Source: a virus
Lineage: Duplodnaviria; Caudoviricetes
Strand: one strand, 5' to 3'
Length of the DNA stretch: 64,000 nucleotides
Virus record (IMG/VR): IMGVR_UViG_3300032007_000037
Span: 1 to 64,000 of that record
How positions within the stretch are numbered: the first letter of the stretch is position 1; every line of letters begins with the position of its first letter. Shown here piece by piece: positions 1 through 64,000 of the stretch. Both the position numbers and the translations under genes were made by a program. The notes beneath the pieces were generated by a model. That model had not been told where the DNA came from and did no database searches. It saw only the letters and a list, made by a program, of their open reading frames with translations.

Positions 1-2289
1 TTCAGAACCTGTATATCTTAAAAGTCTACAGAAATCATCAGCGACCACACCATCAGGAAGGGCATATCTTCTTACATTATTCTCATCAAAACCAGTCCAA
101 AACCATAGCCTATACATCTTATTGTCAGGTTGTCCATAATATTCAGACGCACTTGACATATCTGCCCTTATGAGTCTTTCATATTCTATAATACTCATAC
201 TCCCCCTTACTTTCGGCATCCAAAATAAAATATCCCAGCATTCGGTAAGATTAACATCATCACTCTTATTTTTAATATTGATTATATTAAATACCAAAGC
301 TGTATAGTAAGGATATTTACCCTCCCCCTTATCATTATGTTGAAAGTCAATACATTTTTCTTTAAAATAGTATCCAGCTTCAGAAGCCTTTACTCTTAAC
401 ATCATTACAGTATAACCATTAGGATCACTCGGAGCTTCAGCTTCATCACCTCTTCTTAAGAATTCAACTTTGTTGTCATTCTCTTTTTGAGCTTGTTTGC
501 AAATAGAATATGGTCTAAAATTCCAAGATGCCTGAGCATAAGGAATTCCCTCCTTTCTATCTTCTACATTAAATACTGTAGGGTTAAGCACACCTTGACA
601 TAATGTAACTCTGTCATTTATATCTGGATATACTATAATAGGTCTTATTCTTTTATAGACTTTGTTGAAGTCTTTAATGTAATAGGGACTAGTTGAATCT
701 ATAAATACACTTAAAGATACCTCTGCTTCTGCGTGTACAAGATTAACCCTTTCATCAAAAATAGAGGTTCTAGGATATTTATCATTCTGTGCATCATCTA
801 TAAAGATGGGTTCAGTCCACTCTCCAGTATTTTTCTGAAGTTGAAATCCGAATCTATAATAATCCCCTCCCTTAAACGTAGTTACTTTTCTACGACTATT
901 GTTCAGTGTAAATGTATTGTCATATAAACTTCCAGTTGAATCTTTCAATACATTATACTTCTCTTCATTAATTTCAGTGCCTATAATAGTTATGACGGTA
1001 TCTCCAGAAGGAATATCTTCTTGAGTTCCGTAAAAACCAATATATATGAGTCCATTGTTATTATAGAAAACATTTAATGGTTTATTATCTAAAAAGGCCT
1101 GCTCAATGTTATCATACCCTTGAATACCTGTTATTATGATACTCCCATACTTTGGATTGTTTGGGATATACTCCCAGTCAGTAGCTGGTATGTCTTTTAC
1201 TTTAACACCATTGACAAATTCAATGTTTATTCTATTATTTTCATTTCTGATTTTATCAAAGTACCTCTGTACATCAGAAATGTCACTATTCACCTGTGTA
1301 ATATTTCCTAAAAAGAGGGTTTGATCCTTCTCCTCCATTGTGTAAGCAAGAATCTCCTTACCACCTATAAACAACATTTCCATTGGATCTACTGTAGCTC
1401 CATTAGAACCATTATCCACATATGTAATAGTGGTATTAGGTGTAACAGGGAAATCTTCCAAAGCAAGAACATGCGGTGTCGCATCAAGAGAGGTTCTATG
1501 AATAGAATAAAGTCTTATCCTATCAAAGCTCTCATCAGGATTGCTAATAGTAATTTCAAAACTATTATCTACTTTATCTTCAGCACTAGCACCCCTCTCT
1601 GAGTGTGTGAGGTAATAAAGAGGAGAAACATTAATTATATTACTCTGCTGTTCATACTTATTGAAGTATGTATAACAATATTGAATAACCCCTGGTGCAA
1701 ACATACCACCAGATGTTCTTTTATTAACAGTAAGCGTTGAATCTAATTTAGCAGATATGACAAAATCAAACTTAGTATAAACTTCTCCTGACGTGTCACT
1801 AATATGATTATTGAATAATTTTGCTATATTAGCTACTCTAGGCTGATTTAAATTGTCAGTCCAATATACTTTTTCAACATTGTCTGATTCATAGGAAACA
1901 AGAGTCTCTAAAGGGTATTCTATATTAAATTTAAGATTACCTTCAAATATACAAGTGTTGGTAAAAATATTGCACTCCTTTCTCACTACATATAATCTAT
2001 CCTTATCTTCTGTTGTAAAGATAACAAGCTTATGGTTGATAACAGCTGTACCTATAGGAGTTCCAACAATTGGCAAATCCACATATATAGGATTTTCAAC
2101 TGTATTCATATTGCACTTTAAATTTATCTTTTCAGTGCCTTTTTCATTAACCCAACTCAAGAGCGTATTATTCTCATTTGTTGAAAGTCTAAGATTTATA
2201 TTTTCAAAGGCAAATTCAGGATTGAAGGCAGAGACAGATAAATCCCTGTTCATTCCTTTTGTCTTAAAGAGCATCTGTTTCTTCTGCAT
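1..2289 (-). CDS. Tail stabilisation/muzzle protein (crAss-like, P22 gp10-like); 3' end runs off the window
   Basis: Not in the ORF track. ATG at 2289 reads MQKKQMLFKTKGMNRDLSVSAFNPEFAFENINLRL, resembling crAss stabilisation protein N-termini; syntenic after the ring and HU-like genes. Confidence 0.75.
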   Translation of the reverse strand, partial: MQKKQMLFKTKGMNRDLSVSAFNPEFAFENINLRLSTNENNTLLSWVNEKGTEKINLKCNMNTVENPIYVDLPIVGTPIGTAVINHKLVIFTTEDKDRLYVVRKECNIFTNTCIFEGNLKFNIEYPLETLVSYESDNVEKVYWTDNLNQPRVANIAKLFNNHISDTSGEVYTKFDFVISAKLDSTLTVNKRTSGGMFAPGVIQYCYTYFNKYEQQSNIINVSPLYYLTHSERGASAEDKVDNSFEITISNPDESFDRIRLYSIHRTSLDATPHVLALEDFPVTPNTTITYVDNGSNGATVDPMEMLFIGGKEILAYTMEEKDQTLFLGNITQVNSDISDVQRYFDKIRNENNRINIEFVNGVKVKDIPATDWEYIPNNPKYGSIIITGIQGYDNIEQAFLDNKPLNVFYNNNGLIYIGFYGTQEDIPSGDTVITIIGTEINEEKYNVLKDSTGSLYDNTFTLNNSRRKVTTFKGGDYYRFGFQLQKNTGEWTEPIFIDDAQNDKYPRTSIFDERVNLVHAEAEVSLSVFIDSTSPYYIKDFNKVYKRIRPIIVYPDINDRVTLCQGVLNPTVFNVEDRKEGIPYAQASWNFRPYSICKQAQKENDNKVEFLRRGDEAEAPSDPNGYTVMMLRVKASEAGYYFKEKCIDFQHNDKGEGKYPYYTALVFNIINIKNKSDDVNLTECWDILFWMPKVRGSMSIIEYERLIRADMSSASEYYGQPDNKMYRLWFWTGFDENNVRRYALPDGVVADDFCRLLRYTGSE

Positions 2290-2300
2290 AGTGTTCTAGT

Positions 2301-2999
2301 TTAATGTCTTTTTAAATATTGACGACTGCCATTATCTCTAAACCCATAATCAAATTCTCTATTTCTCGGAATAAGAGTATTAAACATATTGGTTATAGTT
2401 TGCATTTCGGACACACTGGGTATCATAAATTCACTGTTAAGTTGTCTTGCTTCTCTTGCATATTGAGCTTGTGCATCCTGATAAATAGCCAAGTTTACCT
2501 TACCTTGTCTAAATTTATTTCTTATAACATTCATGGCTATAAAAGACTCCAAAGCTGAAAGGTATACTTCATTGTCTATTAACATAGGAAAGCCTTCTTC
2601 ATCAGTAGCAAGGGCTTTATAGGCAATCTCTACTTCTCCTTTTGGGAAAGATGTGAAAATTACTTGTCCCCTAGTTTTAAAAGTATGTTCTGAGTATCTT
2701 CTTTCTCTTACACATTCATGTTTAGGGCCAAAATTATCAGTCATGGATCTCATACAAAGACCTGTACATAAATCCTTTACCTGTTTAACACTAATTAAAT
2801 CACAAGGTAAAGCTCCCCTAAATTCATTTATTTCTACTTTGGCAAGTTTGTCTTCATAGAATTTAGAAAAACCGTTTTTTTCAATAAATCTAAGGGTATA
2901 TCTGACTACCTGCTCTAAGGTAACATCTTCCATTAAAGCCTCATCGTGAAGGTCATCCAACACCCTATTAATATTTGTATATTGTATATTCCTTACCAT
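2301..2999 (-). CDS. Tail ring / tubular protein
   Basis: 232 aa with LPCDL motif, immediately upstream of the stabilisation gene as in crAss-like phages. Confidence 0.6.
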   Translation of the reverse strand: MVRNIQYTNINRVLDDLHDEALMEDVTLEQVVRYTLRFIEKNGFSKFYEDKLAKVEINEFRGALPCDLISVKQVKDLCTGLCMRSMTDNFGPKHECVRERRYSEHTFKTRGQVIFTSFPKGEVEIAYKALATDEEGFPMLIDNEVYLSALESFIAMNVIRNKFRQGKVNLAIYQDAQAQYAREARQLNSEFMIPSVSEMQTITNMFNTLIPRNREFDYGFRDNGSRQYLKRH

Positions 3000-3520
3000 A
3001 ATGTATCAACTTTACCCTTTTGAATATTATTTTTTAAATCAATTTTTATAAATCTATTGAGACAGAATTTATAAAATCCTTTGTTCTCATAATTTGCCTT
3101 TAGCTTGTCATAATAGACTTTGTAAACATACTTTTGTTCATTTCTCATTACAATGCCTTTCTGTTTACACTCCTTATCCTCATACCACAACTCCCATGTC
3201 TTTATCCAATCTACAGGATAAGTATTTTTCAACACTCCATCTACAATAGATACCCCCCTCTTATATTTTCTCAGCTCTAATTTACCCATTCTGCAAGGCA
3301 ATATAAATGATCTGCCTTCTGCAAGTTGTTTTGCAACAATGTCGTTTATTTGCCTTATTACAGCATAGAAATCATGCTCACTTACAATTTGTCCAATACC
3401 CGCCCATTTATTTTTTCTAATCCACTTATAAGCATCATATACACCCCATGAACTAGTTACTTTAAACTTCTTTGGGCCTTTTCTTATTTGTTCTGTTTTG
3501 AAGTTTTCAATATCTTGCAT
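2993..3520 (-). CDS. IHF/HU-like DNA-binding protein of the crAss structural module
   Basis: Basic 175 aa with FILPCRMGKLEL (HU-like beta-arm); conserved position. Confidence 0.6.
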   Translation of the reverse strand: MQDIENFKTEQIRKGPKKFKVTSSWGVYDAYKWIRKNKWAGIGQIVSEHDFYAVIRQINDIVAKQLAEGRSFILPCRMGKLELRKYKRGVSIVDGVLKNTYPVDWIKTWELWYEDKECKQKGIVMRNEQKYVYKVYYDKLKANYENKGFYKFCLNRFIKIDLKNNIQKGKVDTLW

Positions 3521-3526
3521 AACAGA

Positions 3527-4231
3527 TTATTTAGAGGTTCTATTCAATACAGGAGTATCATCGGCTGCATCATTCTTGGTATCTTCCCTTCTGTATACAT
3601 TTGGAGCAAGTTCCTTAACTACCAATTCAATTAAAGGAGGTACAAGATAATCTCTAATTGGAAATTCCATGTCTAATATATCACAGTTTTCTGAGCCCTC
3701 CGTATTAATATCACAAGATAGTTCAGCAGCAGCTTCAAAATCATCAAATACTGCACTTAGTCTAAGCTTTTTAAGATATTTAAATTGGGGATTACTACTT
3801 GTAATATATAAATGCATATCAGGCCCTAAAGAGGCATATATAACATTTTTAAGATACTTGTTTGAGCCCACATATCTCATTCTATCCCTAGACACATAAC
3901 TTATATTTACGTTTTGGTAATAATCCAAAGGATATATTCTGGGCAAATTGGCCTTCAGTAATTGGGGAACTTTCTGAATACTCCAAAGATAACTACCGTT
4001 AGTGCATAATAAATCATTCTTCTTGGGTTCTAAATCCAAACAGATTTCCTGAGTCTCAAATTCAGAAGATGAGTCTTGTGTATTCCTATCTTTCTCCTGC
4101 TCTTTCTTAATTAGAAAACTTCTGTATTTCTTACATAAGAACAGAACGTGTTCCTCTGTATAATAAGAATCATCAGAAGAAGCTGCTTTAAGGATATCAA
4201 GAATCTCATATATTAACTCACTAACTTTCAT
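3527..4231 (-). CDS. Tail ring protein
   Basis: 234 aa; size and position match crAss ring proteins. Confidence 0.55.
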   Translation of the reverse strand: MKVSELIYEILDILKAASSDDSYYTEEHVLFLCKKYRSFLIKKEQEKDRNTQDSSSEFETQEICLDLEPKKNDLLCTNGSYLWSIQKVPQLLKANLPRIYPLDYYQNVNISYVSRDRMRYVGSNKYLKNVIYASLGPDMHLYITSSNPQFKYLKKLRLSAVFDDFEAAAELSCDINTEGSENCDILDMEFPIRDYLVPPLIELVVKELAPNVYRREDTKNDAADDTPVLNRTSK

Positions 4232-4331
4232 ACTGTTCTATTTAAACTATGCCCCAAAGATATATCATTTAAATACATCCTTGGGGCTTATTAAAGAGAT
4301 TATTGTTTGTTTTAAGGAATATCTTTAAGAA

Positions 4332-4565
4332 TTATTCATCCCAATTTATTCCCTCAATTACAATTTCACCGTGCTGTACATCTGCTACATCAAATATGGT
4401 GTCGTCATGGATATAAGGTGTTTTCTTATCATCAACGATTCTTAATGGAACTAAGATACCTCTCTGTAACATATATAGTGTAAAACCACCAACAACAGGT
4501 TTAGCCCATATACAATCCCTTGCAACAGGCTCAGTACTTGAAAAAATTAATCTATATTCTTTCAT
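4332..4565 (-). CDS. Small hypothetical virion-associated protein
   Basis: 77-aa ORF co-oriented within the structural operon. Confidence 0.5.
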   Translation of the reverse strand: MKEYRLIFSSTEPVARDCIWAKPVVGGFTLYMLQRGILVPLRIVDDKKTPYIHDDTIFDVADVQHGEIVIEGINWDE

Positions 4566-4591
4566 ATTACATATGTGGGGTTATTACTATA

Positions 4592-4620
4592 AAGGAGGGA
4601 AGGGCTGCCCAACCCTCCTT
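4592..4620 (-). terminator. Hairpin after the auxiliary capsid gene
   Basis: aaggaggg...ccctcctt inverted repeat. Confidence 0.55.
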
Positions 4621-4634
4621 CAGATATTCTCAAT

Positions 4635-5654
4635 TCACAATTTAGACCAAGTCCAAGCAGCAGCTGCATTAGACTTAGCAACAGTAGCACCAGCAGCCTC
4701 AATAGCCTTTACAAAAGCAATCAAGTCAGCCTGGGCATCCTTTGCAAATACAACAGTAATGTCCTTCTCACTGCGATAGCTATTTACACCAGTATCAGTA
4801 AAGGCGTGGTGAATTTCAAGTGCATGGTACTGCTTATCAGGATCAGCGAGATACTCAGTCTTAATATAGTTGGGCCAACCCTTCATTCTATACTGATCAC
4901 CTCTCTCACCCATGCAGAACCACTCAAGATCTGCAATCTGCTTACCATTGCCGATGTAATTTACATTCTCAGTACCAGCAGCAGCAACTGCCTTAGTAGG
5001 AGTCTTATCTTCAACAATACCCCATACTACATCTTCACCGCCTGTATAAATCTGACCACAGAGTACATCGAACAATACCCTCTCCTGAGATTCAGTGCCA
5101 AGTGACCAGTCCTGAGGCTTCTCAGTAATAACCAACTTAGCATTAGCACCACTGCCACTAACCTCAAACTTCAGATAAGGATTAGAATCCTTGCTAGCAC
5201 CAATCTCTCTTGCAAAGACAGTGTCCAACTCCTTCTTCATGGCCTTGAGTACCTTCTCAGCGTTATCCATAGCAGAAGTAACATGTACAGCTGCATCCTT
5301 ATAATACTGATCGAGTTCACTCATACCAACCCAATGACGGAAGTTAATACCAAAGATGTAATCCTGACCTGTAACAGGCAGACCACCATTGATAGTACTG
5401 TCAAGTTTAACCTCAGTAACCTTCAAAGGAGCTATCATCTCTTCAGCTGCAATAACCTTCAGATATTCACAGTTCTTCAGAGTAATATAATCACTCTTCA
5501 AAGTGTTATCGGCACCCTTGTACTTAAAGTACATAACACCATCCTTAATTTTTACATCGCCAATAGTACCTTTGGCAGATGCATCACTTACGCTAGCATT
5601 GTATGCCTTTGCAACATACAACTGGCGATTTTGATTTGTTGAAAAAATAGCCAT
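4635..5654 (-). CDS. Auxiliary capsid (cement) protein
   Basis: 339 aa, MAIFSTNQNRQLYVA N-terminus and ADLEWFCMGERGDQYR motif; codon usage like the major capsid gene. Confidence 0.65.
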   Translation of the reverse strand: MAIFSTNQNRQLYVAKAYNASVSDASAKGTIGDVKIKDGVMYFKYKGADNTLKSDYITLKNCEYLKVIAAEEMIAPLKVTEVKLDSTINGGLPVTGQDYIFGINFRHWVGMSELDQYYKDAAVHVTSAMDNAEKVLKAMKKELDTVFAREIGASKDSNPYLKFEVSGSGANAKLVITEKPQDWSLGTESQERVLFDVLCGQIYTGGEDVVWGIVEDKTPTKAVAAAGTENVNYIGNGKQIADLEWFCMGERGDQYRMKGWPNYIKTEYLADPDKQYHALEIHHAFTDTGVNSYRSEKDITVVFAKDAQADLIAFVKAIEAAGATVAKSNAAAAWTWSKL

Positions 5655-5710
5655 AGTATATAATCATTTAAATTAAACAATTGCTTCAAGTCATGGCAAA
5701 ACTATCAGCG

Positions 5711-6478
5711 TTATTTATTCTCATTCTTATCTATAATACCTCTACTCTTTAAAGCTAGTGCAACCGCTAAATCGAGTACTTTCTGATGAAGGCCCTCATG
5801 AAGCTCACAAGGTGTAGGTATGTTCACACCGTTTATGGACACTTCCTCTAAACTGAAATCCTCTAACACAATAGGCTTAAGCTTCTTCAGATATCTTATA
5901 TAATAAGTGTAATCCTCATAAGCACTTTTAACCTCCACTACATTGTCAGATAAATCAAGTCTTAAGGCCCTTCTTTTATTTATTCCTCTAAAGGGATTCT
6001 TCTTTATTTTATTGTATTCGTCCTGCTTAGTAGGATAAACAGCTATTGCTTTTCCATGCATACAGCCGTTTATATAATTACCTTCTTTATCCTTATTATC
6101 ACTAAGAATGATAGTTTCATAAGTCAGGAACCACACGGCAGGTTTTTCTCCTTTTCCATCTGGGAGAGTAAAGAACTTAGATTTACTATCCATTCCAAGG
6201 ATTCTTTCTGTACTCTCTATTGGCTTTAATTCAGCTTCTGCAATCAATGGTGCAAGATATCTTCTCATTTCCTCAGTCTGTTCAAAAGATTCTCCGAATG
6301 GATTCTTACCATTGTATAGATCTAAAGCAACCACTTCTTGAGCATCTGTTAGGAACAGAGATTTCTCATATTCTGTGAATCTTACATCTGCTATTCCATT
6401 TTCTTTACCAAATGGAGAGACAGAAGCGAAGCTATTAGCTAATACATCAAAACCTGAACTAAAATTCTCCAGTGTCAT
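5711..6478 (-). CDS. Ring / head-tail connector protein
   Basis: 255 aa, paralogous to the upstream gene (EKS.FLT..Q, Y..RY.K...PI.LED, PCEL....HQ). Confidence 0.6.
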   Translation of the reverse strand: MTLENFSSGFDVLANSFASVSPFGKENGIADVRFTEYEKSLFLTDAQEVVALDLYNGKNPFGESFEQTEEMRRYLAPLIAEAELKPIESTERILGMDSKSKFFTLPDGKGEKPAVWFLTYETIILSDNKDKEGNYINGCMHGKAIAVYPTKQDEYNKIKKNPFRGINKRRALRLDLSDNVVEVKSAYEDYTYYIRYLKKLKPIVLEDFSLEEVSINGVNIPTPCELHEGLHQKVLDLAVALALKSRGIIDKNENK

Positions 6479-6484
6479 AATCTT

Positions 6485-7234
6485 TTATTTTTGGTTATCT
6501 CTCTGGGCAGCAGCTTGTGCAGCCTGGGTCACAGTCCCACCCTGCCATGCAATCTTTGCAAGAGTTACTGCTCTTTCCACAATTTCCTGATGCATTTCAA
6601 CTGGAAGCTCACAAGGAGTTTCACGCCATTTACCATCTATTGTAAAATCATCACCGTAGTTAGTTAAATCCTCCAAAATAATAGGATTAGGCCTCTTTAC
6701 ATATCTTAACTGATAAGTAGGCGTACCTTCAAATTTTCCTATAATTTCAGCTTTTGGATAAACATTATGGCCACTATCTTCAGCAACACCCGTTAATATT
6801 CTCCAAGCCCCCCTCTTAACAGGGAAGTTATAAGGCTTTAACATTAACCTTTGATATTCATCATAACTTAAAGGTAATACAGAATATTGACGTTTTGAAT
6901 CAAACAATATTTCATTGACTGCAAGGAAGAACTTTAATGGAAATCTAAACACCAGGCTTCTCTTATCCAATTTTGTACTTGGATCAATGTTACTTGATAT
7001 GTTCATAAGATTTTCCACAACAATAAGACTTGAAAAATCATACTGTCTTTGTTGACTACCATCAAATCCACCTCCTACACCATCGGTTCTTGGATTAAAT
7101 TCTTCTTTGATAAGCATATTCTGACCTTTAGTCAGAAAAACACTTTTCTCGCCTTCATTTAAACCAGGTGCTTGATTACTTGTAACATTAGAAAAAAGCA
7201 CATCAAAGAGTGCAGACATTTCTGGATTGTTCAT
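6485..7234 (-). CDS. Ring / head-tail connector protein (ATG at 7234 preferred over the track start)
   Basis: Paralogue of 5711-6478; aligns from MNNPEMSALFDVL. Confidence 0.6.
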   Translation of the reverse strand: MNNPEMSALFDVLFSNVTSNQAPGLNEGEKSVFLTKGQNMLIKEEFNPRTDGVGGGFDGSQQRQYDFSSLIVVENLMNISSNIDPSTKLDKRSLVFRFPLKFFLAVNEILFDSKRQYSVLPLSYDEYQRLMLKPYNFPVKRGAWRILTGVAEDSGHNVYPKAEIIGKFEGTPTYQLRYVKRPNPIILEDLTNYGDDFTIDGKWRETPCELPVEMHQEIVERAVTLAKIAWQGGTVTQAAQAAAQRDNQK

Positions 7235-7292
7235 ATTACCTTTTATATTTAAAAGCTGTGGGGAAACTATTAGTCTCCCCAATCAGCAGTGA

Positions 7293-8375
7293 TTATTCTT
7301 CTTTAACACTTGCTTCAAGTGTATACTTCAAATCTGCATGTTTAGGAGAACTCAAGTACCTTGCTGCTGTATTCAATGTGCTCTCCTCTCCAAGCTCACA
7401 TAGTGGAGTACCATCCTTTCTCCAATAATAGAAATTGTTTCTCCAACTAATAACTCCTGCATCAATACCCTTCTTAATAAGTACCTTTGCAGGTAGCAGT
7501 TTGTCTGTAATTACACTCAGGAAACGGCGGGGATCTTTATCAATGTACCTCTTGATTTCACTCTGAAGATAATCAAGCCTAACTTGAGGACTTGTAGGTC
7601 TCTTCTCAAATGTCTCAATAATAACACGTAAAGCATCCTTATCATTCTTAATAGCACCAAACTCAAACCAACATTGCTCTGTGGCTTCCAGTTTACTTAC
7701 ATTGCTCTGAGTTTCTGCATTCTCAGATACAATCACAAACTGATATGTTGCTTTAGGCCTCTCCTCATATTCCTGTAAACTAGGACAGATTTGGTCTTTG
7801 TTAGCAAGAAGAATCTTGTACTTAATGTAATCTATAGGATTGCTCAGATTCAAGTAGTTATCTTCTTTGTGAAGGGTTACTCTACCAATACCATTAGGAT
7901 TACTATCATCCCAGAAATTGTCAACTCTCTTATGAATACTAAGAGCTCCCTCTTCCAATCCCATTACATGTTCAAGATAAGCCTTTTCATCATTTGTAAG
8001 TACATTCTTATAAATACCAGATGAAGAAAGTCTTGGCACTACAAAGTTTCTAACAGCTGTAATAGCCATACCACCATAAAGAACATGATTCTTATTATGA
8101 ACCATTGCTGTTTCTTTAGGTAAGAACTTTACTACAACACGCTCGTTTCTTAAACAATTTATCAATTCTTTCTCTTTCTTTTCCTCTGGAGCTTTCTGCC
8201 CTCTGGCTGGCTCCTGTGTCTGAGTCCACTGAATAGTGGGCATAGGACTTTGCATCTCTTCTACATCCAACTGCATTGCAGGCATATCACCTACATTCAG
8301 CTGCTGAGTTGTCTGTTCATTAAAGTCTACTGTTGCATCAGCATTCTTTACTTCTACTTTTTTTGATCTTCCCAT
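7293..8375 (-). CDS. Conserved crAss-like protein downstream of the major capsid gene
   Basis: 360 aa with LNLSNPIDYIKYKILLANKD motif; conserved position. Confidence 0.6.
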   Translation of the reverse strand: MGRSKKVEVKNADATVDFNEQTTQQLNVGDMPAMQLDVEEMQSPMPTIQWTQTQEPARGQKAPEEKKEKELINCLRNERVVVKFLPKETAMVHNKNHVLYGGMAITAVRNFVVPRLSSSGIYKNVLTNDEKAYLEHVMGLEEGALSIHKRVDNFWDDSNPNGIGRVTLHKEDNYLNLSNPIDYIKYKILLANKDQICPSLQEYEERPKATYQFVIVSENAETQSNVSKLEATEQCWFEFGAIKNDKDALRVIIETFEKRPTSPQVRLDYLQSEIKRYIDKDPRRFLSVITDKLLPAKVLIKKGIDAGVISWRNNFYYWRKDGTPLCELGEESTLNTAARYLSSPKHADLKYTLEASVKEE

Positions 8376-8416
8376 TTTAACTTCTCCTTTTATTTAATTT
8401 ATACTTCTACGTTTGA

Positions 8417-8454
8417 AAAATAAGCAGGGGGCAGATTTAACCACCCCACTGCTT
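8417..8454 (-). terminator. Intrinsic terminator after the major capsid gene
   Basis: aagcagggg...cccactgctt stem followed on the minus strand by a T run. Confidence 0.6.
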
Positions 8455-8464
8455 CTATGAAATC

Positions 8465-9985
8465 TTACGCTACCAGAACGGCAGGTACATAGCTCAGAGT
8501 TCTTGTAGGATCAAGAACACATACACCAGTTGTAGTCATCTTGTGGATGGTCGCACTATCCTCATCATGGCTCATGTAGGGATTACCCATCTGGCCTGTG
8601 AAGGGGTTACGCAGACCCCACTCATAAGAAGTGAAGTCACCATTCTGACCCTTAACAGCACACTTGAAGATGTTAGGCTGATCCATTGTACCAATGTCAA
8701 AGATATCATATCTGTAAGACATTGCAGGACCACCAAGGTGGTGCTGAATCTTGTTACGAACTGGATCATCATAGAATGGATCTACATCAATCTTAACATA
8801 TGCACCATTGGGAGCAACAAACTCAGTTACCTGGGGCATTGTCATTCGGAATGCACCTCCCTGAGGAGTCATCTTAGATGTAGTAGGCTTCATGAAACCA
8901 AGCTCAGATGCACTATACTCATAAGTGATAGGATTCCAACCAGAACCATCAGTCAGAGCAGCACGGCTAAACTGAATAGCACCCATTTCACCAGTTTTAA
9001 CCAAGAACTTACGGTCATTAAAGTCAAGCTTAGAACGAGAAATCTGGTAGATGTCATCCATGAATCTCTTCAAAGAGAAGTTGTTATAGGGGTCGGTATG
9101 GCTAACTTCCATCTGCTCATACAGACCAGCACCCATACGAATAACCTCACCAGACTTACCAATGTTCAGATACTCACCATTCTTGTTACGGTTGCTCCTA
9201 CCATAAGCCAGCAAGTTGTTCTTGTAATCGCTCCACTGCTGTTCAAGCTGCCATTGTACCTCATGCATCCACATGTTCTGTACAACCTTCTTGCCACTAG
9301 CATCCAACATAGGAATTCCAAATGCAATCTTCTTGCCCAACATTGAACCAGGAACCTTGTGCTGAATTCTGATAGTAGAGAACTCATTACGCATAGCAAT
9401 AGGACTAGAGAATCGGATATCTCCAACCTTACGAGAAAGTTCTCTTTCAACAGGAGCATACTCTACAGAGAACCTCTTACCGTTGATAAGCTCCTCAGCA
9501 GGCACACCAGTAGTAATACCTCCCATAGTCTCTACCTTATAAACAGTGTTGTTACCTTCATTGCGGCCATCACCGAGAACCCTCAAAGGATAAACCTCAT
9601 TACGTTCACCAACGATTACCTCACCATCAGCAAACCAATCCTCAGCAAATACCAAATAGAAGGGCTCACCACCTACACCGACATTTGCATCATTTGCAGC
9701 TACAATGTCACCATCAATAGTTCTTGCCTCTACCAGAGGAATGTTACGCATAGGACTGCCAATTACATTCCATGTGTACTCATCGTCTGAATCAAATTCC
9801 TTGGTGGGGAACTGAGACAAGAAAGTGTCCAAAGTCTTACCTCTATAGAAAGCAAGAAGCTGAACCATCAGATTGGTTGCCATCTGAGGTTGCTCCTGAA
9901 AGATACTACCAAGGTGGTTTCTCTTAGTCAAACCTTTCCAGTGTTCGAAAGTAAGCTTCTGAAATTTTCCTAATTTACCAGCCAT
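8465..9985 (-). CDS. Major capsid protein (crAss-like HK97 fold)
   Basis: 506 aa starting MAGKLGKFQ...WKGLTKRNHLGSIF; strong codon bias; followed by a terminator. Confidence 0.9.
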   Translation of the reverse strand: MAGKLGKFQKLTFEHWKGLTKRNHLGSIFQEQPQMATNLMVQLLAFYRGKTLDTFLSQFPTKEFDSDDEYTWNVIGSPMRNIPLVEARTIDGDIVAANDANVGVGGEPFYLVFAEDWFADGEVIVGERNEVYPLRVLGDGRNEGNNTVYKVETMGGITTGVPAEELINGKRFSVEYAPVERELSRKVGDIRFSSPIAMRNEFSTIRIQHKVPGSMLGKKIAFGIPMLDASGKKVVQNMWMHEVQWQLEQQWSDYKNNLLAYGRSNRNKNGEYLNIGKSGEVIRMGAGLYEQMEVSHTDPYNNFSLKRFMDDIYQISRSKLDFNDRKFLVKTGEMGAIQFSRAALTDGSGWNPITYEYSASELGFMKPTTSKMTPQGGAFRMTMPQVTEFVAPNGAYVKIDVDPFYDDPVRNKIQHHLGGPAMSYRYDIFDIGTMDQPNIFKCAVKGQNGDFTSYEWGLRNPFTGQMGNPYMSHDEDSATIHKMTTTGVCVLDPTRTLSYVPAVLVA

Positions 9986-10031
9986 TTTAAAATAAATTTA
10001 ATCATTAAAAACCGTTTCTATTTCTTTGGCC

Positions 10032-11249
10032 TTATAAGTCTAATCTGAATCCTTGTTGTACAAATGACTCTGGATCTTCCTTAACACTAGTTACCATCTT
10101 CAGACTACCATCGGTATTTCTTCTTGTGGTATTAAGTGTTTGTTCCAACTCCTTAAGACCTTTTCTCATTTCTTTCTTTACCTCTGCCTTGGCTAGATTT
10201 TTGAAATCTTTAAAGCCGTTGGTTAGAGTATAGAAGAGGCTTACATACTTAATAAAATCGGGATGATTTTCAGCTTCATACTTCTGTATTGCTGTTAAAT
10301 AAGTTCCAGTTTCAGGATCCTTGTAAATAGGTTTGGTAATATTATCATAAGCTTTCTTTCTAATATCACCACTGATTTCCATATCACCCAATACATTTTT
10401 TTCTTCCAGAAGGGCCTTCTTCAATTGTGCCGCCTGCTTCTCTCTTTCCTTACGTTCATTTTCAGCAGTTTCTTCAGCCTCTCTTAAGAACGTGTCATAC
10501 TTATTTTGGAAGAATTCCTTATTGGCAGACAGTGCTTCTTTTGCATCCTCAATATCATTACCTGCTTCTATCGAACGCATAGTAAGTTTATCTGCTCTCT
10601 CTGGAGACATGTTTGCATTAAGATAACTTTGATAAATCAATCTGTACCTCAGCTGCTCACCTTTTTCACTTTCATCATTAAGTTCCTCATCTTTTACATT
10701 GTTAAGGAATTTAATGGCGGCTTCAAACTTTCTAATCTCATCAGGTTCTACGCCTGCTTCAAGAGCTTTAGAAATCTTCTGCTGCTTCTCATCAAGACGA
10801 GCATTAATTTCAGCTTCAATTGCTTCACCAAGAGCTTCTGCATCAGTTATCTTTTTTGCAGCCTCTTCATCATGGTTAAGGAAGATACCATCCACTACCA
10901 AGGCATTGGCAATGGAAGAGTAGAAGTTTTCGTTAGGAGAAGTGCCACCACCTTCTTCAGTGGTGATATCTTCCTTTTTCCCATCTTTATCTTCTTGTTT
11001 TCCACTACCTACGCTCTCTGGTTTTTCCGTTTTATCCTCTTCTTCTTCACCTTTTTCTTCTTCATCTTCTTCAACTCCGAAGAGGTTATCAGGATCAACC
11101 TCAGTAGTTTTATGTTCAGCATTGTCAATCTCTTCAGGATTTTCTCCTGATTTCTTTCCTCCATCCTCCGATGAAGGTGTTTCCTCTGGTGTTACAAACA
11201 GATTTTCAATCTCCTGTTCACCAAGAATGTTTTCAAAACTCAGTTCCAT
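10032..11249 (-). CDS. Acidic coiled-coil protein, putative capsid scaffold
   Basis: 405 aa, E/D-rich N-terminus, directly upstream of the major capsid gene. Confidence 0.6.
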   Translation of the reverse strand: MELSFENILGEQEIENLFVTPEETPSSEDGGKKSGENPEEIDNAEHKTTEVDPDNLFGVEEDEEEKGEEEEDKTEKPESVGSGKQEDKDGKKEDITTEEGGGTSPNENFYSSIANALVVDGIFLNHDEEAAKKITDAEALGEAIEAEINARLDEKQQKISKALEAGVEPDEIRKFEAAIKFLNNVKDEELNDESEKGEQLRYRLIYQSYLNANMSPERADKLTMRSIEAGNDIEDAKEALSANKEFFQNKYDTFLREAEETAENERKEREKQAAQLKKALLEEKNVLGDMEISGDIRKKAYDNITKPIYKDPETGTYLTAIQKYEAENHPDFIKYVSLFYTLTNGFKDFKNLAKAEVKKEMRKGLKELEQTLNTTRRNTDGSLKMVTSVKEDPESFVQQGFRLDL

Positions 11250-11299
11250 ATACTTCTCTTTTTTAATTAAACTTCCAAAGTTCTACAATCTTCTTGGTG

Positions 11300-11307
11300 C
11301 AAAAATA
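11300..11307 (-). promoter_or_regulatory. Bacteroidota sigma-A -7 promoter element (TAnnTTTG)
   Basis: TATTTTTG with an upstream TTTG -33 box. Same element on minus strand at 4255, 14236, 17410, 18281, 20836, 22285, 22843, 50370, 52045, 63944 and on plus strand at 20937, 30866, each just upstream of a gene. Confidence 0.75.
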
Positions 11308-11383
11308 CATACTTAAAAAGTTACAAACTCAAATCTTATACGCGGGTTAAGAACAAATAAAAATTATACTAAGTTTTGTGATT

Positions 11384-13708
11384 TTAAGCATGTGTCAACA
11401 TTTCTGAGAAACTATTTACTGAATTGAAAGTTGCTACTTTAAAAGATTCTTTCCGCCTCTTATAATTCTTTCTCCAATAATCAGATGCCCCCATACCTGT
11501 AGGTTTTTGTTCTTGTCTTTGGATATTGCCCTGGAATAAAATCATCTTTTCCTCTCTATATAACATTAATTGAACAAGCGCCATAATTCTATCAAAGTTA
11601 TCATACTGATTCCAAAGTATTAACTCCTTTAACAATGCCCTGTTCTTTATAAAGTGAAGATTGGGTACAGTTACCTCTACATCATTGCCTTCCGCATCCT
11701 GCTCTATTATAGTTACAGGTTTTAATAACCAATCCCTAATAAGCCTGAAGCCATATTTTATAATAGGTACTGTTGCTCGCACCCCTTTCATTTTGTTTCC
11801 ATATCCTATATTAGATATAAGATGTTTATCTTTCAGGTAATCTGGTGTATCCTCTAGCAAATGTAGACAATTCATTCTGCTGAAATAACCAAATATACCT
11901 TTAAGGTTTTGTTCATATAAAGCCCTCGCGTTATAGAATAAACATAACTTTCTGCAAATTTCATAAAAATCATCTGCAAACATAGGTCTGCCTGTATACT
12001 CTGCAACCAATCTATCTGTCCAAAAATCTAAAACATGAACAGACCCTAGAGACATTGTTTCAGAAGTATCATCATCATAAGGGTCAATACCAATTCCATA
12101 TCTACCAATAGGTACTTTACCTTCAGAGTTTGTTTGAGGCATTTCAAATATTTCTAAGGCTCCTTTTACTTTATTATCTTTAATTTTCCATTCTCTAAGT
12201 GGTAAATCTGTTGTATTGGTAAATTCTACCTTACCGTTGTTGAGAGTCAATTCTCCTATATAAGTACTATCGAATTCATTAGGATTGTTGTCTAGTTCAT
12301 TTAACCTTTCATTCAATTCTGTTACTGGAAATATACTACCTTGACTTCTAATGATGGCTTCTTGAGGTGTTATTGGGTACTGCGAGATACGCTTTAATAA
12401 AGTATTAGGATCGGTACTACCATACTTTACAGTATATCTATCCATCAATATCATCAACAAAGCCTTAGTAACGTCGGAATTACCATCTTTGTCCATGCAA
12501 GTATCATCGTAGTTTAAATAAACTGGATAAAAATTACCTATATATTTACCGCCTTGACCTTCCTTGTCAAATACATTTTCCAGTTTATAAATTTTATAAC
12601 CATTAGGATTATAATACATTTCAGCAAAAGTGGTAAAGTCAGATTGGTCATCACCAGCCGTACCATAGGCATATATTTCTCCGAACACAGAAGAACCTTG
12701 TTCTACAGAAGGTCTGATAAGATTATACATTGCACTCAAATCCTTAAAAATACCTGCTTCCTCAATAAGATATAAGACACCACGAGAACCATTTAATTTA
12801 TCTTGGTTTACACCAGTAAGTACTCCCGCTACAGTATTTTTACTGCCCCATTCTACATCTGAACCTGATAATTTATATCCTGATTTCCATTCAAGATCTT
12901 GTTTACTGCTCTTTAAACGTGCAGCAGCAAATTGAGTATTTTTAGCACAAAAGTCTATATTGTCTACAAATACAGAAAGTATTTGGTTAGGGTCATCCAG
13001 TTTACCTCTATCAGATGCAGTGACAAAACTTTGGACATCGTCCGTATTATCTGCAAATTCTCCAATCTCAAACCTCTTTGAAAGCATACCTCCGCCAAAG
13101 CTAGTTTTACCTTTACCACGACTAGCTAGCATAAAAGCGTGCTTCTTCATAATTCTAGCCTGAAAAACATAATGTGAGTTGAAAAATTGTCCATCCCATA
13201 ACCTAGGATGCTCAACTACACGAATTTCCATACCATCATCACGCTTTTTTACAAGGTGCATAGGACAATAGTTTAGCATCCAATAATAGTCACCAGTAAC
13301 CCACATGCCAGTATTTGGATCACAATAACCATTCCAACCTCTGTTTTTTTCTTCGTTGAAATATCTTCCAAATTCACTATTTGGGTTTCGGTTTGGTTTA
13401 AGGTTTGTATACTTATGGCTATTGTTTATCCACGTAAGTGCAGCTTGTCTAAAGTAATCACTATTCTCTAATATAGGTGGATGCGTTACATCAATAATAG
13501 CCCTACCTTGTGCGTCTCTGGGTAATTGATGAACATAGGGTCTATCAGGGCTTACAAGATACTTTATAAAAGGTACATTGTTTAAATAATCCCAAAACTG
13601 TTCCTGTACTTCAGTTGGTGTCTCGTCAAACTTAAGTGTCTTCCCATCAACAACTACTGTCAATTCCTCTAAAGGAGTTTGACACTTATTCCATATAACA
13701 TTCTCCAT
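11384..13708 (-). CDS. terL: Terminase large subunit
   Basis: 774 aa; Walker A ASRGKGKT, Walker B LYLIEEAG, coupling motif YGTAG, RNase H-like GIDPYD. Confidence 0.93.
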   Translation of the reverse strand: MENVIWNKCQTPLEELTVVVDGKTLKFDETPTEVQEQFWDYLNNVPFIKYLVSPDRPYVHQLPRDAQGRAIIDVTHPPILENSDYFRQAALTWINNSHKYTNLKPNRNPNSEFGRYFNEEKNRGWNGYCDPNTGMWVTGDYYWMLNYCPMHLVKKRDDGMEIRVVEHPRLWDGQFFNSHYVFQARIMKKHAFMLASRGKGKTSFGGGMLSKRFEIGEFADNTDDVQSFVTASDRGKLDDPNQILSVFVDNIDFCAKNTQFAAARLKSSKQDLEWKSGYKLSGSDVEWGSKNTVAGVLTGVNQDKLNGSRGVLYLIEEAGIFKDLSAMYNLIRPSVEQGSSVFGEIYAYGTAGDDQSDFTTFAEMYYNPNGYKIYKLENVFDKEGQGGKYIGNFYPVYLNYDDTCMDKDGNSDVTKALLMILMDRYTVKYGSTDPNTLLKRISQYPITPQEAIIRSQGSIFPVTELNERLNELDNNPNEFDSTYIGELTLNNGKVEFTNTTDLPLREWKIKDNKVKGALEIFEMPQTNSEGKVPIGRYGIGIDPYDDDTSETMSLGSVHVLDFWTDRLVAEYTGRPMFADDFYEICRKLCLFYNARALYEQNLKGIFGYFSRMNCLHLLEDTPDYLKDKHLISNIGYGNKMKGVRATVPIIKYGFRLIRDWLLKPVTIIEQDAEGNDVEVTVPNLHFIKNRALLKELILWNQYDNFDRIMALVQLMLYREEKMILFQGNIQRQEQKPTGMGASDYWRKNYKRRKESFKVATFNSVNSFSEMLTHA

Positions 13709-13740
13709 ATACTTCTACTCTTCCCCATTAGTCAGTTTAA

Positions 13741-14208
13741 TTAGAATGATCTCCAAACATTTGTTCTGCCATATGCAGATGTGTATTCCCAATGATAAGG
13801 AGCAGTATCTTCACTTGTAACAGTAAATAATATGACCTTTCCCATCTCACTTGCAAGGAGGACTTCAGCCTTTATCTCTGCTTGTCTCATACCGGCTGGT
13901 AAGTCGCTTAAACTCATAGTGGACAAGAAAGAGGTTCCTTTAATGGCCTTGTTATCATTGTTAATTTTCTGAATCAACTGGCCCATATTTTCAGCATCAA
14001 GCCATTCACTAGGCATTTCTTGATTAGCCACCACAATAACATCTCCTGTGACAATACTGTCTTGTGTGACAAAGCCTGAGTCATTATCCAAATCAGACAT
14101 TTTCTTTGGTTGTGTTTTTTGCAGTTTGTCTACTAATTCACATAACTCACGTATCACTTTAATGAGTTTATCTTTACTCATCAGAGTATCATAACTAGGA
14201 ACATTCAT
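13741..14208 (-). CDS. Hypothetical protein
   Basis: 155-aa ORF with a promoter at 14236. Confidence 0.6.
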   Translation of the reverse strand: MNVPSYDTLMSKDKLIKVIRELCELVDKLQKTQPKKMSDLDNDSGFVTQDSIVTGDVIVVANQEMPSEWLDAENMGQLIQKINNDNKAIKGTSFLSTMSLSDLPAGMRQAEIKAEVLLASEMGKVILFTVTSEDTAPYHWEYTSAYGRTNVWRSF

Positions 14209-14347
14209 GTTTATATACTTTTATTCATTGATATACAAAAGTATACAGATGTGCTTCATTATATATACCGTTAAAATATTTTTTTAGGAATACAAAAAAG
14301 CCCACTAATCAAGTGACTAGCGGGCCAAACAACAACTAAAAAGAACT

Positions 14348-14896
14348 TTAATAGTCCACATCTCCAATGGTAAGCTCCTGGGCACCTCTGGCTTTACCTT
14401 TATCTTCAAGTTCTTGGTCAACTTTCTTTTGAAGGTTTTGAAGGGAGGTAACAATACCTTCCACATTCTTTAAGGCTTGGGTTATGGCTGATACCTGATA
14501 TTTAGGTCTACCTTTATCATCCTCTGCATAAAGATCTACACGATCAAGGAATTCACTGACTTTATTCGCACCATTTATTGAAGACCTTAAAAGTTTTTGA
14601 GACATTGTAGTAGTTTGTTTTTTATAAATTTCCATAGCCTCTAACAACAGATCAGAAGGTTTAAAATCAGCCTGTAATCCCTCCTGCTCTATAATGGCTT
14701 TCTTTCTCAATTCCTCATCTGTTATGTAAATATAACCAGATCTAGGATCTATCATATGGTACACATATGCCATCTGTTGATAAAACTTTTCCTTTTTATC
14801 AGACCTGTCTTGATGCCAAAGTTTTCTAAAAGGTTTATTTAACAATATTTCATCAGCAACCTTTAATTCAAAATTAACAACTTCAATTAACTTCAT
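14348..14896 (-). CDS. Conserved crAss protein upstream of terL (possible small terminase subunit)
   Basis: 182 aa helical protein; functional guess from synteny only. Confidence 0.45.
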   Translation of the reverse strand: MKLIEVVNFELKVADEILLNKPFRKLWHQDRSDKKEKFYQQMAYVYHMIDPRSGYIYITDEELRKKAIIEQEGLQADFKPSDLLLEAMEIYKKQTTTMSQKLLRSSINGANKVSEFLDRVDLYAEDDKGRPKYQVSAITQALKNVEGIVTSLQNLQKKVDQELEDKGKARGAQELTIGDVDY

Positions 14897-14982
14897 TTTT
14901 TCCTATTTTAAAAGCCGTGTTTGTTCCTATTAAAAAGCCTAAGCCCAAATGGACTCAGGCTTTCTCCTGTTAAAAACTTCTA

Positions 14983-15180
14983 CTACAACAAAAATCTATA
15001 TATTAACCACAGCAATAATATTACAAGTATGCCAGAAATCCAAATAGGGGATAATACCCACCACCACGACCAAGTAATATATCCTAACAGCTTTAATACA
15101 ATAAAAACGATTGTAAGAAGTCCTACGAAACTTACCCCACTGGAGGAACTACTACTTGAAGAAAAAGAACCTTGACTCAT
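14983..15180 (-). CDS. Small two-helix membrane protein
   Basis: GLLTIVFIVLKLLGYITWSWWWVLSPIWI, a common phage membrane motif. Confidence 0.7.
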   Translation of the reverse strand: MSQGSFSSSSSSSSGVSFVGLLTIVFIVLKLLGYITWSWWWVLSPIWISGILVILLLWLIYRFLL

Positions 15181-15181
15181 A

Positions 15182-15598
15182 TTAATTTAAAGATAATGTC
15201 GGTTTATCTGGTAAAATAAGACTTTCATTTGTCTCATAACCTTCAAAAACAAATTTAACATCCCTATCAGTAATTAGCAGACAATCTTGTATATTGCCTT
15301 CTTTATCTTCTAACTGAACCCAATTAAAAGCTATTTCCATAATAGGATTATTGTCCATATCGTTTTGTAAAGAGTCCTTACTGTATTTTCTTCGTACATA
15401 GGCAGCAGGATTTATCATAATTTTGTCACCTACTTTAAAATCACGTACAGACGAACCTACTTTTAATATTGTCTGGTACATCTTAAGGTCTCCTTTTTTT
15501 GCTACAATGATGCCTTTTTCAACCATGTCTTCTTCATATCTATCACCTGTAGTAAGGATTGAAGTGTATGGAGGTACTATATCTGTTATATGTAACAT
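15182..15598 (-). CDS. GroES-like co-chaperonin
   Basis: GII mobile-loop-like segment and ILKVGSSVRDFKVGDKI pattern. Confidence 0.55.
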   Translation of the reverse strand: MLHITDIVPPYTSILTTGDRYEEDMVEKGIIVAKKGDLKMYQTILKVGSSVRDFKVGDKIMINPAAYVRRKYSKDSLQNDMDNNPIMEIAFNWVQLEDKEGNIQDCLLITDRDVKFVFEGYETNESLILPDKPTLSLN

Positions 15599-15599
15599 A

Positions 15600-15857
15600 T
15601 TATTTTTCTTTTTTTGGATTAAACATTTTCTTCAAATTTCTATACCTGTCTAAAGTTATATACAACTTTCCAATTGAAGGTATGTTTACATTTGTCTGTA
15701 ATGATTGAAACTCCCTATCCGACAAGTTTTCTTTCAGAGGTAACTCCTCTATATGAGTTCTAATGGCTTTCCAATATGTTCTATATATCTTACTAACCAA
15801 AGTAGGAGTCAGTCCTATAGAGGCAGCTACCTCTGAAACAATTTCTTTATCAAGCAC
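15600..15857 (-). CDS. HU/IHF-like small DNA-binding protein
   Basis: KEIVSEVAASIGL and VNIPSIGKLY motifs. Confidence 0.55.
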   Translation of the reverse strand: MLDKEIVSEVAASIGLTPTLVSKIYRTYWKAIRTHIEELPLKENLSDREFQSLQTNVNIPSIGKLYITLDRYRNLKKMFNPKKEK

Positions 15858-16287
15858 TCTGTTTATTTCCTTTAAACAAAATTAATAACTGGAAATATCC
15901 ATTATCATCTGGTCTCTGATTTGGTATTAATCTAGGATTGATATTATTACCTATTATAACTTTATGTTTTCTTAAGTTACTCATTATCACATAAAAATGC
16001 GGAAGGGTAATCTTACACTCAGCTATAATTTTCTTCTTGGTCATTTCCCCCATTAAAACAGTATCCAATATCGCTGGATCAGATATATCTTTGGACAGAT
16101 CCCATCTTATCTTCAAGAAACAAGCCATAACTTCAATTTCCTTATTGGTAAGGTTTACAAACGGTTTCATGAATATACACCACCATCTGTAAAAACTTAT
16201 ATCATCCAAATCAAAGGGGATTGTTATAATGTTATTTGGCTTTGGATGCTTCTTTTCTTGACTATTAAGTCTTGTTTCACTATTCAT
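15850..16287 (-). CDS. Putative winged-helix DNA-binding protein
   Basis: LTNKEIEVM...HFYVIMSNLRKHKVI pattern. Confidence 0.45.
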   Translation of the reverse strand: MNSETRLNSQEKKHPKPNNIITIPFDLDDISFYRWWCIFMKPFVNLTNKEIEVMACFLKIRWDLSKDISDPAILDTVLMGEMTKKKIIAECKITLPHFYVIMSNLRKHKVIIGNNINPRLIPNQRPDDNGYFQLLILFKGNKQSA

Positions 16288-16293
16288 GAGGCA

Positions 16294-16605
16294 TTAGGCT
16301 TTAACTTGTTCAGGCTGTTCAGGTGCAAACAAAGCTGCTTTAATCTCATCAACAGTCCTTGTTATAAACTCTGCATCCTTGATTATAATTGAATTCTCTA
16401 GTACTTTAAACAGATAATCAAGTCTCTTTGACTCAATAACATCGCTCATTTGACTAATCCGAGTATGAAGCTGTTCAATATAAGCTTCCATTTGTCCAAT
16501 CTGTTGTCTAGATTCATCGAACAACTGCTTCAATCTTTCATAGGAGATTTTCTCTGGAGCGTCTCCTGTTTTTAACTTAACTTTTTTATTCTCTTTCTCT
16601 TCCAT
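16294..16605 (-). CDS. Coiled-coil hypothetical protein
   Basis: 103-aa ORF in the operon. Confidence 0.6.
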   Translation of the reverse strand: MEEKENKKVKLKTGDAPEKISYERLKQLFDESRQQIGQMEAYIEQLHTRISQMSDVIESKRLDYLFKVLENSIIIKDAEFITRTVDEIKAALFAPEQPEQVKA

Positions 16606-16625
16606 ACTTTAAACGTTTAAATTGT

Positions 16626-17042
16626 TTATATTCTCCATTTTAACAGTAACATTCTCAAATCATCAACTTTTCCGTCATTTACGATTTTATCAAAAAATAA
16701 AAGAATTGAATCTACTCTTCCCAAACCACCAGGAAATCTTGGATAAATAGCATGTATTATCTTTCTCCAAGATGGTGAATCACTCACCTTGTATTTCAAT
16801 TCTTTAAACGACATTTTAAAAATAAGAGATTTCTTTGGATCTTCATTCTTTGTAACAAACTTATGTCCATATCTCTGCTTATATTTTTCTTCCCATTCTT
16901 CAACAGGTGCTTCCAGTATATCAGAACTTCCGCAGTCTGCACACCATTCTGCATCTATTGCATCCTCATACTTTATTTTCAATGAGTAGCATTTAGAGCA
17001 GTACTTAACTGGCTCTGAATCATATTCTCTGTGATTACCCAT
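16626..17042 (-). CDS. Zn-ribbon protein
   Basis: CSKC...CADC. Confidence 0.6.
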   Translation of the reverse strand: MGNHREYDSEPVKYCSKCYSLKIKYEDAIDAEWCADCGSSDILEAPVEEWEEKYKQRYGHKFVTKNEDPKKSLIFKMSFKELKYKVSDSPSWRKIIHAIYPRFPGGLGRVDSILLFFDKIVNDGKVDDLRMLLLKWRI

Positions 17043-17087
17043 ATCTCACGTATTATAAGGTATATGTTTGATTCAGATACGTAAATC

Positions 17088-17339
17088 TTACTTCTTTCTT
17101 GGGGTTCTGGTAGTAGATTTAAACGTAGCAGCCTGTCTCATGGCAGCCGCTCTTTTATTTAAATCTTGGGCCTGTCTATTTGCTTCCTTAATAGCCCTAT
17201 TCTTCCTGGCATTGTCACTTATAATTTCCTGATATGCCGCCATTGTTCTGGCATCACTTTCAGCTTGCCATTGCTGTTCTTGTTTCTTTGTTGGTCCCAT
17301 AATTTTATCCATTTTTTTGTTTAGATTATATAGTTTCAC
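17088..17339 (-). CDS. Small basic hypothetical protein (start may be a downstream ATG)
   Basis: ORF downstream of the promoter at 17410. Confidence 0.55.
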   Translation of the reverse strand: MKLYNLNKKMDKIMGPTKKQEQQWQAESDARTMAAYQEIISDNARKNRAIKEANRQAQDLNKRAAAMRQAATFKSTTRTPRKK

Positions 17340-17661
17340 TTAAAGTAGTACTTCGACTAATAGTGTTTATCTTGTTATAGATAGCTACTTGTGTTGTTGT
17401 TTTATGGCACAAAAATAAACATTTTTATTTAACAAACATTATTTTTATCCTTAAAATGTTTTATGTCTTAACATATTTTAAGATTTCAACCACTTTGTTA
17501 TAAACGTATGATACCTATCTTTATACAAACAATGTAAATATGTACAAAATGGGTACACAATAATCAAAAATAAAAAGGAACAAAAACTCTCCCATCTTCA
17601 CAGACAGGAGAGAAAAATCAAAAATCGTATGAAAAAACAAAATTATATTATGGATAACAAT

Positions 17662-18264
17662 TCACTTTATAATCTCAACATATTTACTACTCTCCCCTTG
17701 TACATAGGGATTCTTTTCTACTACTTCAACGTTTAAAACTTTATGCTTCTTCTGGAACCAGCGCAGTAAAAAGAATTTCTTTGGAGGCTTTACAGTCTCC
17801 TTCTTAGTATATACTACAATGTGCTTCTCACTTGTAAATTCAGGTCTCACCGTGATAGTAGAAGGATACCTTAATCCTAAATCGAGTGAATACCATTTGT
17901 CTCCTAAGAGAGTATCTATTGCCAAGGTTGGGTCTTTAAATATAGTATCATTGATAACAACAGTATCAACAACAGTGAATACAGAACTAACAGCCTGAAG
18001 AGCCTTGAGGTTCTTATCTTTAATTTTCAATTCTTCTCTGGTCTCATTAAGGGCAACAAGGACAGAATCGCTAAAGTATTCAAGTTGATCTACAGTAAGC
18101 TGTAAAGCTGTATTCTTCTTACCACTAGCGGACAACTCTTCACTATATGCCTTAACATTGGCTTCAGAAGTTTTCCACAAATTATTTACATTATCAAGCT
18201 GCTTCCACATGATTGCCAATGCAGCAAATAAAATGGCAATTACAATAAAAAGATACTTTGTCAT
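17662..18264 (-). CDS. Putative Rz-like spanin
   Basis: N-terminal TM helix plus coiled coil, near the lysis genes. Confidence 0.5.
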   Translation of the reverse strand: MTKYLFIVIAILFAALAIMWKQLDNVNNLWKTSEANVKAYSEELSASGKKNTALQLTVDQLEYFSDSVLVALNETREELKIKDKNLKALQAVSSVFTVVDTVVINDTIFKDPTLAIDTLLGDKWYSLDLGLRYPSTITVRPEFTSEKHIVVYTKKETVKPPKKFFLLRWFQKKHKVLNVEVVEKNPYVQGESSKYVEIIK

Positions 18265-18327
18265 ACTCTTTTATTTTTTGCAAAGGTAAAGAGTGCTAAC
18301 AAAGTATCCAACAAGCTAAGGATTTTG

Positions 18328-18678
18328 TTAAGGTTTATAGTTTTCTAGTTCTAACCTATGAAGATGTTTTTCCTTGTTTTTCTTCCTTAGCCAATTGGTG
18401 TATCTGTCAAACACCTTATGTTGAAAGTGAGTGTTTGGTGTAAATTGCATTTCATCTATAGAATTCCATATTTTATTGGCAGACATTTCTGTCATAAAAT
18501 AGTTTTTTTCTTCACTATCACTTATACAACCTGATAGTTCAATCTCACCATTAACAACACGCATATCTAAATTAGCTTCTTCACAAAGCCTTTTAAACCG
18601 TTTTGTCTTCTTTTTATAATAGTAAGAACAAACCTCAGGACTTGAATATCTAATATGATTATCTTCCCTTATTATCAT
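18328..18678 (-). CDS. Hypothetical protein
   Basis: 116-aa ORF overlapping the upstream stop. Confidence 0.55.
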   Translation of the reverse strand: MIIREDNHIRYSSPEVCSYYYKKKTKRFKRLCEEANLDMRVVNGEIELSGCISDSEEKNYFMTEMSANKIWNSIDEMQFTPNTHFQHKVFDRYTNWLRKKNKEKHLHRLELENYKP

Positions 18679-20605
18679 GTTTTGATTTTATATATTGTTG
18701 TGCCCCAATACCAATGGTAAATGGTAAAATTACTGGAGTATATTGTCCAGTCAAAATATTCCAAAAGTTTTTGACTTCTGTTTCATTTCCTGCCTTTACA
18801 TCATCTAAGTAACCATTATATTCTCTAGCTGGATTGATTACATCGTGTGCAGCATTATATCCGGGATATTCTTGAAAAGGTTTTAAACCAATAGCTTTAC
18901 CAGTCTCTAAACCATTTGCTTGTAATTCTCCACGTCTTTTTAAATAAGGTCTAGCGTTTTCATATAAAGCGTTGTTTACTTTTTTTGTGATATAGGCTTC
19001 TGCTTTTTCTCGTTCCAAAAATTTCTCAAATTCGGGCATTTTTGAAAACTCATTAAACCAATAAAACTCTTTTAAGCTATTATTAGGTGCATTGACCCAT
19101 TCTTTATATTCTGTGGATTTGAATGGATATTCTGGTCTACCTACATTTTGCCAATGAATACCTTCATGAAAAATTCCATTTTCTAAATTATCTCCTAACA
19201 CAATTGGATCAATATCTATATTATTTTGTAATCTTTGATATTCTGCTGGACTACTCATAGGTCTCTTTGAAAAAGTATGTGTTACTTTACTTTCAACAGG
19301 CGCAAAAAGATCTTCTCCCCAATCTCCAAATCCTAAAGCACGAGACTCTTCTTGAGCTTTCTTAATTAAATTCTTATATCCCTGACTTTTTTTATACGCA
19401 GCTGCATCTTCTATTGCTCTTGCAATCTTACTAGCTTTAACAAACTGTGAAGTTCCTCCTAAATCAGGTAACAAAGGCTCACTTGCGATAACTCCTGTTA
19501 CTTCACTAGGAGGTGTCATTAGCATTGGAACACTGTTTAAATAATGTTCTGCTGCACTAATTAAATTTGGTAGGCTGGAATTATTCTTAACAATAGATTT
19601 TGCAATATTCTTTTCTCTTTCTCTCCAAGCCTTCTCTCTATCCATTCTAGACATCTTCTGACTTTCCTCAGTAACACCATCATAGATATTTCCTCCTCCA
19701 GCAAACTCATTATACTTCTTCTTAATATCAGAAAGATTGGTAATGCCATTCTCTATAGCAACGCGCATCATTTCAGACTTTTCTACTAAAGACAAATTAT
19801 CCCATGTCTTTTTATTAAGAGAACCTCCTTCACTATGAACAACAAAGTCTGGCTGATTAGTTGAAACAAAATGCGTAGGCTGAGGCTGGTTCTCCCACTT
19901 CATAGATTCATTAAAATGCATTATATCCCCAATCTGAGATATTGCTCTTAATGCATCTATATTAGGTCTTTCGTCTGGAAGAGATACAGCTTCTACATAA
20001 TTATCTGAAGCTATGGGCATAACAACAGGTTTAGGTATTCTGTTATTAGTACCTATCTTATAAGGATTATTAACAAAAACCATATCGGGAAACTCCTTCA
20101 AGTACCCTTCAAAAGAGTTTCTCTTGGGTTTTTCCAATAGTTCTGTTAATCCCCATTCTTGTTCCCTCTTTCTCCTCTTTTCCAATCCTTTCTTGAATTT
20201 AGAATCTTTACTGGTAGCATCCATTTGATACATAGCATCTATAAATCTACCATCTGTCATGGCTTGAAATAGTAGTAGAGAATTCTTAGGAGTAAAATCA
20301 AAATTGTATTTATATGAAAGCATAGCCTTCTGAGAGTGTTCAGGAAGACTGTCCCAATTAGGTATTGTATCCTCAGCCCATTTCTTTCTTTTCTCTAATT
20401 CTTCCCTAACAGCTGTACGATTATCTTCTTTAGACCATTTGTTCCCCCTTTGTCTATAAAGCCTATGCCATTTTGGATCTGTTAGGCCAGACCCTAAAGT
20501 AATCTTTCCATCTCCTATATTTCTTGGCTTTTCTATAAACCCTTCTTCTCTAATTACCCAGTCCAGTAATTCATCATCTACGATTGAACTTTTACTTCTA
20601 CTCAT
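18659..20605 (-). CDS. Protein with N-terminal lysozyme-like (GH24-type) domain, probable virion-associated muramidase
   Basis: REEGF...DGKITLGSG catalytic pattern; LSYKYN; GLEKRRKRE. Confidence 0.65.
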   Translation of the reverse strand: MSRSKSSIVDDELLDWVIREEGFIEKPRNIGDGKITLGSGLTDPKWHRLYRQRGNKWSKEDNRTAVREELEKRKKWAEDTIPNWDSLPEHSQKAMLSYKYNFDFTPKNSLLLFQAMTDGRFIDAMYQMDATSKDSKFKKGLEKRRKREQEWGLTELLEKPKRNSFEGYLKEFPDMVFVNNPYKIGTNNRIPKPVVMPIASDNYVEAVSLPDERPNIDALRAISQIGDIMHFNESMKWENQPQPTHFVSTNQPDFVVHSEGGSLNKKTWDNLSLVEKSEMMRVAIENGITNLSDIKKKYNEFAGGGNIYDGVTEESQKMSRMDREKAWREREKNIAKSIVKNNSSLPNLISAAEHYLNSVPMLMTPPSEVTGVIASEPLLPDLGGTSQFVKASKIARAIEDAAAYKKSQGYKNLIKKAQEESRALGFGDWGEDLFAPVESKVTHTFSKRPMSSPAEYQRLQNNIDIDPIVLGDNLENGIFHEGIHWQNVGRPEYPFKSTEYKEWVNAPNNSLKEFYWFNEFSKMPEFEKFLEREKAEAYITKKVNNALYENARPYLKRRGELQANGLETGKAIGLKPFQEYPGYNAAHDVINPAREYNGYLDDVKAGNETEVKNFWNILTGQYTPVILPFTIGIGAQQYIKSKHDNKGR

Positions 20606-20622
20606 AGCCAGCCATTTTATAT

Positions 20623-20817
20623 CTATTCAATGTCTACATCCTTAAACATTTTCCTTAACCATCTTCTTACTTCCAGTATGCAAAAACAAAGAAGGGCTAT
20701 AGGCCATACAAGACTAACAGTTGTAACCATTTCCTGCGCACATTCTCCATCCTCATCACTGTGTATTGTAAAATAGAAAACAAAAATACCTATAATATAT
20801 ATAATAAAGTATAGCAT
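20623..20817 (-). CDS. Small membrane protein
   Basis: Two hydrophobic segments; ATG just downstream of the promoter at 20836. Confidence 0.5.
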   Translation of the reverse strand: MLYFIIYIIGIFVFYFTIHSDEDGECAQEMVTTVSLVWPIALLCFCILEVRRWLRKMFKDVDIE

Positions 20818-20966
20818 ATTGGTCTTATTTTTATGCAAAGATAATTCTTCTTTGTATAGATGTTCTAAATCTTAGAATAATTGTTAAGTCGACTTTATAC
20901 ATTTTTTAGTTTCGAAAGTGTCAAAAAAGATATAAATATCTTTGTACAGAGAAAAATTAGAATAAA

Positions 20967-21365
20967 ATGACAACGACAATTGTATCAGCTATTGTAGGTT
21001 TAATTTGTACAATAGTATCCAGTAGTGTTACTTTTCTGTGGCAAAAAAAGAAATATAACACAGAAGTAGATTCACAACAAATAAAGAATATTGAAGATTC
21101 TTTTAATGTGTATAAAAAAATGACAGAGAGTAATTTAAACACTCAGAAGGACACCTTCGAAACTATAATATCATCTCTTAATCAAAAAGTAAGCAACTTG
21201 GAAAAAGAGAATGCCTCCTTACGAGAACAAGTTGGACAACTACAGATGGAGATGATCAATGTATTAGGCAGTATTTGCTTAGATGCTACGTGTAAAATGA
21301 GAAAAGTTTCTTTTCCGCCAGCAGTTTCTGCAAAGAAGGGAAAGAATAAAAGTAAGGAGGATTAA
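20967..21365 (+). CDS. Holin-like protein (TM helix + coiled coil)
   Basis: N-terminal TM helix, directly upstream of the endolysin candidate, promoter at 20937. Confidence 0.5.
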   Translation: MTTTIVSAIVGLICTIVSSSVTFLWQKKKYNTEVDSQQIKNIEDSFNVYKKMTESNLNTQKDTFETIISSLNQKVSNLEKENASLREQVGQLQMEMINVLGSICLDATCKMRKVSFPPAVSAKKGKNKSKED

Positions 21366-21367
21366 CC

Positions 21368-21835
21368 ATGAAGCTATTACTAGAAAGAAAATGGAAAAAG
21401 GAAACCTATACTATAGGCAAGCTAAGTGTAGACGGTAAACCTTTTTGCGAAACTTGTGAAGATACAGACAGACACCTTAATCAAAATATGCCTTTAGCGA
21501 AGATTAAGGAAATTAAAATAGCTGCTGTAACTGCAATACCTACTGGAGTATATAATATTAAAATGGACCAGATCAGTCCAAAGTATTCATTAAAACCTTG
21601 GTTTGTTACTAACTGTAACGGTGCAAAGATGCCTAGACTGGAAAATGTACCAGGCTATGCAGGTGTGTTGATCCATCCTGGAAATACAGCCAAAGACTCA
21701 GAAGGATGTATCCTTGTTGGAAGGAACACTGTTGTTGGTATGGTAACAGACTCTAAAAACACATTTCTCAATCTTTATAAACTAATGTATGCGGCTTATA
21801 AGAGAGGTGAGAAAATTACAATCGAAATTAAATAA
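21368..21835 (+). CDS. DUF5675-type putative endolysin (L,D-transpeptidase-like)
   Basis: YTIGKL, TAIPTGVY and GVLIHPGNTAKDSEGCILVG motifs. Confidence 0.75.
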   Translation: MKLLLERKWKKETYTIGKLSVDGKPFCETCEDTDRHLNQNMPLAKIKEIKIAAVTAIPTGVYNIKMDQISPKYSLKPWFVTNCNGAKMPRLENVPGYAGVLIHPGNTAKDSEGCILVGRNTVVGMVTDSKNTFLNLYKLMYAAYKRGEKITIEIK

Positions 21836-21933
21836 AGATAAATTTTTCTTTTCATGATGATAACAGTTTAAGGTTTAAGTTAGTACATGGTTATTTTATG
21901 TATGAAGAAAGGGAGCTGTGAAGCCCCCTTCTT

Positions 21934-22287
21934 CTATATATAAGGTGTAAAATCAAAATCTGGCCTATAGTGCTCTGTAACAGAAATAAAATCAGGAAAT
22001 AGTATTCCATGCTGAGCATAATTACCTAGAGACGTTATGACATACTTCCTGCGTTCCCTCTTATTATAATAACTGTCAAGTATATTGAAAATATATGTAA
22101 TGTCACCAATAGTATGTCCTACCACATTGTAATACACTTTCTCCTGTAGATAATTTTCAACTTCGTCAGATGAATATTTTCTACCAGCAATTGCATAGGC
22201 AAGCTCTATAGTAAAATGCTGACCGTGCTTTTTAATGTATTCTTTTAAACCTTTCATCCATAGTAATACATTGGTTTGACGCTGCAA
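21934..22287 (-). CDS. Hypothetical protein (true start likely a downstream ATG)
   Basis: ORF downstream of the promoter at 22285. Confidence 0.5.
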   Translation of the reverse strand: MQRQTNVLLWMKGLKEYIKKHGQHFTIELAYAIAGRKYSSDEVENYLQEKVYYNVVGHTIGDITYIFNILDSYYNKRERRKYVITSLGNYAQHGILFPDFISVTEHYRPDFDFTPYI

Positions 22288-22361
22288 AGGTAAAAATTAT
22301 TTAAATATAATCAAAATATTACCATAGAAAACCACAATCTGTTGAATTAGAGTAGATTGTA

Positions 22362-22823
22362 TCATTCAGTTTCTGTGATATTTGGATCAACCACGAAATT
22401 CATTAATATCTTGGTTCTTTGAGAAAGACTGCCTTTAAAGAAATAATCGGGATTTAATAAATATTCCCCTCTACACTTCTTTATCAGTAAACCAGATTTA
22501 CAAAGTGTGCTAATATTATTATCAATGCTAGCATCAGAAAGATTTAAACCCTCCTCTCGGCATTGTTCTTTAAAGGAAGCGTTATTGTGAACAATGTTAC
22601 CAAATGCATCGTTTTCTTTGTTATAAGTAGAATGTTTCCAGCAGCACATAAGAATCTTAAGTTGTAATCCTTTAAGCTTGAATAGCTCAGGATAACTACT
22701 AAAGAAGACCATTATAAACTCTTCTAATGACAATTTCCTAGTCTGTTTAAACTCTAATAATTCACCAGTATGATTATCTATCAGTGAATAGTCTTTTGAT
22801 GTTTCTGTAATAAATTTCTTCAT
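22362..22823 (-). CDS. RepL-like winged-helix replication/DNA-binding protein
   Basis: IDNHTGE N-terminus; HTH followed by GEYLLNPDYFFKG, typical of the RepL family. Confidence 0.65.
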   Translation of the reverse strand: MKKFITETSKDYSLIDNHTGELLEFKQTRKLSLEEFIMVFFSSYPELFKLKGLQLKILMCCWKHSTYNKENDAFGNIVHNNASFKEQCREEGLNLSDASIDNNISTLCKSGLLIKKCRGEYLLNPDYFFKGSLSQRTKILMNFVVDPNITETE

Positions 22824-22965
22824 GCCTCTTTAATTTATACCGCAAAGGTATAAAAAGTTTTTTATATGGCAAAGGAAACTAATAAAAAAGATTAGTTAAA
22901 CTGCATCATTTAAGGAGTTGTACTAACTTGATACATTAGTCATAATATAATAAGCATAGTGTTCC

Positions 22966-23028
22966 TCATCTTATGGAGTGAGGAAGTTCACCTTATAAGG
23001 TGAGGAAACCTATCTTATAAGATGAGGA
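22966..23028. repeat. Three 19-bp direct repeats at a 22-bp period (iteron-like)
   Basis: tcatcttatggagtgagga (22966), tcaccttataaggtgagga (22988), ctatcttataagatgagga (23010). Confidence 0.85.
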
Positions 23029-23173
23029 TGAAAACATTTAAAGTATTGTATATCAGACTGATACATAGGTATTTCCTTCTTATCTAGTTAAGCATAATTT
23101 TAATATATGTTATTTTAGATAAAAGCACCCCCGTCACCTTATTATAAATTGGTATTATCCCCCCCCCTTAATC

Positions 23174-23599
23174 TTAAGCTAAAGTCCATAGCAACTCATT
23201 CATTTTATCTTCATTGGATAAATCCTTCCAAGTAAACCGCAGCACTTCAACATAAGGATAATGTTCTTGAATGGTCTTAGTTCTCATCTTATCATGCTGT
23301 TTATGTTCATCATGGAACTTCCCATCCACCTCTATAATAATATCCTTCTCAGGTATGTAAAAATCCGCTATATAATATCTAATGATCCACCCATCATCAG
23401 CATAGATATAAAATATCTTCTGATCCTCATAAGGAATAGAATGGTTATCCAAAAAATCCTTCATTCTTTTTTCCAATGGAGAAGGCCAAGTCCTCATTTC
23501 ATCAGCCCTATATTCTGCTTTATAGATTATCTCCTTATTATGTTCATGTATCCTTTTCATATATTTGTAATTTTCTAAACAAAAATACCATAATACCAA
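23174..23599 (-). CDS. DUF559/Vsr-like PD-(D/E)xK endonuclease (likely start ~23560)
   Basis: YIADFY...IIIEVDGKFH...D..RT...VLRF. Confidence 0.8.
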   Translation of the reverse strand: MVLWYFCLENYKYMKRIHEHNKEIIYKAEYRADEMRTWPSPLEKRMKDFLDNHSIPYEDQKIFYIYADDGWIIRYYIADFYIPEKDIIIEVDGKFHDEHKQHDKMRTKTIQEHYPYVEVLRFTWKDLSNEDKMNELLWTLA

Positions 23600-23898
23600 T
23601 AACCATGAAACAACATAACAATCACAATAACATTCTCTTAGGATAATACATAAAGATTACACGGAACTGTGGTGTGTAGGGATAAAGTATAGTGTATGTA
23701 TAAAGGTGGGGTACATATCCATGAATGGGGGATATGTCTACAAGTCGGTGATAATATACTACACCTCCCCCATGCTTGATTGAATTGGGGTTTATCCCCC
23801 CTGTCAATCACTAAGACAGTAATCCCTGCCAATGCTAACAGGAATTACATCTCTTAGCACTTGGCAGTTGGGAGATTGGCCTCCAACTCCCACCAACA

Positions 23899-26219
23899 AT
23901 GATAACTAAGACCCTCAGCCAAGGACTGAGTACCATCAACAAAGCCATGAGAGAATTAATTCTAGCTCCAGAGATCAGAGAAGAGTTCAAGAAAGACTTT
24001 CCTTCAATAGAACTTGAGAGTGTAGTCAAAAGATTCAAAATAAATGAAGTGCTTGCACCTAGTATTAACCGAAATTTCTGTGAAGACATGGGATGTAACA
24101 TTGAGGACATTCCTGTAATGCTTGAGTACAATGACAAGTGGCTTCAAATGGAAATTGATGATGAGGATGATTGGATGGATATGCAGGAAGCATGGTTAGC
24201 AGATAAACTTGAAGACTGATTACACTCTGATGTTTATGAAAATAATTGTTTAATTTAAATAAATAAAATTATGAAGACTTTAGAAGTATTGGGAATTGTA
24301 TTCATTGCAGTTGTATTACTTGCATGTGGATATTCAATGGGCTATCATCAGAGAAATTCTGAAAGTTATAAGGCAGCATGTATTCTGTCTGATGCTATTA
24401 GAATTGAATATGATACTATTGAAGATGATGAGAAGAATTGTACCTATTCAGCATATTCTGCACTTGAAGAAGGTTGCTGTGAATTAGGTATTGATACTGA
24501 TTCATTATTGAGAGAATATGTTTGGTGTTATTAACCTAAAAAGGAATCATATGAACAAGGAAACTTTACTGGCATTAATGTGTTATGCCCTTGACAGGGA
24601 CTTGCTGTCTCTGCCTGTATCAAGGGTATTACAGCTATTCAAGAATGATGCAGCTGCCTTGAAGAAGACCTATTCAGACCCTGAAGATGAACTGCTCTAC
24701 ATCAAGGGAATAGAGAATGTAGAAGATATTGACTTCTTCACAGACTATGTTCTGTGTTACAGCAAGATGGACTCAATATCGGGATTAAGAGACTATGGTA
24801 AATATAATGAAGAACTGATTAAATATGAAACCAAGAATTAAATCATCAGCTATCTATCATGCAGAGCCTGAGATAGCCAAGAGCTTTATGGCTAAGAGTG
24901 AAGTACTGGAGAATAAGCTCAAGAGTGGAAAGATTACCAAGGAAGAGCTTATGAAACTTGCTGAATATAGGGTTCAGCATTCTATCAAACCAAAGAGAGA
25001 ACAATACTTTGTTCCATGCTTTGGTAAGTTCATCGAGGTTCCAAAAGATATCTATGACAGATATTATGCAAAATAATTATGTGGAGATTAGTTGATAGAT
25101 ATGGAGCAATTGTTGCTAGATGCAGATTCTCCTCTGAAGCAGAAGCCAATAGTTATGCTCATGCTATGGGCAGACCAGATTGGACAGCAAAAGAATTCCA
25201 TAATTCATATTACATGGATTCATGGACAAGCGGTAATAAATCAATCCTTTAAATATTGAAATTATGAAACGTTTTAAAGAAATCTTTAACACTGCGATGG
25301 TTGAAATCACACCTACTGATATTGCCATGTTAGGGAAAGATGTTCCTGTAGTGAGTTTTAATAGTCGAAACTATGCTGATTTTGTATCATGGGCTAATAG
25401 AGCCTTCAGTCCTAATCTAGTATTTAGTCATGCTTACATCTGCCCTGGTAGTTGTGTTGTAGCTAAAATTGATGGAATCTTCAATGAAAAGAGTGCTTCT
25501 ACTCTGAAAGCTAATGGTATCACAGAATGGGCTATCAAAGCTGATGAAGTGTATGGGGAGGATGTGCCTACTGGCTGTCCTGCATTGTTCCTTAATATTC
25601 CGTGCATTCCAGATGAATGAAGAGTGTCTAGTCTTAATACTTAATAGTCTAACCCTTTAAATATTGAGATTATGAAGAAGAATGATGTTTTCACCTTTAC
25701 AGCTCCCAATGGAGTTGAGGTGACAGCTGTAGTTATAGCACAGGTAGAGGTTATATTTGACCCTGAAACCTATTATGAGACTATAGAAGATTGGATTGAC
25801 CTTTGTTATGCTCAAAACAGGTTATTTACTTACTATAGACAAGCAAAGAAGATCAGAGAGGTTTTAGTAGACTATGCTATTCTTCCTGAATATGATTCTA
25901 TGCTTGAAGAGCATCAAAAAGATATTGATATGAAGAATGCTAGTATTATTCAACCTTGGGAAGAGGAATTTGAAAGAGAACTTCAAGGTTGTAATGATTA
26001 AGCAATCTTATTAAATATCTATTAACCTTTTAAGCAAAGAACATTATGGAAGAGAACAAAATGTCTTGGAGCTTTGTAGCTGCTCCAGAAAGAAAGAATC
26101 CTACAAGAGAGGAAGCATTAGCTACAGCAGAGAAATATGGTCTTACAGAGGAAGTCAAATATATGATGGATCTTGGTTTTACACCAACTGAGGCACTTGC
26201 CGAGTGGGACATATTATAA
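23899..26219 (+). CDS. Run of small early hypothetical genes (23899-24219, 24271-24534, 24518-24841, 24825-25076, 25264-25620, 25672-26001, 26046-26219)
   Basis: Tightly packed co-oriented ORFs with A-rich leaders; no recognisable function. Confidence 0.6.
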
Positions 26220-26289
26220 ACATTTCAAACCAAAAGCCAGAAGCTCCTAGAGGCTCTGTAGAAATACAGTTGTAAGTGAGTATTAGAAT

Positions 26290-26568
26290 ATGAATATTTT
26301 TGCAGCATTGAAGAAGTACGGTTCTGAGTATGAACTTAAAGATAAGAGAGATTTTGAAGAGAGTGAGAAAGCTCAAGTGAAATCTGCAAGTGTTGTGTTA
26401 AGCACTTATGGCAAGAGTGTATGCTTCATTATGAAATCTGGTGGGCAGACATATGTACCTGTTTCCAGGGATTCTGTAGTTAATATTGGAGATACAGTTG
26501 ATTTGGATAAGGCTAAAATCCTCACCTTGGAAAAGGATGGAGAGACTATAAATAGAATAGAAATCTAA
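26290..26568 (+). CDS. Small beta-rich protein, paralogue 1 of 3
   Basis: GKSVCFIMKSGGQTY motif shared with 26761 and 27813. Confidence 0.8.
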   Translation: MNIFAALKKYGSEYELKDKRDFEESEKAQVKSASVVLSTYGKSVCFIMKSGGQTYVPVSRDSVVNIGDTVDLDKAKILTLEKDGETINRIEI

Positions 26569-26571
26569 TAA

Positions 26572-26612
26572 TAAGGGCAGATGGCTTCGGCTGTCTGCCT
26601 TTTATTTTTTTT
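26572..26612 (+). terminator. Intrinsic terminator
   Basis: ggcagatggc-ttcg-gctgtctgcc plus T run. Confidence 0.8.
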
Positions 26613-26760
26613 CAGTAGGTGGCAGCAGCAGCAAGAGGTGGAAGCAGCACAGAGGAAGTCCTACCAATTACACTTCCCTTGTCTATGCAATGGAACGTTA
26701 AGCTAGCACCATTGCAGAGACTACAAACAACAAATTACAAACAACAAACAACAAACAACT

Positions 26761-27042
26761 ATGAACATTTTTAAAGGATTGCAGGTGTATGGTGGCTCTT
26801 GGAACGTTAAGGACAGCAGAGCATTTGATGCTGAGGAGATTGAGGCAGTAAAGAGCGCAACCATTGTGTCTTCTGAGTTTGGAAAATCAGTTTGCTTCCT
26901 GATGAAGTCAGGTGGTCAGACCTATATTCCATTGAGTAATCAGTCCAGCCTAGAAGTAGGCGATTCAGTAGACCTTACCAAGGCCAAGGTGCTGACCCTG
27001 CAAAGGGATGGCAATGCAGACATTAACAGAATTGATGCCTGA
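26761..27042 (+). CDS. Small beta-rich protein, paralogue 2 of 3
   Basis: Nearly identical protein to the 27813 copy. Confidence 0.85.
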   Translation: MNIFKGLQVYGGSWNVKDSRAFDAEEIEAVKSATIVSSEFGKSVCFLMKSGGQTYIPLSNQSSLEVGDSVDLTKAKVLTLQRDGNADINRIDA

Positions 27043-27055
27043 GCAGCCAGTTTAT

Positions 27056-27096
27056 AGGGGAGAGTCCGAGAGGATTCTCCTCTCTTTTTTTCTTTT
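27056..27096 (+). terminator. Intrinsic terminator
   Basis: gagagtcc-gaga-ggattctc plus T run. Confidence 0.8.
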
Positions 27097-27812
27097 AGGT
27101 GGTAGTAGTAATAACCTCTCACTACTCCCAGCATCTATCCTTCCTCCTCACTACTGCCAACCCCCTATTCCCTAGTAACAACCCCTTCTCCCAACAACTG
27201 CCATACCTTATTATATATAGGAGGATTGGGAAGAAGGGGCAGTAGGGATTAATACTTTTAACATTTACATATTATTAAGTAGTGATATTAATAACTATTT
27301 CATATATTATATGTTAATGAATACTACTAATTTATGTATAATTTGGTAGTTTTGTTCCTTCATAACTTATTGATTATCAATGACATATGCAGGAATGAAG
27401 GACTATTTTTCCCTCCACACTTTTTAACCCTTTTTCTACTACCTCAAAAACACCAAGATAATATGAATATGGCACTCTTTACTGATTATTAACACTTCTC
27501 AATCCCTATAATTAGCAATTCAACATCTATTTTATCCTTATTTTTCTCCAATCATTAACAAATAAAATGCATTTTTCCTCCTCTATATTACAATTAATGA
27601 GTATAATTGAATATATCTTATACAATTATCTCTATCTTTTTTCTGATAAGACGCATAGAGAACAACCTACAAATTACACTTCCCATGTATTTGACTGAGA
27701 TATAGTGATTCATTAGTAATCACATCTTAGTTGTACAACAAACAATCACACAACAAACAGCAACTCGGTGTGCCAGATACCAAAATAAATCCTAAGGGCA
27801 TAGGTGTATTAT

Positions 27813-28094
27813 GTGAATATCTTTAAAGGTTTACAAGTTTACGGAGGTAGTTGGAATGTAAAGGACTCTCGTTCTTTTGATCAGGAGGAAATTGATGCGG
27901 TTAAGTCTGCTCAGATTGTTTCTTCTGAGTTTGGTAAGTCTGTGTGCTTTATCATGAAGAGTGGCGGTTCTACTTATATTCCTCTTTCCAATGATTCTAA
28001 CCTGGAAGTTGGGGATAATGTGGACTTGACTACTGCCAAGGTTCTCACTCTTCAGAGGGATGGGAATGCGGATATTAATCGTATTCAGGCATAG
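27813..28094 (+). CDS. Small beta-rich protein, paralogue 3 of 3 (GTG start)
   Basis: GTG AAT ATC TTT AAA aligns with MNIFK; terminator at ~28104-28146. Confidence 0.75.
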   Translation: MNIFKGLQVYGGSWNVKDSRSFDQEEIDAVKSAQIVSSEFGKSVCFIMKSGGSTYIPLSNDSNLEVGDNVDLTTAKVLTLQRDGNADINRIQA

Positions 28095-28291
28095 TAGTCT
28101 TTTGAAGGGCAACAGTCGAAACAGACTGTTGTCTCTTCTTTTTTTATTTAAAGATGTGAGTAACAACTAATACTGTTTTATAATGCACCGATTATCAGAC
28201 GACAAAGCTACAAAAATGGCTATAGTCTTCATTGTTATAGCTATTGTTCTTGGTATATATTTACAAATAAGGCTAATTACACAATAATATT

Positions 28292-31013
28292 ATGGAAGAA
28301 TTAAAGCCCATTAGACCTATAGGAGAGGTTTATGCGTATTCAGGTGCAAAGCCTCTTTGTAGCTTGGGGTTACAAGGGTCTTCATCAGATTATGGGATTG
28401 TGCTTTCTGTAGCATATAATCCTGATAGGGTATATACAGAATTTCAGATAGTGGATAATTGGTTAGCCTATCATCTGAAGAGAAATGTGCTGCTTTCTAC
28501 CAGTAACTATGATGAGGTTATCAAATGGTGTGAAGAGCATCATGATGAGATAATACAACAATGTAGGGATAATCTGGAGAAATTCAAAAACCGATACAAT
28601 TGACAACAATAACCCTTTACAGCAATGACAATACAGTTTAGATACAAAAATATTGGAGATATTAGAATCCAGTCTGTACGTGCATTTAATATGGATGTAA
28701 GTAAGAAGGTTTGCCGGGTTTCTACATTTCCCAACTATCATGTAGATGGTAGTTCCATATTGAAAGAAGACATTGACAAGCTTAACAGATACCAACCACA
28801 GGATGAGATGCGGTTTAGTGAAGTTGAAAATATAATGATTACACAATGATACACAAGCTATATCTTATTACAATAGATTCTCTTGAAGATGAGACCCATT
28901 ATTTTGTCAGTAGGGAGGGATCTACGGCTAACTTCAGTACAGATGTTACTGAGGCTAAGCTATTTAGCGATAAAAGCAAGGTGGAATCTATGTGTACCAC
29001 ACTCAATATAGGATGTGATATTGTATGCAAGATTGTCACTATGGTTAATAAATCGGATATAATGAAAGTCATTATTGAATAATGAAAATGCATATAGTTG
29101 TGTCGTTTGGGGAGGTGGTGGAGATTAATACTTCATCTCTCCAAATAGATACAGAAGAAGATAAAGGGGATTACAGAGTATGGAAAGACAAGAAATGGTA
29201 CAAGTTCTGTAAAGACCACAACTTTCATCCTATTAAAGATGCATACGGTAGGATATATCAACTCTATTTACAATTATGTGCTGAAGGTATAATATAGATA
29301 GCAACAGTATGGAAAAGATGGGTTTAAAGAGGCTTTTATGCCCAGAAAGGGAAATAAATAAGGAATTCGATCCTGATGCAATAACATATAGAATATATGA
29401 GATGAATTCTGTACAGGCTCATTTGGATATCCCTCATGGGATGTCAGCAAGAGCTTGGAGGAGAAAGCAAGAGAGGGATAGAAAGAAAGGAAAGAATAGA
29501 ATATGAAATTTGCATATTATCCTTCACCAGGCAAGGCATTGTTTAATAGCATTTTGCTGTCAGTTTTATTGCCATTTAAATAAAGGGAATTATTATGAAA
29601 ATCATTAAGCAATTATCCGAAGATGAATTTGTTGTTAAAATGTCAGAACAGGATTTATACAACGATAAGAGTATAATAGTAGCGCATGATTATGTTAATT
29701 TTATCCGTACAATGATGCTAAGCACTGACCCTTCAGTTAAAAGACCGTTATATGGTAAATATGCATTTTGTGCCAACTGTATTAATGTAAGAATGGCTGT
29801 ACAATTTCCTATAAGAGATATGGTAAAGTTTGTTTTGCCGTTCCTAAAAAAACATCCCTATTGTACTGAAGAACATATTGGAAATAACTATCATGGGGAA
29901 AGTATAATTTATTTTACTGATCCAATAGATAAGGTTTGCAAAGTTGCTATTAGAGGAAAATTGGACGATGCCCCTACTATATTGACACAAAAAATGTTTT
30001 CCGACATAAAGGAAATGGGAACACAAGAAAATAACAAGTAACATGACTGATTTATCAATGATATCAACTGAGGATTTAAGAGCCGAATTAAGGCGTAGGT
30101 CTATTCAGAAAATGAAAGAGACTAAAGCTAAAAAGAAAGCTCTTAAACCAGAAGAAAAATATATAGAGATACATGGCAAAGCATTGACTACCTCATATAT
30201 AAGCCGACCTTGGTATCTTACTAGATTCAGGGTAGAACTGGATAAGGAGGAATATTGTCAATATGTTAAGAGGGAAGCCAAAGATTGGGAGAGAAAAAAT
30301 TATTTCAAATGTGATCGAAGATTTATTAAATATAATAACAGGCCTCAGGAAGGTGATTTAGTAACTCTTCGTATCCATTTTAATAAATTTAAACTCTATC
30401 AACCTTTTGATCCTTTTCATACCAAGATAATAAAAGTAGAAAAAGCTGATTATGAGATGGAAAAACTATAAACCTGGAGATAGAATCTTCTATAAAGCTT
30501 ATGATGGCGAGATACATTCTGATATAGTTCTTAAAGTAGAAGAGCTTACCTATGAAGAGAATGGTTGTGGTCAGCCTTATACTGTACACTATCAAGAACT
30601 CTATGTATCTGAACTCATGGTGATAGAGAACTATAATTGTCTTCCTCAGAACTCTCCTGAAGTTAAAGAGCTATTGAAGAAATACAAAAGCTATGATAAG
30701 ATAAAAGAGAAGCTTGTTCCTGATATACTTGATAAATTATCTCTTTTCAGTAAGAATATACAAAGGGAATTTGTTTCAGAATTAATAGCCAAATTTGGCC
30801 TATCTCCATCAGAATTCTAATCTAATTAAATTATTTATACCGTTTGATATAATAACTGCCTAATATACTTTTGCATTATGTTACAGAAAAGATATCAAAG
30901 ATATTCAAAAGAGGGTATAACTTGGACTCAGTGGTTCAACATATCTTCAAGTACAGAAAAAGAGCCGTGGCAAGTTAAAGGAAAGCTCAGGAATGAGTAC
31001 AGGGAAATAAACT
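28292..31013 (+). CDS. Run of small early hypothetical genes (28292, 28625, 28846, 29082, 29309, 29595, 30043, 30452, 30878)
   Basis: Co-oriented, closely spaced or overlapping ORFs. Confidence 0.6.
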
Positions 31014-31113
31014 AAACGGACTAAATATGGGAGGGAAGAACAGTCCTTTTTACCGTTGCTTGCGGGATGTGCTTTTCATATTAATAATCCTCTGTCTGCC
31101 TCCCCTCCCACCT

Positions 31114-31184
31114 TGGGATATAGTATAGCGGCAATACGTTGGGTTTTGGTCCCAAAGTTATAGGTTCGACTCCTGTTATCCCAA
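31114..31184 (+). tRNA. tRNA-Gln(TTG)
   Basis: Acceptor tgggata/tatccca; anticodon arm ttggg-TTTTGGT-cccaa; GGTTCGACTCC. Confidence 0.85.
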
Positions 31185-31308
31185 CTCAGTACAGTATAAC
31201 ATATCATCCATTGCGTGTGCTCATTAAAGGTATTACTATTTCGCTACTGTACTGATTATATTCATATTCTAAAAGTCCCTGCCCGCTTGTGATAAGTAGG
31301 CAGGTTAT

Positions 31309-31381
31309 CTCTGCTTAGCTCAGTTGGTAGAGCACTACACTTTTAATGTAGGAGTCGATGGTTCAAGTCCATCAGCAGAGA
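31309..31381 (+). tRNA. tRNA-Lys(TTT)
   Basis: Acceptor ctctgct/agcagag; ctaca-CTTTTAA-tgtag; GGTTCAAGTCC. Confidence 0.9.
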
Positions 31382-31387
31382 CTACAT

Positions 31388-31473
31388 CTTTCTCTAGCTC
31401 AATTGGATAGAGCGCAGCACTTATAAATAATAGTTGGATGCTGAGGTTCCAAGTTCGAATCTTGGGAGGAAGA
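31388..31473 (+). ncRNA. tRNA-like RNA (Arg-type body) with a 19-nt anticodon loop
   Basis: Normal acceptor, D and T arms; cagca-[cttataaataatagttgga]-tgctg. Confidence 0.7.
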
Positions 31474-31547
31474 CTTTAGATTGGTGAATTGCCATTGGTT
31501 AATTTATTATTGTTGTTATTGAATTATCTTACAGCGGTAAGAGGAAT

Positions 31548-32137
31548 GCCTACTTAGCTCAGCTGGTAGAGCAACAGTTTTCTATGAAAATTAAATGCTA
31601 TGGCGAGAAATCTCATAGTAGAATCTCCCTAATTCGGTGGAAGTCCTTTGTATAATATTCAGATGGGGGAAGCCCATACAGCTAATCAATAATGCTGAAG
31701 AACAATACCGAGCTAAATTGGGAAAGAAAGTAGTGGGAGCTTAAGCAACTATGGATTTTCATTATGAACTGTTAAGTTCGTAAATAATGATTATCACGCT
31801 TTTTCATAAATGCTGATTATATAGGAGATACCTAAGTTGAAATTTGTTACAAAGCAGAGATATACTGTTATATATGAGATACTATCCTCGTTAGAGAATG
31901 TTCCCTCAAAAGGTAAAATACCTGTAACATCTTGCAAGAATTTCAATATGGTAAAAATAGTCCAGACTATAAATGAATAATAGAGTGAGCTGTCACGGCT
32001 GCTATCCTGATATAAAGATAGTAACAAATGTGTAGAGACTGATTAGTTTCAGACTACTCCGGTGAATATTATTCATGCTATGGTAATACAAAGTAGTAGA
32101 AAACTGTAGGTCACAGGTTCGAGACCTGTAGTAGGTA
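31548..32137 (+). tRNA. tRNA (Thr-like body) interrupted in the anticodon loop by a ~517-nt group I intron-like insert
   Basis: 5' half gcctacttagctcagctggtagagcaacagt (31548-31578); 3' half actgtaggtcacaggttcgagacctgtagtaggta (32103-32137). Confidence 0.8.
31583..32099 (+). mobile_element. Group I intron-like RNA, no homing ORF
   Basis: P aattcggtggaa (31631), Q aataccgagc (31704), P3 atctcc/ggagat, P7 gattat (31815)/atagtc (31957), R-like gtgtagagact (32030). Confidence 0.7.
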
Positions 32138-32160
32138 CGGATGGAGAAATGAAGGAAAGA

Positions 32161-32282
32161 GATACATTAGCACAACTGGATAGTGACCCAGACCTTAAAT
32201 CACTGTTCTTAACAGGGTCTTGCATGTTGTCGACAGTAGCAAGAGGTGCTGGGAGTTACAGGTTCGAATCCTGCATGTATCT
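32161..32282 (+). ncRNA. tRNA-like RNA with a branched ~57-nt domain replacing the anticodon loop
   Basis: Acceptor gatacat/atgtatc; D loop aactggata; cccag/ctggg stem; GGTTCGAATCC. Confidence 0.7.
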
Positions 32283-32287
32283 CTGAT

Positions 32288-32368
32288 GGAGAAATGGTGG
32301 AAAGGTAGACACGTCAGATCTAAGCTCTGATACCGTAAGGTGTGTGGGTTCGAATCCCACTTTCCCCA
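32288..32368 (+). tRNA. tRNA-Leu(TAA) with atypical C33
   Basis: tcaga-TCTAAGC-tctga; long variable arm; GGTTCGAATCC. Confidence 0.75.
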
Positions 32369-32465
32369 CAAAGGAGGTATTGCATAGGAGATAAGACCAT
32401 CAAAAGCAAGTCCGCAGAGAGGGCATCCATCCGAGCCAGGTATTATGCTTACCTCCTTTTTTAAA

Positions 32466-32544
32466 ATCTGTATGGTGGAATGGAAGACACGTTAGTTTAA
32501 GAAACTAATGCTTATGCGTGCAGGTTCAAGTCCTGCTACAGACA
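32466..32544 (+). tRNA. tRNA-Leu(AAG)
   Basis: ttagt-TTAAGAA-actaa; Leu-type D arm and variable arm; GGTTCAAGTCC. Confidence 0.75.
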
Positions 32545-32654
32545 CTATTGTAGGTTATTTATGATTAGGTGATTATAATACTTTATTCATGGGACTACTA
32601 GTCAGTGATGATAGGTAGTCCTCTTTTTATTATTAACATTTAATTTTTACTGTC

Positions 32655-34530
32655 ATGGAATTCAAAGTAGGAGATAAAGTAAGACTTAAACAAGATTTAA
32701 TAGCAGGTCAAACATATGATGGCCTCACTTTACTGGCTCCAATGTACTTTTCAGATGTAAGAACAATATCTGCAATCTCAACAAATGGAAATTATTGGCT
32801 TACAGAAGACCCCAGGGGTTTTTGTTATGCAGCAAAAATGCTTGAATACGCTCCTACTTACGAGTGTGGGGATATAGTTAAATTGTCAAGGCCTGAAGAA
32901 TTACCATGTGATTACAGATATGGAATCAGTCCTATAAGAATAGATAATGGCGAAACTCTATTTGTAATTAAGGAAGTAAGAAAAAATGGACTTACAGCAG
33001 CCAGATCTGGAGAAGATGGATATGATTATAGATTATGCCGTATAAATGATACTGGAACAGTACTTGATATAGAGTTAAGAAGGATGTATTGGCTTTCATC
33101 AGGACTTAAATTATTTTCAAAACGCTTGCAATATGACTTCAGTATAGAACCTTGTCCTTCTCCTCTTACAAAGACTGATTTAGAAGCACCTTCTGAAAAG
33201 ACAAAAGGGGATTTAGGTTCTCGTGGGAATAAACTTGAATTATCTGTGCATAAGAAAGAGAGAAAACCCATCTTTAATTTTAAGAACTAATGGCTAGATA
33301 TAGAATAGGAGATAAGGTCTTAATTAAAAAAGACTTGGTCAATAGAAGATATTACGGAAATATCGTGTATTTAAACGCAATGTATATTAAAGGGCCTGTT
33401 ACCATAAGAGAAGTCCACTCTTCTAAGTACTATTTTATATATGAAAAAAAGTCATATCTGTATTCAGAAGATATGTTTGAACCTTATACTGCCCTTAATA
33501 TATTTCCTTTGCCCGAACAAATCAATAAAAGTATTCTAACTAAGATAAAAGAATATCTTTTCAGTTCCAAATCCAAGAAAACAATTCCTCTTATTCTTAA
33601 TGTAAATAAGCATAAACGTAAAATATTATTTAACTTTAGTGAATATGGGTAAATATAAAATTGGGGATAAAGTACTTATTAGAAAAGGTTTAAAACCTGA
33701 TGAACATTATGGAGAAGATTATGTTCTATATATTAATAAAATGTACATAGAAGGTCCCGTTACTATAAAATCTTTATCCTGTTTTAACAATAGTTATTAC
33801 ATTCTAGAATGTCCTGAACATTGGCTTTATGCAGAAGAAATGCTCATGCCGTTTGAATCAGAGAGTCCTGTAGTAGAACTTAATAGAACCGATCTTTCTG
33901 TAAAAGCCGCTTCGCGTCTTGATAATGTTCTCACTGATGTGCTGGGAATAGATGATAGGGCCAGTGTCAGTCAAGTAAGCCATGTTCCTTATAAAAGTAT
34001 TGACAGAGAAGCTGAAAAGACAGAAGAAGAAGAGACATCCTATTTAGATTATTTGGAAAAGAATGCTCCCACTTTACAACTACATATAAAAAGTAAGCAG
34101 AAAGTGCAACTTAACTTTAAATAATATGGAATCGCAATTTAAAAAGGGGGATATTGTAACAATTCTTCCTATAGAAAACATTCCTCAAGAATATGTGGAA
34201 ATTTGCAAAACTCCAGCCAGAGAGAAGTATGCAAAACGTTTAGCAATTATAGATGATGTGCAATGGAATTGTTCTCCTGACAAGTTTATAGATGGCTATG
34301 GCTATCGTCTAATTGTTTTGATGGATAATCAAACTATAGAACTATGGCGCAGTGTACTATCTGTAGGATTAGTTAAATATGCTAATGCTTCTGATATCTC
34401 TATAGACTATAAGGCATACCCATTACAAGGCATTTCAGCATTAAATAGTATTAAACAAATAAACAATAAAGAAAAGCTTGTATTACAAGTAAATAAAAAC
34501 AAATCAAAACTTAAGTTTAATTTTAATTAA
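32655..34530 (+). CDS. Four tandem paralogues (32655-33290, 33290-33652, 33639-34124, 34126-34530) with KOW/SH3-like N-termini
   Basis: Shared (F/Y)K.GD.V N-terminus and basic ...(F/L)NF C-terminus. Confidence 0.7.
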
Positions 34531-34538
34531 AAAACAGT

Positions 34539-34841
34539 ATGAAAAGAATTGTAGCAGCTTTCCAGAACAAGCTGGAAGCAATGAAGGCAGAGAGAAATGT
34601 TAAGCGTGTCTATCGTGCAATGGAGACAGCATCTGACAATGCAAAGGATAAGATTGAGGAGTTGGAAGGTCAGATGGCTGACTTAGTAGAGACTCTGCCC
34701 ACCTGTACAGATTTCAATGGCTTTATTCAGAAGTTGTCAGACCTGATTGAGGAGAAGGAGACCCAGCAGGTTGTTGTTGACCGTCTTGCTGCCATTGAGA
34801 AGTACCTCTCTGAGGATGTAAAGGTACAGGAGACCAAATAA
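34539..34841 (+). CDS. Coiled-coil hypothetical protein
   Basis: 100 aa with high-expression codon usage. Confidence 0.7.
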   Translation: MKRIVAAFQNKLEAMKAERNVKRVYRAMETASDNAKDKIEELEGQMADLVETLPTCTDFNGFIQKLSDLIEEKETQQVVVDRLAAIEKYLSEDVKVQETK

Positions 34842-35306
34842 GCCCAAAATGGGATAATTAGTTTTTTCATAGTTTTTAAATTTCCCCCTATCCGTCTGTG
34901 AAGATAGATAGGGTTTTTATAAGTATTCAATTTACACATTTTTTCATATAAAGGCAGCACTTTTACATAGCGATGTAAGAATCTTTGAACTTTTTCTTTT
35001 AAAGTTATTCGTATTTTTAATTCTTTACAATTCTATTAAGTGCCGCCCCATATAAAGAGTAACTATTTATGTACAATAGGTTTATATAAACACCTCCTTT
35101 CCAAAATTTCACTATTAGTACATGAATGTTACTCTGCCTAAAGAGAGTGAGGCTTGATACCGAGGATGCAGCTGAGGCAAGCATTATAAAGTAGAGATAT
35201 AACCGCTCGAAGCCACTCTGTTTTTCTTTAAATCAGGTGATGAAGTTATCATTTAAATAAGCTGAGAGAGGTTACTTAATAGTTTACTCAAAGCAGCCTG
35301 ATATTT

Positions 35307-35379
35307 GCTCCCTTAGCTCAGCGAATAGAGCATCTCACTTCTAATGAGAGGGTCATTGGTTTGAATCCAATAGGGAGTA
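35307..35379 (+). tRNA. tRNA-Arg(TCT)
   Basis: Acceptor gctccct/agggagt; tctca-CTTCTAA-tgaga; T loop TTTGAAT (variant). Confidence 0.85.
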
Positions 35380-35490
35380 CAAAAGAGACTGATTCTAAAG
35401 GTTTCTGAAAGGAGATAGTCACAATAACTAGGCCAGAGTGGGTAAACCAGATTGGACTGTATGAGTGACTATCTTCTTTCTTTTTATTGA

Positions 35491-35629
35491 GGAATTGATT
35501 GGTGGAACACTGAATCAAGAGAAGTACAGTGGAACAATGGCTCAGCAATCCTGTCTCTCTAAAAGTTCTCTTGAGCTGAAGGGACTGTATAGGTCTTATA
35601 GGAGAGTTCGATTCTCTCCACTTCCACCA
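35491..35629 (+). ncRNA. tRNA-like RNA with encoded ACCA end and no anticodon loop
   Basis: ggaattg/cacttcc-ACCA; T arm gagag-ttcgatt-ctctc; tacagt/actgta stem enclosing ~53 nt. Confidence 0.55.
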
Positions 35630-35661
35630 AATAGTTATTAACTTAAATTAATCATAGTATT

Positions 35662-36450
35662 ATGCAGAAATTAAACGTATTATTAGCATTAAGAGAGAAG
35701 CTAGCTAACCGTTATGCTAACATGGTTGGTGATTACACTGCTTTCTTCAAGAACAAACAAGGTGCTTTTCGTGGTGTTTTAAGAACCCATAGCCCTCTTG
35801 AGGGATATGCTGTAGACCCAACTAAGGTATCAAATGAGAGGGTCGTTACCACTGTCAATGAAAAGATGGATTGGTGGCTTAAAGAAGCTCTTGAGTATAT
35901 CAATACAGCACTTTCCATTGAAGCCAGTAATGGTGAAGGTGCAACTACCGTACCACTGGTATTTGAAGGAAAGACTTATGGCCCTTATCCTGCTACTGTA
36001 CTTCTTCGTCTTAGAGGTATTATAGAAAGTGATAAGTTGGCTCAAATGTTGGCTCAGATTCCTGTAAGAGAGGAAACTATCATATGGAAGCCTTCTACAG
36101 ATGAGGATTATCAGAAGAGGGGTAATATCTTTGAAAATGAGCGTCAGGAAGGTGAAACCAAGACTACTGAAACTCATGAAGAGATTCTCAAAGACCCAAA
36201 TCTTGATCCTAAGGCTCTTCCTTCCAACTATAGAGCACAAGTAACTCAAATTAAGAAGACTGTTAAGACTGGTGATTATACTGTTCAGTTCTTTACAGGT
36301 GAATGGACTCATCAGCAGCGAGCAAATCTTCTTAAGCGTAGAAGTGAATTACTTGATGCCATTAATGTTGCTCTACAGACTGTTAATGACAGAGATGCAG
36401 TTGAATGTAATGTTACAGAGCTTTTCAAGCATCTGATTTATGGTAAATAG
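35662..36450 (+). CDS. Conserved hypothetical protein (262 aa) adjacent to a structured ncRNA
   Basis: Long ORF with high-expression codon usage, embedded among RNA genes. Confidence 0.85.
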   Translation: MQKLNVLLALREKLANRYANMVGDYTAFFKNKQGAFRGVLRTHSPLEGYAVDPTKVSNERVVTTVNEKMDWWLKEALEYINTALSIEASNGEGATTVPLVFEGKTYGPYPATVLLRLRGIIESDKLAQMLAQIPVREETIIWKPSTDEDYQKRGNIFENERQEGETKTTETHEEILKDPNLDPKALPSNYRAQVTQIKKTVKTGDYTVQFFTGEWTHQQRANLLKRRSELLDAINVALQTVNDRDAVECNVTELFKHLIYGK

Positions 36451-36469
36451 AAATTTAAATTAAAATAAT

Positions 36470-36745
36470 TGACCTTAGCTTTAGCCTTATATTAAGCTTT
36501 ATCAAATCCTAGATAGAAAGCATTAATGTTGTGGTCAAAAGCATTATTCAGGTTGATTACAGTATATTACCTATCTGAAGACTACACAGTATCTTGCGAT
36601 ATAGGTTCGATTCCTGTCAGCCCCTCTAATATAACATAAATATGGGGCTGTGGTGTAATGGTTAGCATGTGAGGTTTTTCTAGCTTTAAGTTAAGTGGAT
36701 AGAATGTAATATACAAATGCTTTGGAGGTCAGTATGATGGATTTG
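36470..36745 (+). ncRNA. Large structured RNA containing a circularly permuted tRNA-like domain
   Basis: T arm plus 3' acceptor cagcccc (36601-36624) precedes 5' acceptor ggggctg plus D arm (36644-36668); nested flanking stems. Confidence 0.75.
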
Positions 36746-36759
36746 TTCGCTGATCTCTA

Positions 36760-36832
36760 AGCGGGGTAGCTCAATTGGTAGAGCAATAGTCGTGAAAACT
36801 GTGTGTTGTAGGTTCGATCCCTACCCCCGCTA
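36760..36832 (+). tRNA. tRNA with Phe-like body and aberrant anticodon loop CGTGAAA
   Basis: Acceptor agcgggg/ccccgct; atagt-CGTGAAA-actgt; variable gtgtt; GGTTCGATCCC. Confidence 0.65.
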
Positions 36833-36839
36833 CTATTAA

Positions 36840-36941
36840 GGCAGAATGTGCGAATGGTATAGCAGTATTACTTTCACTCGATAGTAATATGGGATAAGAT
36901 TCTAGGAATTATCTATGGAGGTTCGAGTCCTTCTTCTGCCA
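36840..36941 (+). ncRNA. Class II (Leu-like) tRNA body with enlarged anticodon arm
   Basis: Acceptor ggcagaa/ttctgcc; tattact-[ttcactcgat]-agtaata; long variable arm. Confidence 0.65.
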
Positions 36942-37074
36942 CAAAGTATGCTTGTCATACTGTTTAAAGGGTTTAGTTGCCGAATGCAGAGAATAAAGAC
37001 CTTACCGCTGAAAGTAGCGTAACTGGTTATAAATATTCTCTGCATTCTTTTTTTTCACTTTAACGGCATCAAAA

Positions 37075-39369
37075 ATGATACAATATTCAGAATTAGTACA
37101 ATATATAAAAGACAATCATATCAATTGGAATACAGATTTATTTGATGTTCTAAAGGGTTTCTTTGAGAACAGAAATCAGATAACCCTCCCAAGTATACAT
37201 AACAATGTTCAAGCAAAACTAAATATAAAACCTCAGGATTTCTTTAAACAAGAGCCTTTTAAAGAACCAGATGACGGAGAATATAAAGACCAGGACTTAT
37301 ATAATTTATTTAACACATAAACCTTTTAAATTTAAACAGTATGTCAAAAGCAGAAGAACAAGCTATCAATGACATTAAGTCAGAGATTGAAGACAAAAAC
37401 AGTAAATGCTTTATCACTAAAAGCTTCATTAAGTTTAGACAATTCTTAAATCCAATAATGGATTGTCTGGTAGAGCAACAACTTGATGAACAGGAAAAAC
37501 TAAAACAGCAAAAATATGGAAGGAATCAGTAAATCTAGAAGACAGATTGTAGCTTCATGTTTTATATCCAAGTCTGGAAAACTTGAAGTAGTACGTTTTG
37601 ACAAATATGTACGCTATGAAGGTAACTACGGAAACACTCCTAGGAACACTTATTAAAGGTATTCTAGGCTTATGTATAGCTATGGCTATTGCTTATTGTA
37701 TAGTTGCCATCTCTGCTGGAGATGGTATGTATGGACTTATAGAATTGATGTGGAATGTGTGAATTTAAAGAAGGTGATATTCTCGTTCCTATTGATAAGA
37801 CAAGAGGTTTTGACGAGATTAAGATTCTAAAAAGAGTAAATGACAAGTTCCACTGTAGAATCTTAAATGGAATAACCATAATATCAGTGCATATAGTGGA
37901 AATGATGTATAAGAGGAAGGGTGAATAGCACCTTTCCTCTTTTTTTCTAATTTAAATATAACTAAAATGAAAGAGCCATACACATGGTTAATAGCTATAC
38001 TATTAGCAGTGTTTATAATCTCAGTATTAACCTTTAAATCGGATGACTAATGACAACTATAGCTTTAATTATAATTATATTATTATTCTATATTGTAGGT
38101 GTTGTTTTAGCCTTAGCTGCTATAACAAATGCTAATCTGGAAGAATGTGATGAGCCTCCTATACCTAGAGATTTAGCATTGTTATCTTGGATATTCTTTG
38201 CAGTTATTCTTTTTGGAGCATTTACATGTTTCTTAGGAGAATATTTCGGAAGATATATAGATGACTTTTATTATTATCTACAAGATAAATTTAGGGAAAA
38301 CTCATAAAAACTTATAAGATATGATACTAATATATATTATTTGTTTAGTCTTATATATCGTAGCCTGTTATTGCCTTATACAAGGTAATTACTATGAAAA
38401 TAAACGTAAATGGAGCGGTTATGATAAAGCTGCTTATATGGCCAAACAACAATCAGAGTTTCTATATGGAGTAGGTATGAGTATACTGGTGGGATTAGTA
38501 ATATTTGGAGTATGGGCAATATCAATGATTGAATGATATGGATAAGATTACAAAGAAACTTTCTGATATTATATGGGAAGCAATAGGTATTCCCAAGACA
38601 AGAGAAGAAGTAGACACTTATGCTCAAAATGCAATTAAAGGCCTACTCAATGTAATAAATAAAGATACTCCTAAATGGAGACTTTGTACAGAAGATACTA
38701 TTATATTCAACTATGGTATTGTTCCAGTACAAAGGGGTAATAAGCTTTTGTGGACACACGAAGTTAAAAAAGGAGATCTCTACTTAACTCGCAAAGATTT
38801 ACTTAAACTAGGAAAAGAAGATGGATAATCAAATAGAGAAGTTTGACCCTTCTAAACTGATGGAAGGAGTTAAAGACCGAATAAAGGCAACATTTGTCAG
38901 TCTTATTCCAGATGATGCCTGGGAACAGATGTTGGAAAAAGAACTCTATGTCTTTACTACAGGTAGAATTGTCTCCCATCATGACATAGATTATGAGCAT
39001 AAGGACGAAAATGGGCATTACCTTTATACAGACTGGGAAGAAAGGATTCCTTATTCTGATACTCCGACTTATGATAACTGGGGTCATGTTAAGGAACCTG
39101 CTACAATTTCTCCTCTAAGAAGAATGATAAGAGATATTCTTTATGAAAGATTTCAACAAGACCTTAAAGAATTTCTCAACGAGGGTGATTATAAGCAAAC
39201 TTTTGACGAGCATGGTAAACCTGAAATATCCAAAGCTATTCAGGACATTCTTGTAAATAATGCAGATACCATGTTCCAAAGTTTCTTAGGTTCTGTTTTA
39301 CAGCAAGCATTTTGGAACTTTAAAGGCCAAATACAAGCATCTATTCAAACAGGTAATTTTCAATATTAA
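37075..39369 (+). CDS. Run of small hypothetical genes (37075, 37341, 38050 TM, 38321 TM, 38529, 38821)
   Basis: Co-oriented ORFs. Confidence 0.55.
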
Positions 39370-39574
39370 TATGAGTTGGTATGATGATTGGAAGGATGAT
39401 CAAGAAGCATTACATGATAATACTGAACTTGACCATCTTGCAAGTAACTTGATTGAAGTTGTTTATAAGAAAAAAGATAAACCTTCAAAAATAAGACGTA
39501 AGATATTCAAAAGGAAAGACAACTGTTAATTACAATATTACAGAAAAAAAACAAAGGATAACAAATAATATGGG

Positions 39575-39723
39575 ACCCCTTTAGCTTAACTGGATAAAGC
39601 AATGTTATGTGTTGGTAGGAATTGGGAATTAATTTTTTGGTTCGTGTATTTTGGGTTTGAGCACTACTGACTTTACAAGCGTGTAAAATAACAAGACATT
39701 CAGGTTCGAATCCTGAAAGGGGA
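39575..39723 (+). ncRNA. tRNA-like RNA (Arg-type D loop) with an ~80-nt branched domain in place of the anticodon loop
   Basis: cccctt/aagggg acceptor; gctt-aactggata-aagc; tgttat/ataaca; tcagg-ttcgaat-cctga. Confidence 0.7.
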
Positions 39724-39777
39724 ACTGAGGTAAGGAATAAAATAAAGGAAATAAATAAAATTAAAAGAAAAATAATT

Positions 39778-41568
39778 ATGACAAGAGGCGAATTATTGGA
39801 ATTCCTAACAAAGGAAGCTGTAAAATTTAGAGAAAAGCCAAATTTTATCAGCATTAATAAGCATCTTACTGGTATAGACGAAAGTAATATACCAAGTAGA
39901 GAGCAAATTGATGGGGTTCTTGTGGCATTTATCAACTGTGTAGGAATATCGCAAGGTATTGACTATGCATTAAGTTATAAAGATTTTGAAAAAGAAAAGT
40001 AACTATGACAGAAGAAGAAAAATCCTTATTACTTAAAGATCTCTGTACAAGATTACCCTATGGAGTAAAAGTTTATTGTGGAGAAGGTTTAGCTATGACA
40101 CTTAAACAAATTGATTATAATTGTTTTTGTGAGTGTTGGGAAAATGAAGATATAAAATCTCATTCAAGATGGAAGCTACCATACCTTCGTCCGCTTTCAA
40201 GTATGACTGAGGAAGAAAAGGATACTTATGACACATTAACAATGTGTAATGCTCCTTGGGTGGTTAATGATTGGCTTAATAAAAACATGTTTGACTATCG
40301 TGGCTTAATCTCAATGGGTCTCGCCCTTGAAGCACCCAAAGATATGTACAATATAAAGTAAAATAACTATGGAAACAAATAAAATCAAAGAATATCCAAT
40401 AAATGATAATAGTTTTGAGTACTTGGAAAAGCATTATGATTGTCGATTAGCTATTAAACGTGACATGAAAATGATTATCCAAGAAGCAGAAACCTCTCAT
40501 AAAGACAATTTTGATGAATTTTATGATAGAAACACATTAAGGCCCGATAAAATTAGACTATTCCTTGACGAGAATAGGCTACCAATTTTTGGAATGATTA
40601 TATATAGGATACATCAAAAAAAGGATAATTATTGGAGAAGTGCTTGCGGTGGGTATTATCAATTCCTTGAAGAAAACTTATTCCCCCATCCATATCAAGA
40701 AAGTATATGTTGGTAATTAAATTTAAGTGATCATGAAAAAGTATTTAGCATGTGTTCTTTTGTGTACTGCTATTGTGCTAATATCCTTTGGAATACACAT
40801 AGATAATATTATCATTATATGTATTGGAGCAGCATTTGCAGGAGGTTATAGTGCGATTATACACAAACAAGATTAAATGGGAAATAACTATAACACAGAA
40901 AGGGAAACAAAAATTTACACGATGCTGCTATAACTGTAAATACTGGTGGACAAAATGCAAAGGTGTTAAAGCAGGTGTATGTGATAAATTTGAATTTAGT
41001 GTAACTTGCAAATCTATGTAACTATGACTACAATTAAAGAAGAATTTAAAAAATTATATGGAGATAGAGAAGTTGAGTTGCCTTCTCATGTTTTAACTAT
41101 AAATGATAACTATGCGTCTCCTTTTAGTTCAGGGTCTAATGGATATTTGACAAAGATAAGATTGAACAAAAATAATTTTGAATTTTACCATAACTGGTGG
41201 AGTTATGGATGGATTTCTTTTGACAAGGTTAAAGAAAAATATCCTTACGCTGCTTGTAAAGTAGAATCTTTAATTAATCATTTAATTAAATAACTATGAC
41301 AACAACTAAATTGGAATCAGAACATATTTTTGATTTCGATGGTAATTACAAATTGGCAAAATATCCACCTAAAGAGGATGGATATTATATAACCATTAAA
41401 TGTGGTCGTGGAGGTGTCTATACTTGTTTGAATGAATGGACACAAGGTAAATGGATGGTGATATCTTTGGATGACTCTGATGTTATTGCATATTCTAGAG
41501 AACAAGTATCTAAAGAAGATGTCAAAAATTGGGCGAATGCCAAGTTAGAAAAATATAGAAATAAATAA
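39778..41568 (+). CDS. Run of small hypothetical genes (39778, 40005, 40369, ~41024, 41296)
   Basis: Co-oriented ORFs with aactATG/aattATG start contexts. Confidence 0.6.
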
Positions 41569-41570
41569 TT

Positions 41571-42149
41571 ATGGTAACAATAACTGAAGAAACATGGAAA
41601 GATATTCCGAATTATGAAGGAATATACCAAGCAAGTTCATACGGTAGGATAAAATCATGTGCAAGGGTTATCCATTATAAAAACGGCAAAATTATCCACA
41701 GAAAAGAAAGGCTTCTTTCTTTAATAAAAGGTTTTGGACAATATTTAACGGTTGGTTTGTTTAAAAATAATCACCATATAACATACAATGTTCATTACTT
41801 AATTGCTATTACTTTTATTGAAAATCCTAATAGTTTGCCATGTGTAAATCATAAAGACGAGAACAAATATAATAATAAAGTAGATAATCTTGAATGGTGT
41901 ACTTATTCATACAATACCAAATACAATAACGGTATGAGAAAAAGAATAGATACAAGAAACCTAAAAAACACACATGGCAGTGAAAAGAAAGTCTACCAGT
42001 ATGATTCTAAAGGTAATCTTATAAAAATATGGGATTCTGTGTCATGCGTTGAAAAAGAATTAGGATTTAAAAAAACTAATATAAGTTCATGTTGTTTAAA
42101 TAAGAAAAATCAAGCTTATGGGTATAAATGGTCATACTATCCTCTGTGA
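41571..42149 (+). mobile_element. HNH homing endonuclease (NUMOD4-HNH-NUMOD1)
   Basis: WKDIPNYEGIYQASSYGRIKS; VNHKDENKYNNKVDNLEWCT; VYQYDSKGNLIKIWDSV. Confidence 0.9.
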
Positions 42150-42541
42150 GGACTACGTTAGCTTTGAAACAGCAAAACTATTAAAAGAAAAAGGGATTTA
42201 ATGAACTTTGTCCTCTTTGGTATAATTTAGATAAGCCAACTGAAGGCCCATTCTTTTACAAAGAAATAGGTTGGTACGGGCATAATTCTTATGACTATAA
42301 TGGAAAAAGAATAGTTTCTGCTCCAACTATCCAAAGGACAATGAAATGGTTAAGAGAAGTGCATGGATTGTTTATATCTATTGGTAATGATGACCTTAAT
42401 TATAATTGGCAGATATTTGATATTAAGAATAGAACAAAAGACTTAGATCCAACTTGTTTAACAGAATCTTATGCAGGATATAGAAAGTTTGAACAAGCAT
42501 GTGAAGCAGCGTGTATCTATGCGTTAAAAAACCTTACATAA
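42148..42541 (+). pseudogene. Interrupted, frameshifted gene (EDYVSFETAKLLKEKG...KWLREVHG)
   Basis: Frame starts at the HNH stop, shifts +1 in the A run at ~42188 and continues into ORF 42341-42541. Confidence 0.55.
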
Positions 42542-42843
42542 TTTTGGTAAGTATTGTCTTGAAAATTTAATTTAATTAATTATAGTAACAATTAAATCAA
42601 ATAACATCAAATGTAAATCAATTTGCACTGGATATAAGTGGCTATGTGATAATTGTGTTAAAAATTTGAATAACTATGTCAACCATTGAAACAACATCTA
42701 TATCTGCGCATGAAACATATTCTTGTACAAGACCTAAGACTATAGAGAGAAGGGATTACTGTCAGAGATGTACTTTAAGACACCCTAATAAGAGTTGTAA
42801 GTTCCTTAAAACAGAAATTGTTTATATCAAAGATTGAATAACT

Positions 42844-43890
42844 ATGGCAACAATTAAAGCATATACTGACAAGCCCAAAAGAAAGTCTTATTTTAAACAC
42901 AATATAGTTTATTGTAAGAAAGGTGACATTGTTGTTACATATCCTAATGTGTTGGTGGCAGAAAAAGAAACAGGTGTTTATTCAGACAGAATATACAAAT
43001 GTTGTAATGGAAAAATGCGCTATGCTGGAGGTTTTGCATGGTCTTATACACCATTTGAAGAATACCCAAACGATGGTAGGATATGGAAAGATGTAGAAGG
43101 ATATGAAAATCTCTATCAGGTATCTACTGATGGATTAGTAAGGACTTCGCATAAAGGACTGTGGGAGATGCTTTCAGCAGGAAGAAAAAAGCACGGATAT
43201 TATAGTGTTTTACTTCACAAAGACGGCAAACGTAAGAATATGTTAATTCATAGATTGGTTGCTAAAGCATTCCTTCCAAACCCCAATAATTATCCATATA
43301 TCAATCATAAAGACGAGAATCCATCAAACAACCATGTTGACAATTTGGAGTGGTGTACCGCAAGTTATAACAATAGTTATGGTGAACATCCAAAGAAGGT
43401 TAGTAAAGCCGCAAAAGAAAGAACAAGGACAGGCAAGTGCTTTGATGGTTCTGATTATCTTGGAAACATGGTCGCTCCTGTACTTCAATATGACCTTAAT
43501 GGTAACTTTATTCATGAATTTGAAAGTGTAAAAGAAGCAAGAGAAAAATATAGCAGCAGGGTACAAGATTGTCTTAGTGGTAAGACAACTCAAGCAGGTG
43601 GTTTCCAATGGAAATACAAAACCAAAGATGCCTATCCTCTTAAAATTGATGCCTACGTAAAGAATGTAAATCAATCTTTATGTTGTTCCCGACCAATAAA
43701 ACAGCTAAAAGATGGTGTTGTTGTTGCAACTTATGGTAGCATAAAGGAAGCAAGTGCAAAGACTGGCTTTGATTATTCTGGAATAAAGAAATGCTTAAAC
43801 GGCACATACAAACAAACTTTTGGTTTTACATGGGAATACGATGATTGTCCTAATTATAAAAAGAAAGTAATTCATTATGGAACAAAGTAA
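42844..43890 (+). mobile_element. HNH homing endonuclease with several NUMOD1 repeats
   Basis: WKDVEGYENLYQVS; IHRLVAKAF; INHKDENPSNNHVDNLEWCT; three GF.W.Y repeats. Confidence 0.9.
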
Positions 43891-44830
43891 ATTTTATCAG
43901 ATTAAAAATGTCACAGAACATGAATATACTCTTGTTGGATGTGATGGTAGTGTAATTACACGCCCAATTCAAGATGTTGACAAATCAGCGTCAGTTTTTA
44001 CTATCCAAGATGCAAAGGATGGTGATGTGCTTTGCACTTATGAATGTGGTGAACCAAAGATTGTATTCATCCTCAAAGGGATGCCAAAGAAACATTATGC
44101 TTTAAGTTACCACTGTTACTACAACATTATGTATCCTCATTTTGAATCTGACTCTAAAAATGGATGTCTTGCACCTAATGATGAAGATGTAAAACCAGCT
44201 ACTAAAGAACAACGTGAACTCTTATTCCAAAAGATGAAAGAAGCAGGATATGAATGGGATGCTGATAAGAAAGAATTAAAGAAAATTGTTACTCCTATTT
44301 TTCATATTGGTGATAAAGTAAGATACAAAGGACATAAATGTGATAATGTTATTACAGAAATCACCGATACTGATTATATATGTGGTGATGCTAAACTTCC
44401 TATTTCAACTCAAGACAAGTTAGAACTTGTAGAACAGAAGCCTTGGAGTGAAGAGGAAGTTGAAATAATTGATTGGCTAGTAGCTTCATTTGATTGCTTG
44501 AAAATACCTACAGATACATTCTATCAGTCAAAAGTTCGCCCTTTCCTTATTTCATTAAGAAATAAAATTCAGCCTATAAGAAAAGAGTGGAGTGAAGAGG
44601 ATGAAGAAATAATATTAAAAATGATGTTTGCGTTCAAAACAAGAGTATTCCCTTCATCGGAAGAATGTGATAGTTTCATTGATTTTTTAAAGTTATTAAA
44701 GCCCACTTGGAAGCCGAGTGATGAGCAGATGGAACAACTTCACAATGTATTTAATGGTACAAGTGCGGGTTGGGAGGATAGTGTTATCGAATCACTATAT
44801 AACGACTTAAAGAAACTAAGGGAAGAATAA
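43877..44830 (+). CDS. Mosaic hypothetical protein with WSEED-type repeats
   Basis: TIQDAKDGDVL, PATKEQRELLFQKM, WSEE.E repeats. Confidence 0.7.
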   Translation: MEQSKFYQIKNVTEHEYTLVGCDGSVITRPIQDVDKSASVFTIQDAKDGDVLCTYECGEPKIVFILKGMPKKHYALSYHCYYNIMYPHFESDSKNGCLAPNDEDVKPATKEQRELLFQKMKEAGYEWDADKKELKKIVTPIFHIGDKVRYKGHKCDNVITEITDTDYICGDAKLPISTQDKLELVEQKPWSEEEVEIIDWLVASFDCLKIPTDTFYQSKVRPFLISLRNKIQPIRKEWSEEDEEIILKMMFAFKTRVFPSSEECDSFIDFLKLLKPTWKPSDEQMEQLHNVFNGTSAGWEDSVIESLYNDLKKLREE

Positions 44831-45013
44831 GATATGATAGTAGAGTATTATTTAGCAACAGTGGATTATGGGTGGAGGTATATAACTCCTTCCATAGAAT
44901 ATCGACACAAGTATTGGTATCTATGGGAAATTTCTTTATCGTGGTTGAAATGGTCTATCGTTATAAGTTTTTGTCGAAAAGATTGGAATAAAAACAACTA
45001 AAAGAATAAAGTT

Positions 45014-46463
45014 ATGAAAGTAAGCGAATTAATACAACAATTACAAAAAGTGGTGTTTGAGTTTGGTGATAGAAATATTGAAATTAATGGAGAGTATAAT
45101 AGCGACTATCCATTAAATACCCAATCAAGGCTTCAAATAACAAGAGTAGATGTTTTTGAAGATAGTGAGAATATACAAATAATGGTTGATAACGAATGGT
45201 TATAACAGCAGCGTATGAAAGAAAACAAAGCAAAAAGCAAATTTGTCTATCCCGACAAACTCTATGCAAGATGCAAGGACAACAAGACGCTTGATATATC
45301 CTATGCACCTCAGAATATGGAGGCTGTTGAATATACCCGTACCGATTATGCCGAGAAAGAATTTCTAATCAAGGCTAAAAGATTTCTGTCAGAAATCCAT
45401 CGTGTCTGTGATATTACAGATGAAAATGGATATAGGATAGAGCTGATAGATTTACAAGCAAGATTTGAGAGTTTTTATAAAGAGACAAAGATATGAAAGC
45501 ACCAGAGAAGATATACCTTCAAGAACCGACAAAGGTTAGAACAGAAAAGACGTATGACAATGATATTGAATATATCCGCAAGGATGCCTTTATTGAAAAG
45601 GCTTCGGAATGGCTAAACAACTTTTATAATGAAGATACTCATAGTTATCTAATTAATGAAGATATTGAGAAATTCGAAAACTATATGAAAGGAGAGTAAG
45701 AAAGGATGAATTATGAACGCAAATGAAGCACCTGAGAAGATATATCTCAATCCGCTTCTTATGGAAGATGGAGAAAGTATTGTTAGAAGATGCACTTTCG
45801 AGAGGCTAAGAAATAGCCAAGTTGAATACATTCGTACTGATGCTATTATTGAGAAGGTGTATGACTGGTTAAAGAACTATGCTTTTGTAGATGATAACAA
45901 GAATGTCAATCTACCTACTTTATTACATGACTTTTTAAAAGATTCAAGAAATTTTTAATTATGGCACAATACATAGACAAAGACGCTTTAGTGGCAGAGA
46001 TAGAGAGAAGAAAAATCCCTTTCAAAAAAGATGTTGAGGATGGAAACTATCCGACATATCTTTGTGCTCTTATGGATTTTGAAGATTTCCTCAACACCCT
46101 TGAAGTGAAAGAGGTGGATTTGGAGAAGGAATACAAGGATTTTGTTGAGGAAGACCCTGTATATAACAAGTTGGTAAATGGTATTGTCGGTAAGGCTATT
46201 GCCAAACATTTCTTTGAACTTGGTATGTCAGTAAATAATAAAGCACAGAAAAGAGAAAAGGTATGACAGAAATTAAGGCAGGTAATTGTTATATGTGTCT
46301 TGAAGACATAAAAGGTTATGATTCTTTTACAAAAGGGAAGGTATATCCAAGTCTTTATGACAATTCCCTTATTAACGACAATCACATTGAAGTATTGGTA
46401 AGACCAAGTGATTGCTTTCGTATTGCAACAGAACAAGAAATTAAAGCTCAGAAAGGAGGGTAA
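45014..46463 (+). CDS. Run of small genes including three P.K.Y...EY.R.D paralogues (45215, 45493, 45713)
   Basis: Shared P(E/D)K(I/L)Y and EY(I/T)R(T/K)D motifs. Confidence 0.6.
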
Positions 46464-46545
46464 AATATGATGAAAATACCAAAATCCCTAGAACATATCT
46501 TTAATACACCAGAGGAGATTGCAAAACTTGAAAAAGATATAATAA

Positions 46546-46980
46546 CCTTTAGAGAATGGGCAAGGGCTTCTTCTGTGTGATACAGGAAAAGATACCTTTG
46601 ACACTACCCCTTCTAACACAGGCATCTCATATTCTCTTGAATTGCTTCGGGATTTACCTGATATGGATATAACAGCCCATTATGTAACAAGGCCCTATTT
46701 AACAAGACATGGTGCTGGACATATTGACAATTATTCCGTATTTAGGAGCAGTCTATCCAAGGATATACCAGAAGACAGAACAAATCACTATAATGAGTTC
46801 CAAGGAGAATTCAGATATGGTGAACTTGATCTCAATCAGTTAAGTCACAGAATATATGAGGATAGGAAAGGGGTAAAATATGAGCTTGAAGTTACTCATT
46901 GTGACGAAATGGATAGACTTGATGAATTTTCAAAAATCTTTCCAAAGATTAATACATACGATTCCCCATTTATAAAGTAA
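46546..46980 (+). pseudogene. C-terminal fragment of an adenylosuccinate synthetase-like (PurA family) gene
   Basis: In-frame ENGQGLLL...TTPSNTG, VTRPYLTRHGAG, N.FQGEFRYG.LD, VTHCD; N-terminal P-loop half absent. Confidence 0.75.
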
Positions 46981-46997
46981 TAAAACAAAAAAAGAAA

Positions 46998-49103
46998 ATG
47001 AAAGCAGTATTACCATTACTTCAGGCACAGTTCGATAAGATGTGTGCTACAGGTAAATTATTCACCAGTACAATATCAGGTTCTAAAGTAGCTGAATTGT
47101 ATTTGCAAGGATTTGGAGAAGATCCAATTTTCCGTGATCCTGAGAGTTCTGAACACAACTGTAACAACTGTAAGAATTTCCTTCACAGATACGGCAATAT
47201 TGTTGCAGTTGATGCAAATATGAACTTAATGACGCTCTATGATATTGAAAATGTGGAGGATGAATATAAGAATTCTTTTGCGTTGATGGCAGAGACTCTT
47301 AGAAACGCCCCTATTGGAGGTATCTTTGTAGAGACTTATGATATGTTGTATCGTAGCTTACGCTATGAGACAAATCCAACAAGGAATCAAGAAACATATA
47401 TTCTTGGTGTTCCTAAGAATGTAAAGAGATATACTAAGGAAGAGGCTGAGAAGTTTGGTGTAGTAAAGCCAAATGAAATTAGGACTTTCTGGCATTTCTC
47501 TGTAAACATTCCCAATCAATTTGTCAACTTTACTGGTAATTCAACAGAATCCATTAAAGGTACTGCCAAGGTTGATTATGATGTGTTCAAGAGAGCTATG
47601 GAGGAAATTCCAACAGATACTCTTGAGCTTGTAAGAGATCTCATCAATCAAGGTTCTTTGCTTGATGGTGCTACACATCTTTACAAAGTAGAAGCCATGC
47701 TTAAAATGGCCAAAGCTTATAAAGATGTTCCTGTCGACAAGAAGAATACTTGGTGTTGGGTTAATTCCTATGGTTTCAAGCATGCCAGATTCCGTAGTGA
47801 ACTGATTGGTACCCTCTGTATAGAGCTAGCAGAAGGCAGAGACCTTAATGCAGCTTGTCAAGCCTGGAACCAGCGTGTAGATCCTGTTAACTACATGAAA
47901 GCTAAAGCCCCCATCACACAAAAGCAGATTGAGGAAGCTAAGAAGTTTGTTGAAGAAAATGGTTATGCAGAATCCTTCGATAGAAGATGTGCCACCATTG
48001 AAGACATTAAAGCTTCTGACATTCTTCATTTGAATGCAGGAGACGGAACTGTTAAAAAGGTATCTGTCTTTGATAGTGTCAAGGCTACTTCTTCTCGTCA
48101 TAAAAGAAGTGAGTTTGACCAAGTGGAGAGGGTTACTATTGATAAATTCATGAAGGACATTCTGCCTACATGTACATCTGTAGAGGCTTTCTTGCTGAAT
48201 ACTCACAAAGGCAACATGGTAACTTTAACTACAGCAGCTACCAAAGACAGCAAACCTATCTTTAAGTGGCCCAATAATTATTCCTGGACTTATAACGGCA
48301 ATTTAGCTGGTAAGAGCCAAATCAAGGAAGAGGTTAAGAAAGCTGGTGGTGTCGTAGATGCACCTTTTAGGTTCTCTATTATGTGGAATGAAGATGGCCG
48401 TGACTTAGTAGATCTTGATGCTCACTGTGTAGAAAACGGAGGTTATGAAATTTATTTCTCGAATAAATGTCAATTAAGTCCTCTAAAGGGAATGTTGGAT
48501 GTAGATATGATTAGGCCCACTGGTAGGGGTGTAGAGAATATCTTCTATCAGTCAGTTCCTGATGGTACATTCAGATTCTTCATTCATAACTATGATGGCC
48601 ACCCCCATAAATGTTCTAAAGCTGAACTATACATTAATGGAGATTTGTATACTTACAATATTGACAAATGCATTTATGGCTCTGAAGATATTGTAACAGT
48701 TACAATCAAGAATGGTGAAGCAGTGAACATTAAGCATTCTGAGTATCTGACTGATAGCAATGCTCTGAGTACAGAACTGTATGGTTTGAACACTAATGAG
48801 TTCCACAAGGTAAATCTTGTATGCCTATCTCCAAACCATTGGGATGGTCAGTTTGGCAACAAACATTACTTCTTTATGCTAGAGGGTTGTAAGGCTCCTG
48901 AGAGTATTCGTGGGTTCCACAATGAAAACCTCATTCCAGAGCTTCTACAGCATCGAAAAGTTATGGAGGTACTTGCCAATACCACTTTGGTAGAATCTAC
49001 TGACAAGCAGCTTTCTGGACTTGGCTTCAATGCTACTGTTCATGATGAACTGGTAGTAAGACTGAAAGGTACTCATAACCGAATCTTAAAAATAGAATTC
49101 TAA
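46998..49103 (+). CDS. Large conserved phage protein with C-terminal YfaP/DUF2135-like domain
   Basis: 701 aa; HNCNNC; DLDAHCVE...GMLDVDM...VENIFY. Confidence 0.7.
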   Translation: MKAVLPLLQAQFDKMCATGKLFTSTISGSKVAELYLQGFGEDPIFRDPESSEHNCNNCKNFLHRYGNIVAVDANMNLMTLYDIENVEDEYKNSFALMAETLRNAPIGGIFVETYDMLYRSLRYETNPTRNQETYILGVPKNVKRYTKEEAEKFGVVKPNEIRTFWHFSVNIPNQFVNFTGNSTESIKGTAKVDYDVFKRAMEEIPTDTLELVRDLINQGSLLDGATHLYKVEAMLKMAKAYKDVPVDKKNTWCWVNSYGFKHARFRSELIGTLCIELAEGRDLNAACQAWNQRVDPVNYMKAKAPITQKQIEEAKKFVEENGYAESFDRRCATIEDIKASDILHLNAGDGTVKKVSVFDSVKATSSRHKRSEFDQVERVTIDKFMKDILPTCTSVEAFLLNTHKGNMVTLTTAATKDSKPIFKWPNNYSWTYNGNLAGKSQIKEEVKKAGGVVDAPFRFSIMWNEDGRDLVDLDAHCVENGGYEIYFSNKCQLSPLKGMLDVDMIRPTGRGVENIFYQSVPDGTFRFFIHNYDGHPHKCSKAELYINGDLYTYNIDKCIYGSEDIVTVTIKNGEAVNIKHSEYLTDSNALSTELYGLNTNEFHKVNLVCLSPNHWDGQFGNKHYFFMLEGCKAPESIRGFHNENLIPELLQHRKVMEVLANTTLVESTDKQLSGLGFNATVHDELVVRLKGTHNRILKIEF

Positions 49104-49127
49104 TATTAACATTTAAAATTAAAGCTT

Positions 49128-49508
49128 ATGTATAAGCAAGCAGCACAATTAAAATTACGTTTTGACACTCCTAAAGGCCCTTTGGCAGCAGAACAATTGT
49201 TTGACCTTACAATGACAGATTTGTCCACTTCTATCAAGAAGGTTAACGCTCTTCTAAAGAAAGAAAAGGCCACTGATGATGAATTGTCATTCTTGGAGGG
49301 TGTAGATACTACAGAGACTCAGAACTCTCTTCGTTTCAAGATTCTTAAGGATGTATATCTGACTAAGAAGGAAGCTAGAGATGCAGCCACCCTTGACTAT
49401 GAGAAGAAGCAACGTAAACAACGCATTGCAGAAATCATTGCCAAGAAGAAGGATGAAGCTCTTGAGAATAAGTCCATTGAGGAACTTGAAAAGATGCTGG
49501 AGGAGTAA
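49128..49508 (+). CDS. Coiled-coil partner of the 701-aa protein
   Basis: KLRFDTPKGPLAAEQLFDL; adjacent and co-oriented. Confidence 0.7.
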   Translation: MYKQAAQLKLRFDTPKGPLAAEQLFDLTMTDLSTSIKKVNALLKKEKATDDELSFLEGVDTTETQNSLRFKILKDVYLTKKEARDAATLDYEKKQRKQRIAEIIAKKKDEALENKSIEELEKMLEE

Positions 49509-49541
49509 TATTGCCATTTTTCACCTATCCCGAAATCCTAT

Positions 49542-49919
49542 GTGAAAGTAGGGATAGGTTTTAATTATAATACTATGGATGACATTGTTATCAAATTACC
49601 TTCTTTTGAAGATTGGAAAAAGTATATAAAAGAAAGACCCAAGCTAAGTAGTCATGTATTTAAATCTACAAAGCTTGAGTTATCTCTTAGTAAAACATTG
49701 CCTTACTTATGGATTCTTCCTCTTAATAAAAGACAAAGAGTAAGACTTAGAACCCTTTTAAAGTATGCAGGTAATAGAAGGGCCAGTGAAGCCCTTTATA
49801 AAACTTTAAAACGAGTATATGATAAATCAGAACCTATTGTAAAGATAGATCCGCCTTCCTTTGATTCAGAAGATTATACTTGGACACTGGATATGGAAGA
49901 AATAAATAAAGAATTTTAG
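49542..49919 (+). CDS. Hypothetical protein (start probably ATG ~49575)
   Basis: Last plus-strand ORF; stop overlaps the convergent gene. Confidence 0.5.
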   Translation: MKVGIGFNYNTMDDIVIKLPSFEDWKKYIKERPKLSSHVFKSTKLELSLSKTLPYLWILPLNKRQRVRLRTLLKYAGNRRASEALYKTLKRVYDKSEPIVKIDPPSFDSEDYTWTLDMEEINKEF

Positions 49920-50152
49920 CCTGCCCCACTTCCTGAACCAGTGCCTGAACCACTTCCACTACCAGATGATACAGAACCCATAATAGCTATGTATTCACTA
50001 TATTTCTTTCCTTTCATAATAATACAACGTCTTTCCTTGTTATAACCACCTTCTGTAAAGGCGGTACAAGTAAAGTACACAGTATCATTATTATAATTGT
50101 TGAGAGCCTTACTCTCAGTAGCTGTTCTTACAAATTTAACTTGACCTGCCAT
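49916..50152 (-). CDS. Mini protein made of the fibre N-terminal module plus a Gly-Ser tail
   Basis: VKFVRT...VYF...RCIIMKGKKYS followed by (GS)n. Confidence 0.6.
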   Translation of the reverse strand: MAGQVKFVRTATESKALNNYNNDTVYFTCTAFTEGGYNKERRCIIMKGKKYSEYIAIMGSVSSGSGSGSGTGSGSGAG

Positions 50153-50163
50153 AATATAAACGA

Positions 50164-50331
50164 TTAACTGTATCTTTTACCTCCCATAATAATACAACGC
50201 TTGCTAGTATTATTGGAATCAATAGCAAAATATAATTTATCTGCATTAGCACTTTTAGCACTTTCTGTTAAGGCCGTACTAGTGTATAAATCTTGACCGT
50301 TGTTTGTTCTAATAGGTTTTAGAAATCCCAT
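50164..50331 (-). CDS. 55-aa paralogue of 49916-50152 (not in the ORF track)
   Basis: MGFLKPIRT...KLYFAIDSNNTSKRCIIMGGKRYS; promoter at 50370. Confidence 0.6.
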   Translation of the reverse strand: MGFLKPIRTNNGQDLYTSTALTESAKSANADKLYFAIDSNNTSKRCIIMGGKRYS

Positions 50332-50447
50332 AACAATATTATTGTATTTAGAATTGAACTTTTATAGTGCAAATGTATGGAGATATTATAAATTATTTAA
50401 ATACCTTATTTTCATTATCAGAATTATTAATTTTAAAATTAAGGATA

Positions 50448-51197
50448 TTAATTTACGATTTCCTTGAGTTTATTTTCAAGCTCTATACTCCATCCTTCTA
50501 CACTATTACACATGAATTTTATATTAGGATTATTGATAGCATTATCAAAATCCTTTTCAAATATATCCCTGTTCCATATACCTAATCTAATGGTACTGTC
50601 TAATATAGCTTCTTCATGCTCAAAGAAATTAAAGTATACATCATCAAAAACATAGCTTTCATTAAGCATGTTAAACTTTTTTCTTATCAACTCCATTTTA
50701 CTAAACTCAAAATAACAAGGATAATGAGTAGTATAGTTAATATGAGGACAATTTATACCATCCAATAACTGACGAGTTTTCCATTTATCATACCTCCAAT
50801 AAGATGTAGGAGCGTTCTTGTCTCCAGTAAAGGAGGGGGCGTGGTGGTGGATAGTAATTATATCTTCAAGACAAAAAGGTTTTATAGCATATTCATCATC
50901 AGTTACATAGATAAACCCATCATACGCACTTTCGAATAAATCTGACACAATGTTAAATTTACGCATGATATCCAAATGAGGATTATACTGATTTTCTCTT
51001 ACTTCAGGCATTGGAGAGTAAATAAATGTAACCCAGGGAAATTCCTTTTCCAGAGAATCATCAAACTCACCTATTACTATAAAGAGATAGTCAAATTGGC
51101 AGTATTTTTTCCAGCCTTTAAGTGCAAGTTTAATCTCATTGCCTTGAGATCCACTTTGCTTATAAGGTAAGACAACTAACATTCTATCATTTATCAT
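50448..51197 (-). CDS. Nucleotide-diphospho-sugar transferase-like (GT-A/Stealth-like) protein
   Basis: VVLPYK, EIKLALKG, FIYVTDDEY, NYTTHYP. Confidence 0.55.
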   Translation of the reverse strand: MINDRMLVVLPYKQSGSQGNEIKLALKGWKKYCQFDYLFIVIGEFDDSLEKEFPWVTFIYSPMPEVRENQYNPHLDIMRKFNIVSDLFESAYDGFIYVTDDEYAIKPFCLEDIITIHHHAPSFTGDKNAPTSYWRYDKWKTRQLLDGINCPHINYTTHYPCYFEFSKMELIRKKFNMLNESYVFDDVYFNFFEHEEAILDSTIRLGIWNRDIFEKDFDNAINNPNIKFMCNSVEGWSIELENKLKEIVN

Positions 51198-51594
51198 ACA
51201 ATAGTTTCTTTTTGAAATCAGATTCCTTCTGATGCAAATATAGAATTAAGAATAGAAACACACCTGTTATTATCATATATAACATGAATATGCTTCTATT
51301 ACTCAGGGGAATACCAATATAATAATCATAGATGTTCAGCAACCAGTTCAATGTTGTATAGTGTATAAACATTCTATGATACCCACAGAACTTAAATACA
51401 TAGCTTGAGAGATACATAAAAGCCAAGCTTAATATGGATACACTACCTATGTAAGATAACATAGGTACATCTATACCAAAATAAGAAAGAACTGTATTTA
51501 ACAAGGTTATTATGGCAAAAGACATTGGAATAACTTTAATTAAATACAGTTCTAATTTGTATAGGCTTTTATTTACGTTTGATTTTACCTCCAC
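51187..51594 (-). CDS. Multi-pass membrane protein
   Basis: About four hydrophobic segments. Confidence 0.65.
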   Translation of the reverse strand: MEVKSNVNKSLYKLELYLIKVIPMSFAIITLLNTVLSYFGIDVPMLSYIGSVSILSLAFMYLSSYVFKFCGYHRMFIHYTTLNWLLNIYDYYIGIPLSNRSIFMLYMIITGVFLFLILYLHQKESDFKKKLLYDK

Positions 51595-51680
51595 AGCTGT
51601 ATCTCCTCGCTCTGTTCTTAGTAAAACTTGCCTTTGATGTTAATGGCTTTGGTCTGCCTGAGGCTCCACCATAAGCTCTT

Positions 51681-52025
51681 TTAGACGGTGTTTTTGGCAT
51701 ATTTACGAGTTTTAAGTTTCTTCTGTTCCTTTTCAAATTTGATTTTTCTGATGCAGTCATCAAGCTCATCTTTATACCAAACAAGTTCTTTGTAACCCTT
51801 ACGCTTCTTCCCTTTGGGAAATCTTCCATATCTGACATAAGAATCAAACTTACTTCTAGACATATTAAGGTATATCAAGACTTGTTCTTTACTCATTCTC
51901 TCATGAGCTACAGCTCTTAGGATACCAATTGCCTCATCTTCACTGATATTGGTATTACCACTATCAATCTTATCGGCAAATTCCCTTAATAGCTTTGCTA
52001 CTTGTCTCTTAACTACATCTATCAT
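51681..52025 (-). CDS. AlpA/excisionase-like HTH protein
   Basis: MSKEQVLIYLNMSRSKFDSYVRYGRFPKG...LVWYKDELD. Confidence 0.65.
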   Translation of the reverse strand: MIDVVKRQVAKLLREFADKIDSGNTNISEDEAIGILRAVAHERMSKEQVLIYLNMSRSKFDSYVRYGRFPKGKKRKGYKELVWYKDELDDCIRKIKFEKEQKKLKTRKYAKNTV

Positions 52026-52157
52026 AACTTACTCTTCTTTGAAACAAAAGTATAGATTAATAATATATTACTTCTCTCTATTAAATTGATATTCAATTTT
52101 TATTAAAATTGTATTTAGATTTAACACTCCATTAACCACTTCTCGGTATAGAACCAA

Positions 52158-52463
52158 TCATAAGGTTTCATTAAACTTTTCTACAACTTCTTCTTGAACC
52201 TCAGGAAGAATATGTTCCTCTTGTTCATCATCTACAGGAAAAGCCTTGAGAATTTCTATTTCCTCTTCAATTTCATTAATCCTATCTCTTTTAGCTTGAT
52301 TTTCTGTATAAAGCCCAAGAGGGTCATAAGGAAGAGGTTTATTAGCTCTTTCTGCTTCACCGTTCTTTACATTCTTGTAATCATTACTCTTTAGTTCCGA
52401 TTCAAGATTATTCATCTCTATGTAGAGCAAGTTAAGCTGCTCTTGCTGTTCTTCTCTTGTCAT
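52158..52463 (-). CDS. Hypothetical protein (tail-fibre chaperone-like)
   Basis: L..NDYK..K...RDRINEIE pattern. Confidence 0.45.
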   Translation of the reverse strand: MTREEQQEQLNLLYIEMNNLESELKSNDYKNVKNGEAERANKPLPYDPLGLYTENQAKRDRINEIEEEIEILKAFPVDDEQEEHILPEVQEEVVEKFNETL

Positions 52464-53673
52464 ATTTTTTCAATTTTAAATTATACTTTCTGTTCAATCT
52501 ATCATTAACTGAAAAACCTTTTCTATAACCAAGGCATAATCTTCTTCTATTAAAATATACAAATTTCCACCAGTCTTTTGCTATTAAGTTCTTTAATTTA
52601 ATTAGTCTTTTATAATCTGTCCTATTTTTAAGTAAACCTGAATATGAATTAAAAGACGCTACAAGTGCATCTATGTCTCTATATTTTTGTGTATTTAATG
52701 TTTGGATCTTCTTTATAGCTCTATTATAAGTAACATTATTTAGATGTATTCTATACGGTTTTATATGACTGCCCAGAAATTCTAAACCATATTGATAAGG
52801 TTGGTCATAGAACTTCTTTTCATTAAGTTTAACATTTCTGTCTGCTAATCGAGTTCTAAGTTCAGGTAGTAAACTAAGAGCATACTGATGTTGTTCTTCA
52901 GGTACTATCATAACTATATCATCTACAAAACAAACAAGTTTGATTTTACAATCATCAGTAAGCCATTCAATAATATCATTAATGTATAAACACATGGATG
53001 TCTGCCATATAAGTCTGCCTATAGCAGCCCCAATACCTTCAGGTTTATCAAGAATAGATTTTTCAGGTTTAATGTGTTCTTTCCATAATTGTTTAGGGGT
53101 TCTTAATTCACAATTACCCGCTGGATTACAATGAAGGGCAATCATAGTAAGCCATTTAAAATACGGTTTTTCTGAATCTGGAAAATATATAATCTTATAA
53201 TGATCTATTACTTTATTTATAACAGTTTCAGCATAATTCCACAAAGCATTAGGAAAATAACCGCTAAAATCTATTTTAATACATCTTGTAGGTTTTGTAT
53301 AACCCCAGGATACTTCATTTATATGTTCTATAAGTTGATTTATAGCAGCCATTAAGCCTTTACCAACTCTATTATTAAAAGTATAAGGAGAGAGTAGTTT
53401 GTCTGCTGCTGGAATAAGTCTATCACATATTTCATGGTCAATCTTTCTCCCTTCAAATTCAGTAGCCATGATTTCTCTCCAAGTAGGAATAGAAACAAGG
53501 AAGGCATAATTATGTTTTATCCTTAAAGTCCTATTTAATCTAGCATACATTCCTCTAATTGTAAGGGCTATGATATTATTCTCATAAGCAAGACTATCGC
53601 CACCCCTACGTTTATTCTTCTGAGTGCTAAATACAAGTTCCATTTGTTTAATAAAGAACTCTTCTTCAGACAT
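52432..53673 (-). CDS. DGR reverse transcriptase (start ATG 53673, MSEEEFF)
   Basis: KIDFSGYF, GAAIGRLIWQ, CFVDD, GLEFLG motifs; follows TR. Confidence 0.92.
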   Translation of the reverse strand: MSEEEFFIKQMELVFSTQKNKRRGGDSLAYENNIIALTIRGMYARLNRTLRIKHNYAFLVSIPTWREIMATEFEGRKIDHEICDRLIPAADKLLSPYTFNNRVGKGLMAAINQLIEHINEVSWGYTKPTRCIKIDFSGYFPNALWNYAETVINKVIDHYKIIYFPDSEKPYFKWLTMIALHCNPAGNCELRTPKQLWKEHIKPEKSILDKPEGIGAAIGRLIWQTSMCLYINDIIEWLTDDCKIKLVCFVDDIVMIVPEEQHQYALSLLPELRTRLADRNVKLNEKKFYDQPYQYGLEFLGSHIKPYRIHLNNVTYNRAIKKIQTLNTQKYRDIDALVASFNSYSGLLKNRTDYKRLIKLKNLIAKDWWKFVYFNRRRLCLGYRKGFSVNDRLNRKYNLKLKKYDKRRTARAA

Positions 53674-53694
53674 ATTATATTCTTCAAACAAATT

Positions 53695-53791
53695 CGCCAC
53701 TGCAACACACTGATTACTATTGTTCACGTTGTTGTTGTTCAAATTACCATTGTTACCATTGAAATTCCAAGCATTATTCACGTCATACCTC
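53695..53791 (-). repeat. DGR template repeat (TR), 97 bp
   Basis: 14 AAY codons; differs from VR at 16 positions, all TR adenines. Confidence 0.97.
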
Positions 53792-53855
53792 GTGGTTGGT
53801 ACTTTAATATTAATACTATAAATGATAGTAGTACCTCCTTTTGTTCTTAGATATA

Positions 53856-54329
53856 CTACCGTTGAACTTCTGGCAATAGTGTTGCTGACCTTTCAACAGA
53901 CATGATGTCTAAGACCTTTACAGATTTACGCCATTTTATTATGCCTTCCTCTATTTTCTCCATACTTTGAGCAATAGCTAATTTAGTTTTATCACTAAAA
54001 AGATGAAGTTGATGGCTACAACAACCATCACTTTTCTTCATAGTATCAAGGTCTACTTTCATGAGACGTTTAAAAGCAGATTGAAGCCTACCATAAGCAC
54101 CAAGCATTTGTGCAATATAAAACTTCTTCTCCTTACCTTCATTTGGACCTAGTTCATAAGCTATTGTAAAATAATGAATAATGTCATACGCTGCATCTTC
54201 CATTCTTACAGCAGCTCCATGAATACGTCTAATTTTAGGCATTCTCATAAATGCAGGTTCAAAAGCATCAAGTAAATTTTCAATATCTACTAGGATACTT
54301 CCCTTATCATTCTTAGCTTTATTACTCAT
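53856..54329 (-). CDS. avd: DGR accessory variability determinant (Avd-like four-helix protein)
   Basis: 157 aa, basic and helical, between target gene and TR as in BPP-1. Confidence 0.8.
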   Translation of the reverse strand: MSNKAKNDKGSILVDIENLLDAFEPAFMRMPKIRRIHGAAVRMEDAAYDIIHYFTIAYELGPNEGKEKKFYIAQMLGAYGRLQSAFKRLMKVDLDTMKKSDGCCSHQLHLFSDKTKLAIAQSMEKIEEGIIKWRKSVKVLDIMSVERSATLLPEVQR

Positions 54330-54360
54330 ACGTTATACTTCTTTTATTATTGCAATTTTG

Positions 54361-54394
54361 CTCCCTAGTCGCCCTTCGGGACGACATAGGGAAG
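54361..54394 (-). promoter_or_regulatory. DGR homing hairpin downstream of VR/IMH
   Basis: Minus strand tcccta-t-gtcgtcc-CGAA-gggcgac-taggga, ~10 nt after the target stop. Confidence 0.8.
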
Positions 54395-54403
54395 CATTAA
54401 GAA

Positions 54404-55699
54404 TTAGTGTTTTAAAAGCGCCACTGCAACACACTGACTACTAAAGTACACGCTGTAGCTGTTCAAACTACCATTGGAACCATGGAAAACCCAAGCAAAA
54501 TTCACGCCATACCTCTGTGCAAACCATCTATAAGTATTGTTTCCAAGAGCACTATAACCTGCTTTAGTCTGACACTGGTCAATCTTAGATAGGTTCTCAT
54601 CTTTATGTATAATAAGACCTTCTCTTACATCCCATAAATGCCAATCTCCTTTACTAAGACCAGTAATGTTCAAATCAAGTTCATAAGCCCAGTTCAATGC
54701 AGTATATCGTGGAATAGAATTAACTTTCATTGGGCCATATTCTACTGTAAGTTTTGCTCCATTAGGTAAACCAAAACATCCAAATTCCTGTTTTGCATCT
54801 ATACCAAACTCACCTTTAAGATAGTTCTCATAAGTTGTATAAGCTTTTCTTAAATTATAACAATAGTTTGAATTATTAAATGCGGTTTCTGTAACTGGAT
54901 TTGTATTTCCTGCTTCACTACCAACAGCAATATTAGAATCTGGTGTTCTTCCATTTGTAGACCAATAAGCTTTTCCCCTGGATATATTCATAAGACCTCT
55001 ATAATTGGTAGTCTTATTGTTCACCTTCATATACCAGTTACTCTCAGGCATTCCTTTCCAACTATTGTGCGTACAACCTTCACAGATGTAAAATCTGTAA
55101 TCATCACAAGCTGTCCTATTGATAAAAAGATAATAATGTCCACCACTATAGCTGGCTGATACAGACCATTGACTTGTCTGTTCTGGTGCATTTGCTTGTA
55201 ACCATGTTTGCAGAGCTGTCTCAAGTGCACTTCTTGCTGCGTAATAATCTCTAGTAGATTCAAATGTTATTGATTGTGTTGTATCCCAATTAGGTACACC
55301 AAATCTCAAACCTATTGTCTTTGAGAAGGTGGCATGAGTTTCATCGTTTATTTCGGCAGTTATATCTACAACGTATTCACATACACCTAGGAATTTCTTG
55401 CTAGGCATAGATACACCATAACCTATAAGTATTCCATCTTCTCTGTTCTCAATAACAAAACCAATATATGACCAAGTATTAGGTATAGCGGAAGATTTTA
55501 ATGTCTCCATTTTAATATAGATAACATTATCATCTCCATCTGAATATACAGCATCACCTAACACTGGTTCTTTTATTATAACATTTATACCATCATTCTT
55601 TACAATGTTACCTGCTTCGATCAAGGAAACAGTAGACTCCTCTGTGCTTAGTGTAGCATTGTTATAATCATTTATGGTTTGAAATTTTCTTATTGCCAT
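54404..55699 (-). CDS. DGR target protein with C-terminal CLec-type variable region, probable receptor-binding protein
   Basis: VR encodes the C-terminal RYGVNFAWVFHGSNGSLNSYSVYFSSQCVAVA. Confidence 0.9.
   Translation of the reverse strand: MAIRKFQTINDYNNATLSTEESTVSLIEAGNIVKNDGINVIIKEPVLGDAVYSDGDDNVIYIKMETLKSSAIPNTWSYIGFVIENREDGILIGYGVSMPSKKFLGVCEYVVDITAEINDETHATFSKTIGLRFGVPNWDTTQSITFESTRDYYAARSALETALQTWLQANAPEQTSQWSVSASYSGGHYYLFINRTACDDYRFYICEGCTHNSWKGMPESNWYMKVNNKTTNYRGLMNISRGKAYWSTNGRTPDSNIAVGSEAGNTNPVTETAFNNSNYCYNLRKAYTTYENYLKGEFGIDAKQEFGCFGLPNGAKLTVEYGPMKVNSIPRYTALNWAYELDLNITGLSKGDWHLWDVREGLIIHKDENLSKIDQCQTKAGYSALGNNTYRWFAQRYGVNFAWVFHGSNGSLNSYSVYFSSQCVAVALLKH
54419..54515 (-). repeat. 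DGR variable repeat (VR), 97 bp
   Basis: Colinear with TR 53695-53791. Confidence 0.97.
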
Positions 55700-55720
55700 A
55701 ATAGTATATCTTTAATCCGT

Positions 55721-57745
55721 TTATGCTATCTGTTTCCAATCACTTGTACTATTTGTTACTGCTGTGGATACCCATACATGACCAGTACTTGCATCCATTC
55801 TTATAAGACCTTTGCTCAGTGGCACATAATCAGGAGCACCACTAGTTAAGTCAAACATCTTCTGTCCCTTTATGGTATATCCGTAGTCAGTATCCACCCA
55901 TTTAGGAGCTTCATCAAGTCTTTTCTTAAGACCATCCATATCAGCCCTAAGCTGAAGAAGTGCTTCTGCTATAACTTCTCTATCTAAGTCTAAACTAGGC
56001 TTTCCAGTTATATTATCCCATGCAACTGCTCCCGCAGTAGTTGCATAAAGAACACTTTTAGCAACATCAGCAGCTACGGCTCTCCATCGTATATCCATCA
56101 ATGGTGCAGCAGTAATTATCTCATCAGTATTATCAGGTAATACACTTATTACACCACCTTCCTCAACTGGAATATTTGGCAATATACCATCTGGCTCTTC
56201 AAGAATATAATATTCAGGTGTTGCAAGTTCGTAGTAGAGCATGACACCTTGCATTGCGGCTTTGAAAGTAGTAGCATCGGTATAGTCTGTGTCATAGACA
56301 AGAATTTTATTTTCAGAGTTCGATATGACTATTCCAACTTCATCACCAAGCCAAGTACTATTTGGTGTAGTGGCTATATACTTTGCACATATAATATTAG
56401 CTGTTGAGGTTGTTGTAGCAGCTCTTTTTGCTCCCGAAACCAATGCCTCAAACCTATATGATGAGGTAGTGTTTATATTCACCCACGTCAAACTCCCCAA
56501 ATCCACTCTACTAAACCTCTTAACACCAATCTTAACATTACCCAAAGACAACACTTCATCATAGATACCATTAAATCCATTCATACCATTGTCAAACGGA
56601 TAAACAAGGCTACCTACACCATTGAGTTTACCTCTTAATTGAGTAACATTAAAATTGGTTGTACCTCCATTATAGGGTTTATATGTTCCATTACGAGATG
56701 GGTCTGAAATATTGATGTTAATATTCCCAGAGGGGGATGCTGATGAGATTCTAAAATACGCTGCGTTAGATGGTGAATGATGAACATAATTTGGAATAGA
56801 ACCTCTATAAGTACCTGAAATAAAGTTCTTATTAGAGTCATACCAACAAATAACAACACCATATGATTCTTCAATACTGCCACCATAACCTAAATAATAG
56901 TCAGTATTCGGAATACAAGGAAAGTATACGTAAGAGCATCTTCTATTTTCAGTAGTTTGCTCTGACCCATTCGGTTGTCTATATTTGCCAAGAATCAATG
57001 TACTTTCGTCAAACAAATTAAACCCAACACTCTTAATACCAGTCATTTTTACTGGAGTAATAGTACCTTCACTATATGGTAAATTAACATTACCTAACTG
57101 AGCAAGGTAAGCCTCTGCCTCTTCTACTGATGTAGGTTCGTTACCCTCACCAAAGATTTCGGTAAGGTCAATGAGCATAAAGTCTTTAAACGTAGTTCCA
57201 GTATAAGAAGATGCTTCAGTATCGTCTAACACTAAACCATCAGACGTGTTTGTTATAAGCCAACTGTTTTTTCCATTAACAAGTGTTTTAACATTGCTAT
57301 AAGAGTTAGGAAAACCATATTTTGTTGTAATACCTGATGGAACGGTGCAAATAACAGATAAATAATATTTATGATTAACTATCGGGGGTTCTGCATTAAA
57401 TAAAAAATATGTGTCAGCTCCAGTAGTATTGACCGTGAAAACACCATTATTCAAAGTAACATTATGTGTGTTTGAAGAGTTCCAATCGCTTAACTTTGTT
57501 TTCTGATTCCACTTAATAGTGTTACCACGCAACCTTGTCAATGCTGCTAAACCATCTGTAACACCATTAGGTACAATAGCGTTCATAGACTTAACTTCTA
57601 TGGGGTCTACACCATCTTCTCCACCATACTCTTTTCCGTTAGTAACAATCTTCTTGCTATCTGTTGGAAAGAAAATTTTGTTAGGATTTGTGCTAGCTTT
57701 AGCTTGAGCTAAAGTGCTAGTTTTATTAAATTTTACATATGCCAT
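55721..57745 (-). CDS. Fibre/spike protein
   Basis: 674 aa; shared N-terminal module; beta-rich domains; WDNITGKPS plus coiled coil. Confidence 0.65.
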   Translation of the reverse strand: MAYVKFNKTSTLAQAKASTNPNKIFFPTDSKKIVTNGKEYGGEDGVDPIEVKSMNAIVPNGVTDGLAALTRLRGNTIKWNQKTKLSDWNSSNTHNVTLNNGVFTVNTTGADTYFLFNAEPPIVNHKYYLSVICTVPSGITTKYGFPNSYSNVKTLVNGKNSWLITNTSDGLVLDDTEASSYTGTTFKDFMLIDLTEIFGEGNEPTSVEEAEAYLAQLGNVNLPYSEGTITPVKMTGIKSVGFNLFDESTLILGKYRQPNGSEQTTENRRCSYVYFPCIPNTDYYLGYGGSIEESYGVVICWYDSNKNFISGTYRGSIPNYVHHSPSNAAYFRISSASPSGNININISDPSRNGTYKPYNGGTTNFNVTQLRGKLNGVGSLVYPFDNGMNGFNGIYDEVLSLGNVKIGVKRFSRVDLGSLTWVNINTTSSYRFEALVSGAKRAATTTSTANIICAKYIATTPNSTWLGDEVGIVISNSENKILVYDTDYTDATTFKAAMQGVMLYYELATPEYYILEEPDGILPNIPVEEGGVISVLPDNTDEIITAAPLMDIRWRAVAADVAKSVLYATTAGAVAWDNITGKPSLDLDREVIAEALLQLRADMDGLKKRLDEAPKWVDTDYGYTIKGQKMFDLTSGAPDYVPLSKGLIRMDASTGHVWVSTAVTNSTSDWKQIA

Positions 57746-57828
57746 GTCTTAATGAATTTAAATATTATTATTAAGATAAAGGGAAGAGGTATTATCCCCT
57801 TCCCTCTGTGGTTTCTGTATTTATAAGA

Positions 57829-59157
57829 TTATTCCCACTCTAATGCTGCAAGCATATCAGGAGTCATTAGACCATTAGCTGAAGAATTAACTACAGCAGT
57901 TGAAGCAGCACCAATATTGGTTCTAGCATTACCCTGTTGTGCAGTAGATAAACCTTGACTAGCAGAAGTACTTACTACAGCAGTACCTGGGGTAATATTA
58001 GCATCGAACTGAACACCGTGACCATCTTTCACAGTAACTTTCATATCCCCACCAATGAAGTATATGTCAGCACCACTAGACTCAGTAAAATAAATCTTCT
58101 TATTGGTAGTATCAGCTACGGGAGACACAGTGTTAGCAAAATTAGCATCAGCAGGTACAGACTTACCAAGAGTTTTTCCACTATCAGACAAGTTACCGCT
58201 AGCATCAAGTGTAGCTACATTACCAGCAGCAGCAGGAACTGCCTTATTAGCTTTACCACTAATATCCTGATGAGCTACAAGAACTTCCTGAGAAGTACCA
58301 CTCTTAAGAGTAATATTCTTCTTAGTAGAATCTCCGCTAACATCTGCAATAGATATTTCAGCCCTATTAACTTTATCAGCCTGTAAGGTCTGAATAGCAG
58401 ATGCATTAGCAGCACCCTTAGAACCTTCATATGCAGTACCTTGTGTCTCACCAAGAGCTAGAGAAGCAGAAATTTCTGCCATGTCAGTACCCCCCCAACG
58501 ATATGTCTTAGAGTTAGAAAGATTTACATAAATCTTACCACCTACAGGGTCAGTACCTGGTCCCCAAGTATTAGTAGCAGTAGCATAATGTAGTTTCTTT
58601 GTAGATGTATTATAATAGTAATCACCTGCAACACAACTTGCAGGAGCTGTATCAGTGAAATTCAGACACTCAATTACATCATCTACATAAGAAGGTAACT
58701 GAGAAGCAGGAACCTTACCATCACTACCTAGGCTCGCAACACCATTGTTAGCACCCTTTTCTGTAGCAGAAATAAAATCACTAGCCTTCTTACCACTATC
58801 AGTTAAGTTACCATTACTATCAAGACCTGCAAAGTTTCCATTGGTAGCACCGCTTACCTTATCAGCCTTACCACTGATGTCTTGATGAGAAGTAATAACG
58901 TCTTTAACAGCTACATCAACACCATCAACATTAATAGTACCAGAAGTCGTACCTATCTTAACTCGTTTAACACCAGTATAGTCTTTACCATTGACAAGAA
59001 TTCTAGTATTAATATTTACTGTATCTTTCTGAGCATCAGTCATCTCAGAAGTATCAGTTCCATTCTCAAGATAGAATACCTTATCTACTTTTTCAGCAGC
59101 ACTAAGTGCATCATACTGAGCTTTACTTTTACTCTTTACAAATTTTACAAAACTCAT
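57829..59157 (-). CDS. Fibre protein
   Basis: HQDISGKA x2, GNL.DSGK x2, GKVPASQLPSYVDDV, NARTNIGA. Confidence 0.7.
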   Translation of the reverse strand: MSFVKFVKSKSKAQYDALSAAEKVDKVFYLENGTDTSEMTDAQKDTVNINTRILVNGKDYTGVKRVKIGTTSGTINVDGVDVAVKDVITSHQDISGKADKVSGATNGNFAGLDSNGNLTDSGKKASDFISATEKGANNGVASLGSDGKVPASQLPSYVDDVIECLNFTDTAPASCVAGDYYYNTSTKKLHYATATNTWGPGTDPVGGKIYVNLSNSKTYRWGGTDMAEISASLALGETQGTAYEGSKGAANASAIQTLQADKVNRAEISIADVSGDSTKKNITLKSGTSQEVLVAHQDISGKANKAVPAAAGNVATLDASGNLSDSGKTLGKSVPADANFANTVSPVADTTNKKIYFTESSGADIYFIGGDMKVTVKDGHGVQFDANITPGTAVVSTSASQGLSTAQQGNARTNIGAASTAVVNSSANGLMTPDMLAALEWE

Positions 59158-59237
59158 AACTTTTCAAATTTAAATTGTTTATAAAATGTTAATTCTTATA
59201 AAGAGGCAGGGAGTTTCCCTGCCCCATTGATTATATA

Positions 59238-60599
59238 TTATCCCCAAGTAAGCTGGGTAGCAATAGCCTCAAGTGCATCTTCTACACCTGCATCCTGTAC
59301 AATCTGGTTAGCAGTAACTAAATTAACACCATTTGTCTTAAGTACTCCTTCTTCATATGTAACAGTATCACCACCTGTTCCAGGAGTAAGTGATCCATTT
59401 CTCCAAGCTTCTATAAGAGATGAAAGAGCAGATATGTTTTGAGATGTTTCTGTACTTCCAACAACTGCTTGTTGAGCCCTTGAAACAGTAAAGTACTTAT
59501 TAAGAGTACCTTCAGGCACATTGTCAGTTGTACCAGGAGACGCAGAAATCTCTACAAGATTTGCATCAGATTCATTACTGCATCTCCAAGTCTTATTGGA
59601 AAAGTCTCCTGCACCTACAGTAACATATATTACACTCTTTTTAGCATGAGCGGAGGCAATAGCCCAAGTACCGCTAGGGGAACAAGAAACTAGTTGAGTT
59701 ACATTATTGAAAGAAGTACCTGAATTAAGAGTTACAGCATTGTAATATTTACCTACAACAGGTACAATATCATAGCTTGAAGGAATATCAGTGCCTTCAT
59801 ATACTGACTTAGGAGTATCACCTTTTAAATAGCGTTCTGTACTTCCTACAGTTTTTACAAGTACTACATCAAGCTCTTCTACTTCCTCTACATAACTGGG
59901 TAACTGACTTGTTGGAACCTTACCATCAATAAGATCAGCCTTTGTATTAGTCTGAATAGGTTGATATACATCATACTTGTAACCATACTCTCCTGTATTA
60001 CTATTACGAACAAATACAGTGCCTGGCAGATAAACACCAGTCGGTATAACAGAGTTTAGATCAGTTTCAAAACCTTCGTATGTTACATATGTATGACCAC
60101 TAGAAGCAGTAGATGCTCTTGCAATTAAAGTAGCTTCGTCTGTAACATGTTCTGCTATGCCTTTAACCGCAGTAACAGATATTTTACCATTCTCGTCACC
60201 TATGATAGCGTCTGTTAACTGAATTGCATTAAAGTGTCTTGTAGATGTTCCAGTTTCACTTGCAGGCTTGTTGGTACGCTTAAAGAAAGTCAAAGGAGGA
60301 TATGTACCACCCTTTACAGTTGGTGTATTACTCTGAGCAGTAAAGCCCTTAAGGGTAACATATATAGTTCCTTCAGCCGCATTAAGACCGCAAGCAATCA
60401 GTTCTTCGCGTGACTCTACAGTACCTACACCATAGTTTACACCTCCTACCATGATAGTGTGTTTATGCTCACCATCAGTAGTAAAGAATATAGTACCAGG
60501 TTCAGTAGACTTAGCAGCCTCAGCAGCAGCAAAAGTAGTCTGCTTGAACTTAACATTCATACCTGCCAAAAGTTGGCTTAAATTTTGTCCATTTGCCAT
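59238..60599 (-). CDS. Fibre protein
   Basis: GKVPTSQLPSYVEEV; TTDNVPEGTLNKYFT. Confidence 0.7.
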   Translation of the reverse strand: MANGQNLSQLLAGMNVKFKQTTFAAAEAAKSTEPGTIFFTTDGEHKHTIMVGGVNYGVGTVESREELIACGLNAAEGTIYVTLKGFTAQSNTPTVKGGTYPPLTFFKRTNKPASETGTSTRHFNAIQLTDAIIGDENGKISVTAVKGIAEHVTDEATLIARASTASSGHTYVTYEGFETDLNSVIPTGVYLPGTVFVRNSNTGEYGYKYDVYQPIQTNTKADLIDGKVPTSQLPSYVEEVEELDVVLVKTVGSTERYLKGDTPKSVYEGTDIPSSYDIVPVVGKYYNAVTLNSGTSFNNVTQLVSCSPSGTWAIASAHAKKSVIYVTVGAGDFSNKTWRCSNESDANLVEISASPGTTDNVPEGTLNKYFTVSRAQQAVVGSTETSQNISALSSLIEAWRNGSLTPGTGGDTVTYEEGVLKTNGVNLVTANQIVQDAGVEDALEAIATQLTWG

Positions 60600-60623
60600 A
60601 ATTATAAAAGTTTTAATAGATTA

Positions 60624-60878
60624 TTATTCGTTCCATTTTAAAGTTGAATTATTCTTTGGTACAAGATTTTCTAATGTTGTACCACCTTGCCACCAGTATT
60701 CTACCACATTGCTGCCTTCTACAATCCCTACTGTCAAACCAACACAAATCAATTCATCTTGTGCAAGTATTGATTGGGCTGCATTCTTTGACAAGTAAGG
60801 GCCATATCTGACATCTAAATTTGGTAAATCTGATCTTGTGGTTAAAAAGCCACCATTATTTGCTGTTATATTTGCCAT
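60624..60878 (-). CDS. Small structural protein
   Basis: LDVRYGPY...GLTVGI...EYWWQGG. Confidence 0.55.
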   Translation of the reverse strand: MANITANNGGFLTTRSDLPNLDVRYGPYLSKNAAQSILAQDELICVGLTVGIVEGSNVVEYWWQGGTTLENLVPKNNSTLKWNE

Positions 60879-60889
60879 ATTTAAATATT

Positions 60890-62950
60890 TTAAAATGTTA
60901 CTGCAATTGAATCATTGGGATCATACCCTGTAACGAGTCTATTACCAAATACTTTATAGGTCATACCATTAACCTGAATGTCATCATGGGGACAAGTGCT
61001 ATCATTTACAACGTCCAATACTTGTTGAATGCCTCCAGATGTAAAGGTTATCTGTGCAGGTGCTTTGCCTTCTTGATATAATAGATAGAAGATATTGTTA
61101 TCACCAAACGTTCTTGTATAAGTAGGATTGCTTGAAATACTATAATGTGTGGCACCTTCTATCAAGTCTGCATTAGACAATCCTCTGAACTGAGATTTAG
61201 TGCCATTTGTCCAACCTACATAATAATCAGATACTCCACTTTCAGCAAAGATTGCATAGTATGTAAGGTTCCTTCTACCTATTCTACTATTTAATGTTAT
61301 ACCATTCTTAGCATTTGGGTCAGTATTCCAACCTACGAAGTTATACCCTTTTTTGATAGGTTTGCTGGGTATTTCAATAGGGGTGCTGGTAGGCCCAGTA
61401 ACTGAATAAACTTCTACATCATCAACAATAAATTTTACTGTGTACTCTATAGCAGGTTGTGGAACAGCTTGCCAAACAGCTACCAAGAGATAATCTTCTT
61501 GTACATTTTCGATAATATCATTTGGATATAAATATCTACCACTACCTAATGTACCAATAGACCATTTTACAAATTCATTTTTTTCTCTAGTAAAACTGCA
61601 AACAGGAACTACAAAGTTCTGACCTGCTTCAACTGATACAGAAGTCATTGTCCCATCACCTCCGTTACTATCAAAGGTTATTGTATAAGAATGCTTTGCA
61701 ATAGCCCTATATGTAAGGGTTAGAGGCTCTGATACTACAGGATGTCCTTCTACATAAGAAGAAATAACTGTAATTGTTACATCTTTATCCTCAAGTATAT
61801 TAGGTGCAGTAACAGTTACCCGATTAAGTGAACCACTAGAAGTAGAAGGATTTACACTACCGTCTGTTACCCTGATAAGACAACTCGCATACCTAGATAC
61901 ATCAGCAGTTGTTCCATCGGTATAATGGGCAATTACATGAGGTTTTGTAAGTGTAGCTTCCTCCCCACCATAGATTTCACTTTGAATGGAGCCTCCTTCA
62001 AGAGTAATTGAAGTAATATCTTTATTCATAATCCAATCAGGTGTTGCAATTACATTTTCAGTAACCAGATACCTACTTGCTTGAAGATACTTAACATTAT
62101 TTATAATCCAGTTGGGCTCAAGTCTATATCCATCTTTTGAGCCAGCGTATATAGGAAGATTTACATACTCCCCTTGCATACAGCTTACTGAAGTAACATA
62201 TCCTGAACCACCATTTAAGTCAAAGGAAACAGTACAAACAGGTTTCCAGACGGCATATAATACAATGTTTGTATCAATATTCTCTATGGCCTCCCCTTCA
62301 GCATATGTCTCACTGGATGTAGGAGAATTTACCGCCCACTTAAAGAAACCATAACTATCATACCTAAAACTACAAGAAGGTACAATATACTCAGAACCAG
62401 TAATCACAACAGTTGGCATATAGCCAGTACCTCCGTTAGAATTGAAGGTTATAGTATATTTAGGATCGAAAGGCGAAGGATCATCTTTATGGAACTCTTC
62501 AAGTCTTTCAATTCTACTTTCAATACTTTCCATTTCAGCTTCTATTGAGGAAATATGTTCATTGGCTGTTGTAATTAAAGCACGAACTGTCTCAATACTA
62601 CTTGTTAAAGTATTAATCTTTGAAGTAAGTATTGTGTTGTTTGTGTTTATTGTGGCCATTAAGTTAGAAACTTTCTTGGCTACAGCTCTTTCAGAAGGAT
62701 ACTTTATATCATCTGCGTATATATCACCAGTTTCTGTTTGATTGTACTCTCTGATGTTTGGTGTTTTATTTACCTCATATTCAAAACCCAATTCTCCAAC
62801 GTCAATACCCTTTCCACTGATAATAGCATTCTTAACTTTAGAATCAAGTTTATCCCAAGTAACAGAACTGTCCTTTAATATAAAGGCCATCTTCTGTTTT
62901 GGTTTGCCCTTTAAAGGAGATTCTCCAAGATATTTTTCCTTTGCTGCCAT
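60890..62950 (-). CDS. Coiled-coil plus Listeria-Bacteroides (InlB B/Flg_new) repeat protein, putative adhesin/fibre
   Basis: Four repeats of the YTITF.SNGG.G...F..W...LYA.W type. Confidence 0.75.
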   Translation of the reverse strand: MAAKEKYLGESPLKGKPKQKMAFILKDSSVTWDKLDSKVKNAIISGKGIDVGELGFEYEVNKTPNIREYNQTETGDIYADDIKYPSERAVAKKVSNLMATINTNNTILTSKINTLTSSIETVRALITTANEHISSIEAEMESIESRIERLEEFHKDDPSPFDPKYTITFNSNGGTGYMPTVVITGSEYIVPSCSFRYDSYGFFKWAVNSPTSSETYAEGEAIENIDTNIVLYAVWKPVCTVSFDLNGGSGYVTSVSCMQGEYVNLPIYAGSKDGYRLEPNWIINNVKYLQASRYLVTENVIATPDWIMNKDITSITLEGGSIQSEIYGGEEATLTKPHVIAHYTDGTTADVSRYASCLIRVTDGSVNPSTSSGSLNRVTVTAPNILEDKDVTITVISSYVEGHPVVSEPLTLTYRAIAKHSYTITFDSNGGDGTMTSVSVEAGQNFVVPVCSFTREKNEFVKWSIGTLGSGRYLYPNDIIENVQEDYLLVAVWQAVPQPAIEYTVKFIVDDVEVYSVTGPTSTPIEIPSKPIKKGYNFVGWNTDPNAKNGITLNSRIGRRNLTYYAIFAESGVSDYYVGWTNGTKSQFRGLSNADLIEGATHYSISSNPTYTRTFGDNNIFYLLYQEGKAPAQITFTSGGIQQVLDVVNDSTCPHDDIQVNGMTYKVFGNRLVTGYDPNDSIAVTF

Positions 62951-62951
62951 A

Positions 62952-63341
62952 CTAATCCTCCTCTACAATAATTTGAACATCAGACTGAGGATTACTGGCA
63001 ATTTCATCAATATCGTGTATGACCTTGACTACTTCAGTATCTTCAATCTTTTTAACTCTGTGAGCTAATTCCGTAATCTCACCACAATGTAATTTTCCCA
63101 TCTTTAAATAATCAGGATAAGACATTAAACATTCCGTACCATAGAAACAGTCTAAAACCTGTTCTATCAAGCGATAATCATCCTTAGTAAGAATGCCTCT
63201 ATAGTCATTCATTACAAAGTCTCTATAAAAGCTGTATACCAAAAGTTTGTTTGGTATCGCACCCTTTAGATATCCTGTTACTTCCAGTATATCGTAATAG
63301 GACTTAAGCATATTATAAAGGATATTATCCATGACAACCAC
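62952..63341 (-). CDS. Putative tail hub protein B
   Basis: 129 aa, YYDILEVTGY; paired with the upstream ~200-aa gene. Confidence 0.45.
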   Translation of the reverse strand: MVVMDNILYNMLKSYYDILEVTGYLKGAIPNKLLVYSFYRDFVMNDYRGILTKDDYRLIEQVLDCFYGTECLMSYPDYLKMGKLHCGEITELAHRVKKIEDTEVVKVIHDIDEIASNPQSDVQIIVEED

Positions 63342-63921
63342 AACGTTTTACATTAAACTCTTTCTTGTTTGCAAAGAGCATATTATAGAATCTGATTGCA
63401 GAGTTCCAATGCTCTGTTATAATAGATGCTTTGAAAGCATTCCACAATAAAATGAAATCAACAAAGTCTCTTGAAGGCTCTACACATCCCTTAGCCAGTT
63501 CCTTGGTATAGCCCATCACCTTTTGGTATAAAAGAGTGTCATCAAAAACAGCAGAGATTGTAGTAAGACTATCAAGTTCACAAGGAATACAACTATAACA
63601 AGGGTCTAATTCACCATCGCGTTTACAAACAAATAGGACAAAGAATAAATCCTTTGAGAAATTATTTGGGGCGGTAGGAGTAAACCCTTGGTCATTTGGG
63701 TTTAAAGCCAAATGTGCCTCAGTCTGATTGCCTTCAAAGACTTTTTTATATATATAATCCTCTTCAAATAGCTCAGAAGCAATTTCTGAGATATTATCAG
63801 CAGTCTTTATGATGATTTTATCAAGGTAGAAATTCTTGAATGCATCTGCCTTGTTTACATGTACATCTATAAGAAGCTGATTTCCATTATCTGAAACTCT
63901 AAGTTGATCAACAATTATCAT
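63325..63921 (-). CDS. Putative tail hub protein A
   Basis: Ends CGCHG; ATG downstream of the promoter at 63944. Confidence 0.45.
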   Translation of the reverse strand: MIIVDQLRVSDNGNQLLIDVHVNKADAFKNFYLDKIIIKTADNISEIASELFEEDYIYKKVFEGNQTEAHLALNPNDQGFTPTAPNNFSKDLFFVLFVCKRDGELDPCYSCIPCELDSLTTISAVFDDTLLYQKVMGYTKELAKGCVEPSRDFVDFILLWNAFKASIITEHWNSAIRFYNMLFANKKEFNVKRCGCHG

Positions 63922-64000
63922 GATATTTTGCAATTATCTTGCGCAAATTTAAATATAAGATGTATGTATTATCGGGAGATAAACAGATGGCTTAAAGGTA

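Follow-up and report, generated by a model that had tools for sequence, protein, structure and literature searches.

Four of five hairpins in the genome of a 131-kb crAss-like phage are terminators that close phage transcription units, and the U-rich sequence ahead of them, predicted to be unpaired, carries a CAU box resembling the start of the FopS small RNAs of Bacteroides. We favour, at about even confidence, the reading that these are real terminators with FopS-like variant 3' tails that are probably regulatory. The window analysed was a stretch of 64,000 nucleotides (positions 1 to 64,000 of the virus record).

Terminator hairpins and their upstream boxes

All five hairpins of the original prediction were found; folded by themselves, they have energies of −10 to −17 kcal/mol. 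Four of them have the predicted GUGA loop; the minimum-energy fold of the fifth, at 31278-31304, has a 3-nt UGA loop within GUGAU. Whole-module folding z-scores were approximately −3 at 17.6, 32.6 and 34.9 kb, and −1.8 at 21.9 kb. Intrinsic (Rho-independent) terminators were defined by a stable GC-containing hairpin with a U tract at once after it, downstream of a co-directional gene or RNA gene. These features were present at 17587-17612(-), 21909-21930 (both strands), 32591-32622 and 34886-34913, which terminate gene 17662-18264, gene 21368-21835, the tRNA array ending at 32545 and the block 32655-34841, respectively. The first hairpin was recovered by the terminator scan and by our own scan (−15.9 kcal/mol). 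The second is bidirectional and also terminates the convergent gene 21934-22287(-). Other terminators in the same genome also have UUCG and GAGA loops. Hairpin 31278-31304 is not a terminator because it has no U tail, tRNA-Lys being directly next to it, and its RNA would come free only through tRNA processing. A parallel was seen in a crAss001-like phage, where a box and the identical hairpin tip lie between two tRNAs, likewise without a U tail.

Table 1. Coordinates of the modules and related elements in the window
Feature	Position	Strand	Context	Parts
Module m17	17575-17661	minus	3' untranslated tail of gene 17662-18264(-)	11-nt CAU box 17628-17638; unpaired U-rich spacer; hairpin 17587-17612 (GUGA loop); U tail 17579-17586
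Module m21	21836-21940	plus	tail of gene 21368-21835(+)	resemblance to FopS seed 21849-21875; 33-nt spacer; hairpin 21909-21930
Spacer element	31256-31304	plus	between tRNA-Gln (31114-31185) and tRNA-Lys (31309-31382)	AUUCAU; hairpin 31278-31304; no U tail
Module m32	32546-32632	plus	trailer after tRNA-Leu (32466-32545), closes tRNA array	U/G-rich trailer ending UUCAU; hairpin 32591-32622; U tail
Module m34	34842-34922	plus	tail of gene 34539-34841(+), final gene of block 32655-34841	11-nt CAU box 34861-34871; hairpin 34886-34913 (GUGA loop, 1x1 internal loop); U tail 34914-34918
Second U6-CAU box	34939-34947	plus	26 nt past the m34 terminator	perfect U6-CAU

The proposed design, an anti-start stretch followed by a GUGA hairpin, is real and recurrent; as free-standing sRNA genes the elements were not borne out, the hairpins being primarily terminators of upstream genes or tRNAs. 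Nor do they form one homogeneous family: the copies at 17.6 and 34.9 kb are clearly paralogous, those at 21.9 and 32.6 kb are looser, and the one at 31.3 kb is without a terminator tail.

CAT was confirmed in U-rich sequence on the same strand upstream of each hairpin, at 17629-17631(-), 21853-21855, 31263-31265, 32588-32590 and 34868-34870, although the boxes at 31258 and 32588 are weaker, with only (A/U)UUCAU. In m17 and m34 the CAU box (11 nt) and the hairpin tip (12 nt) are identical; the spacer and lower stem differ, the lower stem in a compensating way. The complement of this box reads as a start codon and then two Lys codons. The 11-mer occurs three times in the 131-kb genome, 15-16 nt before the tip-identical hairpins in m17 and m34, and at 75253-75263 within a coding region. 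Box and spacer are unpaired in the centroid folds of 17575-17661(-) and 34842-34922(+), with the hairpin and U tail at the 3' end. The m21 tip has 8 nt in common with that of m17 and m34, and the m32 tip differs from it by a swapped, compensated loop-closing pair.

TTCAT was found within 60 nt upstream of five of the six GUGA hairpins of the genome vs one of 16 other clear terminators (Fisher p = 0.0013), a comparison suggested in the original prediction, the within-genome counts being post hoc and small. TTTTCAT preceded three of the six, against a background of 1.3% per 60 nt. Viral-contig terminators were retrieved by hairpin tip and T tail only, and 10 of the 44 distinct ones had TTTTCAT within 75 nt upstream; for 42 7-mers of the same composition at the same 44 terminators the median was 1 and the best unrelated count 3. 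The association between GUGA hairpin and upstream CAU box is not due to chance. At 33-73 nt, the untranslated stretch ahead of these hairpins is exceptionally long; it is also U-rich and predicted to be unpaired. Most other terminators in the genome lie right against the stop codon. No CAU box precedes the sixth GUGA terminator (64610-64639), and no more good copies were found in the rest of the genome (64-131 kb). Three further anti-ATG tracts that had been listed, at 31071, 31489 and 36952, are not followed by such a hairpin and were regarded as background.

The hairpin tip and the FopS models

The tip, a class defined in this analysis, consists of an inner stem GUCU/AGAU around the GUGA loop (GUCU-GUGA-AGAU). 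It is exact at 17.6 and 34.9 kb. Bacteroidota and their phages have it in both sRNAs and terminators, and it is also present in Rfam BTnc201. A search of viral contigs gave 67 matches, essentially all of them hairpins whose lower stems covary (95.9% paired; covariation 0.603 vs 0.14 when shuffled and <=0.146 when slid). In the same context approximately 64 hairpins had the GUGA loop and 16 had any of six other GNRA loops; judged by these counts, the tip is sequence-specific far beyond loop stability. Among the 80 genome matches listed, approximately 39 were hairpins in Bacteroidota vs 3 elsewhere. Graded intermediates exist in viral contigs, two of them directly after tRNAs. No conserved Bacteroidota terminator tip and no crAss-phage sRNAs were found described in a literature search. 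CAT as the start of a long gene on the opposite strand was considered and rejected; long ORFs in the same direction lie ahead of most hairpins with this tip, and the antisense ORFs are short.

FopS (Rfam RF04319) is an experimentally characterised, paralogous family of Bacteroides sRNAs that pairs beside susC start codons and blocks translation, and FopS sequence has already been mentioned from phages (PMC11697453). The protein-binding 3' hairpin of the original prediction finds no support, since the FopS partner RbpB crosslinks to the single-stranded 5' part of FopS and not to its 3' hairpin (PMC11697453). The Rfam FopS model gave no match in the window at its gathering score (curated threshold, 56 bits), and none even at E <= 10 in 9 kb around 17.6 and 34.9 kb; positive controls (Bacteroides, Parabacteroides and phage BX-TP2) scored 62.8-78.9 bits, the FopS gene of the Bacteroides phage BX-TP2 reaching 78.9 bits. 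When loci were collected by the tip alone, bona fide FopS genes scoring 62.8-76.8 bits were among them. The GibS model had no match in the window.

With our own covariance model (R1, bacterial members only) the four terminator modules were the top four window matches: m34 was best (35.4 bits, most of it from the hairpin), and m32 and m21 scored 23.3 and 19 bits. The 31.3-kb spacer hairpin was not among them, and R1 gave no match at the second U6-CAU box, which has only a weak AU-rich hairpin after it. The R1 matches were rejected as seed homology; tip-bearing terminators without a box score 28-42 bits. At 17.6 and 34.9 kb, agreement with the FopS seed R1' (consensus positions 1-21) goes no further than approximately its first 11 positions. 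A seed-only HMM had no significant match in the genome and none at either of these loci; its best relevant match, in m21, ranked third in the genome at E = 13, or approximately 0.02 if restricted to tails before GUGA hairpins. By these comparisons the window copies are not FopS members, because the Rfam model misses them, the R1 matches are hairpin-driven and the seed similarity is short.

No convincing promoter of their own was found at the window modules. An exact −7 box (TAnnTTTG) lies at 17641-17648, only 6 nt ahead of the CAU, so that the U-run would be lost; there is no −7 box match ahead of 34861, and ahead of 21849 seven of the eight positions match. Near-identity search of 17-37 kb against GenBank phages gave no match. 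Relatives of gene 17662-18264 (25-60% protein identity) have no module, the next gene following directly after the stop codon, and no relatives of gene 34539-34841 were found in viral contigs. R1 had no match in five related crAss-like genomes (97-104 kb).

Candidate targets and rival explanations

Because their build matches that of FopS/GibS-type sRNAs, we propose that the tails act like FopS. The unpaired box at the 3' ends of the phage transcripts would pair across the start-codon region of host mRNAs that encode exported proteins and so hinder initiation, either while still attached or once freed as discrete RNAs that might accumulate after mRNA decay or tRNA-adjacent RNase P/Z cuts. In one Bacteroides genome, which may differ from that of the phage host, 11 of 12 exact box complements are ORF starts. 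Approximately 10 of the 12 products have a signal-peptide-like N-terminus, including one SusC-like receptor and one SusD-like protein. Taken by itself, the 11-nt box is not specific: each host genome has 10-20 perfect sites, only modestly more than the reversed control gives.

The hairpins could be plain terminators only, with the CAU boxes as passengers, relics of host sRNA genes or recombined terminator cassettes without a role in trans; we hold this to be a real possibility, if a somewhat unlikely one. The pattern of box and tip kept and the rest different would then go back to the host family and not to selection in the phage. Host sRNA-like units with their own −7 box do exist for each phage copy, locus L142 having up to 13 nt in common with the box region of m34 and L122 10 nt with m17; these also count in favour of the regulatory reading. 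The passenger reading is also consistent with a hairpin that explains all of the R1 signal, with copies that fail the Rfam FopS model and have a short seed, and with the lack of conservation in distant relatives and of phage targets. Against it, UUUUCAU is enriched ahead of tip-bearing terminators in many unrelated viral contigs, the box is unpaired and similarly spaced in both m17 and m34, and the GUGA terminators have the long U-rich tails that most others lack. Regulation of the phage's own translation, by pairing of the tails with start regions of their own operon or of other phage genes, appears improbable. The mean duplex energy of m17 was slightly better with phage start windows than with random windows (−10.4 vs −8.3 kcal/mol), but when the tails were searched for duplexes with 185 start regions, no energy stood out from those of random windows. 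At −19 to −24 kcal/mol, the best duplexes fell close to the 1% tail of the random set, which is what 185 trials should give, and the module's own operon was absent among them. The box complement stands at the start of no phage gene, and only 8 of the 185 called genes begin with ATGAAAA. The predicted start-region silencers keep the architecture of FopS, a relative of the GibS that had been cited, but have no convincing phage target.

The opposite-strand ATGs might also start real micro-ORFs, with the hairpin as a 5' leader structure. From 17629(+) the frame stays open for 35 codons and from 34870(-) for 47; each begins with MKK and has a hydrophobic stretch, as a signal peptide does. Both frames, however, run across gene 3' ends on the opposite strand, and matching ORFs in family members vary in length between 11 and 58 codons; in modules located after a tRNA (viral locus L006 and 32.6 kb in the window) the frame would enter the tRNA. 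On that strand the hairpin is without a terminator tail and no promoter is evident. In FopS loci, sORFs were excluded by the authors (PMC11697453). Micro-ORFs are considered highly improbable.

Regulatory FopS-like tails, if accepted, allow a broader proposal, which we put forward as speculative and on balance unlikely. CrAss-like and other Bacteroidota phages would carry stripped-down FopS-type mimics on mRNA 3' ends and in tRNA arrays, to be released by host tRNA-processing or decay enzymes; the box would stop translation of host exported and outer-membrane proteins (e.g. SusC-like transporters) during infection, and the invariant tip would dock a Bacteroidota RNA-binding or processing factor. 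In gut Bacteroides, the machinery for polysaccharide uptake is under the control of FopS sRNAs. Should working mimics be present in abundant gut phages, infection could reprogram the synthesis of nutrient transporters and surface proteins, some of which may be phage receptors, by RNA alone. If the tails are inert, a GUGA hairpin with an upstream CAT in these phages is to be read as a terminator and not as an sRNA gene. The analysis further singles out a sequence-specific hairpin tip that Bacteroidota sRNAs and terminators have in common with the terminators of their phages. With it such RNAs could be traced easily in metagenomes and a possible RNA-binding partner sought.

Comparison with known systems

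The window modules share with FopS an unpaired U-rich 5' part opening with a near-identical U-run and CAU, a Rho-independent terminator with a GUGA(A) loop (in FopS often with the same 12-nt tip), and several copies per genome; one B. thetaiotaomicron FopS member is 3'UTR-derived. Unlike FopS, m17 and m34 are without the rest of the 21-nt seed and have a gap of 15-16 nt from CAU to stem vs approximately 30 in FopS. In most FopS members a sigma-ABfr promoter (−7 box TAnnTTTG) lies a few nt ahead of the seed, whereas no canonical promoter is evident for the window copies, which are attached to mRNAs or tRNA precursors. GibS of B. thetaiotaomicron (Rfam RF04182) is approximately 145 nt long, with two seeds, internal hairpins and a special promoter (PMC7366714). 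Likeness to it lies in the single-stranded 5' seed for translation initiation regions and the terminator at the 3' end (PMC7366714).

Ordinary terminators with GNRA or UUCG tetraloops have the same GC-rich stem, tetraloop, U tract and place after genes; the GUGA terminators of the window differ from them in their sequence-specific tip and long unpaired U-rich tails. The 3'ETS-leuZ of E. coli, an sRNA from the 3' external transcribed spacer of a tRNA precursor, is an Hfq-dependent sponge of other sRNAs. To our knowledge Bacteroidota are without Hfq and ProQ. Unlike 3'ETS-leuZ, any RNA here would act where Hfq is absent, and its release from the tRNA precursor is predicted; like 3'ETS-leuZ, the elements at 32546-32632 and in viral locus L006 lie between a tRNA and the terminator of the tRNA operon.

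The hairpins and their genomic setting

The IMG/VR virus record, of which the window forms the first 64 kb, is 131,166 bp with direct terminal repeats and about 34% G+C. Genes for a major head protein and for a large terminase lie in the window. Since relatives of gene 17662-18264 (25-60% identity) were found in viral contigs mostly 90-104 kb long, and Kehishuvirus (crAss001-like) phages of Bacteroides intestinalis carry an element resembling the 17.6-kb module, the source was treated as a putative large crAss-like phage of Bacteroidota. The 17.6-kb module was absent from distant relatives. The minus strand carries the genes as far as about 23.8 kb and the plus strand those from there to about 50 kb, with the tRNA region at 31.1-36.9 kb.

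All five predicted GUGA-loop hairpins were found, the 17.6-kb one by a consensus scan and the others by a genome-wide scan of our own that used folding energies. The elements are primarily terminators. U-rich tails of 33-73 nt occur at GUGA terminators; most other terminators in the genome abut the stop codon. The 21.9-kb hairpin has U-rich tails on both strands and was therefore read as a bidirectional terminator; the 31.3-kb hairpin was ruled out as a terminator for want of a U tract. No further good module copy was present in the remainder of the 131-kb genome, and a search of five related complete crAss-like genomes with R1, a covariance model built here from 17 members (bacterial only), returned zero matches.

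Coordinates of the hairpins and of other features noted in the genome
Feature	Coordinates	Strand	Position and remarks
17.6-kb hairpin	17587-17612	minus	49 nt past stop of gene 17662-18264
21.9-kb hairpin	21909-21930		73 nt past gene 21368-21835; 4 nt past convergent gene 21934-22287
31.3-kb spacer hairpin	31278-31304		tRNA-Gln on one side, tRNA-Lys on the other; U tract absent
32.6-kb hairpin	32591-32622		45 nt past last tRNA of the array
34.9-kb hairpin	34886-34913		44 nt past final gene of block 32655-34841
Sixth GUGA terminator	64610-64639		Beyond the window
Second perfect U6-CAU box	34939-34947		26 nt past 34.9-kb terminator, in a 390-nt gene-free stretch ahead of tRNA-Arg; only a weak AU-rich hairpin downstream
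Unusual tRNA-like genes	31388-31473, 31552-32137, 36840-36941, 35581-35629		
Reverse transcriptase, 449 aa	52432-53781	minus	phrog_1423, E 1e-28; tail-like genes adjoin; may belong to a diversity-generating retroelement

The tRNA array is closed by the 32.6-kb module, two tRNAs flank the 31.3-kb hairpin, and at the retrieved locus L006 the module begins 12 nt downstream of tRNA-Arg. In PhiCrAssBcn9 (crAss001-like; L249:1184-1264, OQ221544.1) the space separating tRNA-Arg from tRNA-Glu holds a U-run-CAU box and a hairpin that has the same 12-nt tip and no U tail, a stretch matched in 23 PhiCrAssBcn genomes. These positions suggest a putative release of the modules by tRNA processing. The unusual tRNA-like genes of the window include two tRNA matches, scoring 54.5 and 38.3 bits, in which the anticodon region is enlarged, tRNA halves separated by about 500 nt of inserted sequence, and a tRNA-like acceptor/T-arm with encoded CCA that partially matches the tmRNA model.

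Association of the box with a sequence-specific tip

The original prediction, that a U-rich anti-start-codon CAU stretch (the box) accompanies the GUGA hairpins, was borne out by counts in the genome and by enrichment in viral contigs. Of the 6 GUGA hairpins of this genome, 5 had TTCAT in the 60 nt ahead of them; of its 16 other clear terminators, 1 did (post hoc p = 0.0013). The 11-mer GUUUUUUCAUA occurred three times when both strands of the 131 kb were searched. Two copies stand 15-16 nt upstream of hairpins with the identical 12-nt tip GUCUGUGAAGAU, differing in spacer and lower stem, each lower stem being self-complementary; the third is within a coding region.

Viral contigs were searched using the 14-nt tip and a T run as the only query, with flanks unconstrained, and essentially all of the 67 matches had complementary flanks. 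The six lower pairs were 95.9% paired with abundant double changes (42 distinct sequences), and the covariation score of these stems was 0.603 vs 0.14 for shuffles and <=0.146 for slid partners. TTTTCAT was present in 10 of 44 distinct upstream regions; across the same regions, 42 7-mers of the same composition gave a median of 1, the best unrelated one reaching 3. Most of these hairpins sit behind long co-directional ORFs.

The tip (inner stem GUCU/AGAU around the GUGA loop) is sequence-specific. In the same context, six alternative GNRA loops together produced 33 matches, just 16 of them hairpins, vs about 64 hairpins with GUGA alone; the GUGA tip was about 24 times commoner than their mean. 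A prokaryote search using one genome per species yielded about 39 Bacteroidota hairpins among the 80 matches listed (Bacteroides, Parabacteroides, Prevotella, Muribaculaceae, Dysgonomonadaceae and others), with only 3 tip hairpins outside Bacteroidota among those matches. Rfam BTnc201 has the same tip in its 5' hairpin. Across viral and genome loci L013-L160 the tip, flanked by a tandem G-U pair, occurs on many otherwise unrelated Bacteroidota and phage terminators. A different conserved unit ending in the same tip is repeated across Prevotella genomes (L086, L092, L097, L100, L106, L107, L135, L154); its conserved leader of roughly 45 nt has a -7-like box, with UCAUUUUCC immediately before the stem, and the unit in L092 was not matched by the Rfam model of the Bacteroides sRNA family FopS.

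Targets, family membership and alternative readings

Box and spacer were unpaired in centroid folds. Exact box complements numbered 11-22 per genome in four Bacteroidales genomes (60 in total vs 32 for the reversed control). In one of these genomes 11 of 12 were ORF starts, about 10 of the 12 products having a signal-peptide-like N-terminus; thus the box is a generic mirror of signal-peptide gene starts. Products at the box complements of that genome include a pectate lyase, a SusC-like receptor, a SusD-like protein, thioredoxin-like proteins, DPP-IV and an M23 peptidase. The box points to no specific target. Self-regulation of the phage by its tails is improbable, as the box complement opens no phage gene and module duplex energies against 185 phage start windows all fell within the random tail. 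Micro-ORFs read antisense from the CAT likewise carry little weight, such ORFs at the viral tip loci being short and inconsistent in length.

The Rfam FopS model gave zero matches at E <= 10 at the 17.6- and 34.9-kb loci, the two best, and by the family's own test the window modules are not FopS. The four terminator modules were the top R1 matches in the window (35.4, 32.5, 23.3 and 19.0 bits), the 31.3-kb hairpin not being among them. Tip-bearing terminators without a CAU box scored 28-42 bits, so R1 matches reflect the hairpin class and were rejected as a seed signal. A seed-only HMM found nothing significant across the genome: 21849-21875 ranked third at E = 13 (about 0.02 if the search is confined to tails ahead of GUGA hairpins), and the 17.6- and 34.9-kb boxes, too short, were not registered. 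An exact -7 box occurs only at the 17.6-kb copy, at a spacing too short for the U-run to be part of a transcript. That the modules are plain terminators and their boxes passengers, a reading favoured by these scores and opposed by the box enrichment in viral contigs, is possible but on the doubtful side. That the modules are FopS-like regulatory tails is predicted with roughly even confidence. The proposal of translational silencers is partly supported by its closeness to the published FopS mechanism, and is weakened by the elements being terminators first and by the failed FopS match.

Relation to FopS

The window copies appear tied to FopS by a graded series, viral contigs holding near-canonical forms, shortened forms and forms down to the window type. 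The near-canonical viral L005 scored 44.6 bits with Rfam and 50.8 bits with R1, and L061 is identical to the 17.6-kb copy over the CAU and next seven bases. Among bacterial units that carry a -7 box of their own, L142 has 13 nt in common with the box region of the 34.9-kb module, and L122 has 10 nt in common with that of the 17.6-kb module. At L122, a box-plus-tip unit is preceded at a distance of about 90 nt by a DUF2693-FD RNA (L122:2278-2326, Bacteroides rodentium, 71.5 bits) with a tRNA nearby, and the surroundings may be a prophage-type neighbourhood.

Among the bacterial tip matches, a unit of roughly 70 nt is present in many copies in Parabacteroides and Bacteroides, ordered as -7 promoter box, U-run with CAU, conserved unpaired stretch, hairpin and U tail; Rfam identified these units as BTncRNA_FopS (RF04319; 62.8-76.8 bits, threshold 56). 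BX-TP2, an isolated, induced Bacteroides xylanisolvens phage, has a bona fide copy of FopS in a stretch left unannotated (L250, PQ571285.1 44785-44851; 78.9 bits vs threshold 56). In B. thetaiotaomicron, FopS comprises 14 copies encoding sRNAs of 65-70 nt, built of a single-stranded 5' seed and a Rho-independent terminator; one member is 3'UTR-derived, and the authors remarked on a FopS sequence in one phage (PMC11697453). Seed pairing adjoins a susC-type start codon and blocks translation in vitro, as compensatory mutations support, and RbpB crosslinks to the 5' part of FopS and counteracts repression (PMC11697453).

What the first reader, a model, noticed from the sequence alone, without database searches (positions are those of the whole stretch)
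31388..39723. Family of tRNA scaffolds whose anticodon loop is replaced by larger domains
Seen: intact acceptor, D and T arms but no 7-nt anticodon loop at 31388 (19-nt loop), 32161 (~57-nt junction with ctgtt/aacag and tcttgc/gcaaga hairpins), 36840 (7-bp stem, 10-nt loop) and 39575 (~80-nt multi-hairpin with gttggtag/ctactgac and tttaca/tgtaaa). Three share the Arg-type D loop aaYtggata. Preserved pairing inside the inserts argues against random decay. Inference: tRNA shells used as stable, processed carriers for functional RNA domains, or decoys for anticodon nucleases, synthetases or uncharged-tRNA sensors; alternatively shrunken intron remnants.
Basis: partly seen in the sequence, partly recalled or inferred. 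Interest (0 to 1): 0.82.

Follow-up and report, generated by a model that had tools for sequence, protein, structure and literature searches.

The report
Non-decoding tRNA look-alikes in a phage
A 131-kb crAss-like phage carries four real tRNA-shaped genes that cannot read codons as written: one belongs to a widespread, apparently undescribed RNA family that base-pairs with a neighbouring phage RNA, and the other three are one-off tRNA derivatives whose function, if any, is unproven.

Summary
All four loci score as tRNA with Rfam's model (54.5, 38.3, 31.1 and 28.3 bits; the last lies just under the cut-off of 29). All four keep acceptor, D and T arms and lack a normal 7-nt anticodon loop. Two independent assemblies are 100% identical.

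The four are not one family and are not recognisable introns. I found no bulge-helix-bulge motif that gives a tRNA product, no group I core, no similarity to the phage's own 515-nt tRNA intron, and no RtcB, EndA or Rnl2-type ligase gene in the phage.

Element 36840-36941 is the solved case. It belongs to a conserved Leu-tRNA-derived family and scores 69 bits (E 6.5e-14) against a model built without it. In every DUF7873 locus I could read far enough downstream (23 distinct), this RNA ends a module of DUF7873 gene, 5' RNA domain, permuted tRNA mimic, an odd tRNA, and this RNA.

The functional part is the invariant loop UUCUAGG in the next arm. This loop covaries with an upstream motif: CCUAGA with UCUAGG in most loci, CCGAGA with UCUCGG in one clade, and the two swapped in one locus.

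Elements 31388, 32161 and 39575 have no homologues anywhere I searched. Whether they are young mimics or dead genes is undecided.

This scan has found the DUF7873 RNA before on other DNA.

The parts
31388..31473 (+). tRNA-shaped gene with an Arg-type D loop and a 19-nt anticodon loop, CUUAUAA plus 12 extra nt. It lies 5 nt after tRNA-Lys(UUU).
   Evidence: RF00005 54.5 bits. ARAGORN -i calls Ile(UAU) with a 12-nt insert at 37/38. All stems are perfect (sequence). No homologue found.
32161..32282 (+). tRNA-shaped gene with a 57-nt region between anticodon-stem halves CCCAG and CUGGG. It lies 4 nt before tRNA-Leu(UAA). The region contains an inner hairpin, CACUG-UUCUUAA-CAGGG.
   Evidence: RF00005 28.3 bits, E 0.015 in a 10-kb search. 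ARAGORN -i calls Lys(CUU) with a 50-nt insert. Arm fold z -2.8. Inner anticodon-like hairpin found. No homologue found.
36840..36941 (+). Leu-tRNA-derived mimic, the last RNA of the DUF7873 module. Hairpin 1 (36866-36889) is variable. Hairpin 2 (36893-36913) carries the invariant loop motif UUCUAGG (36900-36906).
   Evidence: RF00005 38.3 bits. Family model R1, built without this sequence, scores it at 69.1 bits, E 6.5e-14. Family alignment A4 with covarying arms. Per-sequence folds.
36507..36513 (+). UCCUAGA, the pairing partner of the 36901-36907 loop. It sits in the 5' RNA domain closed by UUGACC/GGUCAA.
   Evidence: Motif pairs in 23 distinct loci: CCUAGA/UCUAGG in 18, CCGAGA/UCUCGG in 4, swapped in 1. 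The sequence context is the same across loci. The variant loci form one clade.
39575..39724 (+). tRNA-shaped gene with an Arg-type D loop and an insert of about 83 nt that can be drawn as a three-way junction. It stands alone between two small ORFs.
   Evidence: RF00005 31.1 bits. The fold is not better than shuffles, z -0.3. Only the 23-nt T-arm plus acceptor strand recurs, in one 185-kb phage. No homologue found.
35662..36450 (+). DUF7873 gene (262 aa, TAG stop) that heads the module containing 36840.
   Evidence: Pfam PF25283, 2e-30. 39 related loci in metagenomes and 2 in viral contigs. AlphaFold model pLDDT 88.5 with no clear fold match.
36760..36832 (+). Module tRNA ('tRNA-X') with loop CGUGAAA, which has G at position 33. 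Its triplet differs between loci.
   Evidence: ARAGORN. Comparison across 22 loci: CCA, CUA, UUU, GUU, UUC, CAU, GCA, GAU and others, mostly with G33.
36982..37055 (+). Long hairpin followed by U8, a terminator-like end of the module's transcription unit.
   Evidence: Fold -35.5 kcal/mol, z -4.2.

Best explanation
The four loci are real tRNA-derived genes that cannot decode as written. They are four separate things, not one family.

Shown: element 36840-36941 is a member of a conserved family derived from a Leu-type tRNA. The features are a 3-bp D stem, a GAAUGGUAUA-type D loop and an invariant discriminator A. It forms the 3' end of the RNA module that follows DUF7873 genes in many phages. 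Its extra arm presents the invariant loop UUCUAGG, which covaries with CCUAGA in the module's 5' domain.

Inferred: after RNase P and RNase Z-type cuts free it from the neighbouring tRNA, this tRNA-shaped RNA docks by a 6-7-bp loop contact onto the 5' domain of the DUF7873 RNA, or it does so within the precursor. This resembles the way a T-box specifier holds a tRNA anticodon. It would add a second tRNA-like head, perhaps one that can be charged with leucine, to a DUF7873 ribonucleoprotein of unknown activity.

Shown: elements 31388, 32161 and 39575 are lineage-specific tRNA derivatives with intact shells and enlarged anticodon regions.

Inferred, roughly even odds: they are either young non-decoding mimics tolerated or used by the phage, or recently inactivated tRNA genes.
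For: All four score with the tRNA model and are identical in independent assemblies.

Family membership of 36840: model R1, built from 19 homologues without the window, scores it at 69.1 bits, E 6.5e-14. The next best hit in the window scores 38.7 bits.

Arms of the family: 11 of 14 consensus pairs keep pairing through changes on both sides. Both central hairpins fold in 10 of the 13 two-hairpin members despite different sequences; the constrained fold gives another structure for L109, L118 and L121.

Module position: the RNA lies 450-680 nt downstream of DUF7873, after a tRNA, in every locus with enough downstream DNA. DUF7873 identity across these loci is 43-86%.

Loop-to-5'-motif covariation is shown. 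It amounts to two independent events: one clade with A:U changed to C:G, and one locus with the motifs swapped.

A terminator-like hairpin closes the unit.

For the other three: perfect or near-perfect shells but no homologue in any search.
Against: No expression, processing or charging data exist. The pairing rests on only two independent compensatory events, and the core CUAG is a palindrome, so self-pairing or protein recognition of both motifs is not excluded.

I located the motif pairs by searching for these strings, although their sequence contexts are homologous.

In a few members (L102, L130) the motif hairpin sits where an anticodon arm would, and ARAGORN calls a CUA suppressor tRNA.

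DUF7873 has no recognisable fold, so the function of the particle is unknown.

For 31388, 32161 and 39575 the mimic reading has no positive evidence beyond intact shells. The 39575 and 31388 inserts fold no better than shuffles.
Confidence: 0.6

Rival explanations
1. The inserts are introns. The genes encode normal tRNAs, for example Ile-UAU from 31388 and Lys-CUU from 32161, that are spliced after transcription.
For: In 31388 the loop begins with a canonical CUUAUA|A, and the 12 extra nt sit exactly at the 37/38 position. 32161 reads ACCUUA|A in the same way. The next gene, 31548-32138, does carry a 515-nt group I-type intron shared with other phage tRNAs. An AT-rich phage would plausibly want Ile-UAU.
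Against: No bulge-helix-bulge motif occurs in 31388. The few matches in the others give products that are not tRNAs.

Inserts of 12-83 nt are too small for group I ribozymes. RF00028 and all other Rfam ribozyme families give no hit there. The inserts show no similarity to the phage's own intron family.

The phage has no EndA, RtcB or Rnl2-type ligase gene. No protein-dependent tRNA splicing is known in Bacteroidota (established knowledge).

32161 has C33. 36840 and 39575 have no canonical loop at either boundary.
Confidence: 0.1
2. Elements 31388, 32161 and 39575 are dead tRNA genes, inactivated by insertions in the anticodon loop and not yet eroded.
For: No homologue in any collection. The closest relatives by TerL (66-72% identity) lack them in the stretches fetched. 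32161 and 39575 already carry stem mismatches (G10-A25, A49-C65, A1-A72, A27-A43) and 32161 has C33. The inserts of 31388 and 39575 fold no better than shuffles. Other agents of this scan reached the same verdict for similar one-off genes in other phages (unchecked).
Against: Three separate genes were hit only in the anticodon region, while 31388 keeps every stem pair perfect. Phage genomes usually purge dead DNA. The 32161 arm is more stable than all 200 shuffles. Insert-bearing tRNA-like genes recur at low frequency in related phage clusters.
Confidence: 0.3
3. Element 36840 and its family are amber-suppressor tRNAs whose anticodon is the CUA within UUCUAGG.
For: The loop reads U-U-CUA-G-G. 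In short members the hairpin sits at the anticodon-arm position and ARAGORN calls tRNA(CUA). crAss-like phages are known to carry suppressor tRNAs (PMC7886860). LeuRS does not read the anticodon (established knowledge).
Against: The triplet changes to CUC exactly where the upstream motif changes from U to G, and in L133 the two motifs are swapped. Decoding does not predict either result.

The loop is 11-13 nt in most members, and in L128 the motif is not in a hairpin. In this phage it lies in the extra-arm position behind a closed hairpin.

The phage uses the standard code, with TAG ending 15 of 169 ORFs, including DUF7873 itself.
Confidence: 0.07
4. The elements are decoys that soak up host anticodon nucleases, synthetases or other tRNA-binding defence proteins.
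For: The shells are intact, with elbow and acceptor features that many tRNA-binding proteins use. 32161 displays two CUU-containing loops. Phage tRNAs that evade anticodon nucleases are documented (established knowledge).
Against: No defence or counter-defence gene is linked to them. There is no conservation. Anticodon nucleases need the native anticodon loop, which is altered or buried here. Nothing here could test this idea.
Confidence: 0.1

Closest known systems
YrlA-type bacterial and phage Y RNAs (Rfam RF02553; Chen et al. 2014, PMC4201824)
   Same: Non-coding RNAs that imitate the tRNA acceptor, D and T arms, cannot decode, and work in an RNA-protein particle. They occur in phages too.
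   Different: YrlA is circularly permuted and binds Ro60. Element 36840 has the normal 5'-3' order. The phage has no TROVE/Ro60 gene. RF02553 gives only a spurious 23-bit match across two adjacent tRNAs. The partner gene here is DUF7873.
T-box riboswitch specifier-anticodon contact
   Same: A structured RNA holds a tRNA-shaped RNA by base pairing to a loop that looks like an anticodon loop. The triplet in that loop covaries with the partner: UAG with CUA, GAG with CUC.
   Different: There are 6-7 pairs rather than 3-4. The partner is a dedicated mimic, not a cellular tRNA. I saw no T-box sequence, antiterminator or downstream regulated gene, and no Rfam T-box hit appears in the E<=10 list. This is a resemblance in how it works, not membership.
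Phage T4 stable RNAs C and D in its tRNA cluster, and engineered tRNA scaffolds (both from memory, not tested here)
   Same: Small stable RNAs that are co-transcribed and processed with phage tRNAs, with a tRNA shell stabilising a non-tRNA part.
   Different: No sequence or structural relation was tested. The T4 RNAs have no known pairing partner.
Intron-bearing tRNA genes (archaeal BHB introns; bacterial group I introns)
   Same: Extra sequence in or next to the anticodon loop. In 31388 and 32161 it lies at the classical 37/38 site.
   Different: No BHB motif, no ribozyme core and no splicing enzymes were found.

Membership tests
Canonical tRNA (Rfam RF00005) | Cloverleaf with acceptor, D and T arms and conserved elbow bases | tested here: met
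   CM scores of 54.5, 38.3, 31.1 and 28.3 bits. GG in the D loop and UUCGAAU or UUCGAGU in the T loop, read.
Canonical tRNA (Rfam RF00005) | 5-bp anticodon stem closed by a 7-nt loop with U33 and a purine at 37 | tested here: not met
   Loops or inserts of 19, 57, 10 and about 83 nt. Standard ARAGORN finds none of the four. The candidate inner loops are listed.
DUF7873-module Leu-type tRNA mimic (family defined here, model R1) | Match to a covariance model built from other members | tested here: met
   36840-36941 scores 69.1 bits, E 6.5e-14. 31388, 32161 and 39575 are not hit at E<=1.
DUF7873-module Leu-type tRNA mimic (family defined here, model R1) | Position downstream of a DUF7873 gene, a permuted tRNA-like domain and a tRNA | tested here: met
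   Window order is 35662-36450, about 36601-36680, 36760-36832, then 36840-36941. The same order holds in L087, L088 and the metagenome loci.
DUF7873-module Leu-type tRNA mimic (family defined here, model R1) | Loop UUCU(A/C)GG complementary to an upstream AAUCC(U/G)AGAU | tested here: met
   UCUAGGA at 36901-36907 and UCCUAGA at 36507-36513.
tRNA with archaeal/eukaryal-type intron | Bulge-helix-bulge motif at the exon-intron borders that yields a tRNA-sized product | tested here: not met
   The script found none in 31388. The matches in the others cut through the T arm or leave products of 45-113 nt that are not tRNAs.
tRNA with archaeal/eukaryal-type intron | Splicing endonuclease and RNA ligase available | tested here: inconclusive
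   No PF01974, PF01139 or PF09414 match in the phage. The host is unknown. Bacteroides thetaiotaomicron has RtcB (control).
Group I intron | Catalytic core (P3-P7 and the rest), usually over 200 nt | tested here: not met
   Inserts are 12-83 nt. No RF00028 hit falls there. No similarity to the phage's 515-nt tRNA intron or its relatives.
YrlA / Y RNA (RF02553) | Match to the family model; Ro60 (TROVE) partner | tested here: not met
   Only a 23.4-bit match (gathering score 69), spanning tRNA-Lys and 31388. No TROVE gene in the phage.
Amber suppressor tRNA | CUA in a 7-nt loop of the anticodon arm, in a genome that reads UAG as sense | tested here: not met
   11-nt loop in the second central arm. 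TAG ends 15 of 169 ORFs and coding density is 88% under the standard code. The triplet covaries with the upstream motif.

The most novel reading that the evidence does not exclude
The DUF7873 module is a phage ribonucleoprotein that recruits its own dedicated Leu-type tRNA mimic through a specifier-like 6-7-bp loop contact. This would be a trans-acting counterpart of the T-box-tRNA contact, used to sense or exploit aminoacylation, or to present a charged tRNA-like end to an enzyme. The three orphan elements would be further, lineage-specific modules of the same strategy.
Probability: 0.2. Interest if true: 0.85.

Novelty: new variant of a known kind. Interest (0 to 1): 0.6.

Why it matters
Phage tRNA clusters are usually read as codon-usage helpers. 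Here at least one tRNA-shaped gene is a conserved structural RNA that pairs with a second phage RNA next to a protein of unknown fold, and it occurs in phages of rumen and human-gut samples.

I found no description of this partner RNA in Rfam or in the papers I searched. Gene finders label its relatives as Pyl, Ala, Ser, Ile or undetermined tRNAs. That can mislead calls of suppressor tRNAs and of genetic-code change in crAss-like phages.

The pairing gives a simple, testable handle on the function of the DUF7873 particle: compensatory mutants.

Tried and rejected
- **Homologue searches.** Exact-pattern scans of viral contigs with arm sequences of 39575, 32161 (twice) and 31388 gave nothing useful. 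BLAST of 31388 and 32161 against GenBank phages matched only generic tRNA halves or nothing.
- **Neighbouring protein 32655-33290.** It has no relatives, only two further contigs of the same phage.
- **Shrunken-intron idea.** Local alignment of each insert to four copies of the phage-type tRNA intron scored no better than shuffles.
- **Antisense cargo idea.** No match over 12 nt to either strand of the 131-kb genome. Loop complements of 7-10 nt are at the chance level.
- **Known ribozymes or RNA families in the inserts.** None at E<=10.
- **DUF7873 function.** No PDB sequence match. Best Foldseek match E 7e-3 with TM 0.14. Best VIA match Z 6.5 on a helical protein.
- **Specifier for tRNA-X.** I looked for an upstream sequence complementary to its variable anticodon and found no consistent match.
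- **My own early guess withdrawn.** I first read the 515-nt-intron tRNA as an ochre suppressor. That was a miscount.


Full report
**What the window is.** It is the first 64 kb of a 131,166-bp IMG/VR virus record with direct terminal repeats. The major head protein and large terminase match crAss-type PHROG families, and the genome has ORFs of 2610 and 2730 aa. The standard code fits: 169 ORFs cover 88% of the genome, with stops TAA 116, TGA 38 and TAG 15. A plus-strand block at 31-40 kb holds six ordinary-looking tRNA genes and several odd ones.

**The observation.** Rfam's tRNA model matches all four reported loci. The scores are 54.5 bits (31388-31473), 38.3 (36840-36941), 31.1 (39575-39724) and 28.3 (32161-32282, just under the gathering score of 29). 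In every alignment the surplus bases lie in the anticodon region. Standard ARAGORN misses them and intron mode calls them. The inserts are only partly more structured than chance: z is -2.8 and -6.4 for the arms of 32161 and 36840, but -1.4 and -0.3 for 31388 and 39575.

**Not recognisable introns.** The neighbouring gene 31548-32138 does hold a 515-nt insert. That insert shares long conserved blocks with inserts in tRNA genes of two other phages, so it is a real intron family even though RF00028 misses it. The four inserts studied here show no similarity to it. They are far too short for a group I core and match no Rfam family. A script for the bulge-helix-bulge motif found none in 31388 and only matches that destroy the tRNA in the others. 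The phage has no EndA, RtcB or Rnl2-type ligase gene. Only 31388 (CUUAUA|12 nt|A) and, less well, 32161 (ACCUUA|50 nt|A, with C33) would give a normal loop if the insert were removed.

**Element 36840 belongs to a conserved family.** The gene at 35662-36450 is a DUF7873 protein. Its relatives in two viral contigs and 39 metagenome contigs (identity 43-86%) lie in tRNA clusters. Downstream of each I found the same order of parts: a 5' RNA domain, a circularly permuted tRNA-like domain, a tRNA whose triplet varies and which mostly has G33, and then a tRNA-like RNA.

Twenty distinct copies of that last RNA align with element 36840 (A4). The acceptor and T stems keep pairing through many double changes, with 11 of 14 consensus pairs affected. 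The D arm is of the Leu type and the discriminator A is invariant. A covariance model built from 19 members without the window scores 36840-36941 at 69.1 bits, E 6.5e-14. The next best hit in the window scores 38.7 bits, and none of the other three elements is hit.

Per-sequence folds show two central hairpins. It varies in length and sequence and is absent in five members. The second carries an 11-13-nt loop with the invariant UUCUAGG.

**The loop pairs with the 5' domain.** In 18 distinct loci an upstream AAUCCUAGAU accompanies the loop UUCUAGG. In four loci the upstream motif is AAUCCGAGAU and the loop is UUCUCGG, so an A:U pair becomes C:G. In one locus the two motifs have changed places. 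The upstream motif sits in the same conserved context in all loci, inside a domain closed by UUGACC/GGUCAA. On a DUF7873 tree, the three variant loci included form one clade, with support 93/90. The evidence therefore amounts to two independent compensatory events plus invariance elsewhere. This is good support but not overwhelming. In the window the pair is 36901-36907 with 36507-36513, seven base pairs. A long hairpin followed by U8 ends the unit at 36982-37055.

**Suppressor reading.** UUCUAGG could be read as a CUA anticodon loop, and ARAGORN does so for a few short members. The covariation, the swap, the oversized loops, a member in which the motif is not in a hairpin (L128), and this phage's normal use of TAG stops all argue against decoding.

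**The other three elements.** I found no homologue of 31388, 32161 or 39575. I searched 600 kb of related phage loci, GenBank phages, IMG/VR by exact arm patterns and this scan's own index. In the stretches I fetched, the closest relatives by terminase (66-72% identity) have one to three tRNA genes and none of these elements. The acceptor stems of the three differ from each other and from the Arg and Lys tRNAs of those relatives. Similar one-off, insert-bearing tRNA-like genes occur at low frequency in other phage clusters. Nothing distinguishes a young mimic from a freshly broken gene.

**How it most likely works.** Shown: 36840 is a conserved tRNA-shaped RNA whose loop covaries with a site in the DUF7873-linked RNA. 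Inferred: the tandem tRNA layout lets RNase P and RNase Z-type enzymes release it. It then docks on the 5' domain through the loop contact, or does so already in the precursor. This would give the DUF7873 particle a second tRNA-like head with a Leu-type acceptor end that may be charged. What the particle does is unknown. The DUF7873 model is confident (pLDDT 88.5) but has no convincing fold match.

**Comparison with known systems.** The closest known kind is the YrlA class of tRNA-mimicking Y RNAs. Membership fails on the family model and on the missing Ro60 gene. The loop contact works like a T-box specifier-anticodon contact but is not a T-box.

**Earlier notes of this scan.** Earlier reports of this scan describe the DUF7873 gene plus permuted tRNA mimic in several other genomes. 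In their summaries I saw no mention of this third RNA or of its pairing, but I read only the summaries.

**Verdict.** One element is a new member of an apparently undescribed, conserved phage RNA module. The other three remain unexplained.

Noticed in passing
window 31548-32138: tRNA gene with a 515-nt insert that shares long conserved blocks with inserts in tRNA genes of two other phages (L087, G003). RF00028 does not detect it. The G003 copy reads CUCAU|intron|AA (CAU, intron at 36/37). Ours reads UUUCU|...G|AAA, which is UCU with an 8-nt loop under the rule that splicing follows a U at the 5' site and a G at the 3' site.
   Followed up: partly
window 35498-35631: Structured RNA of about 130 nt after tRNA-Arg(UCU), with a T-arm-like hairpin and an acceptor-like end ...CCACCA. 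It is 83-89% identical in relative G001, next to its tRNA-Arg, and has three compensatory changes in the T-like stem. Rfam tmRNA matches only its 3' end (24.7 bits).
   Followed up: partly
window 36760-36832 and homologues: The module tRNA has G33 instead of the near-universal U33 in most loci, and its triplet differs widely between loci (UGA, CCA, CUA, UUU, GUU, UUC, CAU, GCA, GAU, AUU) on a conserved body. I found no complementary upstream site.
   Followed up: partly
window 32206-32212 and 32497-32503: The inner hairpin loop UUCUUAA of element 32161 is the exact complement of the anticodon loop UUAAGAA of the unusual tRNA-Leu(AAG, A34), which lies 180 nt downstream. This could be chance, roughly 1 in 10.
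   Followed up: no
L134:594-742, L099:2466-2577, L100:4568-4677, L104:2807-2917: Other insert-bearing tRNA-like genes in DUF7873-carrying phages. One has a T-arm plus acceptor minihelix nested after CUUAUA. Another is a recurrent family of about 110 nt containing UUACUUAYAAUAUC.
   Followed up: no
window 52432-53781 (minus strand): A 449-aa reverse transcriptase (phrog_1423, 1.3e-28), possibly part of a diversity-generating retroelement.
   Followed up: no
window 41571-42149 and 42844-43890: Two HNH/NUMOD homing-endonuclease-like genes a few kb downstream of the tRNA region.
   Followed up: no
L098 (Prevotella phage Lak-A1, MK250015.1 34018-39269): A DUF7873 relative in Lak phages is not followed by any tRNA or by the motif pair, so the gene-RNA link is not universal.
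   Followed up: partly

Follow-up and report, generated by a model that had tools for sequence, protein, structure and literature searches.

The split tRNA gene at positions 31548–32137 of the window (the whole stretch of DNA analysed, namely the initial 64 kb of an IMG/VR virus record that is 131,166 bp long and carries direct terminal repeats) is best explained as a splicing-impaired relic, in which a rearranged and catalytically impaired group I intron resides in a redundant tRNA gene. This reading is given a probability of roughly 60%. The insert belongs to a large family of tRNA introns from uncultured phages, carries a partial second copy of its own 3′ half and shares a P9 module with another intron of the family. 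From these features and from the deviations described below, we infer that splicing has been lost and in what order the evolutionary steps took place.

In the proposed mechanism, an IC3 bacterial-tRNA-type group I intron interrupts an Arg(UCU)-like tRNA between positions 36 and 37. The P9 region of the intron has gained the partial second copy, in which J6/7 and the P7 5′ strand are followed directly by the S tail and P9 after deletion of P3′, P8 and J8/7; this second copy represents the seemingly displaced R element. The first, complete copy has lost near-invariant J6/7 nucleotides. Further damage affects the guide, which lacks a G–U match to the exon, the terminal hairpin, broken at a recombination boundary, and the terminal G, which comes one base early. 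In addition, the 12-bp extended anticodon stem may lock both splice sites. The ribozyme would consequently be inactive or strongly impaired, and the gene would be a decaying redundant copy made as unspliced precursor RNA, with an intact tRNA-Arg(UCU) presumably serving the dominant AGA codon. This account is the most economical one. Its mechanism is ordinary, combining partial tandem duplication, non-allelic intron recombination and decay, and no new ribozyme topology is invoked.

Phage, host tRNA and intron family

The virus is a crAss-like phage of the rumen. In the major capsid protein it shares 63–65% identity with crAss001, IAS virus and related members of the crAss-like group, and the sequencing runs that contain the stretch are bovine and sheep gut metagenomes. 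Named phages yielded no matches to the locus or to a neighbouring 211-aa gene in blastn and tblastn searches, and a search for relatives via the 211-aa gene found none. The tRNA cluster of the window spans 31.1–39.7 kb. A 262-aa DUF7873 protein is encoded between tRNA-like genes (35662–36450), and a segment of its gene (36164–36415) shows 66–69% DNA identity to Prevotella Lak megaphages. A free-standing HNH endonuclease gene (348 aa, phrog_59; 42844–43890) is located ∼11 kb downstream of the tRNA cluster, and no endonuclease is encoded inside the intron. Beyond the window, positions 79994–80178 of the genome contain a second group I intron candidate, which scores 41.1 bits with RF00028 (below the gathering threshold) and 19.5 bits with the family model.

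The acceptor, D and T arms of the tRNA gene are intact, as found by ARAGORN with introns allowed, and its anticodon stem comprises 5 bp. By homology, the gene appears to be Arg(UCU)-like, with the intron between loop positions 36 and 37. A20, a typical base of tRNA-Arg, is absent from the D loop, so homology of the anticodon arm and junction is the sole basis for assigning Arg. An intact tRNA-Arg(UCU) is found elsewhere in the phage (35307–35380, 65 bits). The exon flanks form a 12-bp helix (31574–31585 and 32096–32107) with 11 Watson–Crick pairs and one G–U pair, as previously described in the earlier note. Seven base pairs of this helix extend the anticodon stem and pair the two splice sites with each other.

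With the standard stem, joins that follow the U(−1)/G(ω) rule generate only 6-, 8- or 9-nt loops or an AGA anticodon. Ligation of U31583 to A32100 produces an 8-nt anticodon loop, and that of C31582 to A32100 a loop with the anticodon UCA. A 7-nt loop with U33 and a purine at position 37 is obtained only via C(−1), giving UCA, or via a shifted stem, giving UAG. The earlier note had correctly recognized both the failure of the U/G rule to give an ordinary tRNA and the UCA loop. The ARAGORN call 'tRNA-Leu(UAG), intron 515' was rejected, as it depends on shifting the anticodon stem by one base and separating it from the D stem by two bases; the terminal G would also fall within the P9 strand, and a class I body would carry a Leu anticodon. 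Archaeal bulge-helix-bulge splicing was also rejected, given an uninterrupted flank helix that has no bulges and a phage of the crAss-like group.

Relatives of the phage were located via the capsid protein, and a search of their records with the locus identified homologous introns in two. The first splits a CAU tRNA after U36, and the second splits a Leu(UAA) tRNA after U34. Both introns have U before the intron, G at the end and R at the canonical place. An 18-nt J8/7–S pattern retrieved 106 IMG/VR stretches, most of which lie in tRNA anticodon loops. The family occupies Leu(UAA), Arg(UCU), Lys(UUU), CAU, Leu(CAA), Thr and other tRNAs, with introns of 177–822 nt (IMG/VR loci L103–L210). A U/G splice pair restores a 7-nt loop in 52 of 58 distinct family intron-tRNAs, and four are C(−1) types. 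A guide G is the pairing partner of the C in the C(−1) members L163 and L189 (Leu-CAA) and L203/L125 (Thr-CGU). The 3′ splice site of L203/L125 is situated 4 nt upstream of the usual intron end of the family, and the former intron bases become loop positions 35–38. Decay has precedents within the family. L181 contains a tandem duplication of P7-P3′-P8-J8/7 through a hexamer common to R and S, and its terminal G is replaced by A. In L128 the P7 5′ strand is gone, and ARAGORN calls no surrounding tRNA. Another group I-like lineage (L234, L237, L251, L299 and L324) has R followed by GAUUAU, as at the canonical site of the present intron, and lacks the P8 receptor motif.

In contigs of rumen metatranscriptomes (runs X3–X5), the word depths of conserved intron blocks (31596–31650, 31815–31850 and 31925–31960) are in the thousands, with a maximum of ∼20,000, so RNAs of related phage tRNA introns appear abundant in those libraries. 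The locus flanks have zero cover in runs X3/X4, which was not counted as a sign of selective RNA accumulation.

The insert is a member of the phage tRNA IC3-type (Azoarcus/Anabaena-like) intron family by descent and fold, as judged from homologous introns and a covariation-supported structure, in agreement with the group I core in the anticodon loop that had been suggested earlier. Short members match the Rfam Intron_gpI model over its full length (62.5 and 49.7 bits). RNAalifold analysis of 16 short members recovers P2, P4, P5, P6, P7, P8 and P9, with compensatory changes in 27 of 46 pairs. The helices derived from the intron sequence of this phage (Table 1) were tested on 19 long members including this intron; 93% of cells are paired, compared to 29–43% in slid controls, and double changes occur in 21 of 44 pairs, a result reached by none of 500 shuffles. 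The core order, P3-P4-P6-P7-P3′-P8-P7′, is canonical, with P2 and P9 likewise in order. The core motifs (R with AGA before P7, the 11-nt P8 receptor, J8/7 and S) are presumably those of the Azoarcus IC3 intron.

The Rfam Intron_gpI model (RF00028) gave no match to the locus at the gathering threshold or at E values up to 10. Intact long relatives (L083, L084, L184 and L211) were also missed, so this result is not evidence against a group I assignment. A 49-codon TTG-started frame in P8 and a 77-codon minus-strand frame were rejected as genes, as neither is conserved in relatives.

Table 1. Positions of the exons and intron elements in the window
Feature	Position	Strand	Remarks
5′ exon	31548–31583	+	Acceptor 5′ strand, D arm, anticodon stem 5′ strand (31574–31578), loop U79–U83; end reads UCU; from ARAGORN and alignment with tRNA-Arg(UCU) of L184/L196
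Group I (IC3-type) intron, 516 nt	31584–32099	+	5′ boundary by homology with L184/L196; 3′ boundary by last G before 3′ exon
Internal guide sequence position	31593–31595	+	AAA; GAG, GGA or GUG in relatives, matching their own exons
P2 hairpin	31598–31618	+	Covariation
P3 5′ strand	31623–31628	+	Pairs with 31824–31829; 98% of cells paired
P4 enclosing P5 region	31633–31712	+	31633–31638 with 31707–31712
P6 and extension	31719–31806	+	31719–31726 with 31799–31806
Truncated junction	31807–31814	+	Just CU after last P6 G (31812); 6-nt J6/7 ending AGA in relatives
P7 5′ strand	31815–31820	+	Pairs with 31957–31962; 5 Watson–Crick pairs and 1 G–U
P3 3′ strand	31824–31829	+	Covariation alignment
P8 with 11-nt tetraloop-receptor motif	31831–31951	+	Receptor 31831–31836 and 31947–31951; variable extension of ∼95 nt; 100% of cells paired
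J8/7 and P7 3′ strand (S, 31957–31962)	31952–31962	+	
P9 5′ strand	31966–31970	+	Pairs with 32093–32097
115-nt P9 module shared with L211	31972–32086	+	Small hairpins, including 32002–32006 with 32017–32021
Second, internally deleted J6/7-P7...S-P9 copy	32026–32058	+	R copy 32030–32040; hairpin 32035–32040 with 32045–32050, loop 32041–32044; S-tail/P9-like 32050–32058
Terminal hairpin remnant, P9 3′ strand (32093–32097) and last G (32099)	32078–32099	+	Hairpin 3′ strand no longer complementary
3′ exon	32100–32137	+	Three loop A's, anticodon stem 3′ strand (32103–32107), variable loop, T arm, acceptor 3′ strand, discriminator

Deviations from the family and the second copy in P9

The most prominent deviation is observed at J6/7. 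At the canonical site, AAAUG (31808–31812) passes directly into CUGAUUA (31813–31819). J6/7 is 2 nt long in this intron and 6 nt long in its relatives, and the three positions before P7 read GCU instead of AGA. The three missing bases are taken to correspond to Azoarcus A127-G128-A129, which line the guanosine site. An AGAG run at J6/7–P7 is found in nearly all of ∼75 introns and is absent from the canonical site of this intron. The family covariance model, which was built from short members, scores 30.4 bits on the 5′ part of the intron and 15.1 bits on its 3′ core, where the match starts at P7; twelve relatives score 23.5–52.6 bits in the 3′ core, with J6/7 included. The P7 5′ strand is in order at 31815–31820, and only J6/7 is missing there.

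The only intact J6/7 ending in AGA in this intron is located downstream of S, within the P9 module, where the 11-nt R element is preserved at 32030–32040. In the surrounding stretch (32026–32045), the same 5 and 7 nt as at the canonical site flank 8 additional nt. Among ∼75 real IMG/VR introns, R lies 31–150 nt upstream of S in nearly all, and this intron alone has R solely downstream of S, at +88. Every sequence statement of the earlier note holds, including the presence of P, Q, P3, P7 and S, the AAAUG–CUGAUUA reading at the expected J6/7 position, and the R element at 32030 downstream of S (31957).

An exact search with the R-hairpin-S stretch identified one metagenome contig, L211, in which a 794-nt intron splits a tRNA-Arg(UCU) after U34. 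The guide of the L211 intron is canonical, and so is its R, which occupies the normal place and is accompanied by a P7 that covaries; the terminal hairpin is undamaged, and the terminal G is correctly placed. Window positions 31972–32086 are identical to the P9 module of L211 at 115 of 115 nt. The remainder of the two introns displays ∼53% identical columns in a global alignment, and the insertion sites differ. The extra R reads as a component of a P9 module that was recently exchanged between introns at non-allelic sites. Because the downstream R accompanies a complete core with normal J6/7 in L211, a permuted design is unnecessary as an explanation, and the permuted core proposed in the earlier note was not borne out; the helices are in canonical order, and the R copy is an extra element. 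Alignment with homologous introns, which had been recommended as a check, confirmed the canonical order of the fold.

The second copy was also detected by the family model, which aligns 32027–32097 with model positions 111–209 and deletes 46 positions (P7 3′ part, P3′, P8 and J8/7), in a weak match of 5.7 bits (E ∼0.05 for 701 nt). By eye, a 6-bp hairpin joins the R copy to the S-like tail, and the stretch that follows repeats the S–P9 junction. CUGAUUA is common to the canonical site and the R copy and is absent from the canonical R of L211, which suggests that the module originated in the lineage of this intron by partial tandem duplication and was later passed to that of L211. The direct ancestor was not found with a 14-mer of the R copy, whose 114 matches are mostly due to chance. 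A pattern of S followed by R at 45–75 nt retrieved nothing from metagenome contigs, and an exact search of IMG/VR with the 18-mer of the exon–intron junction was also negative. The R-hairpin-S pattern matched only three near-identical intergenic stretches outside tRNAs in IMG/VR (L212–L214). These stretches consist of an R element, a 4-nt loop and an S-like tail and have the same shape as window positions 32030–32056.

Additional deviations occur at the guide and the 3′ end. The guide AAA faces exon UCU with A–U, A–C and A–U oppositions and without a U–G wobble at the 5′ splice site. In relatives, the guide places G opposite the last exon base, and one relative has A–U. The 3′ strand of the terminal hairpin is mismatched from 32087, the exact end of the L211 identity, as expected at a recombination boundary. 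The terminal G32099 is one base early compared to that of the closest homologue, L184/L196, so ligation of U31583 to A32100 yields the 8-nt loop.

The locus is also represented in contigs from other studies. Contigs from RNA libraries of another study cover 31619–32136 and 31619–32131 with zero differences. They read unspliced from the intron into the 3′ exon, of which they include 37 and 32 nt, and end at the 3′ terminus of the tRNA. Their source may be precursor RNA or DNA in the RNA library; the contigs fit a persisting precursor and are no measure of splicing itself. A joint of ∼31583 to 32100 is not listed in the contigs, which is uninformative on splicing because RNAs as small as a tRNA are seldom captured and infrequent forms are lost from contigs. 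A DNA contig of a third study corresponds to 31985–32190 with zero differences. A variant-strain contig (31709–31844) has 5 differences with the short J6/7 junction unchanged; positions 31803 and 31805 are both altered, and P6 pairing is maintained.

Some observations argue against a relic. P2, P3, P4, P6, P7, P8 and the receptor are intact and the variant keeps the P6 pairing, which would be unexpected of an intron long dead in a compact genome. Moreover, the R copy, 70 nt downstream of S, could pair with S (5 bp) and might in principle supply J6/7 to the core.

Alternative readings

The intron may instead still self-splice and release a non-standard tRNA, with the core using either its short J6/7 or the downstream R, swapped in as J6/7 and the P7 5′ strand. 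Such splicing is possible, although we consider it rather unlikely. Joining U31583 to A32100 would give product (a), with an 8-nt loop in which UCU is accompanied by one additional A; this tRNA might act as a +1 frameshifter at AGA-N. Joining C31582 to A32100 would give product (b), an opal suppressor with anticodon UCA that arises through a one-base shift of the 5′ splice site in an Arg(UCU) gene. Every core helix is intact and supported by covariation, but the canonical site lacks the near-invariant AGA of J6/7. The downstream R, perfect in every letter, can pair with S of this intron over 5 bp; however, the R copy in L211 is unneeded and cannot pair with S of L211, and its perfect conservation would follow from recent exchange rather than from selection in this intron. 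The guide AAA can be aligned with U80-U81-C82, with a C–A opposition at the cleavage site, and the UU that precedes the guide can be aligned with A32100-A32101. The C(−1) introns of the family (L163/L189 and L203/L125) and of bacteria (Williams 2020, 10.1101/2020.01.27.920355) make a non-U splice site possible, but the C of the family C(−1) introns pairs with a guide G, and the corresponding guide base here is A.

The predicted products can also be compared with the coding properties of the phage. Suppressor tRNAs without visible recoding are often found in crAss-like phages (PMC7886860, PMC12386605), which would be compatible with product (b). However, the phage uses the standard code; its largest ORFs become no longer when TGA is read as W or TAG as Q. 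Of 82 long ORFs, 21 terminate with TGA, and the coding strand shows no pairs of ORFs in one frame that are separated by TGA. A UGA-suppressor role is not supported by phage codon usage, and the closest homologue, L184/L196, splices after UCU, not UC. The splicing-gated UGA suppressor envisaged in the earlier note is disfavoured on both counts. For product (a), an Arg tRNA with an 8-nt loop would frameshift at the commonest Arg codon, AGA, which constitutes 60% of the Arg codons of the phage. The frameshift tRNA and the domesticated non-splicing domain, both raised earlier, are possible readings.

Domestication is improbable to a somewhat greater degree. The locus would then encode a non-splicing RNA with a tRNA-shaped scaffold, the 12-bp anticodon-arm helix and a ribozyme-derived cap, and would act like the other insert-bearing tRNA-like genes of the cluster, for example as a decoy or binder of a host tRNA-directed enzyme. 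Four to five neighbouring tRNA-like genes possess acceptor, D and T arms and 12–64-nt inserts in the anticodon arm, and L211 has a tRNA-like gene of similar build and unrelated sequence. The continuous flank helix and the RNA-library contig that is unspliced up to the tRNA 3′ end would also suit such a function. In contrast, no diverged relative with the same arrangement was found in IMG/VR or metagenome-contig searches, the deviations resemble ordinary decay as in other decayed copies of the family, and no partner protein is evident nearby.

The tRNA-like genes of the cluster are located at 31388–31474, 32161–32283, 36840–36942, 39575–39725 and 35491–35629, with inserts of 12, 50, ∼9, 64 and ∼40 nt, respectively, in or after the anticodon loop. 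In two insert-bearing genes, a complete 7-nt loop sequence precedes the insert (position 38/39). The tRNA-like gene of L211 is 123 nt long.

A more specific form of splicing, in which the R copy in P9 replaces the deleted J6/7 through a strand-swapped 'bipartite' P7 and splicing at C31582 produces a UCA tRNA from the Arg(UCU) gene, is highly improbable. An assembly chimera of two related introns, conceivable in rumen samples that are rich in related introns with common 30–50-nt blocks at which contig graphs branch, can be dismissed, as the misassembly that the earlier note had named as a caveat is excluded by the identical 31619–32136 contig of a different study, the agreeing DNA contig of a third study, the same short J6/7 in the variant strain and the independent presence of the P9 module in L211.

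Relation to known introns and implications

Group I introns of the IC3 type have long been known in bacterial tRNA genes. The present intron resembles known ORF-less members of this class in its core motifs (R with AGA, the P8 receptor, J8/7 and S) and in the 36/37 insertion. It is ∼2.5-fold longer, with extensions in P5, P6, P8 and P9, and differs in the truncated J6/7, the extra partial copy of the 3′ half, the lack of a splice-site U–G pair and the phage host. The Agrobacterium-type tRNA-Arg(CCU) intron (Arg.5Ug) and L184/L196 share the Arg-type anticodon arm and the intron position after the third anticodon base. The first 60 intron nt of L184/L196 are nearly colinear with those of this intron. 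However, the guide of L184/L196 is GGA, its J6/7 is complete, its terminal hairpin is undamaged and its terminal G is suited to a 7-nt loop, and this intron fails in all four respects. IC3 introns at position 34/35 of class II tRNAs belong to the same family and represent the commonest phage setting (24 of 52), with canonical splicing and a different insertion site.

No reports of group I introns in phage tRNA genes were found in the literature searched. According to a 2014 review (PMC3984707), all phage introns then known reside in protein genes. Papers on crAss-like phages (PMC7886860, PMC12386605) describe group I introns in protein genes and suppressor tRNAs, and no tRNA introns. In bacteria, 21 tRNA intron settings have been catalogued, including a C(−1) class (Williams 2020). 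The Leu.3Cg introns of Proteobacteria in this catalogue exemplify a base other than U ahead of the 5′ splice site, in a class whose splicing is predicted only; their C pairs with a guide G, whereas the C of this intron is opposite A. The 'enigmatic' tRNA introns of Lak megaphages (Devoto et al. 2019, PMC6784885) are anticodon-loop inserts in phages of gut Bacteroidota and are similar to the small inserts of the neighbouring cluster genes. They are short and unclassified, whereas the insert analysed here is clearly derived from a group I intron.

For the annotation of such genes, a suppressor or Leu label is unsafe when it is based on intron-tolerant tRNA finders alone. If the bipartite arrangement were real, production of a tRNA that reads a stop codon would depend on the folding of this unusual ribozyme. 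The intron constitutes a natural J6/7-less 'mutant' with a spare copy in the same RNA, and it thereby offers a cheap bench test of whether J6/7–P7 can be provided by a non-contiguous strand.

What the first reader, a model, noticed from the sequence alone, without database searches (positions are those of the whole stretch)
35662..36745. Candidate new protein-RNA system: 262-aa gene followed by a large RNA built around a circularly permuted tRNA
Seen: about 20 nt after the stop, a ~280-nt region carries tRNA halves in reverse order. The 3' half comes first: T arm atagg-TTCGATT-cctgt and acceptor strand cagcccc (36601-36624). After a 19-nt linker comes the 5' half: ggggctg (36644-36650) and D arm gtgt-aatggtta-gcat. 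The 'anticodon stem' gtgaggt/atcttgc has no loop and continues into nested helices ctatct/ggatag (36571/36697), gtatattac/gtaatatac (36562/36706), aaagcatt/aatgcttt (36538/36716) and tgacct/aggtca (36470/36726); caaatcc/ggatttg (36503/36739) is a possible pseudoknot. Five tandem degenerate YTTAGC hexamers lie at 36474-36503, with a related run at 36680-36696. Known: two-piece tmRNAs use this permuted layout and are matured by RNase P, 3' trimming and CCA addition. Here there is a true D stem and no G3-U70 Ala determinant, so it is not a standard tmRNA. Inference: host tRNA-processing enzymes cut it into a two-piece RNA that binds the adjacent protein via the hexamers, for example as a tRNA mimic or decoy, or as a translation/anti-defence RNP.
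Basis: partly seen in the sequence, partly recalled or inferred. Interest (0 to 1): 0.92.

Follow-up and report, generated by a model that had tools for sequence, protein, structure and literature searches.

The report
Phage tRNA-mimic RNA with DUF7873 partner
Right after a phage gene of unknown function (DUF7873) lies a conserved folded RNA of about 290 bases whose core is a tRNA with its halves in swapped order and no anticodon loop; the gene and RNA travel together in about nine in ten related phage loci, so they probably form an RNA-protein particle that I found in no paper or RNA library searched.

Summary
Window 36469-36757 is a structured RNA in the tRNA array of a complete 131-kb rumen phage. 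It contains a permuted, anticodon-less tRNA-like head, a bulged rod, a 5' hairpin made of AGCNUN hexamers and a 3' hairpin.

- **Linkage:** the RNA follows the DUF7873 gene in 73 of 81 phage or metagenome loci and 24 of 29 MAG loci, down to 36% protein identity. Lak megaphages keep both, 180 kb apart.
- **Structure:** covariation is strong (97.5% paired against 35-44% in slid controls).
- **Processing:** a two-piece RNA is likely but unproven. The head has a 7-bp acceptor stem and the same U73-C-(A/U)-A trailer as genuine tRNA genes of these phages. One RNA-library contig starts exactly at G36644.
- **Not a tmRNA:** there is no G3-U70, and the apparent tag ORF is two more hexamers.
- **Not a YrlA member:** there is no Ro60 gene, Ro60 motif or Rfam hit, although YrlA is the closest known design.
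- **Protein:** DUF7873 has no known fold and is predicted to form a homodimer.
- **Prior finds:** this scan noted the same module on other DNA in at least 24 genomes. I found no paper or Rfam family describing it.
- **Function:** tRNA mimicry as an adaptor or decoy is inference only.

The parts
35662..36450 (+). DUF7873 gene (262 aa, stop TAG), the only protein gene inside this stretch of the tRNA array
   Evidence: Pfam PF25283: E 2e-30, 106.7 bits against a cut-off of 27. 152 homologues found. AF2 model pLDDT 88 with no informative fold match. Homodimer predicted: 0.84 against best control 0.03.
36469..36538 (+). 5' hairpin domain closed by helix H1, UUGACC (36469-36474) with GGUCAA (36533-36538). 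It is filled with AGCNUN hexamers (36477-36500; 36519-36524). The apical loop holds AAAUCCUAGAU (36504-36514).
   Evidence: H1 has compensatory variants across clades: UUGACU/AGUCAA, UCGAC/GUCGA, CUGAC/GUCAG, CUGAU/AUCAG, UUGACA/UGUCAA. The hexamers are conserved family-wide.
36540..36545 (+). Hexamer AGCAUU just after H1. Relatives carry 2-3 hexamers here.
36562..36576 (+). Rod, 5' strand: GUAUAUUAC (rod-b) followed by CUAUCU (rod-a).
   Evidence: Covariation in clade A. The geometry of 7 bp, 3-nt bulge and 6 bp is fully paired in 21 of 48 relatives against 7 of 4800 shuffles.
36592..36600 (+). Anticodon-stem 3' strand UCUUG (36592-36596) and variable loop CGAU.
   Evidence: The AC stem is 5 of 5 bp in 44 of 48 relatives, with unrelated sequences.
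36601..36624 (+). T arm (AUAGG-UUCGAUU-CCUGU) and acceptor 3' strand CAGCCCC.
36625..36643 (+). Linker. It starts U73-C74-U75-A76 and ends AUAU before G1. It is the presumed excised spacer.
   Evidence: Linker length is 17 to about 230 nt in relatives, A/U-rich, with optional hairpin inserts. The trailer statistics equal those of real tRNA genes.
36644..36674 (+). Acceptor 5' strand GGGGCUG, U8-G9, D arm GUGU-AAUGGUUA-GCAU, G26, and anticodon-stem 5' strand UGAGG.
   Evidence: An RNA-library contig of run X4 starts at 36644.
36675..36696 (+). 3' internal loop with two more hexamers (AGCUUU 36682-36687, AAGUUA 36688-36693). This is the apparent mini-ORF GCU UUA AGU UAA.
36697..36714 (+). Rod, 3' strand: GGAUAG (rod-a), bulge AAU (36703-36705), GUAAUAUAC (rod-b).
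36725..36757 (+). 3' hairpin GAGGUCAG/CUGAUCUC. Its loop carries GGAUUU (36739-36744), complementary to AAAUCC of the 5' domain loop.
   Evidence: The stem covaries (GGAUUAG/CUAAUCC in relatives). The kissing pair is conserved but lacks covariation support.
36760..36833 (+). Abutting cloverleaf, called tRNA-Ser(UGA) by ARAGORN. Its loop is C-G33-UGA-AA. Its 5' processing would set the 3' end of the RNA, and it may be a second, non-decoding head.
   Evidence: It lies 110-120 nt after G1 in nearly all relatives. The same body carries changing anticodons. U33 is absent in 24 of 41, against about 7% of the other tRNAs. RNA-library contigs end at 36826-36833.

Best explanation
Window 35662-36833 is one conserved phage module. 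It consists of the DUF7873 gene plus a structured non-coding RNA of about 290 nt (36469-36757) that abuts an atypical cloverleaf.

**The RNA as shown.** It displays a complete tRNA body: acceptor stem, D arm, T arm, variable loop and a 5-bp anticodon stem. The chain enters and leaves at the anticodon side. There is no anticodon loop, and the acceptor stem is closed by a dispensable linker.

**Processing (inferred).** Host RNase P cuts before G36644. 3' trimming and the CCA-adding enzyme turn U73-C74 into UCCA. This gives a two-piece RNA held together by the acceptor stem, the anticodon stem and the bulged rod, as shown experimentally for M. smegmatis YrlA.

**Protein binding (inferred).** The hexamer-repeat hairpin and the flanking hexamers are the platform for DUF7873, which is probably a homodimer.

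**Function (inferred, least certain).** The particle uses tRNA mimicry to engage a tRNA-recognising host factor during infection, as an adaptor or decoy, in the manner of Ro60/Y-RNA particles. It does not decode or tag.
For: **Structure**
- Clade-A alignment of 11 sequences: 97.5% of cells paired against 35-44% for slid partners. 24 pairs have changes on both sides against 3-7 in controls, and 0 of 500 shuffles reach the observed values.
- RNAalifold predicts 54 pairs, 25 of them compensatory.
- Across 48 unique relatives, the D stems and 5-bp AC stems are kept with unrelated sequences.
- The rod geometry is 13 of 13 paired in 21 of 48 relatives against 7 of 4800 shuffles.
- H1 has at least five compensatory variants.

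**Linkage to DUF7873**
- The RNA lies 20-250 nt after the gene in 65 of 81 loci by a strict scan.
- Eight more are found by a relaxed scan or as truncated copies.
- 24 of 29 loci in Bacteroidales MAG contigs carry it.
- Lak-A1 keeps the gene and the RNA 180 kb apart.

**Processing**
- The acceptor stem is 7 bp.
- C74 is present in 48 of 48, C75 in only 4 of 48 and A76 in 46 of 48. In 293 genuine tRNA genes of the same loci the figures are 91%, 1% and 60%.
- N73 is U in 38 and G in 10, never A.
- The linker is unconserved, 17 to about 230 nt.
- A contig of an independent rumen RNA library starts exactly at 36644 and ends at 36833 with 2 unaligned letters.
- Published precedent: M. smegmatis YrlA is cut by RNase P and gains CA in vivo (PMC4201824).

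**Protein**
- Homodimer score 0.84 against best control 0.03. The runs agree in at least 98% of contacts and pLDDT is 91. The mark was reached by 20 of 30 solved homo-pairs and 1 of 23 single chains.
- One face of a long beta strand carries conserved T207, Q209, F211 and W215.

**Expression**
- Rumen RNA-library contigs cover the gene and 36582-36833.
Against: - No direct evidence exists that DUF7873 binds the RNA. Conserved synteny inside a phage lineage can be inherited gene order.
- DUF7873 is near-neutral (pI about 6) and has no recognisable RNA-binding fold.
- One RNA-library contig (X2, 36582-36826) bridges the linker. Unprocessed RNA or contaminating DNA therefore exists, and contigs cannot prove ends.
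- Single-sequence folding energy is not unusual (z -1.04).
- The loop-loop pairing lacks covariation.
- The biological role is pure inference.
Confidence: 0.6

Rival explanations
1. It is a YrlA-type Y RNA that works with the host's Ro60 (Rsr) rather than with DUF7873. The closed or cut tRNA-like head and a Ro60-binding stem would tether host Ro60 to an effector. DUF7873 would be merely a neighbour.
For: The domain order is the same as in YrlA: stem, T arm, acceptor, D arm, stem. M. smegmatis YrlA is also cut and CCA-tailed. Bacteroides thetaiotaomicron, of the likely host order, has a TROVE protein (control row). Clade-A relatives carry GACGACUA at the place of the GNCGAA motif. Short-linker YrlA-like elements score 27-45 bits in relative L003.
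Against: Rfam YrlA gives no hit on this RNA even at E up to 10. The window has GAAGACUA, and other clades have nothing like GNCGAA at that position. G000 has no TROVE gene. The extra hexamer domain, the strict adjacency to DUF7873 and their co-retention in Lak remain unexplained.
Confidence: 0.12
2. It is a miniature two-piece tmRNA-like rescue RNA. The head would be aminoacylated (U73 suggests Gly or Cys), enter stalled ribosomes, and have the short frame after the anticodon stem (GCU UUA AGU UAA) translated as a tag.
For: The layout is permuted and the ends are tRNA-like. Weak Rfam hits exist: cyano_tmRNA 22.7 bits and tmRNA_permuted 22.1 bits. A GCN-started frame of 3-4 codons ending in a stop is present in many relatives. 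tmRNAs with 2-aa tags and without a CDS are known (PMC11915505). U73 is shared with the Gly, Cys, Thr and some Ser tRNAs of these phages.
Against: No G3-U70 in 48 of 48 relatives. A true D stem and anticodon stem are present. The Rfam scores are far below the gathering scores of 47 and 70. The frame is simply two more AGCNUN hexamers, and it is AAAUUAAAGUGA in the L159 clade. Its stop lies in the rod helix. The phage has no SmpB. ARAGORN finds no tmRNA.
Confidence: 0.07
3. It is a cis-acting RNA element, not a trans-acting particle. It would be a structured 3' UTR or processing scaffold that controls DUF7873 expression or the maturation of the neighbouring tRNA array.
For: The RNA starts about 20 nt after the stop codon, is probably co-transcribed, and abuts a cloverleaf whose RNase P cut would release it. 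Earlier notes of this scan report hexamers over the gene's RBS in other genomes (not seen here).
Against: In Lak-A1 the RNA is 180 kb from the gene and still intact. In L156 another gene lies between them. The elaborate conserved tertiary-looking features exceed what a processing signal needs.
Confidence: 0.1
4. It is a genuine circularly permuted tRNA gene whose transcript is circularised and re-cut into a decoding tRNA, as in Cyanidioschyzon merolae.
For: The 3' half lies upstream of the 5' half, with matching acceptor strands.
Against: No anticodon-loop sequence can be assembled at the junction in any relative. There is no bulge-helix-bulge motif. The flanks are more conserved than the tRNA body. 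The phage has no RtcB.
Confidence: 0.02

Closest known systems
YrlA (Y RNA-like A, Rfam RF02553) with Ro60/Rsr, especially the Mycobacterium smegmatis form (Chen et al. 2014, PMC4201824)
   Same: It is a tRNA mimic with ends at the anticodon side, ordered T arm, acceptor, D arm. The M. smegmatis RNA has a 7-bp acceptor stem. It is cut by RNase P and gains CA after an encoded C, giving a two-piece RNA in a protein particle. YrlA also occurs in phages.
   Different: Here there is no Ro60 gene, no GNCGAA Ro60 motif and no RF02553 hit. The RNA is twice as long. It has a hexamer-repeat hairpin domain, a bulged rod, a 3' hairpin and an abutting atypical cloverleaf. Its constant neighbour is DUF7873.
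Two-piece (permuted) tmRNA of Alphaproteobacteria, Betaproteobacteria, cyanobacteria and mitochondria (Rfam RF01849-51, RF04321; PMC11915505)
   Same: The gene order is circularly permuted. tRNA-processing enzymes mature it into two base-paired pieces. Both have an acceptor-T arm minihelix.
   Different: There is no G3-U70 alanine identity, and a real D stem and anticodon stem are present. There is no credible tag frame and no SmpB in the phage. Rfam scores of 22 bits fall below the gathering scores of 47 and 70.
Circularly permuted tRNA genes of Cyanidioschyzon merolae and Thermofilum (PMC3978253, PMC3218864)
   Same: The 3' half is encoded upstream of the 5' half, with a linker joining the acceptor strands.
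   Different: Those genes restore a normal anticodon loop through a BHB splice. Here no anticodon loop exists, and the flanks form conserved extra domains.

Membership tests
DUF7873 (Pfam PF25283) | Score above the curated cut-off over the whole profile | tested here: met
   E 2e-30, 106.7 bits against a cut-off of 27; profile positions 1-235 of 244.
YrlA / bacterial Y RNA (RF02553) | tRNA-like module in the order T arm, acceptor stem, D arm, with the RNA ends on the anticodon side | tested here: met
YrlA / bacterial Y RNA (RF02553) | Ro60-binding helix with GNCGAAN0-1G in the 5' strand (PMC4201824) | tested here: not met
   The window has GAAGACUA at that place. Clade A has GACGACUA. Other clades have nothing similar.
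YrlA / bacterial Y RNA (RF02553) | Encoded next to, and bound by, Ro60/Rsr (TROVE) | tested here: not met
   No TROVE match in the complete 131-kb genome. Binding was not testable.
YrlA / bacterial Y RNA (RF02553) | Covariance-model score | tested here: not met
   No RF02553 hit on 36469-36757 at E up to 10.
YrlA, M. smegmatis type | RNase P cleavage in the acceptor loop and CA addition in vivo | not testable with these tools
   Only hints exist: the 7-bp stem, the tRNA-like trailer, and a contig that starts at 36644.
Two-piece tmRNA (RF04321, RF01851) | G3-U70 alanine identity pair | tested here: not met
   G3-C70 here, and none in 48 relatives.
Two-piece tmRNA (RF04321, RF01851) | Covariance-model gathering score | tested here: not met
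   22.1 bits against 47 and 22.7 bits against 70. ARAGORN finds no tmRNA.
Two-piece tmRNA (RF04321, RF01851) | Conserved tag reading frame with resume codon and stop | tested here: inconclusive
   A short GCN frame is present in many relatives but coincides with two hexamers and is absent in the L159 clade.
Permuted tRNA gene (C. merolae type) | The junction restores a 7-nt anticodon loop through a BHB motif | tested here: not met
   No loop can be assembled and no BHB motif is present.

The most novel reading that the evidence does not exclude
DUF7873 and this RNA form a previously unknown class of tRNA-mimic particle. A protein dimer would read a track of AGCNUN hexamers and present one or two tRNA-shaped heads. 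The permuted head, cut and CCA-tailed with a conserved U73, would be aminoacylated or otherwise handled as a real tRNA. The particle would act directly on the translation or tRNA-surveillance machinery, for example as bait for tRNA-targeting host defences or as a ribosome-directed factor.
Probability: 0.2. Interest if true: 0.9.

Novelty: new variant of a known kind. Interest (0 to 1): 0.8.

Why it matters
tRNA mimicry by non-coding RNAs is known from tmRNA, viral tRNA-like structures and Ro60-bound YrlA. What the mimic is for in YrlA remains an open question.

Here the same inside-out tRNA design is coupled to a different, uncharacterised protein and to a periodic hexamer domain. It is conserved across very divergent large phages of gut and rumen Bacteroidales. 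That gives a second, independent system in which to ask what an anticodon-less, probably CCA-tailed tRNA body does. It also assigns a first testable partner and context to a Pfam domain of unknown function.

Tried and rejected
- **Permuted group I intron.** The idea came from the R-like GAAGACUACA at 36577-36586. I found no P7 partner or S element, and the motif varies outside clade A, so I dropped it.
- **Cas7-like reading of DUF7873.** The idea came from the 6-nt periodicity. Foldseek listed several Cas7, Csm3 and uL22 chains, but at E 0.02-0.15 and TM about 0.1. None reached Z 2 in the VIA second look. Best overall Z was 6.5 in the wide search. I rejected it as unsupported.
- **Other protein searches.** BFVD, PHROGs and the ESM Atlas (scores 0.81) gave no lead.
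- **Isotype of the head.** Comparison with 293 phage tRNAs gave no consistent isotype.
- **DNA-motif scans of IMG/VR.** These returned mostly chance hits. The few true hits were contigs already found through the protein.
- **Unconstrained rod search.** It did not discriminate from shuffles. The constrained version did.
- **Single-sequence folding.** z was -1.04, not informative.
- **RNA-library coverage.** No contig covered 36470-36581, which shows nothing either way.
- **Phage-encoded helpers.** G000 has no SmpB, CCA-adding enzyme or RtcB, so any processing would use host enzymes.
- **Literature.** Searches for DUF7873, permuted tRNA-like RNAs in phages, and phage Y RNAs found no description of this module.
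Full report
**Setting.** The window is the first 64 kb of a complete 131,166-bp virus record with direct terminal repeats. Its relatives are large uncultured phages of 30-550 kb. Contigs carrying the same gene are binned mostly with rumen and gut Bacteroidales MAGs. RNA libraries that hold the stretch are bovine gut metatranscriptomes. The finding lies inside a tRNA array. ARAGORN and Rfam find tRNAs at 31114-32545, 35307-35380, 36760-36833 and 36840-36941. The 262-aa ORF at 35662-36450 is the only protein gene in this part of the array. It belongs to Pfam DUF7873 (E 2e-30).

**Observation.** These are the T arm and acceptor 3' strand (36601-36624), a 19-nt linker, the acceptor 5' strand and D arm (36644-36668), and a loop-less anticodon stem. 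One such pattern is not remarkable by chance: my scan gives 0.25 hits per shuffled strand. The single-sequence folding energy is ordinary (z -1.04). The evidence is therefore comparative.

**Recurrence.**
- I collected DUF7873 homologues (152 proteins) and their loci by exact look-up.
- I added loci from a profile scan of IMG/VR (75 loci) and of GTDB genomes (29 loci).
- A strict script looked for a 5-bp T stem, a TTCRA-type loop, and a 7-nt strand whose complement follows within 160 nt.
- It found the permuted head 150-250 nt after the gene's stop in 65 of 81 phage or metagenome loci. This includes homologues at 36-40% identity. It found it in 24 of 29 genome loci.
- A relaxed look added L137, L145, L154 and L167 (linkers up to about 230 nt, or one mismatch). 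It also added L156 (another gene inserted between), two copies cut by contig ends, and one copy with an internal deletion.
- The only clear exceptions are six Lak-like megaphage loci and two loci where another ORF follows.
- In Lak-A1 the RNA is not lost. A pattern search found an intact copy, followed by a cloverleaf, 180 kb from the DUF7873 gene. Gene and RNA are thus kept together even when unlinked.

**Anatomy.**
- Across 48 unique relatives the head is a full tRNA body. It has U8, a 3-4-bp D stem, G18G19, a 5-bp anticodon stem (5 of 5 pairs in 44 of 48), a 4-6-nt variable loop ending in C, a canonical T loop and a 7-bp acceptor stem. All stems have unrelated sequences between clades. It resembles no particular isotype.
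- Beyond the anticodon stem there is no loop. The two strands open into an internal loop and then form a rod of about 6 bp, a 3-nt A-rich bulge on the 3' strand, and 7-9 bp. In the window these are 36562-36576 with 36697-36714. Under fixed geometry the rod is fully paired in 21 of 48 relatives against 7 of 4800 shuffles.
- Upstream lies a hairpin domain closed by H1 (UUGACC 36469-36474 with GGUCAA 36533-36538). H1 shows compensatory variants in other clades: UCGAC/GUCGA, CUGAC/GUCAG, CUGAU/AUCAG, UUGACU/AGUCAA and UUGACA/UGUCAA.
- This domain is built of, and followed by, tandem hexamers AGCNUN (AGAYUN in some clades). Two more hexamers sit in the 3' internal loop.
- A 3' hairpin (36725-36757) carries GGAUUU in its loop. 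This is complementary to AAAUCC in the apical loop of the 5' domain. Both are conserved, but only one double change supports the pairing.
- On an 11-sequence clade-A alignment, RNAalifold predicts 54 pairs, 25 with compensatory changes. My structure scores 97.5% paired cells against 35-44% for slid partners. It has 24 pairs with double changes against 3-7, and 0 of 500 shuffles reach it.
UGACCU/AGGUCA competes with H1 and with the 3' hairpin, both better supported. AAAGCAUU/AAUGCUUU is complementary only in this window.

**Is it cut into two pieces?** This cannot be shown with the tools, but four independent hints point that way.
1. The acceptor stem is 7 bp. Chen et al. name this as the determinant that lets RNase P cut M. 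smegmatis YrlA but not the Salmonella or Deinococcus RNAs (PMC4201824).
2. The linker behaves like a spacer. It is 17-25 nt and A/U-rich in most relatives, with optional hairpin inserts up to about 230 nt, and only its first and last few bases are constrained.
3. The 3' trailer carries the signature of real tRNA genes in these phages.
   - In 293 unique genuine tRNA genes, position 74 is C in 91%, position 75 is C in 1% (A or U instead), and position 76 is A in 60%.
   - In the permuted heads, C74 is 48 of 48, C75 is 4 of 48 and A76 is 46 of 48.
   - M. smegmatis YrlA likewise encodes the first C and gains CA after transcription.
   - The discriminator is U (38) or G (10), never A, although A is the commonest in the real tRNAs.
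4. In an Ion Torrent rumen metatranscriptome from a different study than the other runs, the single contig on this stretch begins exactly at G36644. It ends at 36833, the end of the abutting cloverleaf, with two further unaligned letters.

Against this, another contig (36582-36826) bridges the linker, and contigs cannot establish ends. The phage encodes no CCA-adding enzyme, RtcB or SmpB, so host enzymes would do the work.

**What it is not.**
- It is not a tmRNA.
  - There is no G3-U70 in any relative, and real D and anticodon stems are present.
  - Rfam scores of 22 bits fall far below the gathering scores, and ARAGORN makes no tmRNA call.
  - The tempting frame GCU UUA AGU UAA after the anticodon stem is two more copies of the hexamer. 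It is AAAUUAAAGUGA in one clade.
- It is not a decoding permuted tRNA, because no anticodon loop can be assembled.
- It is not a member of YrlA as defined. It has no RF02553 hit, no GNCGAA motif in this window, and no TROVE gene in the complete genome.
- YrlA is nevertheless the closest known design, especially the cut and CCA-tailed M. smegmatis form.

**The protein.**
- The AlphaFold model is confident (pLDDT 88). It has three long helices, a small sheet and a very long beta hairpin whose tip carries the invariant LKDPNLDP motif.
- Foldseek against PDB and BFVD, and two VIA-align searches, gave nothing above background.
- A two-copy prediction passed its controls. The score was 0.84 against best control 0.03, with at least 98% contact agreement between runs and pLDDT 91. 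The mark was reached by 20 of 30 solved homo-pairs and 1 of 23 single chains. A symmetric dimer is therefore likely.
- The protein is not basic (pI about 6).
- That it binds the hexamer domain is inference from adjacency, co-retention and the periodic repeats.

**A further component.**
- The cloverleaf that abuts the RNA (36760-36833) sits 110-120 nt after G1 in nearly all relatives and is one orthologous body.
- Its anticodon loop changes between close relatives: CGUGAAA here, and CGCCAAA, CGCUAAA, CGUUUAA and CGGUUAA elsewhere.
- It lacks the universal U33 in 24 of 41 cases, against about 7% of the other tRNAs in the same loci.
- Its 5' processing would define the 3' end of the RNA. It may be a second, non-decoding head, which would match the two-headed forms that earlier notes of this scan report in other genomes.

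**Earlier work of this scan and the literature.** Notes from at least 24 other genomes describe the same DUF7873-plus-RNA module and reach the same comparison with YrlA. I treated them as leads and re-derived the points used here from my own loci. Full-text searches found no paper that mentions DUF7873 or describes this RNA. No Rfam 15 family matches it at a curated threshold.

**Verdict.** This is a real, deeply conserved phage non-coding RNA built around an inside-out, anticodon-less tRNA. It is genetically coupled to DUF7873, probably matured like a tRNA into two pieces, and probably forms an RNA-protein particle. It is a new variant of the YrlA and two-piece-tmRNA style of tRNA mimicry, with a new protein partner and a new hexamer domain. 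Its function is unknown. My best guess, with low confidence, is an adaptor or decoy that engages a tRNA-recognising host factor.

Noticed in passing
window 36760-36833 and the equivalent place in L003, L004, L096-L176: The cloverleaf abutting the RNA is one orthologous body. Its anticodon differs between close relatives (UGA, CCA, CUA, UUU, GUU and others), and U33 is missing in 24 of 41 copies, with G33 in 17. It may be a non-decoding second head or a fast anticodon-shifting tRNA.
   Followed up: partly
all tRNA genes of the window and of L003-L177: Genuine tRNA genes of these phages encode N73-C74, then A or U at position 75 (C in only 1%), then mostly A. This is a C-(A/U)-A trailer, not CCA and not random sequence.
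   Followed up: partly
window 35501-35630: A 130-nt tRNA-like RNA with acceptor strands GGUGGAA/UUCCACC, a good T arm, an encoded CCA-like end and a large insert. It has a weak Rfam tmRNA hit (24.7 bits) and no G3-U70. A long perfect hairpin lies just upstream at about 35407-35480.
   Followed up: partly
window 36840-36941: A 102-nt tRNA (Rfam 38 bits, missed by ARAGORN) with two hairpins between the D and T arms. The loop of the second contains UUCUAGG, so it may be a CUA (amber-reading) anticodon in an unusual context. The DUF7873 ORF itself ends in TAG. I did not test whether the phage recodes TAG.
   Followed up: no
L004 2630-3000, L096 2170-2480, L097, L099, L100 (upstream of DUF7873): Repeated hairpin RNAs of about 70 nt. 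Each has ACAGCAA after the 5' stem strand and an inner hairpin whose 7-nt loop is CUUUUAA, like a tRNA-Lys(UUU) anticodon loop.
   Followed up: no
L207 (Lak-A1, MK250015.1 about 215.9-216.2 kb, minus strand) and L001 (about 36.6 kb): In Lak megaphages the RNA and the DUF7873 gene are both intact but lie 180 kb apart.
   Followed up: partly
L003 4429-5010: Three permuted tRNA-like elements with short linkers (4-8 nt) in the same tRNA array score 27-45 bits on Rfam YrlA, below the gathering score of 69. No such element occurs in this window.
   Followed up: no
L131 2800-2960: This copy of the RNA has an internal deletion that joins the 5' hexamer domain to the linker insert and removes the T-arm half.
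   Followed up: no
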